Source of the DNA: Candidatus Thorarchaeota archaeon
Lineage (GTDB): Archaea; Asgardarchaeota; Thorarchaeia; Thorarchaeales; Thorarchaeaceae
NCBI GenBank assembly: GCA_048884965.1
Contig: JBHLQH010000035.1
Location: 1-34,585 of the forward strand
Direction: 5' to 3'
Length of the DNA stretch: 34,585 nt
The notes under the pieces were generated by a model. It was given only the letters and a program-made list of their open reading frames with translations. It searched no databases and was not told the origin of the DNA. Both the position numbers and the translations under genes were made by a program. Positions 1 through 34,585 of this stretch are shown here, piece after piece. Positions within the stretch are counted from its first letter, which is position 1; each line of letters starts with the position of its first letter.

Positions 1-37
1 GAGAGATTCAAAGAAGAAGGTATGAAATATACCTCCT

Positions 38-1030
38 CTATTCCTGTAGATGTTTGATGAGCAGGTCTACAATATCATAGGCCAGATGCGGATATTTCTC
101 ACAGAAGGTACTGGTAAATACCGTATTGGATGTCACTACCTTGCGAAGGCTCTTCTGCACAAGACTATCAAAGAGTTCCTCTCCATTCTCCGACACAGGA
201 GTCACATGCAATACGACAAGACCTACATCCTTGGCTCCTTGTTCTATGAGGATATCTCTAGATTTTAGGAGTGTGCTCCCACTTTTCGTAAGGTCATCTA
301 TGACAATCACGTTCTTTCCTTTGACATCAAGCTCTCCTGACAGCTCTATCGTGAAGGAGTCCGCTCGTTGCTTCTGTAGGCCTGGTACGCCGAATCTGCT
401 CTGAGCTCCCTCATCTGGTCCTACGAGTATGAAGTCATCGAAACCAAAGGTCCCAGCTCCAAAGCCAACTATCTGCTTCGTGATAGGAATCTCATAGTAC
501 AGACCACACTTAACCATCTCAGCAGCCCATTTGGTATCCGTTGTGACGACTGGGGCCACGAGCCAGAGCCTATCACATACCCCTGAAATCGCCTTGATCG
601 CATGATATGCAGCAGCCGTTTCGCCAGTCTTGAATGCCTTATCCTGCAACGCGTATGGTTGCATCGTCAGTACGACTTCCACCTTTGACGGAGGCTTGAT
701 GTCAGCGTATTCGTATTTCTTATGCCCTGTCTTTTCGACATTGACAGGCTGCCTGAGGATATTCAACAGAAGCATTAGCTCTTGGATCCGGTCTGCCGTA
801 GTGAACTGCTCTTCTTCCTGTGGTGAAGAACCTGTGCAGTTTTGGACCACCACGACACGTCTATCTGAGAATTGTGACACCTCGGACAATCGGACATAGA
901 GATCGGTATTGGGAAAGAACCTCTTGCCATCATGATTCGTATCAGATGTACAAACACGATATCCATGACTTTCCAGCTTCTCTTTGAGGTGTACCGCCCC
1001 ACTAGCCAGTATGAAATCGAACTCCATCAT
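38..1030 (-). CDS. Ribose-phosphate pyrophosphokinase-like / type I phosphoribosyltransferase family protein (divergent)
   Basis: Prs-like motifs: FPNTDLYVRL (cf. FPDGE.yvr), PYALQDKAFKTGE (cf. PYARQD), GPDEGA, and PRPP loop VIDDLTKSGSTL. Several canonical residues are substituted. Confidence 0.75.
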   Translation of the reverse strand: MMEFDFILASGAVHLKEKLESHGYRVCTSDTNHDGKRFFPNTDLYVRLSEVSQFSDRRVVVVQNCTGSSPQEEEQFTTADRIQELMLLLNILRQPVNVEKTGHKKYEYADIKPPSKVEVVLTMQPYALQDKAFKTGETAAAYHAIKAISGVCDRLWLVAPVVTTDTKWAAEMVKCGLYYEIPITKQIVGFGAGTFGFDDFILVGPDEGAQSRFGVPGLQKQRADSFTIELSGELDVKGKNVIVIDDLTKSGSTLLKSRDILIEQGAKDVGLVVLHVTPVSENGEELFDSLVQKSLRKVVTSNTVFTSTFCEKYPHLAYDIVDLLIKHLQE

Positions 1031-1057
1031 CGATCTAGAAACCCTCTTGATTCAACG

Positions 1058-1849
1058 TCATCCGAATATGAACTCAAAGATATTGTCAAGCATCATCATA
1101 ATCACGAAGCCAATCATGGTTCCCCATGTAGCGGCTCGTGAGTTGCCTGCCGCATGGCTTTCAGGTACCATTTCCTCTCCTACTACAAAAATCATTGCAC
1201 CTGCGGCAAATGCTAGACCATACGGAAGGAGGAATGCTGCCACAACGACAATTGAAACCCCAAGTAGCCCTCCGATGGGCTCAACCAATCCCGTCACAAG
1301 TGCCAAACCAGCAGCATATCTCTTTGAGTATCCCTCTCTCACTAATGGTGCTGCCACTGCAAGCCCCTCGGGGATATTCTGGAGACCTATTGCAACAGCT
1401 ACAGCAAGTCCTTCCGCAATATCTCCTACACCAAAAGAAACCCCAACTGCTAATCCTTCAGGAAAGTTGTGTATCGTAATGGCCAAAACGAGAAGCCACA
1501 CCTTAGCCATCGAGGATGAAGGACCTTCAGGCCCTTTCTTGAAGTGTTCGTGCGGAATATACTTGTCAGCAATGTGTATGAACAGCCCTCCGAGAACAAA
1601 GCCCAACGAAACCACTGTAATGACACCGACCCAATCCACAACCATCTCAAGCGCTGGCACGAGCAGACTGAAAGCTGATGCAGCAAGCATAACACCTGCT
1701 GCGAATCCAAGCATGATGTCCAAAGTTCGTCTTGAGAAATCTCCGCCTAGTAGAACAGGTATGGCTCCAAGACCGGTAGCTCCTCCAGCAATTAGGCTGG
1801 CCATGATACCAAGTGAAACAGGATCAGTGAATAGCTGCATCTCGAACAC
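1058..1849 (-). CDS. ZIP family divalent metal transporter (ZupT/GufA-like)
   Basis: About 8 hydrophobic segments; ZIP signatures ITIHNFPEGLAVG and LQNIPEGLAV; short His motif PHEH; C-terminal EEMVPESH. Confidence 0.93.
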   Translation of the reverse strand: MFEMQLFTDPVSLGIMASLIAGGATGLGAIPVLLGGDFSRRTLDIMLGFAAGVMLAASAFSLLVPALEMVVDWVGVITVVSLGFVLGGLFIHIADKYIPHEHFKKGPEGPSSSMAKVWLLVLAITIHNFPEGLAVGVSFGVGDIAEGLAVAVAIGLQNIPEGLAVAAPLVREGYSKRYAAGLALVTGLVEPIGGLLGVSIVVVAAFLLPYGLAFAAGAMIFVVGEEMVPESHAAGNSRAATWGTMIGFVIMMMLDNIFEFIFG

Positions 1850-1916
1850 TCCTCAGAGCTTTCTGAGCGAATACTATCCGTTCCTTATCATACTTGCTGT
1901 TTGCTTGGGTTCCATT

Positions 1917-2285
1917 TCACCCATAGGGTCGTTCGCTGGGTGATTTGCGCGTTGTGAAGGAGGCACCATCAGCCTTCATCAGTGCTTGCTCAATCTCTCG
2001 CTTCGCCCAGTTCTCTGCAGCGTTCTCCGCTCCAAGGATGTCAAGTCGGAGGAATCCCTCTCGTCCTCCTGCGGCCACAATCGTAATCACAATGTCTTGT
2101 AGGTCAATCCTAGATTCAACAGTGACAGTCACTGTGAGTGTCTGACCATTACGTAGCATATACTTGTCACGCAAGAATACAGATAGTGATCCATCTTCGA
2201 ATTCCCAAGTTTTGGCCATCTTGTTGGCAAAGCCTCTATGTAGGAAATTTAGAAGCGATTGTAGACTATGACTTCTAGCTCGCAT
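1917..2285 (-). CDS. Hypothetical protein, DUF6054-like
   Basis: The pattern KYMLRNGQTLTVTVTV...IVAAGGREGFLRLDILGAE resembles DUF6054 proteins as I recall them. Co-directional with the ZIP gene. Confidence 0.55.
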   Translation of the reverse strand: MRARSHSLQSLLNFLHRGFANKMAKTWEFEDGSLSVFLRDKYMLRNGQTLTVTVTVESRIDLQDIVITIVAAGGREGFLRLDILGAENAAENWAKREIEQALMKADGASFTTRKSPSERPYG

Positions 2286-2371
2286 TTCGATTGGAATTGT
2301 TGTTCCCTCAACTACTATTCTATGAAAAGGTCTGCCTGAACGAAATTAAAGCTTCACACGTAAGTAATATG

Positions 2372-2389
2372 TTAGAACACGTGTTCTAA
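2372..2389. promoter_or_regulatory. Perfect 18-bp palindrome TTAGAACACGTGTTCTAA, candidate operator between divergent genes
   Basis: Exact inverted repeat in the AT-rich 2286-2447 intergenic region, with an extra half-site GTGTTCT at 2401-2407. Confidence 0.5.
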
Positions 2390-2447
2390 ATATCAAATCG
2401 GTGTTCTCAAATTGTGACCCGCTTTTAAATTAGAAAAAGAACATCGG

Positions 2448-3230
2448 ATGATTACGATGACGATAACAGAGTACACAGGCGACTTTTCAAGACTTACAGT
2501 GCTCTTTACTGAACACCGCCGAAGGAAACCGATGATTGATTTCTGTCTACGTCAATCCAAGGGTCGGATGCTAGTCGATTCCACTGAATCTCCCACATCA
2601 GCCCTACTGGTCTACAGGTCCGCTCATGTGATCGCAGGAGACATCACGAACCATGGATTCCTAGAGCCAGCTCTGTCGAATATTCCCAGGAATATCTGGG
2701 GGCTAATGATTCCAAATGAGGAATGGATCCCCCTTCTCACCAAGTATTGGAAGCATGGATTTGAAACCATCAAGCGTATAGAGCTAGCCTCTGATAGACT
2801 TGAACTATCCCATTTGATGAAATATACAGAAGTCCCTGAAGGATATTCACTCCAGAGATTCGGAAAACAGCATATCTTGAACATCCATATGGACCTCCTT
2901 TATGATGCCATCATTGATTTTGAGTCCTTCAAGAATTTCGAAAAAGAAGGCTTGGCTTTCTGTGTCGTCAAGGATACTGAAGATAGCAAGATCATCAGCA
3001 TTGCATCATCAGTATATCCATTTACCACTGAACTGGAAATTCAGGTAAAGACGCATCCTGAATACCGTCGTCAAGGATTCGCACTCTCTTCTTCTGCAGC
3101 CCTCATAGAGTATTGCATCAGGAACGATGTGAAGGTCTATGTCGATGCCGCTCATGACGGTTCACGTGATATGGCACTGAAACTTGGCTTCTCCAATCCA
3201 GAGGAATGGAATGTCTACAAACCCATGTGA
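2448..3230 (+). CDS. GNAT family N-acetyltransferase
   Basis: C-terminal acetyl-CoA binding motif EIQVKTHPEYRRQGFA and DAAHDGSRDMALKLGF. Confidence 0.88.
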   Translation: MITMTITEYTGDFSRLTVLFTEHRRRKPMIDFCLRQSKGRMLVDSTESPTSALLVYRSAHVIAGDITNHGFLEPALSNIPRNIWGLMIPNEEWIPLLTKYWKHGFETIKRIELASDRLELSHLMKYTEVPEGYSLQRFGKQHILNIHMDLLYDAIIDFESFKNFEKEGLAFCVVKDTEDSKIISIASSVYPFTTELEIQVKTHPEYRRQGFALSSSAALIEYCIRNDVKVYVDAAHDGSRDMALKLGFSNPEEWNVYKPM

Positions 3231-3250
3231 GAGAAGTCATCATTTTCCTG

Positions 3251-3481
3251 CTATGAAGGCATCTCAACTCGAAGATTATTGACCTCTTGAACTCTCTCCC
3301 GCATGAGGAGCAATAGTCCCACGACAAAGATCACAACACCTCCCACTATCCAGACATCTCCCCACAATCTACCACTAGTTGCAGATACCTGTCCATTCAA
3401 GATAACCATGAATACTCCTAAGAACATCATGAAATGGATATAGCGTCTTCTTTGCCACTCAGGACTTCCATATCGTACCAT
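3251..3481 (-). CDS. Small two-TM membrane protein (76 aa)
   Basis: Probable start ATG 3481 (MVRYGSPEWQRRRY), followed by two hydrophobic helices. The longer track ORF overlaps the start region of the divergent neighbour. Confidence 0.55.
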   Translation of the reverse strand: MVRYGSPEWQRRRYIHFMMFLGVFMVILNGQVSATSGRLWGDVWIVGGVVIFVVGLLLLMRERVQEVNNLRVEMPS

Positions 3482-3597
3482 GGCACGTTTCTCCTGTTGT
3501 AGAACCAAAAACGAGATTGAATAAACCTTCACATCCCGAATCGATAATAACATCAAATATACAAAAGACACAAAATAGAATACCCATTACCTACTCG

Positions 3598-4116
3598 ATG
3601 TTCACAATGACTTCAGAATCAAGTAGCTTCTCATGGAAAGGGTTAGTAGCACTCATCGTCATTCTCATTATAGTGAGTGTTGTTGCATTTGTGCTGTCAA
3701 GTATCGAGAGCTTTCTTGCTGGTGTAATTGTACTATTCATAGGTTTTCTACTTAGCTTCTTCAGAGATGATTTGAAACGAGCGCTTGGTCTGGCATCACA
3801 ACATAGAGAGTCGACACCTCCAATGGATGTCGAAGAAGAGCCTCTGGATAAACTGGACAAGATGATTCTCTTGGATCTGGACAAGAAAATTGCCAAGGAG
3901 CGACAGAATATCGCCAAGCTGATCTCCAAGTATGAGGAGAAGCCAAAGAAACAGGATAAGATTGGAGTTCAAATCGTGGAAGAAGCCACAACGTTGCTCG
4001 CTTTGCTAGATCGAGCAAAGGCTCAAGCGATCCAAATAGATGAATCTCAATTAGTTCAGCATTATGAGAGCATTGCATCTGATGTTGAGAAGATACGTGA
4101 AGCGTATCGAAAGTAG
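3598..4116 (+). CDS. Hypothetical membrane protein, two N-terminal TM helices plus a helical/coiled-coil C-terminus
   Basis: Hydrophobic WKGLVALIVILII...GFLLSFF followed by a charged helical region. Start is ATG 3598 or 3607. Confidence 0.7.
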   Translation: MFTMTSESSSFSWKGLVALIVILIIVSVVAFVLSSIESFLAGVIVLFIGFLLSFFRDDLKRALGLASQHRESTPPMDVEEEPLDKLDKMILLDLDKKIAKERQNIAKLISKYEEKPKKQDKIGVQIVEEATTLLALLDRAKAQAIQIDESQLVQHYESIASDVEKIREAYRK

Positions 4117-4136
4117 GTTCTGGATTGCTTCTGACA

Positions 4137-4298
4137 CTATTTTTCAAGCCATTCACTGTCTGTATCCATTCCAACACTCCTTCTGTTTCTGAGATATAGG
4201 ATACACACCAATAGCACGATAGCCAAGAGGATAATAAGAGGGTAATTCAGTATGACTTGTGGTTGAGGAGATGTAGGAATCTGTAGTGATGTAAACAT
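4137..4298 (-). CDS. Putative small single-pass membrane protein (53 aa)
   Basis: MFTSLQIPTSPQPQVILNYPLIILLAIVLLVCILYLRNRR: a TM helix followed by basic residues. The longer track ORF runs into the tRNA. Confidence 0.4.
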   Translation of the reverse strand: MFTSLQIPTSPQPQVILNYPLIILLAIVLLVCILYLRNRRSVGMDTDSEWLEK

Positions 4299-4376
4299 AG
4301 TCGCATCATGACCTATTTCCAATGCTGAGCATTTAGGTCTTGTCAAATCACAGAATCTACACATGTTAGCAAGGAA

Positions 4377-4483
4377 TGGTGGGCCCGCGGAGATTTGAAC
4401 TCCGGACCGTTCCCCTGCCCAATGGAAATCATTAGGCATACAGGTTATGAGCCTGCTGCTCTACCAAGCTGAGCTACGGGCCC
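4377..4483 (-). tRNA. tRNA-Ile2 (anticodon CAT; tRNA-Met not excluded) with a 30-nt intron at position 43/44 and encoded CCA
   Basis: GGGCCCG acceptor stem, D-arm GCTC/GAGC, anticodon arm GCAGG-CTCATAA-CCTGT, T-arm CGGAG-TTCAAAT-CTCCG, then CGGGCCC-A-CCA. Removing 4410-4439 gives a 77-nt cloverleaf. Confidence 0.92.
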
Positions 4484-4521
4484 TTTGTCTATGAAAGGAC
4501 AGACGACTTGCTTTGTATTTG

Positions 4522-4530
4522 AGTTATTAA
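4522..4530 (-). promoter_or_regulatory. Putative TATA box of the tRNA(CAT) gene
   Basis: TTAATAACT on the minus strand 38 nt upstream of the tRNA. The same 9-mer precedes tRNA-Glu. Confidence 0.45.
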
Positions 4531-4716
4531 AGTTACGTCAAGTACAATTAGCTAGCAATCCTTTGAATCGGAACCTCCTCTGAAATCGTCTATGTTCAGA
4601 GTTCCCTTCAAATATCGTATCTAGCCTGCAACTCATCTGCGTCATACTCACTCTTTTGTTCTGACTTTAAATTACCATCTTACGACGACCCTTAGACGAC
4701 CGGAGTTGCGAGAATA

Positions 4717-5079
4717 GTGATCTTCCTCTTCACCTCTGAGAAATGCACTTGGTGTGATGTAGTCAAGAGGATGTTAGAGGAAGAGATTGAATCTTTCATT
4801 TTACCATCTGATATTTACGAGGTCGATATTGAGAGATACAAACACATCGCCGAAGCCTACGGTGTCATGGTAGTTCCAACCCTCGTAGCTGGCGGACACT
4901 CGATATCTGGGCTACCTACCGCCTCCGATCTGAGGACATTCCTCATGCAATCTTTCCCTGGCTTTACCGAATCTGATAGTGAGAAGAGTCGAAGAAAGGT
5001 GCTTCACAAGATGCAGAAGATGATGAAGGAGCAACGAGAGGAATTGGAACAGCGAATGGTGTCACCGCTCAAGAACTGA
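4717..5079 (+). CDS. Thioredoxin/glutaredoxin-like protein
   Basis: CTWC active-site motif, AEAYGVMVVPTL cis-Pro loop, and a basic/helical C-terminal extension. Confidence 0.85.
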   Translation: MIFLFTSEKCTWCDVVKRMLEEEIESFILPSDIYEVDIERYKHIAEAYGVMVVPTLVAGGHSISGLPTASDLRTFLMQSFPGFTESDSEKSRRKVLHKMQKMMKEQREELEQRMVSPLKN

Positions 5080-5106
5080 TTTTCAAAAAAGGACTCCTGC
5101 GCAATC

Positions 5107-5115
5107 TTAATAACT
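5107..5115 (+). promoter_or_regulatory. Putative TATA box of tRNA-Glu
   Basis: TTAATAACT ending 25 nt before the tRNA 5' end, which is typical archaeal spacing. Confidence 0.5.
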
Positions 5116-5140
5116 GGTCTGTCTGGTTCTCACGAACTAA

Positions 5141-5218
5141 GCCCCGGTAGTGTAGTCCGGCCCAGCATAAGGGACTTTCGATTCCTTGACCCGGGTTCGA
5201 ATCCCGGCCGGGGCACCA
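5141..5218 (+). tRNA. tRNA-Glu (TTC), intronless, encoded CCA
   Basis: GCCCCGG/CCGGGGC acceptor stem, anticodon arm AGGGA-CTTTCGA-TTCCT, T-arm CCGGG-TTCGAAT-CCCGG, then ACCA. Confidence 0.96.
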
Positions 5219-5251
5219 TCTTTGTCTACTTCTGACTATCCGAACAGGCTC

Positions 5252-6130
5252 TCAATTCAGGCTTATTCGCATATTGAAGTCTGCAGCCTTGTAGGAATGA
5301 GTAAGAGAACCTGATGAGATGATGTCTATACCACAGGCCGCATAGTCTGCTGCATTGTTCTCATCCATCCCCCCTGACGCTTCCAACAGGACTTTCTCTC
5401 GTAGTCCCTTATCCTTAAGTTTCTGAACGAACTCTCTCATAGCATCAGGCTTGAAATTGTCAAGTAAGATGATATCAGCTCCAGCGCTAACCGCCTCCAT
5501 TCCTTCACTCATGTTCCTCGCCTCGCAAGAGATCTTCTTCGAGAATGAAACAGCCCTCTTTGCCATTTGAATGGCTGTCGTGACGCTTCCCACTACATCG
5601 ACATGATTGTTCTTGATTAGTACCATGTCATCGAGTGCGTATCTATGAGGGTCTCCACCTCCAATCTGAACCGCCCTTTTCTCGAAATATCTGAAGCCTG
5701 GGGTCGTCTTGCGAGTCGCAGCCACGATCACATGAGGATTCTTCTCTCGGGCCTTCTTCACCATATTGTAGGTCTTTGTAGCTATTCCGCTCATACGTTG
5801 AACAATATTCAGACAGACCCTTTCAATGACGAGAAGGATCTTAGCAGCTCCAAAGATACGCATCACCGGCTGCCCTGGCTCAACCCAATTGCCCTCATAG
5901 ACCAAGACCTCATATGTAAGACCTTGGAGGTCCGCAATCGCAATGACCTCTTCGATGCCTGCCAATATCGACTTGCTCTTTGAGAATATCGTTGCTGTTG
6001 CGTCTCCACTTAGTGGTTCCATGGCATTAGTTGTGATGTCCCCTGAACGAATATCCTCTTCTAGGAATCCTTCTAGTTGTTTGATAACCTCTGGAGGTGG
6101 TCGATTTATTTTTCGCATTTCGCTCAACAC
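5252..6130 (-). CDS. nadC: Nicotinate-nucleotide diphosphorylase (carboxylating), quinolinate phosphoribosyltransferase
   Basis: EDIRSGDITT, ERVCLN..QRMSGIAT, ATRKTTPG, HRYALDDMVLIKNNH, ILLDN, EASGG. Confidence 0.97.
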   Translation of the reverse strand: MLSEMRKINRPPPEVIKQLEGFLEEDIRSGDITTNAMEPLSGDATATIFSKSKSILAGIEEVIAIADLQGLTYEVLVYEGNWVEPGQPVMRIFGAAKILLVIERVCLNIVQRMSGIATKTYNMVKKAREKNPHVIVAATRKTTPGFRYFEKRAVQIGGGDPHRYALDDMVLIKNNHVDVVGSVTTAIQMAKRAVSFSKKISCEARNMSEGMEAVSAGADIILLDNFKPDAMREFVQKLKDKGLREKVLLEASGGMDENNAADYAACGIDIISSGSLTHSYKAADFNMRISLN

Positions 6131-6771
6131 CTTGGATGACTTGGATTACGAATAACATTCCCTCGAGGTACTTCCTCACCAAATATCTCAGCTTGGAACG
6201 CCATAAACTCTGTGTCAAGGTCCTTCCATGCATTGAGTGGCAATCCTGCCTTATTGCAGGTATGTTCTAGGAACTCTTTCACATTCCATTTCCACTCTAC
6301 AGGTACCTGTGGAAGCAACAGACCCCGGAACATCCCTCGTGATACAATAAGGCCATCTCTCCCAATCTCTATCATGCGCAGAAGGTCATTTGGATTCGAA
6401 TAGTCAAGCTTCTCAGGAGGTGTCAGAACGCTCAATTCGACTAGTATCGAGTCAAGCTCCTCTTTTGAAACTCTTCGAAAACGTGGGTCATTCACTGCTG
6501 CGTCTACAGCAGAATCGATAACAGCTTCGACGAGGGGCTGTCTTGGGTACGGCCGCCCTATACAGCCTCTGAGACTGACATGGTCCCTCACCATGGAGTT
6601 AAGGGTCACAAAGACTCCAGAGTCCCTCTTGAGATGCTCAGGAGTGTCTTCTGGTACATCGGGCTTTTCCTTACTCGTCACAAACGAATCGACAGTGGAC
6701 CTAGCTAATTTCACAAGGAAGATTCCATCTTCGTCTGAATATACATGCACCAACGCAATCAACAACCTCAC
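6124..6771 (-). CDS. AMMECR1 domain protein (TIGR00296-like)
   Basis: GVFVTL...LRGCIG, AAVNDPRF, ELSVLT, GRDGL, GLLLPQV, KAGL. The true start may be GTG at 6750. Confidence 0.93.
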   Translation of the reverse strand: MRLLIALVHVYSDEDGIFLVKLARSTVDSFVTSKEKPDVPEDTPEHLKRDSGVFVTLNSMVRDHVSLRGCIGRPYPRQPLVEAVIDSAVDAAVNDPRFRRVSKEELDSILVELSVLTPPEKLDYSNPNDLLRMIEIGRDGLIVSRGMFRGLLLPQVPVEWKWNVKEFLEHTCNKAGLPLNAWKDLDTEFMAFQAEIFGEEVPRGNVIRNPSHPRC

Positions 6772-6787
6772 AATAGGTCATTCTAGG

Positions 6788-8125
6788 TTATGTGTTTCGT
6801 GGTTGGATAAGAGCTCTTACAGGTACGGTTCCCACATGTCCCGGACCAACCATGAAACGTCCTTCTGTCTGGACGATATTTCCGCCGACGATCGTCATCA
6901 TCGGTCGCGCCTTGACCTCCCATCCTTCGAAAGGAGTGTATTTGGCTTTAGAGTGAAATTTGTCGCCCTTTATCGTCCATGATTCTTTTGAGATTACGAC
7001 AATATCCGCATCAAAGCCCTTGCTCAGCACTCCCTTCCCTACCAATCCCAAGATATTCGCAGGCCCTGAACTGCACATCCGCAGATACTCCACCCATGGT
7101 ATTCGCCCTTCAAAGACCTCAGTGAGGATGAGGGGTAATGTGGTCTCTAGACCTGGGATCCCAGAGCTAGCAGACAGAAAGGGGGCTTTCTTCTCCTCGG
7201 ATGTATGTGGGGCGTGATCCGATGCTACAATATCAATCCCACACTTACAGAGAGCATCCTTCAACACCTGCGTATCATATGGTGAGCGAAGGGGAGGCAG
7301 CACCTTCGCAAGACCATCCTCATTGCCAAAGTTCTCTCCAGACAGGAATAGATGATGAGGTGTCACTTCCGCTGTCAGTCGTTCTTCTGCTCTATTATTG
7401 ATAATGAGCCGCACTGCTGCTGCACAGCTTACATGGCAGACATGCAGTCTTCCCCCGATTTGACGATGAGCCTCTATGAACTTGGATATTGAAACGACCT
7501 CGCTCTCGCATGAATGAATCTCGAAGAAATCGCTTACACTGTTCGTCTTTGTTTTCGGATGTGTGGCATCAGGATGGAACAAGAGTGGCACTTTCAAGGC
7601 TTTTGCTAGCTTTAGTGATGATCGGATTCTGTCCTCATCATATCTCACACCTTCCACAAGTGGCGAATGTGGATAGGCTTTCAATCCCACTATGTCCTTT
7701 GCAATCGTTTCCGTTACCGTCGATAGATCCTTTGGGAGCCCTGAATAGAATCCGACATTGACATAGCGTTTTCGCCTAGCGCTCTCAATCTTCTCATCCA
7801 AGACCTCACGGCTTATCGTTGGCGGCTGCGAGTTGGGCATATCAACAACTGTCGTGACTCCTCCCACTGCTGCAGCCTTGGTCCCACTTGAGTAGTCTTC
7901 TTTTACTGATTGCTTTAGATCTCGTAGATGCACATGGATATCAATAGCTCCTGGAAGAACATATTTCCCCTCGCAATCTATCACGATTTCAGATTGAGGT
8001 TCCAAGCCTCGTTCATAGAGTCCTTCGATTTTTCCTGTCTTTATCGCAATTGATCGAATCGCCTCTTTTCCTTGGAGTATCACAATGCCATTTCTTAGTA
8101 AGAGGTCTACAGACACAGCAATCAT
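6788..8125 (-). CDS. pyrC: Dihydroorotase (amidohydrolase superfamily)
   Basis: PGAIDIHVHLRD, GGVTTVVDMPN, HVCHVS, EVTPHHL, PPLRS, SDHAPH, GIPGLET. Confidence 0.85.
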   Translation of the reverse strand: MIAVSVDLLLRNGIVILQGKEAIRSIAIKTGKIEGLYERGLEPQSEIVIDCEGKYVLPGAIDIHVHLRDLKQSVKEDYSSGTKAAAVGGVTTVVDMPNSQPPTISREVLDEKIESARRKRYVNVGFYSGLPKDLSTVTETIAKDIVGLKAYPHSPLVEGVRYDEDRIRSSLKLAKALKVPLLFHPDATHPKTKTNSVSDFFEIHSCESEVVSISKFIEAHRQIGGRLHVCHVSCAAAVRLIINNRAEERLTAEVTPHHLFLSGENFGNEDGLAKVLPPLRSPYDTQVLKDALCKCGIDIVASDHAPHTSEEKKAPFLSASSGIPGLETTLPLILTEVFEGRIPWVEYLRMCSSGPANILGLVGKGVLSKGFDADIVVISKESWTIKGDKFHSKAKYTPFEGWEVKARPMMTIVGGNIVQTEGRFMVGPGHVGTVPVRALIQPRNT

Positions 8126-8155
8126 CGCCTTAGGGCGATGTGACTCTTAGGAGAG

Positions 8156-8974
8156 TCAATCACCTTTTTCAGGAATCCTAAACTTATTAGATGCAAAGCG
8201 TGTGAAGTCTGTTGCGCTTATGACTCCGATGAGCATATTTCCTTCTCCTACGACAGGAAGGGCATTGAGACCAGACTCAAGCATCATTTTTGCCGCTTCG
8301 GAGATGGAAGTACCTAGTTGCACCAAAGGGGGCTGTTGGATCATGGCATCCACAACTCGTAGTAATCTAATCTGATTTGATCTGTGCTTATCAGGAACCT
8401 CAGAGCTAAAGCGCGCCATAGCCTCTGCAACAGTTCGTTCTGTAAGGACTCCGAGGACTCGACGACCATCAGTAACAGGTAATCCTGAGTACCCGCCATT
8501 GAGCATCTCAAGTCGAGCCTTTATCAGGCGCTCTGCAGGATTGACCGTCATTAGCCCTTCAGTAGTCATTATTGTATCGACTTTGATGTCAGTGAACTTC
8601 TCTACAAGTTCAGTAATCTGTTTCTTGGTAACTAGACCAACTAGCTTCCCTTCCTTGTTCAAGACAGGACATCCACTCATTCCTCGTTCTACCATAAGAC
8701 TGGCGACTTGGGTCACTTCATCGCTTTCTGAAACTGAAATCACTGTATCACTCATAGCACTTGACACATGAAGTCTTCCGATTGATACGGCCACAACCTT
8801 ACCTACACCGAGTCTGTCCGCAATATCTGCATAGGTGAGAATCCCGATCACTTCTGTGCCTTGAACGACGACAAGCCTATCATAATTCTTCTTCTCCATC
8901 AGTTCCATGGCATAGGATAGTCTCTGATCTTTATCGATTGTTATTGGTTCGACCATAATCTGACTTATTTCCAA
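8156..8974 (-). CDS. CBS domain protein (four CBS repeats)
   Basis: Repeated CBS motifs (IGILTYADI, VGLVTKKQI, LGVLTERTV, IGVISATDF); TTG start after a GGAGG RBS. Confidence 0.92.
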   Translation of the reverse strand: MEISQIMVEPITIDKDQRLSYAMELMEKKNYDRLVVVQGTEVIGILTYADIADRLGVGKVVAVSIGRLHVSSAMSDTVISVSESDEVTQVASLMVERGMSGCPVLNKEGKLVGLVTKKQITELVEKFTDIKVDTIMTTEGLMTVNPAERLIKARLEMLNGGYSGLPVTDGRRVLGVLTERTVAEAMARFSSEVPDKHRSNQIRLLRVVDAMIQQPPLVQLGTSISEAAKMMLESGLNALPVVGEGNMLIGVISATDFTRFASNKFRIPEKGD

Positions 8975-9040
8975 AACATAGCCTCCTTTACGATATAATT
9001 GTTGTAACCGTTGATATAATATAATTTGGAAAGGGTAGTT

Positions 9041-9604
9041 TTATTCTCGACATGCCTCACAGAGATATCGACCGTCCTCAAAGATCAGGTCTGTCGAATA
9101 CTCTCCGCAGCTGTCGCATGTCCCTCCATGTTCTATCAGTTCATCATCATCCAAATCTTCTGGCTCGTCATCCCCATTTCTTAGTCTGAGGGCTTCTACC
9201 AAGATATCGATGAGTTCTGGGGACCACTTGAGAATGTCCCGGGATGTAATTATACCAGCAAGTGAGTCGTTCTTCAAGACGACGACCCTCCGGATATTAC
9301 TTCTTGCCATTATCCGCATAGCTTCAGTCAGAGCTGTATTCGGACTTACATACACCAAAGGAGAGGTCATGATGTCCTTCGCACAGGTCTTCTTAACATC
9401 CTTCCCTTCTGCCACGACTCTTCTTACAATGTCCGATTCGGTGATGATACCTACAGGACTCTGTCCTTCTGTGACTACTATAGAGCCCAAGTCCATTTCA
9501 GACATAGACTTAGCGACATCAAGAACTGAGGCATCTGGTGGCATAGTAACCACATTGACAGACATAATGTCCTTCACAGCCATTGTATGAGTTGGTGTCG
9601 ACAT
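9041..9604 (-). CDS. CBS pair protein with C-terminal zinc ribbon
   Basis: VGIITESDI and AGIITSRDI; C-terminal CDSC...CEAC. Start trimmed to ATG 9604 to avoid overlap with rqcH. Confidence 0.88.
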   Translation of the reverse strand: MSTPTHTMAVKDIMSVNVVTMPPDASVLDVAKSMSEMDLGSIVVTEGQSPVGIITESDIVRRVVAEGKDVKKTCAKDIMTSPLVYVSPNTALTEAMRIMARSNIRRVVVLKNDSLAGIITSRDILKWSPELIDILVEALRLRNGDDEPEDLDDDELIEHGGTCDSCGEYSTDLIFEDGRYLCEACRE

Positions 9605-9689
9605 TTTTGTTCCCGTACCCTTGTGCGTTGATACGTCGTGAGCAACTCTGAGTTTGTTCTTAAGTGTGTCTGTAGATATCTGTTTCATT

Positions 9690-11732
9690 CTACTTAACCA
9701 ATCGTCCTCCACCGGGCGGCAGTACTCTCATAATGTCCTCCTGAGGTATCTGATCGATAAGGGATTGCTGCTCCTCTGGCAATGATCTACGTAGAGCGTT
9801 TATGATTTCCTTGACTAATTGCCCTTTCTTATCCTCCGATGGCTTAATCCTGACCTGGACATTACAATGGGTTTCTACTGCCGTAGAAGGTCCTGACATC
9901 GGTATCATATTATCATCTTCGAGAATGATACCTACTGCCAGCTCGACTGGGACATTGTTGATGTAGTTCTTATTTCCATACATCATCACTCCTCCAGAAG
10001 GAAGATACTCTCCAGAAGGCGGAGTGAAGCTGACCTGTTCTGGTGACAGCCAGTATGCATCACCACTTGACATTCCATCCTGCCAAGCTCTTGAGAAGGT
10101 TACTGCAAACTGAGCTGCTTCTTCCAGAGTCTTCTCGTCAGGAGGTTCATCTGGAACCTTCACAATGACATACGGTGCGCCATGGACGGATGCATGCAGA
10201 AAGATATCGTTGGCAGTCATATGCCGCTTGGCAAGTCTCTCATTGCTCTTTGCATCCCTTCCGCCCAAAATTAGGTATCCCTGCGATGAGATGAACCATC
10301 TGAACTTCTCATACCATCTCTTCTTTCTGACTCTCACTGGTGCCTTCTTCACCGTGGTAGTATCCAGACTATCCGCTTCAAGCTTGTCCATCTTCAATTT
10401 TGTCTTCTCGATCTGTTTCTTCGCACCTTCTATCTTTGAACGAGCTTTCTTGGAATAATCATAGGCTCGTGAAGCATTCTCTTGAGCACTCAATCTGATA
10501 TCAAGCGTGACTTCCACATCATGCAAGTCTACAACTATCTCACCTTGGCTCGGAGTAATCCTCGATATCAACAAGGCTGTAGCATTTCCTTGAGCTTTCC
10601 CATTTTCGATAATGTTGATAATTTCAGACCATGAACGACCATTCGTACGAGCAGTATTGATAGTATCCAAGACCTCTTGCACCGTTTGGAAGCTCGCATA
10701 GATCATCTCACCTCTGATTCGCTCATGCTCGCCTTTCTCTGCGAGTATATCAATTCCTTCCTGCTGTTTATCGATTATCTTCTGTAATCGGTTCTTTTCC
10801 TTGTCCAATGCACTTTGGGCAACTTCATCCTCAAGTTCTGTTTCAGACACTCCAAAATACTCGTCAATAGCTCTGCTAAACTGCTCAAAGGGTCTACAAT
10901 CCAGACTCTGGAAAATCTCGTGCTCAAATGGAATATAGGCCACAGGTTCCACTTCATAGCCACTCTCTATTTCCTCATTATCCTCTTCTTCAAGCTCGAG
11001 TTCCTCTACGATGCAGGGATTCGATATTCCATGTCTGACTTTTTGCACGAACTTTGTAACTCCTGCTTCAAGTTCCTTTAGTTCCTTCTCGCCAAGATCT
11101 TGGACCTTAAGGGTACCGGACATTCCTGCCAATGCACATATCTCTTCACAGCTCTGAGAATCCAAGTTCAAACGTGATGCAAGAGTCCTTACTATATTCG
11201 CATTAGAATCTGCGATAAGGTCCGCCAGTGAATAGTCATCATTTGTAAGAATATCCACACCTCTGGGAGGGGGAAACTCATACTTAGCCTTTGGAATCAG
11301 ATCCCTATCCTTCATTCGTCGATAGTGCATAGCCACAAAGATCGTGTCTTCAGGATCAAGCAACAAGAGATTGCCATTCCCAAAGAGCTCTGCTACAAGC
11401 TTATACGAGCTTTCTTCATCTCCAACCTCAATAACTACGATTCTATCCAATTCATGTTGTCTAATGGAATACACTTTCTTATCTCTGAGGTATTTCCGAA
11501 GCACTGCTGCGAACTTTGGTGGCACGCGAGGAGCAACTCGACGATAATCAGTGAAGTGTATCCTTTGTCCAAGCTGGATCAGGAGCTGAGATGTACCACC
11601 TGAAGGCAGGTATAGCTTGAGTACGAAGATGTCTCCATATTGATAGATGTTCTTGATGAATGCGCCTTCTACTGATTCTTTCAACTCAGGCATTATCATT
11701 CGTATATCGATGTTGCTCATTGCTGTCTTCAT
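9690..11732 (-). CDS. rqcH: Ribosome quality-control factor RqcH/Rqc2/NEMF homolog (NFACT family)
   Basis: MKTAMSNIDI start, ELDRI (DR motif), ELFGNGN, coiled coil, and NFACT-R motifs WYEKFRWF, GGRDAKSNE, FLHASVHGAP. Confidence 0.93.
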   Translation of the reverse strand: MKTAMSNIDIRMIMPELKESVEGAFIKNIYQYGDIFVLKLYLPSGGTSQLLIQLGQRIHFTDYRRVAPRVPPKFAAVLRKYLRDKKVYSIRQHELDRIVVIEVGDEESSYKLVAELFGNGNLLLLDPEDTIFVAMHYRRMKDRDLIPKAKYEFPPPRGVDILTNDDYSLADLIADSNANIVRTLASRLNLDSQSCEEICALAGMSGTLKVQDLGEKELKELEAGVTKFVQKVRHGISNPCIVEELELEEEDNEEIESGYEVEPVAYIPFEHEIFQSLDCRPFEQFSRAIDEYFGVSETELEDEVAQSALDKEKNRLQKIIDKQQEGIDILAEKGEHERIRGEMIYASFQTVQEVLDTINTARTNGRSWSEIINIIENGKAQGNATALLISRITPSQGEIVVDLHDVEVTLDIRLSAQENASRAYDYSKKARSKIEGAKKQIEKTKLKMDKLEADSLDTTTVKKAPVRVRKKRWYEKFRWFISSQGYLILGGRDAKSNERLAKRHMTANDIFLHASVHGAPYVIVKVPDEPPDEKTLEEAAQFAVTFSRAWQDGMSSGDAYWLSPEQVSFTPPSGEYLPSGGVMMYGNKNYINNVPVELAVGIILEDDNMIPMSGPSTAVETHCNVQVRIKPSEDKKGQLVKEIINALRRSLPEEQQSLIDQIPQEDIMRVLPPGGGRLVK

Positions 11733-11810
11733 GGCACATACCCCACAGACCGAGCGTTTTATAACATGTCGATTGCCGTCAAACACCTACATATGCTTTG
11801 GTGATGACTG

Positions 11811-12182
11811 ATGGAAGTGCTTCGTAATATCTTTCAACGAATGTTTGGCAAGTGGGCTTCAAAGCCAAATGACCAGCAGTACTACGTCAAGATTCTCTTC
11901 GCGCTTCTCAGCGGTATCATCTGTGCATTAGGAGGACAAGCATTCGCTGGGATTAGAGGTTTGATGTTTGGTCTTCTAATGTATGGCTTGACGCTCTACA
12001 TCATTGTCTACCTCTTGGAGATAGATCCTGAGGAGATAGGCGGTCGCCAGAAGCTCATTACAAATTCCCTGCCATCGTTCCTTTTGCTTTGGGTTGTACT
12101 ATGGACGATTCTCTATGGTTTCACATTGTCTCCTGAGATACTTGAGAACCTCTCGACTGGGTTCCTATCCAAGCTATTGTGA
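11811..12182 (+). CDS. EMC6/Rab5ip-like three-TM membrane protein
   Basis: YYVKILFALLSGIICAL...GLMFGLLMY...LITNSLPSFLLLWVVLWTILY matches the EMC6 pattern (N-terminal yyr...G..aG; C-terminal ftyvlfWTflY). Confidence 0.65.
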   Translation: MEVLRNIFQRMFGKWASKPNDQQYYVKILFALLSGIICALGGQAFAGIRGLMFGLLMYGLTLYIIVYLLEIDPEEIGGRQKLITNSLPSFLLLWVVLWTILYGFTLSPEILENLSTGFLSKLL

Positions 12183-12339
12183 TTTTCACACGTAAGGCTA
12201 TCTTCGGATTGATTTCATTCCGAATATTTGAAAGTAATCTCAAACACAAGGTCAGAACTCTTTGATTATCTCAATCAAACTCAAAATTATTGCGAATCAC
12301 ACAAGTTTTAATAATATCCAGTGTGTCTATACATCTATT

Positions 12340-12837
12340 ATGCCAAAAGCACTCGATGAACTGGACCGTCAACTTATTCGCATTCTCCAACGTGATGCGA
12401 GAACTCCATTCACGCATATCGCCTCAGAACTCAGTGAGAAAAGCGAGGAGAAGGTTCCTGATACGACGATCCATTTCAGGACGAAGAAATTGGTCAAGAA
12501 CAATGTTGTAAGCAGGTTTGCCGCATTGGTTCGCCCTGAAGCATTTGGCTATCATGTTGCTGCATTATTCAAGATTGAGATAGGAGGTCACATCCTACCT
12601 GATATCAGCAAAGAACGGACGACTACCTTTGCCGATGAGCTTGCTGAAAAGGACCACGTTCTGTGGGTGGCAATCGAGGAACCCAATACCATCCATACTA
12701 TCCTTTTGGCTGAAGATGAGGAGTCCATCAGGGATCTTCGTGATGGATTGAGCAAGTCGCCTGATGTTGTAAACATAGTACTGATCCCTCTTGCTACGAT
12801 GGTGAAAGGATGGGAATTGAGTGGGAACCCTGAATGA
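12340..12837 (+). CDS. Lrp/AsnC family transcriptional regulator
   Basis: LDELDRQLIRILQRDARTPFTHIASEL HTH and a C-terminal RAM-like domain. Start at ATG 12340. Confidence 0.9.
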   Translation: MPKALDELDRQLIRILQRDARTPFTHIASELSEKSEEKVPDTTIHFRTKKLVKNNVVSRFAALVRPEAFGYHVAALFKIEIGGHILPDISKERTTTFADELAEKDHVLWVAIEEPNTIHTILLAEDEESIRDLRDGLSKSPDVVNIVLIPLATMVKGWELSGNPE

Positions 12838-12850
12838 GGATTGATGATCA

Positions 12851-13582
12851 ATGGATAGACTTCAAACTGGTATTTCTGGTTTTGATTCCCTCATTGAAGG
12901 AGGTCTACCTCGGGGAACGACCACCTTAATCTCCGGTCCAACTGGGGCTGGCAAGACCATCTTTGCGCTTCAGTATCTCTATAATGGGGCGACCCAATTC
13001 GATGAGTCTGGCATCTATGTCACCCTAGAAACAAGGCCAAATGATCTGAGACAGGAAGCACTTCAGTTTGGATGGAACTTTTCTGAACTTGAGAAGAAGG
13101 GAAAATTAGCTATCATCGATGCGGCATCAAGTAAGGCACAACTCCCTACATCTGAGACCTACGCTCTAAAGCGGGGTTTTGATATGGAAGCTCTTGCTGA
13201 AATCATCTACAACGCCGTCGAAACATCAAAGGCCAAGCGACTCGTCTTAGATAGCATCTCCGGGCTCATGCTAAGATTCGGCGAGATTGCAGAGATACGC
13301 AGAGAACTCTATCGCATCAGCTCCTTTCTTAACGAACTGAAAGTGACATCTCTCTTCATTGGTGAAACTGATGATTCAGGGCTGCACAGTAGAATCGGCG
13401 TTGAACAATTCATCACACAAGGCTTTGTAGCATTCAGCATTTCTGAGATAGATGACCATCTTGAAAGAAGTCTACTCATTCGAAAAATGCGATTCACATC
13501 TCATAGTATGAAGCGCCATGGATTCGAGATTGGCAAAGCTGGTATCAAGGTCTCAAAGACGAGCGCAAAGACTTCAAAATAA
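12851..13582 (+). CDS. KaiC-like / RAD55 family single-domain RecA-fold ATPase
   Basis: TGISGFDSLIEGGLP, Walker A GPTGAGKT, Walker B LVLDSIS, and IRKMRFTSHS. Confidence 0.92.
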   Translation: MDRLQTGISGFDSLIEGGLPRGTTTLISGPTGAGKTIFALQYLYNGATQFDESGIYVTLETRPNDLRQEALQFGWNFSELEKKGKLAIIDAASSKAQLPTSETYALKRGFDMEALAEIIYNAVETSKAKRLVLDSISGLMLRFGEIAEIRRELYRISSFLNELKVTSLFIGETDDSGLHSRIGVEQFITQGFVAFSISEIDDHLERSLLIRKMRFTSHSMKRHGFEIGKAGIKVSKTSAKTSK

Positions 13583-13588
13583 CATGCT

Positions 13589-14074
13589 TCAGACAAAGGC
13601 AAGGACCTGAAGAATGAGATATCCACACAGAAGAAAAGGCATGAGAGGGGTCTTTTTGTGTTCATCTGCGGGCTTCCATCTGTAGGCAAGATACCCGAAC
13701 AGAAGCATGATCAGAACAGGAAATAGACTACCCAGAATTGATTCGAAAACAATGCTCTCGAATGAAGTAAATTCGACTCCTGGACTAGAGATTGCAATTA
13801 GTATCAGAGCCTTCGCATCCGCTCCTCCTATTGATTTCAGTCTGAACAAGCTATATCCTAGTATCACCGAAACTATGAACCCCCCAAGATGAAGAAATGG
13901 CATCTCCAAAAGGTGGTTCGTGAGCACCCCAATGACTAGTGCCACGGTGATCCCAAGCGCCATAATCTCGTTCGAGATTCTGCGGGTCCTGATGTCCAAG
14001 AGACTATAGAGTAGTAATACCAATGTTGTAAACGAGAAGGCAATCAATCCTGCTAGTGTCACTTCTAGAGACAT
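13589..14074 (-). CDS. Peptidase A24 (prepilin/prearchaellin peptidase-like, FlaK/PibD family)
   Basis: Multi-TM with both catalytic Asp motifs, LLDIRTRRISN and IGGADAKAL; C-terminal PLMPFL. Confidence 0.85.
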   Translation of the reverse strand: MSLEVTLAGLIAFSFTTLVLLLYSLLDIRTRRISNEIMALGITVALVIGVLTNHLLEMPFLHLGGFIVSVILGYSLFRLKSIGGADAKALILIAISSPGVEFTSFESIVFESILGSLFPVLIMLLFGYLAYRWKPADEHKKTPLMPFLLCGYLILQVLAFV

Positions 14075-14224
14075 GGTATTTCAATCACCTGTCTTGGTAT
14101 TCACTATTCAACCCCTCTAATAGGTATTGACGGCAAGACAGATTAAGGGCATCTTAACGTGAGAAGCCTGTGCGAGGGGTAGGTTCCGGACCCCCCGAGT
14201 TTCAAAATCATAGAAGTTGATAGA

Positions 14225-15112
14225 ATGAAGGATCCAGGAAATGTCATTCAGGATACGACCTACCGTCTTCTCAAGATGGCTGCAACAAAGCTTCCCAAGG
14301 ACGTAGAGGAAGCTATACGGACAGCACATGCTAATGAGGACAACGAAACAGCCAAGACCCAACTAGCGGCAATCTTGACCAATCTCGAAATTGCTGATGA
14401 GGGCATTCCGATGTGCCAAGATACTGGCATTATGATATTCTACATCAAAGTGGGTGATAAATTCCCATTCATTGGCGAGATCAAGGATGCTCTTGAGAGA
14501 GGTACAAGAAAGGCGACGGCTGAGGTGCCACTCAGACCCAATGCGGTCAACCCAATAGTTGGTGGGAACTCCGGTGATAACACTGGGAAGAAGATCCCAT
14601 GGATAAACTGGGAGATTGTTTCTGGAAATTCACTTGAGATTACCGCATTTCCAAAAGGTGGAGGAAGTGAGAATGTTAGCATCGTTGGTATGCTTAAACC
14701 AGGAGTGGGTCTTGCTGGCGTAAAGAAGCTCGTCGTAGACAACGCCATGAAATACATGGGTCAGGCCTGCTCTCCTAATATAATCGGAGTTGGCATTGGT
14801 GGCGGCGCTGATATCGCCATCAAGATCGCAAAGCAGCAACTCCAGAGGCCTCTGAACGACTCTCATCCTGAGCCAGAAGTGGCACAGATCGAGAAGGAGC
14901 TATTCGAAGCAATCAACTCCACAGAAATCGGACCGATGGGTCTGGGAGGGAAGACAACAGTTCTTGGAGTCAAGGTCGACTATGCTATGCGGCATCCTGC
15001 GAGCCTTCCTGTAGGCGTTGCAGTACAATGCTGGGCAGCGAGAAGGAGCACAGCTATCATCACGAAAGACCTAGAGGTCACATATGTTACACATCCGTTG
15101 GAGGGTCGCTAG
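14225..15112 (+). CDS. Class I (Fe-S) fumarate hydratase / tartrate dehydratase family, alpha subunit
   Basis: PMCQDTG, PLRPN, PKGGGSEN, ACSP, GPMGLGGKTT, HPASLPV..QCWA. Confidence 0.92.
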   Translation: MKDPGNVIQDTTYRLLKMAATKLPKDVEEAIRTAHANEDNETAKTQLAAILTNLEIADEGIPMCQDTGIMIFYIKVGDKFPFIGEIKDALERGTRKATAEVPLRPNAVNPIVGGNSGDNTGKKIPWINWEIVSGNSLEITAFPKGGGSENVSIVGMLKPGVGLAGVKKLVVDNAMKYMGQACSPNIIGVGIGGGADIAIKIAKQQLQRPLNDSHPEPEVAQIEKELFEAINSTEIGPMGLGGKTTVLGVKVDYAMRHPASLPVGVAVQCWAARRSTAIITKDLEVTYVTHPLEGR

Positions 15113-15113
15113 A

Positions 15114-15722
15114 ATGGCAGAATATCATCTCACAACACCAATCTCTGAGGAAGATGTGCGGAAGCTAAAGGTTGGCGATGTCGTCTACGTCAGTGGTGAG
15201 CATGTGTACACTGCTCGGGATGAAGCACATGAACGAGCATTACATATGTATGAGAAGGGCGAGAAGCCTCCCGTAGATTTTGAGGGAAGTGTCGTCTACC
15301 ATGTCGGTCCTGTAGCATGGCAAAAGGATGGGAAGTGGAAGATAGTTTCCGCAGGCCCAACAACTAGCTCAAGAATGGAGCTCTTCGAGGATGAGTTCCT
15401 TCGGAAATATAAGGCTCGAATCATCGTTGGAAAGGGTGGTATGGGTAAGAAGACTCTTGGAGCTCTGAAAGAAGTAGGTGCAGTCTATACCAGCTATACG
15501 GGCGGTTGCGGTGCATTAGCCGCAAAAGGCCTCAAGGAAGTTAGAGCCTATGAATGGCAGGACCTGGGAATGCCAGAAGCCCTCTGGGTCATAACAGCAG
15601 AGGAATTCGGTCCTCTACTGGTTACCATGGACTCTCATGGTGGTAGCCTTCATGAAGAGATGGACAAGCGTGTAGCCGAGAATAAGTCCAAGGTATATGC
15701 AAAGATTGGCATTACCGAATAG
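15114..15722 (+). CDS. Class I fumarate hydratase family, beta subunit
   Basis: YTARDEAH, YHVGP, AGPTTSSRM, IVGKGGMG, DLGMPEA, FGPLLVTMDSHG. Starts immediately after the alpha-subunit stop. Confidence 0.92.
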   Translation: MAEYHLTTPISEEDVRKLKVGDVVYVSGEHVYTARDEAHERALHMYEKGEKPPVDFEGSVVYHVGPVAWQKDGKWKIVSAGPTTSSRMELFEDEFLRKYKARIIVGKGGMGKKTLGALKEVGAVYTSYTGGCGALAAKGLKEVRAYEWQDLGMPEALWVITAEEFGPLLVTMDSHGGSLHEEMDKRVAENKSKVYAKIGITE

Positions 15723-15731
15723 AGTCCTATT

Positions 15732-15780
15732 AGAAGTCTCATGTCATCGAACTGGCATGAGCTTCTGTCATCTTTCTTTT
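15732..15780 (+). terminator. Imperfect hairpin plus pyrimidine tract between convergent genes
   Basis: AGAAG(T)CTCATGTCA-TCGAAC-TGGCATGAGCTTCT followed by TCTTTCTTTT. Confidence 0.45.
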
Positions 15781-16615
15781 AGCAAACTATCTTCTTGTTG
15801 ACCTTCATCCAACATCGTAGTGTTAGTATGAGAATTACTAGACCTACAACAACAGCTAGGATGAACAGTGAAGACTCCATTATGAATATCGCTGTGCATG
15901 GGATGAGAATCATCTCTGAGATGAGGAGATACTTAGTATATCTCCTGAGTTGCTTCATATCCCTACTCTCTTTCGGTGGATTTGGATAGTTCTGGAACTG
16001 ACAGAAGAGCTTCCAAGCTCTATCTATTGACCGTGAGATAACTGAATGGTATAGCTTCTGAATTGACAGAATGAAAACAGTTAGTGCCAGAATGAATGAT
16101 GTTGTGCCATCCAATAGGAATCCAAAGCCCCCCAGCAGGGGATTTCTGAGTATGAGAAAAGCACAGAGAATAACCACCGAGCTTCCAGTCAGGATTACGA
16201 AATTTACGCGACCGAACCAAGCTGAACCCGGGTTGAAGATCTTTCTATCATACACTAAGTCGACCTCTGGTTTGAGAACATCAGAGGTCTTCTTTGAGAT
16301 CCTCTCTCGTAGAACATCAATGATCTTCTGATACCATACATAGCTAGCGCGTTGGATGACTAGGGTTGAGATAGTGCCGATACTTATGAAGAAGGACACG
16401 ACTCCTACGACAAGATACAGGGAAACTGCTGCAGAGTCTGTCGATTGTTCACTTGCCAACGAGATTGCTGAGAAGAGAAGTGCGATCATTACCATATGGA
16501 TATTGAATGCCTGATAGGACTTATCAATAGCATGACGAAAATGATTCCAATGCTGATCATACTCCCCTTGCAAAGCTGAAAGTTCCCAGCGTATCATCGG
16601 TTGCTCTTCCGTCAA
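15779..16615 (-). CDS. Hypothetical multi-pass membrane protein (about 6 TM)
   Basis: Several hydrophobic helices. Probable TTG start at 16615 behind AGGAGAG, just after the upstream gene's stop. Confidence 0.7.
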   Translation of the reverse strand: MTEEQPMIRWELSALQGEYDQHWNHFRHAIDKSYQAFNIHMVMIALLFSAISLASEQSTDSAAVSLYLVVGVVSFFISIGTISTLVIQRASYVWYQKIIDVLRERISKKTSDVLKPEVDLVYDRKIFNPGSAWFGRVNFVILTGSSVVILCAFLILRNPLLGGFGFLLDGTTSFILALTVFILSIQKLYHSVISRSIDRAWKLFCQFQNYPNPPKESRDMKQLRRYTKYLLISEMILIPCTAIFIMESSLFILAVVVGLVILILTLRCWMKVNKKIVC

Positions 16616-16629
16616 TATACTCTCTCCTA

Positions 16630-17100
16630 TTATACGCGCTCTAATCCTGCCATATGGCCTATGAAGAATTTCCATGTTTCTGGTTCTTCACCTTTCTTTA
16701 GATACACGACCATAACAAAGGTCACATTCATTGTCACATTCGTACGTTCAATAACGAATCTAGAGCTATCTATGCGATTGGCTTCCTTCATCGCTTCATT
16801 GTAGTAGTGAATGCCATGACTGATCATGAGCAAGTCCCTCTCACGGATGATGAACCCGTTGAGATACGACAATCCTTTTTTCACGAGTGACAGGGTTTCT
16901 TCTTCTTGTTGCTTATCCAGCAATCTTTCAATCTCTCGACCTAGTTCTGTCATTTCCTCACTTGCTTGGCTCGGGAATACAGTGAAGTACGATTGGAGTA
17001 GCTGTAGTTGCACACAACCACTGCATAATTGCTCGTTGCCTTCTTTCCAGTTCGTTTCGGAGGATCTGTTTCCCCCACATCTATCACATTTTCTGGACAT
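16630..17100 (-). CDS. Hypothetical protein with N-terminal C4 zinc finger
   Basis: MSRKCDRC...LCSGC followed by a helical domain. Confidence 0.7.
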   Translation of the reverse strand: MSRKCDRCGGNRSSETNWKEGNEQLCSGCVQLQLLQSYFTVFPSQASEEMTELGREIERLLDKQQEEETLSLVKKGLSYLNGFIIRERDLLMISHGIHYYNEAMKEANRIDSSRFVIERTNVTMNVTFVMVVYLKKGEEPETWKFFIGHMAGLERV

Positions 17101-17179
17101 GGTGACAAACCATGATCGTGCCAATCAGAGAACATACTGAAATACTTTCATCTGCCCCTATCAATGATTCATACTAGCC

Positions 17180-17296
17180 TTACCCTACAAGAGATGTCAT
17201 CATCTGGAGCGTCATGCCATATGCGACCATCACTAAGAGCACAAAAATCACCATTGCAAGCATCAAATCTTCTTTGCCCATCACGACTAACCCCAT
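17180..17296 (-). CDS. Putative small single-pass membrane peptide (33-38 aa), not in the ORF track
   Basis: My translation: MGLVVMGKEDLMLAMVIFVLLVMVAYGMTLQMMTSLVG*. TATA-like TAAATA lies about 23 nt upstream of the second ATG (17281). Co-directional with the two downstream genes. Confidence 0.45.
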   Translation of the reverse strand: MGLVVMGKEDLMLAMVIFVLLVMVAYGMTLQMMTSLVG

Positions 17297-17501
17297 TGTT
17301 CAACTATTTACCGAGTCAAACACCAAGAATCCCTTCTCTTGAAACCTAAAAAATCCTATCTATTTCCGTATTTTTTCGCGCCAATCTGGAAGAGTGACTA
17401 CTTTTGGAGAGGTTCTTATGAAATGTCCCTGAACAGTAACTCCTAAAAGGAGGCCGAGTCCCGCGAGTCATAAGAGGAACAACTCCATTGGAGGACAGCT
17501 G

Positions 17502-19199
17502 TTGGACGAACTTCCGTACAAGACAATATTGTGTGATGTTCTCGTCGTTGGTGCAGGCGGTGCAGGTTGCCGAGCAGCCATCGAGGCGGCAAACCACAAT
17601 CTTGACGTTATTATGATTAGTAAAGAGCTCGTCGGCAAGGCACATACTGCCATGGCTGAGGGCGGCTATAATGTATCACTTGGAAACGTAGACCCCAATG
17701 ACGATGTAGAGACTCACTTCAAGGACACAATCGTAGGTGGTAACTATCTCAACAATCAAGAACTTGCTCAGATCCTTGTTGAGAATGCAGCTGAGCGCAT
17801 CTACGACTTGGAGGACATGGGTGCTGTATTCGATAGGACTCCTGAAGGGAAGATTGCACAGAGACCCTTTGGTAAGCAGTCTTGGCGAAGGACCGCATAT
17901 GCATCTGATAGGACTGGGTCTGAGATCATGGTCACACTCACTGAGGCTATTCGAAAGACCTCCGTGAGAGTATTCGATGAGGTGTTTGCTACCAAACTGA
18001 TCCTCAAAGATGGAACGATTGCAGCAGTAACAGCAGTCGATTTGAAGTATGGTGACTATCTCGTGTTCCGACCCAAGGCTGTGGTCATGGCGACTGGTGG
18101 CGCTGGTCGTATCTACAAGGTCACAAGCAACGCTCAGCTTGATGTCGGCGATGGCTATGGTATGGCATATGAAGCAGGTGCTGAGCTCATCGATATGGAA
18201 ATGGTCCAATTCCATCCAACTGGAATGGTTGCACCAGAAAGCGCACGAGGCAAGCTCGTTACAGAGGCTGTGCGTGGAGAGGGTGGTATCCTTCTAAACA
18301 GCGAAGGTGAGCGTTTCATGAACAGGTACTATCCCGAGGTAATGGAACTAGCTGGTCGTGACCAAGTCGCACGGTCTATCATGACCGAGGTGCTCGAAGG
18401 TCGTGGCTCCCCTGATGGTGGCGCCTATCTAAGTATCGCACACCTTCCTGCTTCAATAATCGAGTTCAGATTGGAGAGCATGATCGAGCAGTTCGAAGAT
18501 GCTGGCGTCGATATACGTCATGAACCCATGCAGGTTTCTCCGACTGCCCACCACTTTATGGGCGGTATCAAGATTGACTCGAACGCTCAATCTTCTATTC
18601 CTGGTGTCTATGCAGCTGGTGAGTGCACTGGTGGTGTTCACGGTGGTAATAGACTAGGCGGAAACGCTCTTGCAGACACCCAAGTATTTGGAGCACTTGC
18701 GGGTGAGAATGCTGCAAAATATGCTAAGGCGAATGAACGATTGGCAGTCAATCGTGCAGAAGTCCAAGAGGAATTCGCTCACCTTGAGGCAATGTTGACC
18801 CGAAAGGAGGGAATCTCACCCTCTGATGCACGTGAGGAGCTCACTAATCTCATGTGGGACAAGGTCCAGATCTTCAGGAACGAAGAGGACATGGCATATG
18901 CGGTGAAGGAGCTCAGACGTATCGAGAAGGAGATTGTTCCCAAGATCAAAGTGGATGTCAATGAGAAACGATTCAATCCAGGATGGCACCAGGCTCTTGA
19001 GTTCGAGCACATGGTAAAGACCGCCCGGATGGTCGCAGAGGCCGCACTCATGAGGAAGGGAAACAGAGGTGCGCATTTCCGAACTGACGCTGACCCCAAT
19101 GATAAGGGCTATTACAATATCGTCATCCGAAAGGGCAAAGATGGCGAGATCGAACTGCGAAAGGAAGATGTGGTAGTCACCAAGATGCAATTACCATGA
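17502..19199 (+). CDS. tfrA: Fumarate reductase flavoprotein subunit (thiol:fumarate reductase subunit A type)
   Basis: GAGGAG FAD motif, GKAHTAMAEGG, QFHPTG, TEAVRGEGG, HHFMGG, HGGNRLGGNAL, RGAHFR. TTG start after GGAGG. Confidence 0.88.
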   Translation: MDELPYKTILCDVLVVGAGGAGCRAAIEAANHNLDVIMISKELVGKAHTAMAEGGYNVSLGNVDPNDDVETHFKDTIVGGNYLNNQELAQILVENAAERIYDLEDMGAVFDRTPEGKIAQRPFGKQSWRRTAYASDRTGSEIMVTLTEAIRKTSVRVFDEVFATKLILKDGTIAAVTAVDLKYGDYLVFRPKAVVMATGGAGRIYKVTSNAQLDVGDGYGMAYEAGAELIDMEMVQFHPTGMVAPESARGKLVTEAVRGEGGILLNSEGERFMNRYYPEVMELAGRDQVARSIMTEVLEGRGSPDGGAYLSIAHLPASIIEFRLESMIEQFEDAGVDIRHEPMQVSPTAHHFMGGIKIDSNAQSSIPGVYAAGECTGGVHGGNRLGGNALADTQVFGALAGENAAKYAKANERLAVNRAEVQEEFAHLEAMLTRKEGISPSDAREELTNLMWDKVQIFRNEEDMAYAVKELRRIEKEIVPKIKVDVNEKRFNPGWHQALEFEHMVKTARMVAEAALMRKGNRGAHFRTDADPNDKGYYNIVIRKGKDGEIELRKEDVVVTKMQLP

Positions 19200-19212
19200 G
19201 GAGGACACGAAA

Positions 19213-20778
19213 ATGGCAAAGATGATCAAAACAAGCGTAGAGCGATACAATCCTGACAAGGATGATGCCCCCTACCACCAAGAATTTGACGTTGAGTACG
19301 AGCCTGGCATGACAGCTCTCGATGCTCTCCTGTACATCCAAGACAAGCACGATTCAAGCCTTGCATTCCGTTGGGAGTGCAGAGGTGGTCAATGTGGATC
19401 CTGCGCAGTGAAGGTTAATGGAACCGCAAGAATTGCCTGCAGGACCAAGGTCAATCCTGATGAGAAGCTCGTCTTAGAGCCTCTTGAGAAGATGCCTGTC
19501 ATCAAGGATCTAGTCTGCGATATGGCTCAGACAACCTATAGAATTCGACGAATTCGACCATATGTCGCACGCGATAAGCCTGCACAGCGACCAGAGATCA
19601 TACACTCCGAAGAGATTGAGAAACTCCGTGAGATTCGTAAGTGTATCGAGTGTAGTGCCTGTCTATCGAATTGTCCTATAGTCCATGAAACATGGGAATA
19701 TCCAGGTCCAATGATTATTCGTCAGATTGCACGACTTGAGCTTGATCCTCGAGATGTGGAGGATCGCGTTGCGATGGCAATGAACGAGTCTGTTTACAGC
19801 TGCACGACTTGTAAGATGTGTACCGATATCTGTCCAAAGAAGATCGACATCCCCGCACTCGCAGTTGAGCTCTTGCGTCACAAGGCTGTCGAAGCAGGTT
19901 ATCCATTAGCGGAGGGACAACAAGCATTCTTGGACCAAGTCAACCAGACTGGTCGTGCAGTACCTGAGAAGGATACAGGCCTCCTCCATGGGCTTGATAC
20001 CGAGGAGTTCCTTGTAGACAATCCACGAGGCAGAGTTGGCTTCTTCACCGGGTGCCTTATTGACTATCGAATGCAAAGCACTGGAAAGGCACTCATTGAA
20101 GTCTTGAACCGCAACAACGTGGATGTCATCGTTCCAAAGGAGCAATGGTGTTGTGCAAGTCCTGCATTCAGAACTGGTGACCTGAAGACAGCACACGCTG
20201 CAGTCGAGCGAGTCACAGAGATTTTCGAGAATGCAATGGAGAAATACAACTTCGATACCGTTGTCGTCGCCTGTGCTGGGTGTGGAAAGACCCTGACAGA
20301 GGACCACCGACCCTATATAGAAGAGAAACGAGGTTCACCACCCAAGTTCAAGGTCTATGACCTCTCAAAGTACATGATTGATGTCATTGGCAGAGAGAAT
20401 CTGGTCATGCCTAAGGGTAAGATCAACCTCAAGGTCACTTATCATGAGCCTTGCCACTTGGGTCGAGGACAGCATGTCTATGGACAACCAATCGACCTTC
20501 TCAAGATGATTCCAGGTGTTGAGTACATTGAGGATCCGATGAAGAATCGATGCTGTGGTGCTGGTGGTGGAGTTCGTGCCGGTAAGCGTGATCTATCACA
20601 GAAGATTGCTCTTACAAAGAAGGAGTACATCGAAGCTACCGGAGCAGACATGGTCACTACGGAATGTCCATTCTGCACGATACAAATCAATGACATGATG
20701 AAGGACTCAGCAACGGGTATGCAGGTACGTTATATCCCAGACTTGTTAGCAGAGTCTTACAGAAAGGGCGACGAGTAG
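19213..20778 (+). CDS. tfrB: Thiol:fumarate reductase subunit B (SdhB/FrdB Fe-S domain fused to HdrD-like CCG domains)
   Basis: 2Fe-2S CRGGQCGSC..C; 4Fe-4S CIECSACLSNCP and CTTCKMCTDICP; two cysteine-rich domains FTGC..WCCA..ACAGC and HEPCH..RCCGAGGG..ECPFC. Confidence 0.88.
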   Translation: MAKMIKTSVERYNPDKDDAPYHQEFDVEYEPGMTALDALLYIQDKHDSSLAFRWECRGGQCGSCAVKVNGTARIACRTKVNPDEKLVLEPLEKMPVIKDLVCDMAQTTYRIRRIRPYVARDKPAQRPEIIHSEEIEKLREIRKCIECSACLSNCPIVHETWEYPGPMIIRQIARLELDPRDVEDRVAMAMNESVYSCTTCKMCTDICPKKIDIPALAVELLRHKAVEAGYPLAEGQQAFLDQVNQTGRAVPEKDTGLLHGLDTEEFLVDNPRGRVGFFTGCLIDYRMQSTGKALIEVLNRNNVDVIVPKEQWCCASPAFRTGDLKTAHAAVERVTEIFENAMEKYNFDTVVVACAGCGKTLTEDHRPYIEEKRGSPPKFKVYDLSKYMIDVIGRENLVMPKGKINLKVTYHEPCHLGRGQHVYGQPIDLLKMIPGVEYIEDPMKNRCCGAGGGVRAGKRDLSQKIALTKKEYIEATGADMVTTECPFCTIQINDMMKDSATGMQVRYIPDLLAESYRKGDE

Positions 20779-20782
20779 CCGC

Positions 20783-20820
20783 AAGAGAGGCTTCGGCCTC
20801 TCTTTCATTCTTTATTCTCA
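20783..20820 (+). terminator. Hairpin terminator after tfrB
   Basis: AAGAGAGGC-TTCG-GCCTCTCTT (perfect 9-bp stem, cUUCGg tetraloop) followed by a T-rich tract. Confidence 0.75.
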
Positions 20821-20919
20821 CTTCAGCTTCTCTACGATACTTTAGAGGAATGAAGTTACTATCCCGTTTCACTCTTGGAAACTTAAATGCTTTAGAAACT
20901 AAAGTAATGGTGAAAAACA

Positions 20920-21459
20920 ATGACAACTCAAAATCTCCAACGTACATCTGGCTTTGGCTATCGGATTATGGCATCTTACCTGAAATTCCGCGAACGATTT
21001 CGAAAACCAGAAGATTTCCTACGAAGTCTTGGGATAAAGCGGGGCGATGTGATCCTTGATCATGGATGTGGTATAGGGAGCTATTCCATACCTGCAGCTA
21101 AGATGGTGGGTGTTACTGGCAAAGTGTACGCTCTCGACATTCACCCTATTGGCATAGAGAAAACACAAAAGCGCGCAGAAAAGGAAGGGCTCAGAAACCT
21201 AGAGACCATCCTATCTGGCCTTGAGAATGGATTACCCGATCAATACGTCGATATCGTACTTCTGATTGATGTCTTTACCTGGATTGAGGATAAGGTCGCA
21301 CTCCTGAATGAGTTTCACAGAGTATTGAAGCCGTCAGGTCAATTGGTAGTTCTTATTGACCACGCCTCTCCTGACGAGTGTAAGACAATTGTAGATAAGA
21401 CGGGTCAGTTCAGGCTAGCGAAACAGGACGGGAATGTCTTATACTACCTACGTGTATAG
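20920..21459 (+). CDS. Class I SAM-dependent methyltransferase
   Basis: Motif I VILDHGCGIG, VYALDIHP, and EFHRVLKPSG. Confidence 0.9.
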   Translation: MTTQNLQRTSGFGYRIMASYLKFRERFRKPEDFLRSLGIKRGDVILDHGCGIGSYSIPAAKMVGVTGKVYALDIHPIGIEKTQKRAEKEGLRNLETILSGLENGLPDQYVDIVLLIDVFTWIEDKVALLNEFHRVLKPSGQLVVLIDHASPDECKTIVDKTGQFRLAKQDGNVLYYLRV

Positions 21460-21463
21460 CTGA

Positions 21464-22732
21464 CTACTTTCCTTTCAGGTACTCTCTTACCATTCGATGA
21501 ATCTGCAAAGCAACAAGTGCTTCAGATACCAAGCCCATATCTACAAGGTTCCAAGCCGCTTGCGTGAAGATTATGATATGTGATGACTTAGGCTGCCCGT
21601 ATAATGCGGAGAAGGCATATTGCGCAGCTCTGACCATTCCCCAGTCTTTTCTTTTCAGCTTGGGGATCAGCGACTCAAATGATTCGGATTGCAGGTCCGT
21701 CATCGCATCCCAGATATCTGAGAGGTTTTGAGCAAACCACTCACGGGTAGATTCAGAATGCGGAAGATCAATTCTACTTGGAAGGCATTCCCAATCAGTT
21801 CCGGGCTTTGCTGTCATCACTTTCTTGACATCAAGTTGGGTCTTCGTAGGTACCTTCACTCCCATGTTCTTCTTCAATGCCCTAAGTAGCCAATCCACGG
21901 TCTTATCATGAACCAGACCCTTATGTGCTGCATATGCAATCCGATGTGCAAAGATTCCATTGTGTCCTAGAATTCCATAATGCACCAGTGAAGATCCAAT
22001 AAGATCGCTTTCTCCTGTCAGGTTCGTAGGTTTTGCCAGTTGCTTGAATTGCTCATCCTCTATGTACTTCTCAGGTCTTTTGCCAGGTACTTTCCGTACC
22101 ATATATTCTGCCAGATGCCACAGTGCAGCAATATGTGGATGACGATACTTGGAAATTGGCAATTCTGTAAGCAATGATAACGGCATGATAAAACCATGTC
22201 CGAGACTGTCTGGTTCCTCAGCCGACATAGACAATACCATTCGTGTCAATCCTATCGTCTGGTCCATCGAAGAGAGACCGATACAACCTTCCATTGCTCC
22301 CAGTACACTCTTCTCTCTAATCGATTGGGTGAATTTTCTTAGCAAATTTCCCGGAGAATCAACCCCAGAGCGTGCGTCATACATCGGCCCTTTTTCTGGA
22401 AGCCAATGATCGACAGATGCTAGGTGTTGCGCAAGACGTTGAACGAGCGCCAATTGGATTGACTTCTTCAGGTCCTCTGGAGTGTTTATGGGTGAAGTAT
22501 CAAGTTCCTTTTCCAGCATCTTATCGTTGAAACCCACATCCTCTATCATCCTGTGGATCGCGAACGTAAGAATAGTTGAATGCGGAGTATCGTAGGTCTT
22601 CTGCTCATGCCATGATGCCGCATGCATTAGAATCGCCCAGATTGCAGAGGGCTGTGCCCTTGATAGCATCTCACCTAATGCCTTGACAGTTTCTGACTCG
22701 TCCCCCTTCAAGCATGATTCGACCAGATTCAT
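21464..22732 (-). CDS. Hypothetical all-alpha protein with repeated His motifs
   Basis: Long open frame with plausible composition; motifs DTPHS, LGHGFI, LGHNGI, SSHIII. Confidence 0.75.
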   Translation of the reverse strand: MNLVESCLKGDESETVKALGEMLSRAQPSAIWAILMHAASWHEQKTYDTPHSTILTFAIHRMIEDVGFNDKMLEKELDTSPINTPEDLKKSIQLALVQRLAQHLASVDHWLPEKGPMYDARSGVDSPGNLLRKFTQSIREKSVLGAMEGCIGLSSMDQTIGLTRMVLSMSAEEPDSLGHGFIMPLSLLTELPISKYRHPHIAALWHLAEYMVRKVPGKRPEKYIEDEQFKQLAKPTNLTGESDLIGSSLVHYGILGHNGIFAHRIAYAAHKGLVHDKTVDWLLRALKKNMGVKVPTKTQLDVKKVMTAKPGTDWECLPSRIDLPHSESTREWFAQNLSDIWDAMTDLQSESFESLIPKLKRKDWGMVRAAQYAFSALYGQPKSSHIIIFTQAAWNLVDMGLVSEALVALQIHRMVREYLKGK

Positions 22733-22827
22733 TCTAACACCTATCTCTGACTATTTCAATTAACATAGCACTTCGGATGAATATATTTGTTGAGAACGAT
22801 GGTTTTGCATTGATCTATACGCTTTGG

Positions 22828-23376
22828 CTACGAGATGATGAATGATTGTCTGCACACGGTACAGGTAACGGTTTCACCCCGAACCGCAACGCGTTCTAGC
22901 TCAGCTCGACAATAGGGACATCCATGTACTGTTTTCGGTGCTGGACCAGTTCCTGTACCTAGAATGAAATCCCCCGAGTCATGATCGACCCTTCCTGACA
23001 ATTCTCTTCCATCAAGCAGGTCTGTTAGGATCTTAGCGACTTCATGTGCTGGAACGCCTGACTCCTGTGATATCTTCTCAATTGGAATCTTCCTCATTCC
23101 TTGGACGGTTCTCTTTACCGCGCTAACAGGATCAATTAGTGCTTTCTTTACCGGCGTCGCGGGTGTCAGTTTGGCCGCTGCTATTTCCTCAGAATCGATT
23201 CGAGGCTCTGGTACTCTAACAGGCAGAGAACCTCCTGCAGCTTGGAGCTTGTTTCGTAAGTCCTCCATCTTCATATTGTACTCTTCTTCGGATACCCAGC
23301 CTCGCATATAGTCTAGGTCCAAATCCTTGATGGCTGCTTCAATCCGTCTTACTTCACTATTGGTCCCATCTTCCAT
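22828..23376 (-). CDS. SHOCT-like + PCI/winged-helix + zinc-ribbon protein
   Basis: N-terminal LDLDYMRGWVSEEEYNMKMEDL (SHOCT-like); IPIEKISQESGVPAHEVAKILTDLLDGRELSGRVDHDSGDF (PCI wH pattern); C-terminal CPYC..CTVC. Confidence 0.65.
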   Translation of the reverse strand: MEDGTNSEVRRIEAAIKDLDLDYMRGWVSEEEYNMKMEDLRNKLQAAGGSLPVRVPEPRIDSEEIAAAKLTPATPVKKALIDPVSAVKRTVQGMRKIPIEKISQESGVPAHEVAKILTDLLDGRELSGRVDHDSGDFILGTGTGPAPKTVHGCPYCRAELERVAVRGETVTCTVCRQSFIIS

Positions 23377-23504
23377 CTACATAATCTCCTAGGTTTCAAC
23401 AAATCTTGTTTCATTAATGAATATATGGCGATTGAAATAGGCAGCATGACCATAGCGGAAATCCCTTAACAGCGGCACATCTCTCTCGCAACAGGTGGCG
23501 AAAA

Positions 23505-23891
23505 CTGCACGAATTCTCAGCAGCACTATCAATTGTAGAAACAGCAGTTCAAGCTGCTGTTCAGAACAAGGTGAAACGAGTAACCGAGGTCAATGTAGAG
23601 ATAGGTGAGTTCACCTTTCTCATACCTGAGCAGCTGGCCTTCAATTTTGAGATTGCCAGTAAGAATACGGTGCTTGAGGGTGCGGAGTTGAAGATTACGA
23701 AGAAGAGAGGCGTGCTCAAGTGCAGTGAATGTGGATTCGAAGGGGAGTCTATCGTTGATCCTGATATTCCTCCTCAAATAGCGTCCTTCTCACCCATGAA
23801 ATGTCCCAATTGCAGTAGCAGCGCAACTGAGATCGTTGGTGGCAAGGAATTCATAATAAAAGATATCCGCGCTGAGGTCGAAGAAACCTAG
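23505..23891 (+). CDS. hypA: Hydrogenase maturation nickel metallochaperone HypA, probable CTG start
   Basis: The in-frame 5' extension reads (M)HEFSAALSIVE, the HypA MHE motif; CSEC/CPNC Zn site; GGKEFII. RBS-like AGGTGG lies 6 nt upstream of the CTG. Confidence 0.9.
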   Translation: MHEFSAALSIVETAVQAAVQNKVKRVTEVNVEIGEFTFLIPEQLAFNFEIASKNTVLEGAELKITKKRGVLKCSECGFEGESIVDPDIPPQIASFSPMKCPNCSSSATEIVGGKEFIIKDIRAEVEET

Positions 23892-23944
23892 TTTCCACTC
23901 ATTCTGATAGAGGGGTTCTGGACCCCTGAGAGAATAAAGAAGTA

Positions 23945-24322
23945 CTACACTAGTACAGCATTAACAATACCATCTTGACCTGGTCTGCTCGTTACCTTCG
24001 CACGGCCCTTAGAGGTCTTGATGATTGTTCCTCGTGTGATGACCTTCCTTCGTTGGTAGTCCATATTTGCGGGATTGTTCTCGACATCCTCAATATCTGC
24101 ACGGTAGGTTTCGTTCTTCTTTGGATCAGTTATATTGGCATATTTGACAGTAAGAGCAAGAACTTTCTTTGATTTTCCTTTACTGTCTATGACTTTTCGC
24201 TTTGGCGCTCCCATCAGTGTTTCAGTTGGAACCCTACCCATCTGGTGTTTCCGCTTGCTTCTGAATTTTTTCACTCTGGAACCAGTCTTAGTACGTCCGG
24301 ATCTTCCGTGCCAGATTCCCAT
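23945..24322 (-). CDS. rps8e: 30S ribosomal protein S8e
   Basis: MGIWHGRSGRTKTG, RKHQMGR, NPAN..RRKVITRGTII, VTSRPGQDGIVNAVL. Confidence 0.97.
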   Translation of the reverse strand: MGIWHGRSGRTKTGSRVKKFRSKRKHQMGRVPTETLMGAPKRKVIDSKGKSKKVLALTVKYANITDPKKNETYRADIEDVENNPANMDYQRRKVITRGTIIKTSKGRAKVTSRPGQDGIVNAVLV

Positions 24323-24469
24323 TTTAGACTACCTCGTAGTTTGGTCAGTGTCGCTCAGCGTGGAGATGTTTTAAATGTTGCTCATCGACCATACTCGTTT
24401 GAGGGACACAGCGTCCATTTCATATATGGTGAATGTCCCCTCAGAACTATCCCCTCCGGAGATAATCTC

Positions 24470-25483
24470 ATGACCAAGATCGAAACAGCTCATGGCGCTG
24501 GCGGAAAGATCATGCAGCGTCTGCTAGAAGAAGTGGTTATTCCATCCTTTGGACGCAGGAAAATTGGTACAATAGGTCTTGACGAGATGGATGATGGTGC
24601 CACACTGGTGATAGATGGGCAGAAGCTTATCGTATGTGCAGATGCGCATACCGTTCACCCCATTTTCTTTCCAGGGGGGAACCTCGGGACGCTCACCGCC
24701 TGTGGTACGATCAATGATCTGTCTGTAATGGGTGCTCAACCTATTGCTATGACGAATACGATCTTGGTTGAGGAAGGTACAGAGATTGATACACTGAAGA
24801 AAATACTTCATTCATTGAATGATGTCATTGAACCACTTGGAGTAGCGATGATTGCAGGGGACACCAAGGTAATGCCAAGTGGAACCCTAGATGGCATCGT
24901 GATGTCAACAACAGGCATTGGAAGAGTCTACGGGGACGCACCCATTTCTGATGCAGGTGCCCAAGTTGGCGATGACATCATCCTTACCGGTCCTATTGGA
25001 GACCATGGGACCACGCTTTTGGCTCATAGAGAAGGTCTCGAGTTCGACACCGACCTAGTCAGTGATGTCGCTCCGCTTTGGGAGCCTATCAAGGCATGTC
25101 TGGATGTGGGCGGTGTGCATGCCATGAAGGATCCAACTCGTGGCGGTACTGCTGTCGCACTCAATGAGATCGCATCCAAATCCAAGGTCGAATTCGTGAT
25201 TGATGAATCCCTCATTCCTGTACGGCAAGGCGTGAGATCGTTATGCGAGATACTTGGTCTGAATCCTCTACATATGAGTAACGAAGGGACTGCGCTCATG
25301 ACTGTTGATTCTGAGTACACAGAGGATCTCTTGAAAGTCTTGAGACCGCATGGTTCTACCAAAGACGCGCAAGTTGTTGGAAAAGTAGCAGATGGGGAAC
25401 CTCGGGTAATAATGAAGACCCAAATTGGCGGTCATAAACTCATACAGGTACCCTATGGTGAACCGGTCCCCCGGGTCTGTTAG
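24470..25483 (+). CDS. hypE: Hydrogenase maturation carbamoyl dehydratase HypE
   Basis: TAHGAGGK, PIFFPGGNLG, GTINDLSVMGA, GDTKV, MKDPTRGG, NEG, and C-terminal PRVC. Start trimmed to ATG 24470. Confidence 0.96.
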   Translation: MTKIETAHGAGGKIMQRLLEEVVIPSFGRRKIGTIGLDEMDDGATLVIDGQKLIVCADAHTVHPIFFPGGNLGTLTACGTINDLSVMGAQPIAMTNTILVEEGTEIDTLKKILHSLNDVIEPLGVAMIAGDTKVMPSGTLDGIVMSTTGIGRVYGDAPISDAGAQVGDDIILTGPIGDHGTTLLAHREGLEFDTDLVSDVAPLWEPIKACLDVGGVHAMKDPTRGGTAVALNEIASKSKVEFVIDESLIPVRQGVRSLCEILGLNPLHMSNEGTALMTVDSEYTEDLLKVLRPHGSTKDAQVVGKVADGEPRVIMKTQIGGHKLIQVPYGEPVPRVC

Positions 25484-25583
25484 CGACACCCGCCAGACGA
25501 AATACAAGCAAGGTACGCTTAAGATAGCTTTGGAGTATACAACATGGGTTTTCCATTTGTGTGACGAAGTTTCTAGGAACTCA

Positions 25584-26036
25584 TTGATATCAAAAGAATC
25601 CCACCCCTCAGGGCTCTTTACTAGGATAAAGGAGCGTCTGGGTAGTCTACTAGCAAAAGATGACACGGAGAGCAATGTTACCATTGCTCGTGATACACAT
25701 TCATTTGATACATTGGCTCATCCGGTGACAGACGTCAAGAAAAAAGAGGTCAGTCCTCAAACACGAGAGCCTTCTGTGGAGCAACCTGCACAATCTCGTT
25801 CTAAGATGCACCAGCTCTACAACAAATACAGACACCTAGTGGAAGAGCGTAACGATATCAATGCCCAGAAGGATGAGTTGACACGGAAGGTGGATTCAGG
25901 GGAACTGACCACTGCTCAAACCCATCAGAAGATGGTTGCATTGACACGCGAGGCCTCTCAGCTAACAGAGGTCCTACGAGAGATATCCGAACGTCTTACT
26001 GAGCTTGGTCATCCGAGATTCAAACGAACTGGATAG
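25584..26036 (+). CDS. Hypothetical protein with C-terminal coiled-coil/SHOCT-like hairpin
   Basis: Probable TTG start at 25584 (LISKESHPSGLFTRIKERL), a low-complexity linker, and the helical C-terminus QKDELTRKVDSGELT. Confidence 0.6.
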   Translation: MISKESHPSGLFTRIKERLGSLLAKDDTESNVTIARDTHSFDTLAHPVTDVKKKEVSPQTREPSVEQPAQSRSKMHQLYNKYRHLVEERNDINAQKDELTRKVDSGELTTAQTHQKMVALTREASQLTEVLREISERLTELGHPRFKRTG

Positions 26037-26040
26037 ATAC

Positions 26041-26595
26041 CTACAGTGCCTCATTAAGGGCTCTGTCCTCTCTCTCTTTTTGCTCAGCCAAAATGCCCTT
26101 TAGTTTGTGCTTGAGCTGTGCCTTTAATCGAATTCTATCCTGATCCAGGCCAAAATAGTCCGCGAAGAGCGGGGTGGTCTTGAGCATCTTGCTCCTGCCT
26201 TCCGGAATCGCCTCGATGAACTTCTTCTCTTCGAGTTCCTTGACATGGTCATAACAATGTGTGCCTCGTTGAGCGACAAGATCTGATTGGATGATTGGCT
26301 GTTTCAAAGCGATGAAGACAAGAGTCTGCAGAGTAGCAAATGATAAGAGACCTCCAGGAATGAGTTTTCCAACTCTCGGAGTCAACTCCGGCTTGAGTTG
26401 CATGACATATCTGTCACGTGGCAAGCCGATAACCTCAAGGGCTCCCTTGCGCTTGTTGTACGTGAAGCTAAGGTCCTCAAGGATTTTCCTCGCAGTAGAC
26501 TCTGCTTTTCCGATAAGTTCGGCAAGCTCCTGAAGGGTCAATGCTCTCCCTGCTGCATAGAGGGCTGCTTCAATAGTTAGCATATCTTCACTCAT
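26041..26595 (-). CDS. scpB: SMC-Scp complex KITE subunit ScpB
   Basis: IEAALYAAG, LQTLVFIALKQPI.Q..L...RG, GRS..L.TT..FADYFGL; directly follows scpA. Confidence 0.93.
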   Translation of the reverse strand: MSEDMLTIEAALYAAGRALTLQELAELIGKAESTARKILEDLSFTYNKRKGALEVIGLPRDRYVMQLKPELTPRVGKLIPGGLLSFATLQTLVFIALKQPIIQSDLVAQRGTHCYDHVKELEEKKFIEAIPEGRSKMLKTTPLFADYFGLDQDRIRLKAQLKHKLKGILAEQKEREDRALNEAL

Positions 26596-26599
26596 TACA

Positions 26600-27316
26600 T
26601 CACAGCTCCAGTTGAGCTTGAGCCTCAAGAGAGTCGTCGTCATCATTGATAAGTGGTGGCTTAAGAAGCTGAACCTGAATGATTCCTTCCTCATCCTCCC
26701 ATATATCAATGAACCTTCTTGCATAGAGATGCAGCAATGCGAAGAAGACGCGAACGATCTCTCGCCTAGTTCGATTCATCAGGATATCCATGAATTTAGC
26801 GATCTCTCCGACCTTCATTAGGCTTCGAAGGTCGTCAAGTACCTCTTCGATGTTCTCCTCAACGTCTGCCCTCTCAACTTCCATCTTAAAGGTGAGAGGA
26901 TCCGCTCGAGACCGTACTTTCTGCCGTGTTGGGCTGGCTCGTGAACGAACACCTTTGGTCAATACTCTGTCCATTGCAATGAGAAGCTCTTGGAGAGTCA
27001 CACGTCTATTCGTAAGTCTGAATGGAGGATGAATCATCGGGATCTCAAAATCATCATCGTCACTGACCTCCTCTGGTGGAAGAATTCCAAGCTCAACTAG
27101 GTCTCTAGTCTTCTTCATGAAGATGACCGAAGCCGAGTACAATGCATTACCCGAAACTCGGAAATCAATATCCCCGATACGCTTCATCTCTCTAAGGAAC
27201 GCGGCTACTAGCTTGCCTACGTCGATGTTCCATGGTTCTACCTTGTCAAGCTGCAGGACATCCGTCAACAAGATATACGGAGGTGTAGCCCAGAATGGAG
27301 AGTCATCATCGTTCAT
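26600..27316 (-). CDS. scpA: Kleisin ScpA
   Basis: EPWNIDV, SGNALYSASV, RRVTLQELL, and C-terminal FFALLHL; overlaps the smc stop. Confidence 0.9.
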   Translation of the reverse strand: MNDDDSPFWATPPYILLTDVLQLDKVEPWNIDVGKLVAAFLREMKRIGDIDFRVSGNALYSASVIFMKKTRDLVELGILPPEEVSDDDDFEIPMIHPPFRLTNRRVTLQELLIAMDRVLTKGVRSRASPTRQKVRSRADPLTFKMEVERADVEENIEEVLDDLRSLMKVGEIAKFMDILMNRTRREIVRVFFALLHLYARRFIDIWEDEEGIIQVQLLKPPLINDDDDSLEAQAQLEL

Positions 27317-30300
27317 GCTGATTCTGCTACCTCCTCCAAGTCAACAGAAAGAATCTTTGACAACCCATCATGACTTGATACCCCCAAGAGGAGATCTGCC
27401 TTTCTGAATGTCGGCTGTCTTAGCGAAACGACGATGAATTGCGATGACTTTGATAGTTCGGAGATAAGATTAGCTACATTATGTGCATTAACATCATCGA
27501 GGGCTGCATCAATCTCATCGAAGACATAGAAGCTTGCAGGACTATACATCTGAATGGCGAATATCAGAGCCAGACCTGTCAAGGTCTTCTCCCCGCCACT
27601 CATCGAATCCAAGCTGACAAGCTCTTTTCCTCTTGGCTTGGACCGGACAGTAATGCCTCCCATGAGCGGATGCTCAGGGTTCTCAAGCATCAATGTTGCC
27701 TCCCCTCCTGGGGATAGCTTTGCGAAGACCCGGGCGAAATTGTCAGCTATCTCGTTGTAAACGATGAGGAACTTCCTAGTCTTCTCTCTCTCCAGTTCTT
27801 CCATGAATGCAAGGATTTCCTTATGCTCTTCCTCGAGCTTTGTCTTCTTGTCGACAATCTCATCATATCTCAGTTTCTCTGCATCATAATCATCAAGCGA
27901 CTTGAGATTGACCGCACCAATCGCTTCTTGCTCTCGCTCAAGCTCCCTGATTTTCTCCTCAAGGTCCTCTATCTGTTTATAGGTCAATTCCTCTCTATTG
28001 ACACGGTTCGCAATCTCATCCTCGACCTCCGTCATAATGGAGAGTTCTGCAGTAAAAGCGACAAGATCTGTTTCGAGGCGTGACTGTTCGGTTTGAAGCC
28101 TATAGACTGATTTCTCATTCGAAGTCTGTGCCTCACGAATCTCCTCATGGCGTAGACGAAGGTTTCTCATCTCTTCCTTCAGCTGAAGTTGCTTTACCCT
28201 CTTGTCCTTGACTTCATCCTCGATCCTGTCCCGCTTTGACTTGAGTCCATCCAGACTTTCTTGTTTTTCATTGAAGAGTTCCTCAAGTCTGTTAACTTCA
28301 GCTTCTTGTCCAGGAAGGACAGTCAGTATCGATTGATAGCGTGTTTCCAACTCAACGGACTTGGGATTGAGTCTTTCCTCAAGTGCGACCTTGAGACCTG
28401 TAAGTTCTCCTGTTAGAGTTTCTCGTTCACGTTTATGGTGTTCAAGGACCTCTTTCAGATCCTTGATCTCTTGATTGAGCTGATTCGCATCAGACTTCAC
28501 GAGGGCTTCATTGGCTTCATCGCGCAATGACCTCACAGTCTCACGGTGCTCGCTCAGCTCAGTGTTTCTCTCGCGAAGACTGCTTACTTGGGTTTCTAGG
28601 GCTTCGATAGTCTTCTGCGCTATGGTAATCTTCTGTTGCAGTGCATTGATTCGCGATTCCTTTTCATTGAACTGCTCATCGAGCTTCTCGACTTCTAATC
28701 GCGTTCGATAGTTAGCTTGGGATAGCTTCTCGATCTCCCGTTCAAGGTCCTTTCGTCGGAGTGCGATCTCTTTCTGTTGCTCCCTCACGTCTGCAAGTAT
28801 CTCTTCTAGTCCTTCAAGGCGTTTTGCGATCTCTGGGCTGTTATCCTCGACCTGCAGTGAGAGGCCTGCGCCACTCTTCTGGAAATAGCCTCCTGTGACA
28901 AGACCTGTCGTTTCTACTAGGTCACCATCCAGTGATACTGCCCTGTACTTGCTAAAACCTATCTTTTTGGCAGTTTCAAAATCCTCTGTTACTACTGTAT
29001 CCTGAAAGACATATTGAAATGCTGGTTCGAATTTCAAGTCATAATCGACTAAATCTATTGCAAATCCAAGTACCCGCATATCCGATGGGAGCTTTCCTGT
29101 GGCTCGAGATTTGATTTTGTTCAGCGGAATGAATGAAACTCTTCCCGCACGCTCTCGCTTGAGTACATTGATGCACTTGGTGGCGACTTCCTCATCGTCC
29201 ACGACGACATGCGACAGTCTATTGCCTCCGGCAACCTCCATTGCGATGATATACTCAGGATCGATCTTTCCGAGTTCTGCTACTGTACCATAGATGCCTG
29301 CGATCTCTCCTGAGTCGCGAAGTTCTAGGACTCGTGAGATTGCTCTCCTTCTTTTGAGAAAAGCTTCCTCTGCATCCTTCAAAGCGTCTTGACGCGCCTG
29401 GATTCGAATGAGTTCTTCTCTTGTTTCACTAACGATACGAGCTGCTTCACTCGCTTCCCCATCCACCCGCACTTGGCGCGCCTCAAGGTCCTCTAGTTCA
29501 GCTCGTTTTGTTTCCTCGAGTTTATCACTTACTTCCAAAGCCTTCTTCTTCTCAGGTAGGCTGGCACGGAGTTCCTCAATGCCCTTCTGGGTTTCTTCGA
29601 GGTTCTGCTGGGAGTCCTGCACTTCCTCATACGCCATTCCCAACTCTCTACCATCGGTCTTTATCGCTGACCGGACCTCAGAAACGCCCTCGTCAAGTGC
29701 TATCATTTGATTATTCAAATCTTGTAATCGCTGCGCGGTTTCGTAGTAGTTAGCTTGCTCTCTCTCGAATTGCTCATCAAGTTTCTGAATATCTTGTTGA
29801 CATTCCTCTATCTCTTTGTCAAGCTTGGCAAGCTCACTTTCTTTCTCGCTCACCTTCGCTTCCGCACTCGTAGTCTGAGTCTGTACGAGTTCCTTCTCCT
29901 CGTCAATGACCTCTTTTTGTGCAAGGATCCGTTCAAGCTCATCCTTAGCACGCATCATCTCTGATTCAACATGACTGACAGCAGCGGATGCCTGTCCGTA
30001 CTCCTCAGATATTCTTGCGGAATCACCACCAGTTATCCTATCGATCTCCGCGTCAATATTCTCAATGTCCGCCTCAGTCTGGTCTTGTTTGCTCTCGACT
30101 TCCGCCAGTTCTCTGGCGAGCTGTTCCACCTCTTGTGCGCGTTCAGCAAGGGTCTCATTAATTGTGACAATTCTATTGCGACCTTTGAGTATCGTCCAAG
30201 CGAGGCGGTCAATCTCGATACGCTGAATCTCATTCTTCGCGCCCATGTATCTGAGGGCGTCCTCTCTCTCAAGCTCGAGCTTCTCCAACTGTCGGCGTCT

Positions 30301-30903
30301 TTCAATTAGTTGTGTTTCGACCTTTCCAAGATTGGTCTCACTCTCGGCAAGCTTTTTGAGAGCACGTTCCTTTTGCTCGTCGTAAGCTGAGATACCTGCT
30401 ATCTCTTCGATAAGCTTCCTTCTGTCAACCGGACTGACCTTGACCATCTGAGCAATCTCGCCCTGTAGTACCAGATTGTATCCGTTTGGATCGACACCAA
30501 TGCTTCCAAGGATGTCAAGCACTGCTTGTCGAGTTACTACCTTTCCATTTATTCTGCAGGTCGATTTTCCCGAGTCATCCAATTCTCTCTCGACGACAAC
30601 CTTGTCAGCATCTACTTGCAATTTCCTATCCTTGTTATTGAAATGTAGCTCGACGATCGCGGACTTGGCTTTCGGAGGCATGTCTGGTTTTGGAGGGGAG
30701 TATAGGAGGTCTGAGAAGACATTGGCTCGTAGAGTCTTTGCACTGAGTTGTCCTAGCACGAAAAGAATTGCATCTATGACATTCGACTTGCCAGATCCGT
30801 TGGGTCCGACTATACAGGTAAAACCACGGTTCATCCTGACAGTTACAGCATCTCGTCCAAATGACTTGAAGCCCCTGCAGACTAGCTTCTCAATATGGAC
30901 CAA
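27313..30903 (-). CDS. smc: Chromosome segregation protein SMC
   Basis: GFKSFG, Walker A GPNGSGKSN, Q-loop VLQGEI, coiled coils, hinge GIYGTVAELG..GRVSFIPLNKI..GLVTGG, signature MSGGEK, Walker B FDEIDAALD. Confidence 0.98.
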   Translation of the reverse strand: MVHIEKLVCRGFKSFGRDAVTVRMNRGFTCIVGPNGSGKSNVIDAILFVLGQLSAKTLRANVFSDLLYSPPKPDMPPKAKSAIVELHFNNKDRKLQVDADKVVVERELDDSGKSTCRINGKVVTRQAVLDILGSIGVDPNGYNLVLQGEIAQMVKVSPVDRRKLIEEIAGISAYDEQKERALKKLAESETNLGKVETQLIERRRQLEKLELEREDALRYMGAKNEIQRIEIDRLAWTILKGRNRIVTINETLAERAQEVEQLARELAEVESKQDQTEADIENIDAEIDRITGGDSARISEEYGQASAAVSHVESEMMRAKDELERILAQKEVIDEEKELVQTQTTSAEAKVSEKESELAKLDKEIEECQQDIQKLDEQFEREQANYYETAQRLQDLNNQMIALDEGVSEVRSAIKTDGRELGMAYEEVQDSQQNLEETQKGIEELRASLPEKKKALEVSDKLEETKRAELEDLEARQVRVDGEASEAARIVSETREELIRIQARQDALKDAEEAFLKRRRAISRVLELRDSGEIAGIYGTVAELGKIDPEYIIAMEVAGGNRLSHVVVDDEEVATKCINVLKRERAGRVSFIPLNKIKSRATGKLPSDMRVLGFAIDLVDYDLKFEPAFQYVFQDTVVTEDFETAKKIGFSKYRAVSLDGDLVETTGLVTGGYFQKSGAGLSLQVEDNSPEIAKRLEGLEEILADVREQQKEIALRRKDLEREIEKLSQANYRTRLEVEKLDEQFNEKESRINALQQKITIAQKTIEALETQVSSLRERNTELSEHRETVRSLRDEANEALVKSDANQLNQEIKDLKEVLEHHKRERETLTGELTGLKVALEERLNPKSVELETRYQSILTVLPGQEAEVNRLEELFNEKQESLDGLKSKRDRIEDEVKDKRVKQLQLKEEMRNLRLRHEEIREAQTSNEKSVYRLQTEQSRLETDLVAFTAELSIMTEVEDEIANRVNREELTYKQIEDLEEKIRELEREQEAIGAVNLKSLDDYDAEKLRYDEIVDKKTKLEEEHKEILAFMEELEREKTRKFLIVYNEIADNFARVFAKLSPGGEATLMLENPEHPLMGGITVRSKPRGKELVSLDSMSGGEKTLTGLALIFAIQMYSPASFYVFDEIDAALDDVNAHNVANLISELSKSSQFIVVSLRQPTFRKADLLLGVSSHDGLSKILSVDLEEVAESA

Positions 30904-30985
30904 GATGTTTTCCCTTCCGTTTACTCAACTAACAGCATTTGGCGTGTCTGTCATATCTGGGGGATACAGACTCCTAAATATCGTT

Positions 30986-31024
30986 GGTATGACCTAGGTA
31001 ATACCAGAGCTATATCTAGATATA
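30986..31024. promoter_or_regulatory. Two adjacent CTAG-centred palindromes upstream of smc
   Basis: GGTATGACCTAGGTAATACC (30986-31005, one mismatch) and TATATCTAGATATA (31011-31024, perfect). Confidence 0.35.
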
Positions 31025-31087
31025 CCTCCCAGTATTGAAAATTTACCAGAGAAGGCTAAAAAAGGATAACTCTGGTGGCCTTTTTGC

Positions 31088-31453
31088 CTATCCGACCATA
31101 GAAACGAGGGCGCGCTTTAGCGCCATCCGGATAAGACCGGCTTGTTCTCGAGCACCTTCTCCTGCTATACCTGCTAGGACCATCTTGACATCTCCAAGAA
31201 TGAAGACATAACCTTCCTCAGCTGCGATGGTCAGCTCCTTCAGACCTCCCATATCGATTCCTGCTGTCAGTTGGGATGAGTTCGCTGAGATTTTCACAAC
31301 TAGTTTTGCAACATCTGAATGCTTGATGCCTTCAGATATCGTGTGGGCGAAGATAACTTCCCCTTTCGCGTCACAAACAACGATTCCTTGAATGTCCGCG
31401 TGTGCCGCCATTGTTTCACTGACGATCTGTTCAATCTTAGCTGTGTCAACCAT
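31088..31453 (-). CDS. Roadblock/LC7 domain protein
   Basis: Helix, IQGIVVCDAKGEVI, helix, ELTIAAEEGYVFI beta strands, then AGLIRMALKRA: roadblock topology. Confidence 0.82.
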   Translation of the reverse strand: MVDTAKIEQIVSETMAAHADIQGIVVCDAKGEVIFAHTISEGIKHSDVAKLVVKISANSSQLTAGIDMGGLKELTIAAEEGYVFILGDVKMVLAGIAGEGAREQAGLIRMALKRALVSMVG

Positions 31454-31630
31454 TTCGTTTACCCCTTGGAGGTCTCTATCATTGTGATACTCTTGACCGG
31501 TTTAAATATTGCTCTTTATCATGCAACCGCTTGATATCACGAATAATCCCTAGTGGTATGGGAAAATCATAGAACTACTTAATACCTTTCACGTAGAAGA
31601 CCGCCCAACCAATTTTGGGGGTATCAAGAG

Positions 31631-33259
31631 ATGCCTATGTTGAGAACTAGCTCAGAGTCTTTTCCAGCATCAAAGAAGATGATGAGCGATATACCGTACG
31701 TCCTTCGTGTCGGTTTTGGTGACCTTGGGAGCGACGTAACGAAGATTGTAGGATTGCCTATCGCATGTCAAAAATGTGGTGGCTTCCTCATTAGTGTAGA
31801 TCAGGTAAATGATGATGAGAAAGTCGGAAAGCACTTTACCTGTGCGTTTTGCGGAACATTGAATATTATCGGGGGAGAGGTCATTCTTGCTGGAAATGAC
31901 ACCGACTTCGTGATTAAATCCCCTCCAGACACGACCCAAACCGGTACAGACACGGTTACTGTTGGAGGAAAATCATTCCTTGCATTGATCGACGTTTCTG
32001 GATCCATGGCTGGAGCCAATCTGTCAGCTGTGAAAAGGAGTCTGAACACATCCATCGACAGCTTGGCTGCCAACTCACCTGACACTTTCTTTGGACTAAT
32101 AGAGTTCGAAAGTAGTGTTCATTATCGTGACTTGGAAAGCGGGAGTGGCGTTCAGCTACCCTACGAATCATTTCCAAGCTACGATAAGATCGTTGAGGAG
32201 ACAAAGAAGCTGCTTGACAAGATCAAGCTGGTTCCAGTAGGAAAGCACTCTGACAAGCTAAAGAAACATGTAGATACCTTGCGTGATCAAGGAGGTACAG
32301 CATTAGGCCCTGCAGTAGCCATGGCTTCTGTTATTGCCAAGCATAGAAATGTCGGACGTGTCGTTCTTCTGACTGATGGTCTTGCGAATGAAGGAATTGG
32401 CGCCCTTGAAGGGTATCAGGTCACTCCGGCCAATGCGTTCTATGAGGACTTAGGCAAGAGATTCATGGATCTCGGCTCTGCAGTGGATGTCGTAGGTATT
32501 GCTTCTGGAGCAGGCATGGAGCTGAAGACCCTTGGACTATTGGCTGAGGCCACAGGTGGTCAGATGTACTATGTCACTCCCAACGAGCTTGATAGAAGCA
32601 TCTCAGAGCTTGCTGGTGCTCGACTTCTCGGCAGGGATGTACAGGTCAAGTTGATCACTCCTAAGGGAATCAAGGTCAAGGACGCATCTGGAGTATCCCG
32701 TGCTGTTATAGATGATCTTACCAAGAATAAGGAGAGTAAGATCGGTGTGGTCGGAGCGGACCATGAGCTCTACTTCGAGGTCGAACCAGAGAGCGAGATC
32801 AAGGAATCTGAGGTGCCCATTCAAGTACAGGTCGAGTATACCGATGAGGAAGGTGCCCGCAGAGTTCGTGCAGTTACGACCACGCTCAAGGTATCCAAGA
32901 GTGAGGATGAGGTCCTAGAAACCCTCGACCCAACTCTGGGAGCCACTTTCGTCACCCAAAAGGCTGGCGAGGAATCCTTCTCAGGTGATAGGAAGAAGGG
33001 CAAGAAGCGCATTGCTGCCTTCAGGTCGGCCATGAAGGAGTATGCCAAGGACGCTCCTGAGGAAACTCAGGCAATGTACGATAAGACCGAAAAGGCCCTT
33101 GAAGCTGAAGAGAATGAGATGGATCGTCTGGAAGAGATGATGGATGCTGAGCCTTCTATGGCACCATCCGCTGCAGCTGATGAAGCCTTCACCAAGGGCT
33201 TGGCACAGATGCGAAAGAGCTCCAAACAAATGTTCGAAGAAGAAGAAGAGGACGAGTAA
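31631..33259 (+). CDS. Sec23/Sec24-like protein (Zn finger, vWA trunk, beta-sandwich, short helical region)
   Basis: CQKCGG..FTCAFCGTLN Zn finger; IDVSGSM MIDAS, GGTALGPA, LLTDGLAN; QVEYTDEEGARRVRAVT (cf. Sec23/24 Y...GxRRIRVxT); acidic tail. Confidence 0.82.
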   Translation: MPMLRTSSESFPASKKMMSDIPYVLRVGFGDLGSDVTKIVGLPIACQKCGGFLISVDQVNDDEKVGKHFTCAFCGTLNIIGGEVILAGNDTDFVIKSPPDTTQTGTDTVTVGGKSFLALIDVSGSMAGANLSAVKRSLNTSIDSLAANSPDTFFGLIEFESSVHYRDLESGSGVQLPYESFPSYDKIVEETKKLLDKIKLVPVGKHSDKLKKHVDTLRDQGGTALGPAVAMASVIAKHRNVGRVVLLTDGLANEGIGALEGYQVTPANAFYEDLGKRFMDLGSAVDVVGIASGAGMELKTLGLLAEATGGQMYYVTPNELDRSISELAGARLLGRDVQVKLITPKGIKVKDASGVSRAVIDDLTKNKESKIGVVGADHELYFEVEPESEIKESEVPIQVQVEYTDEEGARRVRAVTTTLKVSKSEDEVLETLDPTLGATFVTQKAGEESFSGDRKKGKKRIAAFRSAMKEYAKDAPEETQAMYDKTEKALEAEENEMDRLEEMMDAEPSMAPSAAADEAFTKGLAQMRKSSKQMFEEEEEDE

Positions 33260-33271
33260 TAGTTCTCTACT

Positions 33272-33316
33272 TGAGTGACGTACATAACGTCACTCATTTC
33301 ATTTTTTGTTATTTTC
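33272..33316 (+). terminator. Hairpin terminator after the Sec23/24-like gene
   Basis: TGAGTGACGT-ACATA-ACGTCACTCA (perfect 10-bp stem) followed by TTTCATTTTTTGTTATTTT. Confidence 0.7.
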
Positions 33317-33468
33317 CAGTCTTTCAATCACGATTGCACGTAATACAAGGTTATAACAGAATGCGCAAAAACGTATACTTGTGCTGAATTCATATCCGCA
33401 ACTCTAAAATAGTCACGCGAGGCGTAGAGTTTGCGAATTGCACAAGATTGCAGCGGGGATTCCCTAGT

Positions 33469-33768
33469 TTGATAAGTCAAGATAAACTTCAAGCGATTCT
33501 TCAGAGGCTTAGGGCACAAGAAGGTGTCCGAGGAGTCGTAGTTACAACAATGGAAGGATTGCCTCTCAGTAGTGACATAGACCCAGACACCACAGAATCT
33601 GTTGCTGCGATCATAACCTCCTTGGTCGGCAAGGCGCTTGATGCCGTGCGTGAACTCAAGGAAGGTTCGCTATCGTTCCTGACCCTGGACACAACCAAGG
33701 GACAGATAAACATCGCACCGGAACCCAAAGAGGGAGTAATCCTGGTAGTCTTAAAGGATAACGAATGA
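33469..33768 (+). CDS. Roadblock/LC7 domain protein
   Basis: LQAILQRL..EGVRGVVVTTMEGLPL..ESVAAIITSL..LTLDTTKGQINIAP..ILVVL, a classic LC7/roadblock pattern. Probable TTG start at 33469. Confidence 0.9.
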   Translation: MISQDKLQAILQRLRAQEGVRGVVVTTMEGLPLSSDIDPDTTESVAAIITSLVGKALDAVRELKEGSLSFLTLDTTKGQINIAPEPKEGVILVVLKDNE

Positions 33769-33781
33769 AGGAGAAACGAAA

Positions 33782-34243
33782 ATGTCGGAACCCAAGGTAT
33801 TTGATAAAATATTGACTGAAATAATCAGGCAGGATCGAGGAATTAAGAAAGTCATCCTCGTCGACAAGACTGGCCTGACCATCGCTAACGTCAGTAAGCT
33901 TTCTGCCTTCGTCGTTGATACGGACAGCATTGGTGCGATCGCGAGTGCTGTGTTCTGTGCAAGTGAAGAGCAGGGCAAGAACCTTCAGATAGGTGAGCTT
34001 GAGATAGTGACCTCTGAGTTCTCTGAAGGAAAGATCTTTGCATCTGCTTGCGGAAAGGGTGTGCTCTGTGTCGTGTCTGAGGCTGAGGTCAATATTGGTA
34101 TGATCCGCCTCGTCATGAAGAAGCAGGGTGTACAGCTTGCGGATGAACTTGACAAGTTTCTCGCAGTTGAGCCTTCACCTGGTAAAGACGAGCTTGACGA
34201 AGAGGACCTGAAGTCTGCGCTCGAAGAGCTCGAGAGAGTGTAG
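33782..34243 (+). CDS. Roadblock protein, MglB-like, with acidic C-terminal helix
   Basis: VILVDKTGLTI, DTDSIGAIASA, NIGMIRLVMKK (cf. MglB lGlvRl..K), then tail ELDEEDLKSALEELERV. GGAG RBS. Confidence 0.85.
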   Translation: MSEPKVFDKILTEIIRQDRGIKKVILVDKTGLTIANVSKLSAFVVDTDSIGAIASAVFCASEEQGKNLQIGELEIVTSEFSEGKIFASACGKGVLCVVSEAEVNIGMIRLVMKKQGVQLADELDKFLAVEPSPGKDELDEEDLKSALEELERV

Positions 34244-34427
34244 AGTCCTCATACTCTACAAAACTCCCTCTAACAATACCTGTGTATGCTCAAGCAAGGC
34301 TTTTATGAGATTGGACTTCTAAGACTCTCAACCTCCCTATGCAGGGCTGGGACCCAGAGCAGCTCGCTGCCCCGGTGTGCTGTGAGAATGAACCGATAGT
34401 AACTGCGATTCAAAGAGGTGCTATAAC

Positions 34428-34585
34428 GTGCGCAAAGATGACAAGGGACGTATTCATCTGAAGCTGGTCTTCTACGGACCATCACTCGGTGGTAAAACCA
34501 CGGCTTTGAGATGGCTTTACGGGAAAGTAGAGGGTCTCCAAAAGGGTGAGTTCACAGCTATAGAAGATGAAACGAACAGAACGCT
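34428..34585 (+). CDS. MglA-like small GTPase, 5' part only (runs off the window)
   Basis: GTG start after GAGGTG; my translation is MRKDDKGRIHLKLVFYGPSLGGKTTALRWLYGKVEGLQKGEFTAIEDETNRT(L), with G1 GxxxxGKT and an MglA-type E.xRTL switch I. Absent from the ORF track. Confidence 0.85.
   Translation, partial: MRKDDKGRIHLKLVFYGPSLGGKTTALRWLYGKVEGLQKGEFTAIEDETNRT

Follow-up and report, generated by a model that had tools for sequence, protein, structure and literature searches.

A Sec23/24-like gene beside an MglA-type GTPase and its roadblock genes in one family of Thorarchaeota

Roadblock proteins and Sec23/24-type proteins have each been described as parts of GTPase systems. In the MglA-MglB(-MglC) system of Myxococcus xanthus and Thermus thermophilus, each GTPase is served by one or two roadblocks; 1:2 MglA:MglB couplings are known, and more than one roadblock partner has precedent (PMC4316618). 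Several different roadblocks per GTPase system are found in Ragulator-Rag. In the COPII coat, Sec23 and Sec24 form a heterodimer, the GTPase is of the Sar1/Arf type, and the Sar1-GAP arginine sits on a gelsolin-like domain of Sec23. Asgard archaea encode Sec23-like proteins which, according to the available part of PMC11914678 (Nat Commun 2025), are devoid of a gelsolin domain and co-precipitate with an Asgard Arf only weakly and in a nucleotide-insensitive manner; in that part of the source a working GTPase partner is not found, only Arf binding is assayed, and roadblock or MglA neighbourhoods of the Sec23-like genes are unmentioned. The ArnA-ArnB complex of Sulfolobus acidocaldarius (8s05) has a VWA domain with a metal-binding MIDAS, a beta-sandwich and a C-terminal helical domain, onto which a Cys4 zinc finger packs.

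The window, by which we mean the whole stretch of 34,585 nucleotides analysed, is an entire contig (C35) of a Thorarchaeota genome. Every open reading frame of the original prediction was found in it: a roadblock gene on the minus strand (Robl1) divergent from a Sec23/24-like gene, which is followed on the plus strand by two roadblock genes and a GTPase gene interrupted by the contig end (Table 1). The last 77 bases of C35 are identical to the end of a second contig (C8), on the opposite strand, and joining the two yields a complete GTPase gene followed by a further roadblock gene, Robl4, and an undecaprenyl-diphosphate-synthase-type gene. This join can be regarded as valid because more than 25 contiguous relatives have the identical gene order across it. 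The cluster therefore has four roadblock genes, which corrects the earlier count of three. Downstream of Robl1 and on its strand lie the SMC, ScpA and ScpB genes, and Robl1 transcription points away from the cluster.

Table 1. Features of the Thorarchaeota locus (window positions, or L003 positions for features reached through the contig join)
Feature	Position	Strand	Description and basis
Robl1	31088..31453	-	121 aa, divergent roadblock/LC7 paralogue; Pfam, PDB, profile-profile
Divergent intergenic spacer, Robl1 / Sec23/24-like gene	31454..31630		177 nt; read directly
Sec23/24-like gene	31631..33259	+	542 aa; Pfam, PDB profile search, AF2 model, Foldseek
Terminator-like element	33272..33315	+	10-bp hairpin and T-rich tract; 13 nt past the Sec23/24-like stop codon
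Conserved block 5' of Robl2	33360..33412	+	AATGCGCAAAA ... TCTAAAATAG
Robl2	33448..33768	+	106 aa, short roadblock; Pfam, PDB
Robl3	33782..34243	+	153 aa, MglB/LAMTOR2-like roadblock, acidic C-terminal extension; Pfam, PDB
MglA-type GTPase, 5' part	34428..34585	+	52 codons, including P-loop GPSLGGKT; runs off the window
MglA-type GTPase, residues 28-187	L003:11633-12112	-	via C35/C8 overlap
Robl4	L003:11231-11608	-	126 aa; Robl_LC7 6.4e-16
UPP-synthase-type gene	L003:10427-11191	-	3' of Robl4

Judged by its sequence, the GTPase is an MglA homologue, in agreement with the original prediction. This is indicated by its best matches among solved structures, which are to MglA (E 5.5e-39 and 1e-36), with the best Arf (1e-12), Rab7 (1.5e-8) and Sar1 (3e-8) far behind, so that its affinity is with MglA rather than with the Arf, Rab, Ras or Sar GTPases. 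It consists of a single G domain of 187 aa, is alike over the full length of MglA (roughly 45% identity), and its motifs fall in a gap-free alignment to the M. xanthus protein, including the stretch from G1 to switch I. Across 21 orthologues, the sequence marks of the MglA family (Group 1 / MglA1 type) are kept: G22, K23 and T24 of the P-loop (GxxxxGK[ST]) and N133, K134 and D136 of G4 (NKxD, here NKRD as in MglA) are invariant, as are T52 of the switch-I Arg-Thr pair (the intrinsic arginine finger of MglA) and T72 and G75 of G3 (T72-x-A-G-Q76, the TxxGQ form starting with Thr instead of Asp); R51 and Q76 are nearly so. Of 25 families sampled over the phylum, 23 yielded an MglA orthologue (E <= 1e-45).

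The four roadblock paralogues have diverged deeply from one another (profile-profile E 1e-7 to 1e-3). Three of them exceed the gathering cut-off of Pfam Robl_LC7 (23 bits): Robl2 (5.5e-17, 61.7 bits), Robl4 (58.3 bits) and Robl3 (3.7e-10, 39.9 bits, with a match to MAPKK1_Int at 2.6e-7). Robl1 falls under it (E 1.3e-3, 18.9 bits) and is tied to the family by PDB entry 9jq8, 'Roadblock/LC7' (E 3e-7), and by profile-profile matches to Robl2 (E 2e-5) and Robl4 (E 5e-5). Robl2, with PDB matches to 7f8f (E 1.9e-26) and DYNLRB1 (about 3e-13 to 5e-13), is the paralogue nearest the eukaryotic dynein light chain roadblock, and the best solved match of Robl3 is M. xanthus MglB (E 2e-5 across residues 13-136; LAMTOR2 0.012). 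The cluster thus shares with MglA-MglB a GTPase gene adjoined by roadblock genes, but differs in having four distant paralogues rather than one or two, in its archaeal host, and in its flanks, which are SMC and a cis-prenyltransferase gene and not motility or Frz genes. With Ragulator it shares the multiplicity of roadblocks and weak matches of Robl3 and Robl2 to the LAMTOR3/MP1, LAMTOR5 and LAMTOR2 families; however, its GTPase is MglA-type and without a C-terminal roadblock domain, and no LAMTOR1-like anchor was identified here.

The association of roadblock and MglA-like genes seen in the original prediction reflects an operon in which the GTPase gene and genes of the roadblock/MglB type are conserved together. 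Several other Asgard families have the order Robl1 | Robl2-Robl3-MglA-Robl4, often flanked by SMC and prenyl synthase genes; Robl1 orthologues adjoin Robl2 in several families, and Robl3 and Robl4 flank MglA in the window's genome as in many other families. In the families examined outside the window's own (f1), such clusters never have a Sec23/24-like gene inside. We consider it probable that the five genes form an ancient MglA-type switch common to many Asgard families and that the Sec23/24-like gene is a separately transcribed neighbour. By analogy with MglA/MglB/MglC and Ragulator, roadblock dimers would dock on MglA and set its GTP/GDP state and location. Robl3, being the most MglB-like paralogue and having an acidic C-terminal extension, is the likeliest of them to act on MglA directly as a GAP-type partner, and Robl1, Robl2 and Robl4 may be co-regulators or a scaffold, roles suggested by distant similarity.

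As for the Sec23/24-like protein, its identity was upheld by the fold comparison. Pfam matches (Sec23_trunk 2.4e-13, Sec23_BS 9.9e-9, zf-Sec23_Sec24 0.019) and the best PDB profile matches, to Sec24 (E 6e-11), agree with an AF2 model (pLDDT 86.9) whose 46 top Foldseek hits are all Sec23 or Sec24 (E 1e-29 to 1e-21, TM about 0.7, alignments of about 510-665 columns). N-terminal strands, a Cys4 zinc finger, a VWA trunk, a beta-sandwich (about 332-422), a probable helical domain (about 425-541) and an acidic tail follow one another, and the zinc finger, trunk and sandwich, and probably the helical domain, have the order and spatial arrangement of COPII Sec23/Sec24, though Pfam Sec23_helical gives no match despite the model's helices at 425-541. 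The zinc-finger cysteines (C46, C49, C71, C74) and the MIDAS residues (D121, S123, S125, T223, D249) are invariant in 28/28 Asgard orthologues. Family and domain set, complete but for the gelsolin domain, are those of the Asgard Sec23-like proteins in the available part of PMC11914678, where Foldseek likewise led to eukaryotic Sec23/24.

There are also differences from COPII Sec23/Sec24. The protein is about 200 residues shorter, its chain ending after the helical domain, and no gelsolin domain was found by Pfam, in the model or in the fold search; it therefore has no catalytic arginine, and according to the model it cannot be a Sar1-type GAP. No second Sec23/24 paralogue was found either, the window's genome and nearly all relatives giving one match each, so that there is no Sec23/Sec24 heterodimer pair. 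The GTPase encoded beside it belongs to the MglA type and not to the Sar1/Arf type. Most likely, the protein acts by itself as a metal-dependent (MIDAS) protein-binding adaptor.

The original prediction took absence of conserved synteny with roadblock and GTPase genes as counting against it, and outside one family this synteny is absent in every lineage examined. Only in f1 does the Sec23/24-like gene sit between Robl1 and Robl2, in nearly all genomes. The sister family (G025) has it unlinked, as do f12, f17, f19 and f26, and in a complete genome (G061) 860 kb separate it from MglA. In the Hermod, Jord, Frey, Heimdall, Borr, Odin and Loki loci, the Sec23/24-like gene is free of roadblock and MglA genes to a distance of 8 kb, and none of its neighbours is conserved across lineages. 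No Sec23/24-like match was obtained in 15 families having MglA, and conversely the Sec23/24-like gene is present in three genomes of f9, a family that gave no MglA match.

Even within f1 the association has been broken. The Sec23/24-like gene is deleted in two genomes, G009 and G017, leaving remnants of 29 and 39 codons, and relocated in a third, G010, the copy of which the tree places within the f1 clade (support 100/99). Despite these events, G009 and G010 have kept the MglA/roadblock module whole, and G017 retains all module genes with Robl1 split from the Robl2-Robl3-MglA-Robl4 unit. Given these losses and the lack of linkage elsewhere, the clustering cannot be taken to denote one functional module including the Sec23/24-like gene. 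Adjacency has outlived divergence of the protein to about 54% identity in f1, which is compatible with selection for co-location. Its retention there is nevertheless non-discriminating, because SMC, a prenyl synthase gene and an uncharacterised 397-aa gene are equally syntenic. We favour reading the adjacency as an insertion, specific to this lineage, in a permissive intergenic spacer and not as proof of one machine; the gene would have entered the divergent Robl1|Robl2 spacer at the base of this one Thorarchaeota family. The locus is tolerant of unrelated insertions: in other Thor genomes, Robl3 and MglA are separated by a gene for a CLC channel, or by a TetR gene together with a methyltransferase gene.

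Transcription signals point in the same direction as the original prediction, which held that a terminator follows the Sec23/24-like gene and that the cluster is not a single transcript. As a feature of the sequence, the terminator was confirmed: a scan located a hairpin of 10 bp (33272-33296) with a T-rich tract after it, folding at -15.2 kcal/mol (z -5.2), with 0/200 shuffles as stable. Robl2 has its own upstream block, conserved in f1 whether the Sec23/24-like gene is upstream, deleted (G009) or elsewhere (G010), which makes it a candidate promoter or regulatory element of the Robl2-Robl3-MglA-Robl4 unit. The 177-nt spacer presumably holds the promoters of both Robl1 and the Sec23/24-like gene. 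From these elements, the cluster is probably not one transcript.

It had been proposed that in Thorarchaeota the Sec23/24-like protein is an effector which the MglA/roadblock switch brings to membranes or poles, the whole making up a GTPase-controlled proto-coat. The adjacency is stable over nearly the whole of f1, the fold is truly that of Sec23/24, eukaryotic Sec23 is an established small-GTPase effector (Bi et al. 2002, cited in PMC11914678), and, as far as the available part of PMC11914678 goes, published tests of Asgard Sec23-like proteins used an Arf-type GTPase only, not MglA. We find this proposal improbable and the link itself unsupported, as the linkage occurs in a single family and broke down three times even there, the genes are unlinked wherever else both occur, their phyletic patterns are uncorrelated, and housekeeping neighbours are equally syntenic; to this are added the signals of separate transcription for the Sec23/24-like gene and the Robl2 unit, a protein with neither a gelsolin domain nor a second paralogue for a heterodimer, and an adjoining GTPase that is not of the Arf/Sar type. 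As the gene lies beside the module in one family only, its position does not demonstrate a primitive vesicle coat. Little credence can be given, too, to co-regulation without contact, in which the Sec23/24-like gene of this family came under the control of a regulatory region that it has in common with Robl1 and is co-expressed with the switch with no protein interaction: its divergence from Robl1 over a short spacer and the family-wide retention of this arrangement would fit, but comparison by eye of that spacer with the block upstream of Robl2 revealed no shared motif.

A further possibility, unlikely though deserving some weight, is that the Sec23/24-like protein is a regulatory scaffold akin to ArnA-ArnB, engaged in phosphorylation- or ligand-dependent signalling, with a relation to MglA that is indirect at most; for example, both might touch motility or cell-surface structures. 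After Sec23/24, Foldseek ranks the bacterial VWA protein 4fx5, the ArnAB complex 8s05 and the ArnB paralogue 5a8j (E 1e-16 to 1e-14 for the ArnB-type structures 8s05 and 5a8j), and 8s05 was deposited as 'an archaeal ortholog of the Sec23/24 core motif'. The domains of ArnA-ArnB recur here, the MIDAS of ArnB is occupied too, the ArnA zinc finger packs against the beta-sandwich (PMC12852372), and neither the five MIDAS residues nor the four cysteines vary among the Asgard orthologues. The ArnB match (E 1e-16, TM 0.49) is, however, far weaker than that to Sec23/24, the zinc finger here is in the same chain, and in the lineages scanned the neighbours of the Sec23/24-like gene include none that encodes an FHA protein, a kinase or a phosphatase.

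The locus bears on the origin of the COPII coat, in that it names MglA, in one family, as a candidate partner of the Sec23/24-like protein. Gene order is weak support for such a partnership because the adjacency is young and confined to that family. It is very improbable that, after insertion, the adaptor was taken into the switch made of MglA and four roadblocks, either as its GTP-dependent effector or as an arm that binds cargo; if this were true, it would be a natural experiment in which a coat-type scaffold is coupled to a small GTPase needing no coat-supplied arginine. As to the ancient switch preferred here, one MglA gene with four roadblock genes recalls the MglA/MglB/MglC switch of bacteria as well as Ragulator with its stacked roadblock dimers, and the cluster is therefore well suited to asking how roadblock GTPase platforms diversified before eukaryotes.

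The open reading frames of the original prediction (Robl1, the Sec23/24-like gene, Robl2, Robl3 and the GTPase) are all present in the window and are backed by Pfam, with Robl1 under the cut-off. The three roadblock/LC7 genes it counted were found, along with a fourth that lies beyond the window. The window is a complete contig, and its final 77 bases (34509-34585) are identical, on the opposite strand, to the end of contig C8 (12036-12112 of locus L003), and joining the two contigs yields a 187-aa GTPase, followed by a fourth roadblock gene (Robl4) and a prenyl synthase gene. The join is validated by more than 25 relatives, in which contigs without a break show the same gene order. The contig break falls inside the MglA gene, whose protein is 91-99% identical across the genera compared, so that the assembly graph may have been split there by co-assembled strains. 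An Rfam scan of the window returned two tRNAs alone and no match within the cluster.

Features of the roadblock/MglA locus and other features discussed (window coordinates unless a contig or locus is given; E-values from Pfam)
Feature	Position	Strand	Remarks
tRNA gene 1	4380-4483	-	104 nt span, consistent with an intron
tRNA gene 2	5141-5215	+
SMC, ScpA, ScpB		-	upstream of cluster
Robl1	31088-31453	-	Robl_LC7 1.3e-3, under cut-off
Sec23/24-like gene	31631-33259	+	542 aa; Sec23_trunk 2.4e-13, Sec23_BS 9.9e-9, zf-Sec23_Sec24 0.019
Robl2	33448-33768	+	Robl_LC7 5.5e-17
Robl3	33782-34243	+	Robl_LC7 3.7e-10
GTPase ORF (MglA)	from 34428, past window end	+	completed by join to C8
Robl4	on C8, after GTPase		Robl_LC7 6.4e-16
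Undecaprenyl-diphosphate-synthase-type gene	on C8, after Robl4
397-aa protein	L003 9120-10310	-	no Pfam match
Second MglA paralogue (examples)	G025:C21:12482-13027
	G009:C45:10104-10643
	G010:C21:258184-258723

The cluster GTPase is, judged by its sequence, an MglA homologue, as had been proposed: its best matches among solved structures are the MglA proteins of M. xanthus and T. thermophilus (E 5.5e-39 and 1e-36), far ahead of Arf (1e-12) and of Rab7 and Sar1 (about 1e-8). The P-loop, the switch-I Arg51-Thr52, the G3 TxAGQ and the G4 NKxD are retained in 21 orthologues, and such motifs characterize Group 1 MglA (PMC4316618). The protein is extremely conserved, at 86-99% identity inside the order and 52-67% across the other aligned families. 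Asgard MglA groups have already been described (bioRxiv 10.1101/2024.02.28.582541), and a Thor MglA/MglB pair has been modelled with AlphaFold3 (PMC13408092); no description of a locus that combines one MglA gene and four roadblock genes was found in the searchable literature.

Robl1 is probably a roadblock protein despite its Pfam score, since it matches a solved Roadblock/LC7 structure (E 3e-7) and its own paralogues in profile-profile comparisons. The four paralogues are mutually distant (profile-profile E 1e-7 to 1e-3), and each of the other three has its own closest relatives: Robl2 the solved roadblock structure 7f8f and dynein light chain roadblock, Robl3 (the most MglB-like of the four, with an acidic C-terminal extension) MglB and LAMTOR2, and Robl4 both CvnB and two roadblock structures, 7f8m and 9jue. 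Thor and Loki roadblock structures are already published (PMC10933270); in a full-text search for 9JUE, 7YH1, 9JQ8, 7F8M and 7F8F, 7YH1 alone was traced, to that paper.

The identification of the Sec23/24-like protein is borne out by its confident structural model (pLDDT 86.9, pTM 0.88): Sec23 and Sec24 chains take all of the first 46 places among its structural matches (E 1e-29 to 1e-21, TM about 0.7), and behind them rank a bacterial VWA protein and ArnAB/ArnB of Sulfolobus. All four zinc-finger cysteines and all five MIDAS positions are invariant among 28 Asgard orthologues, and the gelsolin domain is absent. Asgard Sec23-like proteins are already described in an earlier study, where they likewise have no gelsolin domain and where their co-precipitation with an Asgard Arf was only weak and nucleotide-insensitive (PMC11914678).

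The decisive evidence on whether this gene belongs with the GTPase switch comes from comparative genomics, the source organism being a thorarchaeon. In almost every genome of the window's own family (f1), spanning many genera, the block runs SMC and Robl1 on the minus strand, then, divergently, the Sec23/24-like gene, Robl2, Robl3, MglA, Robl4, the prenyl synthase gene and the gene for the 397-aa protein; the last, 3' of the prenyl synthase gene, is syntenic family-wide at 40-62% identity. Outside f1 the module consists of Robl1 and, divergently, Robl2-Robl3-MglA-Robl4, often still with SMC and the prenyl synthase gene as neighbours, and never contains the Sec23/24-like gene in the sister family (G025), f12 (G035, G083) or representatives of f4, f7, f8, f13, f16, f17 and f19. 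Where these families have a Sec23/24-like orthologue it is located elsewhere, with 860 kb separating it from MglA in G061, a complete genome. Neither a roadblock gene nor MglA occurs within 8 kb of the Sec23/24-like gene at Hermod-, Jord-, Frey-, Heimdall-, Borr-, Odin- or Loki-type loci, and no neighbour of it is common to different lineages there, those met being acyl-CoA dehydrogenase, OPT transporter, Nre and permease genes. The phyletic patterns disagree as well: of 25 sampled families, 23 gave an MglA orthologue and 9 the Sec23/24-like gene, and 15 MglA-bearing families gave no Sec23/24-like match. The Thor-only adjacency of the Sec23/24-like gene to the module was not found described in the searchable literature. 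At three Heimdall-type loci (L103, L106, L109, about 3000-4000), a generic Ras/Rab-like GTPase gene (Pfam Ras 8e-57) lies upstream of the Sec23/24-like gene, about 4 kb away and on the opposite strand, with an unknown gene and one for an amino-acid permease in between; this arrangement is confined to that lineage.

The maximum-likelihood tree of Sec23/24-like proteins follows lineages, with the unlinked G010 copy within the f1 clade (support 100/99) and the unlinked G025 copy sister to it (92/89, on a long branch). These placements imply that the linkage arose once, at the base of f1, and it was later undone three times: the gene was relocated in G010 and deleted in G009 and G017, leaving remnants of 29 and 39 codons. 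All three genomes retain all the MglA and roadblock genes, the G017 cluster being also broken between Robl1 and Robl2. The idea that G010, with no Sec23/24-like gene in its cluster, might preserve the ancestral condition within the family was rejected on account of its congener G089, in which the gene is still in the cluster, and of the position of its own copy inside the family clade.

The predicted terminator is there as a sequence feature, a 10-bp hairpin and U-tract 3' of the Sec23/24-like stop codon (folding z -5.2). About 110 nt 5' of Robl2 are conserved alike in f1 members that have the Sec23/24-like gene there, have lost it or carry it at another place, which fits a separate promoter for a Robl2-Robl3-MglA-Robl4 unit. 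Upstream of Robl2, at 33360-33412, AATGCGCAAAA is followed about 35 nt on by TCTAAAATAG, both conserved across genera; the pair may represent a regulator site and a TATA-like element. A sigma-70 promoter scan was disregarded as inapplicable to an archaeon.

Beyond the observed family identities, conserved motifs, fold and conserved operon, a mechanism may be proposed in which MglA would switch between GTP and GDP with its own arginine, and roadblock dimers would bind it in the role of GAP, co-regulator or scaffold, on the model of MglB and MglC of Myxococcus and the LAMTOR dimers of Ragulator; the dimer expected to serve as GAP would pair Robl3 with Robl2 or Robl4. The Sec23/24-like protein would be a MIDAS- and zinc-dependent binding scaffold acting on its own; it cannot serve as a Sar1-type GAP, and MglA would need none. 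The switch part of the original prediction is supported, with an MglA-type GTPase and roadblock genes in a conserved operon. Its proto-coat part, in which the Sec23/24-like protein is coupled to that switch as one functional module, receives no support from synteny and is a minority possibility. Predicting a complex of the Sec23/24-like protein with MglA, GTP and Mg (alignments of 28 and 21 rows) gave a score of 0.00, which is evidence neither way. A search for longer fused Sec23/24-like forms found no GTPase fusion, such a blank being weak evidence; the sole match (P0001) was a 1089-aa metagenomic protein in which a VWA region is combined with Kelch and ankyrin repeats, 25% identical over 86% of the Sec23/24-like length.

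The locus does accept passenger genes, as indicated by unrelated insertions between Robl3 and MglA, a spacer that is 184 nt long in the window and a hot spot for insertions elsewhere in Thorarchaeota (L080 10576-14505; L072 10607-12915; L060, L064, L074): a CLC chloride channel gene with CBS domains in one genome, and TetR regulator and SAM methyltransferase genes in another. On its other side, Robl1 shares its strand with the downstream SMC, ScpA and ScpB genes (26041-31453, minus strand), with a gap of 184 nt to SMC, and the Robl1-SMC adjacency recurs in the distantly related families f2, f12 and f19 (L057, L154, L141); this hints at a tie between the roadblock/MglA locus and chromosome condensation genes, or merely at old synteny. 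Each Thor genome also carries a second MglA paralogue (49-55% identity), which lies within a much longer open frame (250-358 aa), suggesting an added domain.

Follow-up and report, generated by a model that had tools for sequence, protein, structure and literature searches.

A Thorarchaeota Sec23/24-like protein with an invariant metal site and an apparent kinship to eukaryotic CPRas-type ZnF-vWA proteins

Sec23/24-like genes of Asgard archaea have been taken as a sign that vesicle-coat parts were present in the archaeal ancestor of eukaryotes. A gelsolin-less architecture has already been reported for all Asgard Sec23-like proteins, together with the conclusion that they are not GAPs (PMC11914678, Nat Commun 2025). 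According to the same study, the Sar1-contact residues are missing in these proteins, three of them bound an Asgard Arf only weakly and independently of nucleotide in yeast coimmunoprecipitations in which MglA was not among the partners, and Arf-like GTPases of Asgard archaea are capable of binding membranes and of engaging yeast Sec23 (PMC11914678). Two further groups of proteins bear on the locus described here. ArnB carries an ion at the equivalent MIDAS, has a regulatory C-terminal helical bundle, and binds the zinc finger of ArnA through its sandwich (PMC12852372). In eukaryotes, the C-terminal half of CPRas1 and its cpRAS-less paralogues (Elias & Novotny 2008, PMC2430557) make up the set referred to below as CPRas-type ZnF-vWA proteins.

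Because both the architecture and the missing gelsolin domain have been published (PMC11914678), the core finding for the protein studied here is known, and its gene is an ordinary member of the Asgard family already described. The text of that study has no mention of "MIDAS" or "metal", CPRas-type relatives and a roadblock/MglA neighbourhood are absent from it, and "roadblock" occurs in its reference list only. A search of the literature found no paper joining CPRas with Asgard archaea, or Asgard archaea with MIDAS and von Willebrand.

The window, that is, the whole stretch of Thorarchaeota DNA that was analysed, is 34,585 nucleotides long. The gene and the parts of its product are as follows.

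31631..33259, + strand: Sec23/24-like gene, 542 aa, coordinates including the stop (ORF and translation, Pfam, homologues)
31631..31750, + strand: N-terminal beta-strands, residues 1 to 40, completing the beta-sandwich in the manner of Sec23/24 and ArnB
31757..31867, + strand: C4 zinc finger (C46, C49, C71, and C74; N78)
31967..32620, + strand: vWA / Sec23 trunk domain, residues 113 to 330 (Pfam and AF2 alpha/beta fold)
31991..32005, + strand: MIDAS motif 1, D121-V-S123-G-S125, followed by M126; invariant
32297..32299, + strand: T223, threonine of the MIDAS, within TALGPA; invariant
32372..32380, + strand: MIDAS aspartate D249 in T248-D249-G250 (LLTDGLAN); invariant
32621..32899, + strand: beta-sandwich domain, residues 331 to 423 (Pfam Sec23_BS; AF2 strands 332 to 422)
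32903..33235, + strand: C-terminal helical bundle, residues 425 to 535 (AF2 helices; no Pfam match)
33233..33256, + strand: acidic tail FEEEEEDE, residues 535 to 542

An alternative start is possible at Met3 (31637), where callers in other genomes begin, which gives a product of 540 aa (P0001). The gene is real and conserved: the homologue search returned more than 300 homologues, and 78 of the 85 genomes of its own Thorarchaeota family carry it. Among named homologues, Thorarchaeota MAG proteins come closest; P0034, from Thorarchaeota SMTZ1-45, shows 75% identity along the full length, and one homologue of Thorarchaeota SMTZ1-45 has the database name "SEC24 family transport protein". NCBIfam holds no model for the family. 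Across Asgard archaea the family is patchy (152 of 400 genomes), and the gene occurs as a single copy in its own genome, where only a weak generic vWA match was found besides it.

The AF2 model (pLDDT 86.9, pTM 0.88) places strands at the N terminus at residues 4 to 6, 10 to 12, 24 to 28, and 37 to 40, and hhalign pairs residues 3 to 30 with the strand region at the N terminus of Sec24. The four zinc-finger cysteines are invariant in 30 orthologues, and the finger is colinear with that of Sec24 in the profile alignment; its Pfam zf-Sec23_Sec24 score (15.4 bits, residues 43 to 78) lies under the cut-off of 25, and 18 of the 30 orthologues have a zinc-finger match at E ≤ 0.01. Pfam Sec23_trunk (PF04811) scores 50.7 bits versus a cut-off of 27 over residues 116 to 316, with VWA and VWA_2 matching too, and Sec23_BS (PF08033) scores 36.1 bits versus a cut-off of 33.5 over residues 336 to 422. 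The beta-sandwich is split by the trunk into N-terminal and post-trunk strands, and both the model and the VIA alignment begin at residue 1. Helices follow at residues 425 to 430, 434 to 450, 454 to 472, 477 to 506, 514 to 527, and 531 to 535 of the AF2 model, after which the chain ends. In VIA-align this bundle, about 110 residues long, overlies the helical region of Sec23/24, and it has a counterpart in the C-terminal bundle of ArnB as well; the hhalign alignment to Sec24 extends only to residue 462, which covers the first one or two of its helices. Neither Sec23_helical (PF04815) nor Gelsolin has a Pfam match in the protein even at E ≤ 1, and the tallies for the 30 orthologues are 30 for the trunk, 29 for Sec23_BS, and 0 for both the helical and the gelsolin models. 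Members of the protein's own family have an acidic C-terminal tail; in several further Asgard families the tail is basic. A single polypeptide combines the N-terminal strands, C4 zinc finger, vWA trunk, split sandwich, and helical bundle, and it has no gelsolin domain.

The initial annotation had proposed this Sec23/24 domain order from a set of motifs that all occur in the translation: LRTSSESFPAS (residues 4 to 14), IPY (21 to 23), YTDEEGARRVRAVT (403 to 416), and FEEEEEDE (535 to 542), along with DVSGS (121 to 125), GGT (221 to 223), and TDG (248 to 250) for the metal site. The order is confirmed by Pfam, profile alignment, Foldseek, and VIA-align. Foldseek ranks 1 to 46 are all Sec23/24 (E 4e-30 to 1e-24), VIA-align against Sec23A and Sec24A gives a Z score of 29 with about 495 residues aligned, and the family profile matches yeast Sec24 with an E value of 1.8e-18, colinearly over profile positions 42 to 474 (433 positions). 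Residues 1 to 542 of the model map to 13..625/634 of human Sec23A, 7..640 of yeast Sec23, and 179..757 of yeast Sec24. Given the mapping to Sec23A, the model stops at the gelsolin boundary, which agrees with the lack of a Pfam match in the protein and all 30 orthologues and bears out the annotated absence of that domain; without it, the catalytic residue that gelsolin supplies in Sec23 is missing too. The possibility that the protein is a generic prokaryotic vWA protein with a superficial resemblance to Sec23/24, which the VWA and VWA_2 matches and the records of some relatives ("VWA domain-containing protein" or "Mg-chelatase subunit ChlD") might suggest, is very improbable, as Sec23_trunk and Sec23_BS exceed their cut-offs, colinearity with Sec24 extends from the zinc finger through the trunk and sandwich to the first helix, and the top 46 Foldseek matches are without exception Sec23/24. 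The initial annotation had named a placement among generic vWA proteins devoid of Sec23 domain matches as the result that would refute it, and this did not occur.

The trunk contains the MIDAS pattern of vWA domains, with DxSxS, a threonine about 70 to 100 residues further on, and an aspartate past the next strand. D121, S123, G124, S125, M126, T223, T248, D249, and G250 are invariant in the 30 Asgard orthologues, down to 23% identity, and the full metal site noted in the initial annotation is thereby confirmed. Further, the D, S, G, S, and M of motif 1 are at 100% in 21 diverse Asgard sequences, and the equivalent of T223 is at 100% among 110 eukaryotic CPRas-type representatives. The invariance of the metal site in the family looks new, and we infer that the protein binds a metal and a ligand. 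In Sec24 the MIDAS is degenerate (human Sec24A, yeast Sec24, and ascomycete Sec24), with D249 replaced. Of the two coat proteins, the MIDAS comparison and the tree covered Sec24 alone, and the degeneracy that had been assigned to eukaryotic Sec23/24 at large holds for Sec24. The Sec24 set was ascomycete only and low in diversity; it was reached via a fused fungal gene model containing Sec24, which came from a search for longer homologues with only 3 matches.

Judged by profile comparisons, the nearest eukaryotic relatives of the family appear to be the CPRas-type ZnF-vWA proteins and not Sec23/24, a relationship that looks new and that qualifies the annotated Sec23/24 kinship, which stands for fold and domain order. 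hhalign of the Asgard family against the CPRas-type proteins gives a score of 649 (probability 100%, E 6.7e-82, 480 columns) versus 155 for Sec24, and the Asgard HMM gives a median of 213 bits for the CPRas-type proteins versus 55 to 70 bits for Sec24; an ESM Atlas search returns the same neighbours. None of 66 CPRas-type proteins has a gelsolin match, and an N-terminal Ras-like domain is fused to the homologous module in 24 of 110 eukaryotic relatives. Pfam found no GTPase domain in the archaeal protein, and the cpRAS-less eukaryotic paralogues are without one too.

In a quick ML tree, eukaryotes were nested inside non-Thor Asgard sequences (SH-aLRT 97). We rejected this reading because a tree constrained to Asgard monophyly was likelier (+11.7 lnL, p-AU 0.745) and because Sec24 sits on a branch of 4.8 substitutions/site. 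A single eukaryotic origin of the CPRas-type proteins and Sec24 received a support of 58, with Asgard monophyly at least as likely by the same test. At these values the tree does not fix the branching order of the Asgard, CPRas-type, and Sec24 sequences, nor, with it, the status of the protein as the "ancestral form" that the initial annotation had seen in it.

That Sec23/24 are the top structural and PDB sequence matches would fit a proto-COPII inner-coat subunit, recruited by an Arf/Sar-like membrane GTPase and polymerizing or binding cargo to bend membranes, as would the ability of Asgard Arf-like GTPases to bind membranes and engage yeast Sec23 (PMC11914678). However, the gelsolin domain and the Sar1-contact residues are missing, an Asgard Arf is bound only weakly and independently of nucleotide (PMC11914678), and the single gene copy means that there is no paralogue pair of the Sec23/Sec24 type. 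Moreover, an invariant MIDAS is no feature of a coat protein (with Sec24 compared), the family is much closer to the non-coat CPRas-type proteins, and its distribution in Asgard archaea is patchy. We consider a coat function quite unlikely.

The gene is flanked by roadblock genes and followed by a small GTPase gene.

31088..31453, - strand: RoblA, divergent Roadblock/LC7-like gene (Pfam Robl_LC7 E 1.3e-3, under the cut-off)
33448..33768, + strand: RoblB, Roadblock/LC7 gene (Pfam Robl_LC7 61.7 bits; synteny)
33782..34243, + strand: RoblC, Roadblock/LC7 gene with a C-terminal acidic helix (Pfam Robl_LC7 39.9 bits)
34428..34585, + strand: MglA-type small GTPase, first 52 codons, 3'-open at the contig end

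The true start of RoblB is probably at about 33469, and RoblC is weakly MglB-like (NCBIfam MglB E 3.9e-4, far under the cut-off). The MglA-type GTPase is placed two genes downstream of the Sec23/24-like gene; its remaining part lies on G000:C8:135632-136111 (- strand), the two contigs overlapping by 77 nt. The MglA orthologue matches M. xanthus MglA with an E value of 8e-39, and its R/T and Q align with Arg53/Thr54/Gln82. In the protein's own family, 60 genomes have an MglA gene on the same strand, 1 to 5.5 kb downstream. Among eight sampled loci of this family, MglA lies a few kilobases downstream in seven, in most of which roadblock genes (RoblA/B/C) flank the Sec23/24-like gene, and an ORF matching RoblA occupies the equivalent position in five of the eight.

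This roadblock/MglA association is the only conserved gene linkage, and a single Asgard family shows it; G315 of that family lacks it, as do f2, f14, f16, f21, f23, and f30. Of the other families, f13 and f22 are the only ones with a Ras-type GTPase within 6 kb, and f19 is the only one with a roadblock gene at that distance. We rejected these neighbours as evidence since, with 30 to 70 small GTPases per genome, they are at about chance level. MglA occurs in 347 of 400 genomes of the phylum, including families without the Sec23/24-like protein, and thus does not depend on it; it is also too widespread for phyletic co-occurrence of the two to be informative. The partner GTPase with its own arginine that the initial annotation had postulated finds a candidate in MglA, with residues aligned to those of the M. 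xanthus protein, although the linkage covers one family and MglA is unlinked elsewhere.

ArnB is the nearest prokaryotic fold, with a VIA-align Z score of 25.5 over 363 of 381 residues (8s05), followed by 22.9 for ArnE (5a8j). These scores, the occupied MIDAS, regulatory bundle, and sandwich-bound ArnA zinc finger of the ArnB system (PMC12852372), a conserved basic, Ser-rich motif (MRKSSK) ahead of the tail, and the role of bacterial MglA/MglB in governing motility polarity would all suit a one-chain signalling module of the ArnA/ArnB type, in which phosphorylation of the bundle switches partner binding and thereby motility or surface structures. Sec24 is nearer in sequence, however, the family profile matching ArnB with an E value of only 1.1e-8 over about 150 positions. 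The gene neighbourhoods that were inspected contain no FHA, kinase, or phosphatase gene, and separate ArnB-like proteins encoded in other Asgard genomes fall outside the Sec23/24-like family. Such a module is unlikely.

We favour the reading, at a probability of roughly 0.55, that the protein is a metal-dependent protein-binding adaptor in a small-GTPase circuit and not a GAP, with the CPRas-type proteins as its conservative counterparts and Sec23/24 as diverged relatives. The protein itself would have no GAP activity; as in other vWA domains, the MIDAS cation would be completed by a carboxylate from the partner, and the zinc finger, sandwich, and helical bundle may offer further docking surfaces. 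The most likely setting would be a small-GTPase circuit, and in Thorarchaeota the adjoining MglA appears to carry its own catalytic Arg and Gln. The roadblock (MglB-like) regulators of MglA could then supply the GAP function that Sec23 provides via gelsolin. Among eukaryotes, the CPRas-type proteins, with the same module often fused to a Ras-like GTPase, would be the conservative counterparts, and Sec23/24 would form a branch that diverged much further, with gelsolin acquired and the MIDAS lost.

If the metal site, the CPRas-type kinship (about four times the Sec24 profile score), and the MglA linkage hold, the "proto-COPII" label needs caution. A broader and tentative proposal is that Asgard Sec23/24 homologues as a whole are no proto-coat but counterparts of the CPRas-type proteins, namely, MIDAS adaptors working with small GTPases, and that Sec23/24 derived from the ancestral module. 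The GTPase of this proposal would be encoded by an adjacent gene (MglA with roadblocks) in Thorarchaeota and be a fused cpRAS in eukaryotes; Sec23/24 would have acquired gelsolin and the arginine finger and given up the metal site. Were the proposal true, the CPRas-type proteins would represent the pre-COPII state in living eukaryotes, and, if the present results hold, they would offer a slowly evolving eukaryotic branch in which the origin of the inner coat could be put to the test.

Compared with known systems, the protein belongs to the same family as the published Asgard Sec23-like proteins and has the same domain set, likewise without gelsolin and with Foldseek leading to Sec23/24; there is no structural difference from them (PMC11914678). 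Sec23 and Sec24 have the same fold and domain order, beginning with the N-terminal strand and running up to the helical region, where the match is one of structural superposition, and they keep the finger cysteines, but they have a gelsolin domain that the archaeal protein does without, the MIDAS of Sec24 is degenerate while that of the archaeal protein is intact, and the sequence likeness to Sec24 is weak by both the HMM and hhalign scores, with no Pfam Sec23_helical match. [quoted passage not shown] In the CPRas-type proteins, the N-terminal strand, C4 zinc finger, vWA domain, sandwich, and helical region are colinear with those of the archaeal protein, DxSGSM, TALGPA, and TDGLAN are kept as they are here, and gelsolin is likewise absent. 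They differ in having a 30- to 50-residue insertion after DxSGSM and long N-terminal extensions, neither of which the archaeal protein has. About one-fifth of them have a Ras domain in circularly permuted form, and RING or other domains occur in some; the archaeal protein lacks all of these.

The window is one entire contig of an Asgard MAG (completeness, 95.7%; contamination, 7.2%). Its ORF at 31631-33259 (+), present in one copy in the genome, encodes a Sec23-like protein of 542 aa, and all of the motifs quoted in the initial annotation were found in its translation. Two Pfam models, Sec23_trunk and Sec23_BS, matched above their curated cut-offs, and an AlphaFold2 model based on a 30-sequence family alignment was confident (pLDDT, 86.9; pTM, 0.88), giving the following order of parts.

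N-terminal strands, then a small zinc-finger region (model); Sec23/24 zinc finger at residues 43-78 (Pfam, 15.4 bits, under the cut-off of 25)
Alpha/beta trunk at about residues 113-330 (model); Sec23_trunk at residues 116-316 (Pfam, 50.7 bits; cut-off, 27)
Strand-rich sandwich at residues 331-423 (model); Sec23_BS at residues 336-422 (Pfam, 36.1 bits; cut-off, 33.5)
Helices at residues 425-535, then an acidic tail (model)

Sec23_helical and Gelsolin had no Pfam match in this protein or in any of 30 orthologues (0/30 for each), among which the trunk was matched in 30, the sandwich in 29, and the zinc finger in 18. Searched singly against PDB sequences, the protein matched Sec24A best (E 2.7e-4), and a profile of 30 family members matched yeast Sec24 (E 1.8e-18), the Sulfolobus vWA protein ArnB (8s05; E 1e-8), and Sec23 (E 1e-5); the yeast Sec24 match was colinear over a stretch that starts at the zinc finger and reaches the first post-sandwich helix (profile 42-474 versus Sec24 226-688). 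A Foldseek search of the PDB with the model returned Sec23/Sec24 chains at all of ranks 1 to 46 (E 4e-30 to 1e-24; TM 0.61-0.73), followed by a Catenulispora vWA protein (4fx5) and the ArnAB complex (8s05). VIA-align superposed about 495 residues on Sec23/24 (Z about 29; rmsd about 4.2 Å), pairing model residues 1-542 with residues 13 to 625/634 of human Sec23A, 7 to 640 of yeast Sec23, and 179 to 757 of yeast Sec24, and these ranges indicate that the protein ends where the gelsolin-like domain of Sec23/24 starts. The anatomy proposed in the initial annotation, including the Sec23/24 domain order and the missing gelsolin domain, is correct. The alternative of a generic vWA protein is contradicted by the Sec23_trunk and Sec23_BS matches above cut-off, by the colinearity with Sec24, and by the Foldseek ranking; the result that the initial annotation named as refuting, a place among generic vWA proteins devoid of zinc-finger and sandwich matches, was not obtained. 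We put the probability that it is Sec23/24-like and gelsolin-less, in identity and architecture, at about 0.9. A basic, Ser-rich motif, AQMRKSSKxLF, is conserved just before the tail (window 33170-33256, residues 514-542; alignment columns 640-686); the tail after it differs in charge among Asgard families, some having an acidic one and others a strongly basic one (KKRMEKKKK). The region could be phosphorylated or could mediate docking that depends on charge.

The family is already in the literature and this protein is an ordinary representative of it, so the finding, as worded, is not new. All Asgard Sec23-like proteins were reported to be without the gelsolin domain, the source of the catalytic residue for Sar1, and without the Sar1-contact residues; their Foldseek match was Sec23, and three of them, in yeast, bound an Asgard Arf weakly and independently of nucleotide (PMC11914678, Nat Commun 2025). 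A homologue at 75% identity is recorded as a “SEC24 family transport protein” of Thorarchaeota SMTZ1-45, and with these reports the core of the finding was already published. The same paper does not mention the metal site or MIDAS and has “roadblock” in its reference list only, and in the literature library searched, no paper was found that treats Asgard together with either MIDAS/von Willebrand or CPRas. Our additions to the published picture, none of them proven, are an invariant MIDAS, a kinship with eukaryotic CPRas-type proteins, and an MglA/roadblock gene cluster.

In the alignment of 30 sequences, which covers eleven Asgard families and identities down to 23%, the zinc ligands C46, C49, C71, and C74 are invariant, as are D121, S123, G124, S125, M126, T223, T248, D249, and G250 of the MIDAS (DxSxS, T, D). 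The claim of a full MIDAS is thus borne out at all five coordinating positions (D121, S123, S125, T223, and D249). The companion claim, that the site is degenerate in eukaryotic Sec23/24, holds for the Sec24 sequences compared: aligned to the Asgard HMM, ascomycete Sec24 keeps D-x-S, loses the second Ser, and replaces Thr by Ser and T-D-G by T-A-S, and the site is incomplete in human Sec24A (DVSHN; QTQ) and in yeast Sec24 (DVSQS, yet VSGT). That these five positions stay invariant over deep divergence is the chief reason to think that the site is used, and the protein would bind a divalent cation, which in turn would hold an acidic ligand. In the structurally similar ArnB, an ion occupies the equivalent site (PMC12852372).

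Across 400 genomes of the phylum, 152 had a match. The gene is present in 78 of the 85 genomes of its own Thorarchaeota family (45-91% identity), and several further Asgard families have full-length orthologues of about 515-620 aa at 27-40% identity (f13, 12/12 genomes; f14, 13/19; f16, 6/6; f21, 5/14; f22, 23/135; f30, 4/5); the scan found none in many other families. Asgard genomes of family f11 that lack the Sec23-like gene encode a distinct ArnB-like vWA protein, about 425 aa long (L058:1174-2457 and L061:1054-2319), whose best PDB match is ArnB (8s05; E 1e-9).

The gene is flanked by Roadblock/LC7 genes and a small GTPase.

31088-31453 (-): divergent Roadblock-like gene (RoblA)
33448-33768 (+): Roadblock gene (RoblB)
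33782-34243 (+): Roadblock gene (RoblC)
34428-34585 (+): small GTPase (MglA), first 52 codons, cut by the contig end

The contig end shares 77 nt with the end of contig C8 of the same genome, on which the remainder of the GTPase (135632-136111), a fourth roadblock gene, and a cis-prenyltransferase lie in the order seen in related genomes. The GTPase orthologue matches Myxococcus xanthus MglA (E 8e-39) and keeps the residues aligned to Arg53, Thr54, and Gln82, which in MglA are intrinsic catalytic residues positioned by the roadblock dimer MglB (PMC3199381). By coordinate comparison, MglA is encoded on the strand of the Sec23-like gene, 1-5.5 kb 3' of it, in 60 own-family genomes, and SMC-ScpA-ScpB lies upstream in related loci. 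The cluster is specific to this family: within it, the MglA linkage is missing in genome G315, and every other Asgard family sampled is without the cluster, having within 6 kb just a Ras-type GTPase (f13 and f22) or one roadblock gene (f19), about as expected by chance. MglA itself is found in 347 of the 400 genomes, a near universality indicating that it is independent of the Sec23-like protein. In at least 10 related assemblies the two genes are split between contigs, the Sec23-like gene being near a contig end; the 95-99% identity of MglA inside the family probably breaks metagenome assemblies here. The window also holds a ScpB-ScpA-SMC operon (26041-30903, -) immediately upstream of RoblA, in an order kept in most sampled own-family genomes, and a small protein (22828-23376, -) with a weak PCI-domain match (E 2e-4, just under cut-off).

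When 1.84 billion representatives were searched exhaustively with the profile, 597 proteins matched at E<=1e-30. Below about 40 Asgard-type representatives came proteins 450-1089 aa in length with scores of 200-249 bits, all named members of which are eukaryotic: a sea urchin “circularly permutated Ras protein 1-like” protein, a Willaertia protein (Ras, ZnF-vWA module, and RING), Entamoeba VWFA proteins, and proteins of Chrysoparadoxa, a choanoflagellate, and Soliformovum. This is the CPRas family described by Elias and Novotny, which combines cpRAS with a putative finger of four cysteines and a vWA/“Sec23 trunk” and has cpRAS-less paralogues (PMC2430557). Profile comparisons with hhalign place the Asgard family far closer to CPRas-type proteins than to Sec24.

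Asgard versus CPRas-type: score 649, E 6.7e-82, 480 columns
Asgard versus Sec24: score 155, E 5.7e-19, 430 columns
CPRas-type versus Sec24: score 141, E 4.3e-17, 385 columns

Pfam matched Sec23_trunk in 52, the Sec23/24 zinc finger in 33, and Sec23_BS in 22 of 66 CPRas-type proteins scanned, with gelsolin and Sec23_helical in none (0/66); a phmmer screen found a Ras-like domain in 24 of 110. As a lead only, the ESM Atlas independently gave the same eukaryotic clusters as nearest neighbours. In the eukaryotic relatives P0186 and P0267, the module is fused to Ras and RING (Willaertia) and to Kelch and ankyrin repeats (a metagenome protein), and the RING may point to a connection with ubiquitin ligation.

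In a quick IQ-TREE tree (LG+C20; 59 rows, 506 columns) rooted on two ArnB-like Asgard proteins with ArnB as best PDB match, the own family is a clade (support, 99), as are CPRas-type proteins (SH-aLRT, 98; stem, 0.86), and ascomycete Sec24 forms a clade on a very long branch (stem, 4.78 substitutions/site). One branch, with a support of just 58, separates all eukaryotic rows. Nesting of the eukaryotes in non-Thor Asgard was not robust, a tree with Asgard monophyly being likelier (+11.7; p-AU, 0.745); given these two values, the tree does not fix the order of events. The conservative state is common to the Asgard and CPRas-type families.

We infer that the Sec23-like protein is not a GAP and suggest that it would act as an adaptor or effector within a small-GTPase circuit. 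Three indirect lines point to the GTPase link, namely, Thorarchaeal synteny, eukaryotic cpRAS fusions to the homologous module, and the Sec23-Sar1 precedent; we advance the mechanism tentatively, at somewhat less than even odds. A true proto-coat is a rival reading; our three additions (MIDAS, CPRas-type kinship, and MglA/roadblock cluster), while sharpening the family's probable role, cast doubt on the “proto-COPII” label. Another rival is an ArnB-type phospho-switch in a single chain. The Sec23-like model superposes on ArnB over 363 of 381 residues (VIA-align Z, 25.5) and on ArnE, also a Sulfolobus vWA protein, with a Z of 22.9, and the CPRas-type proteins keep the MIDAS as in the Asgard family (DxSGSM, 86-90%; Thr, 100%; T-D-G, 100%).
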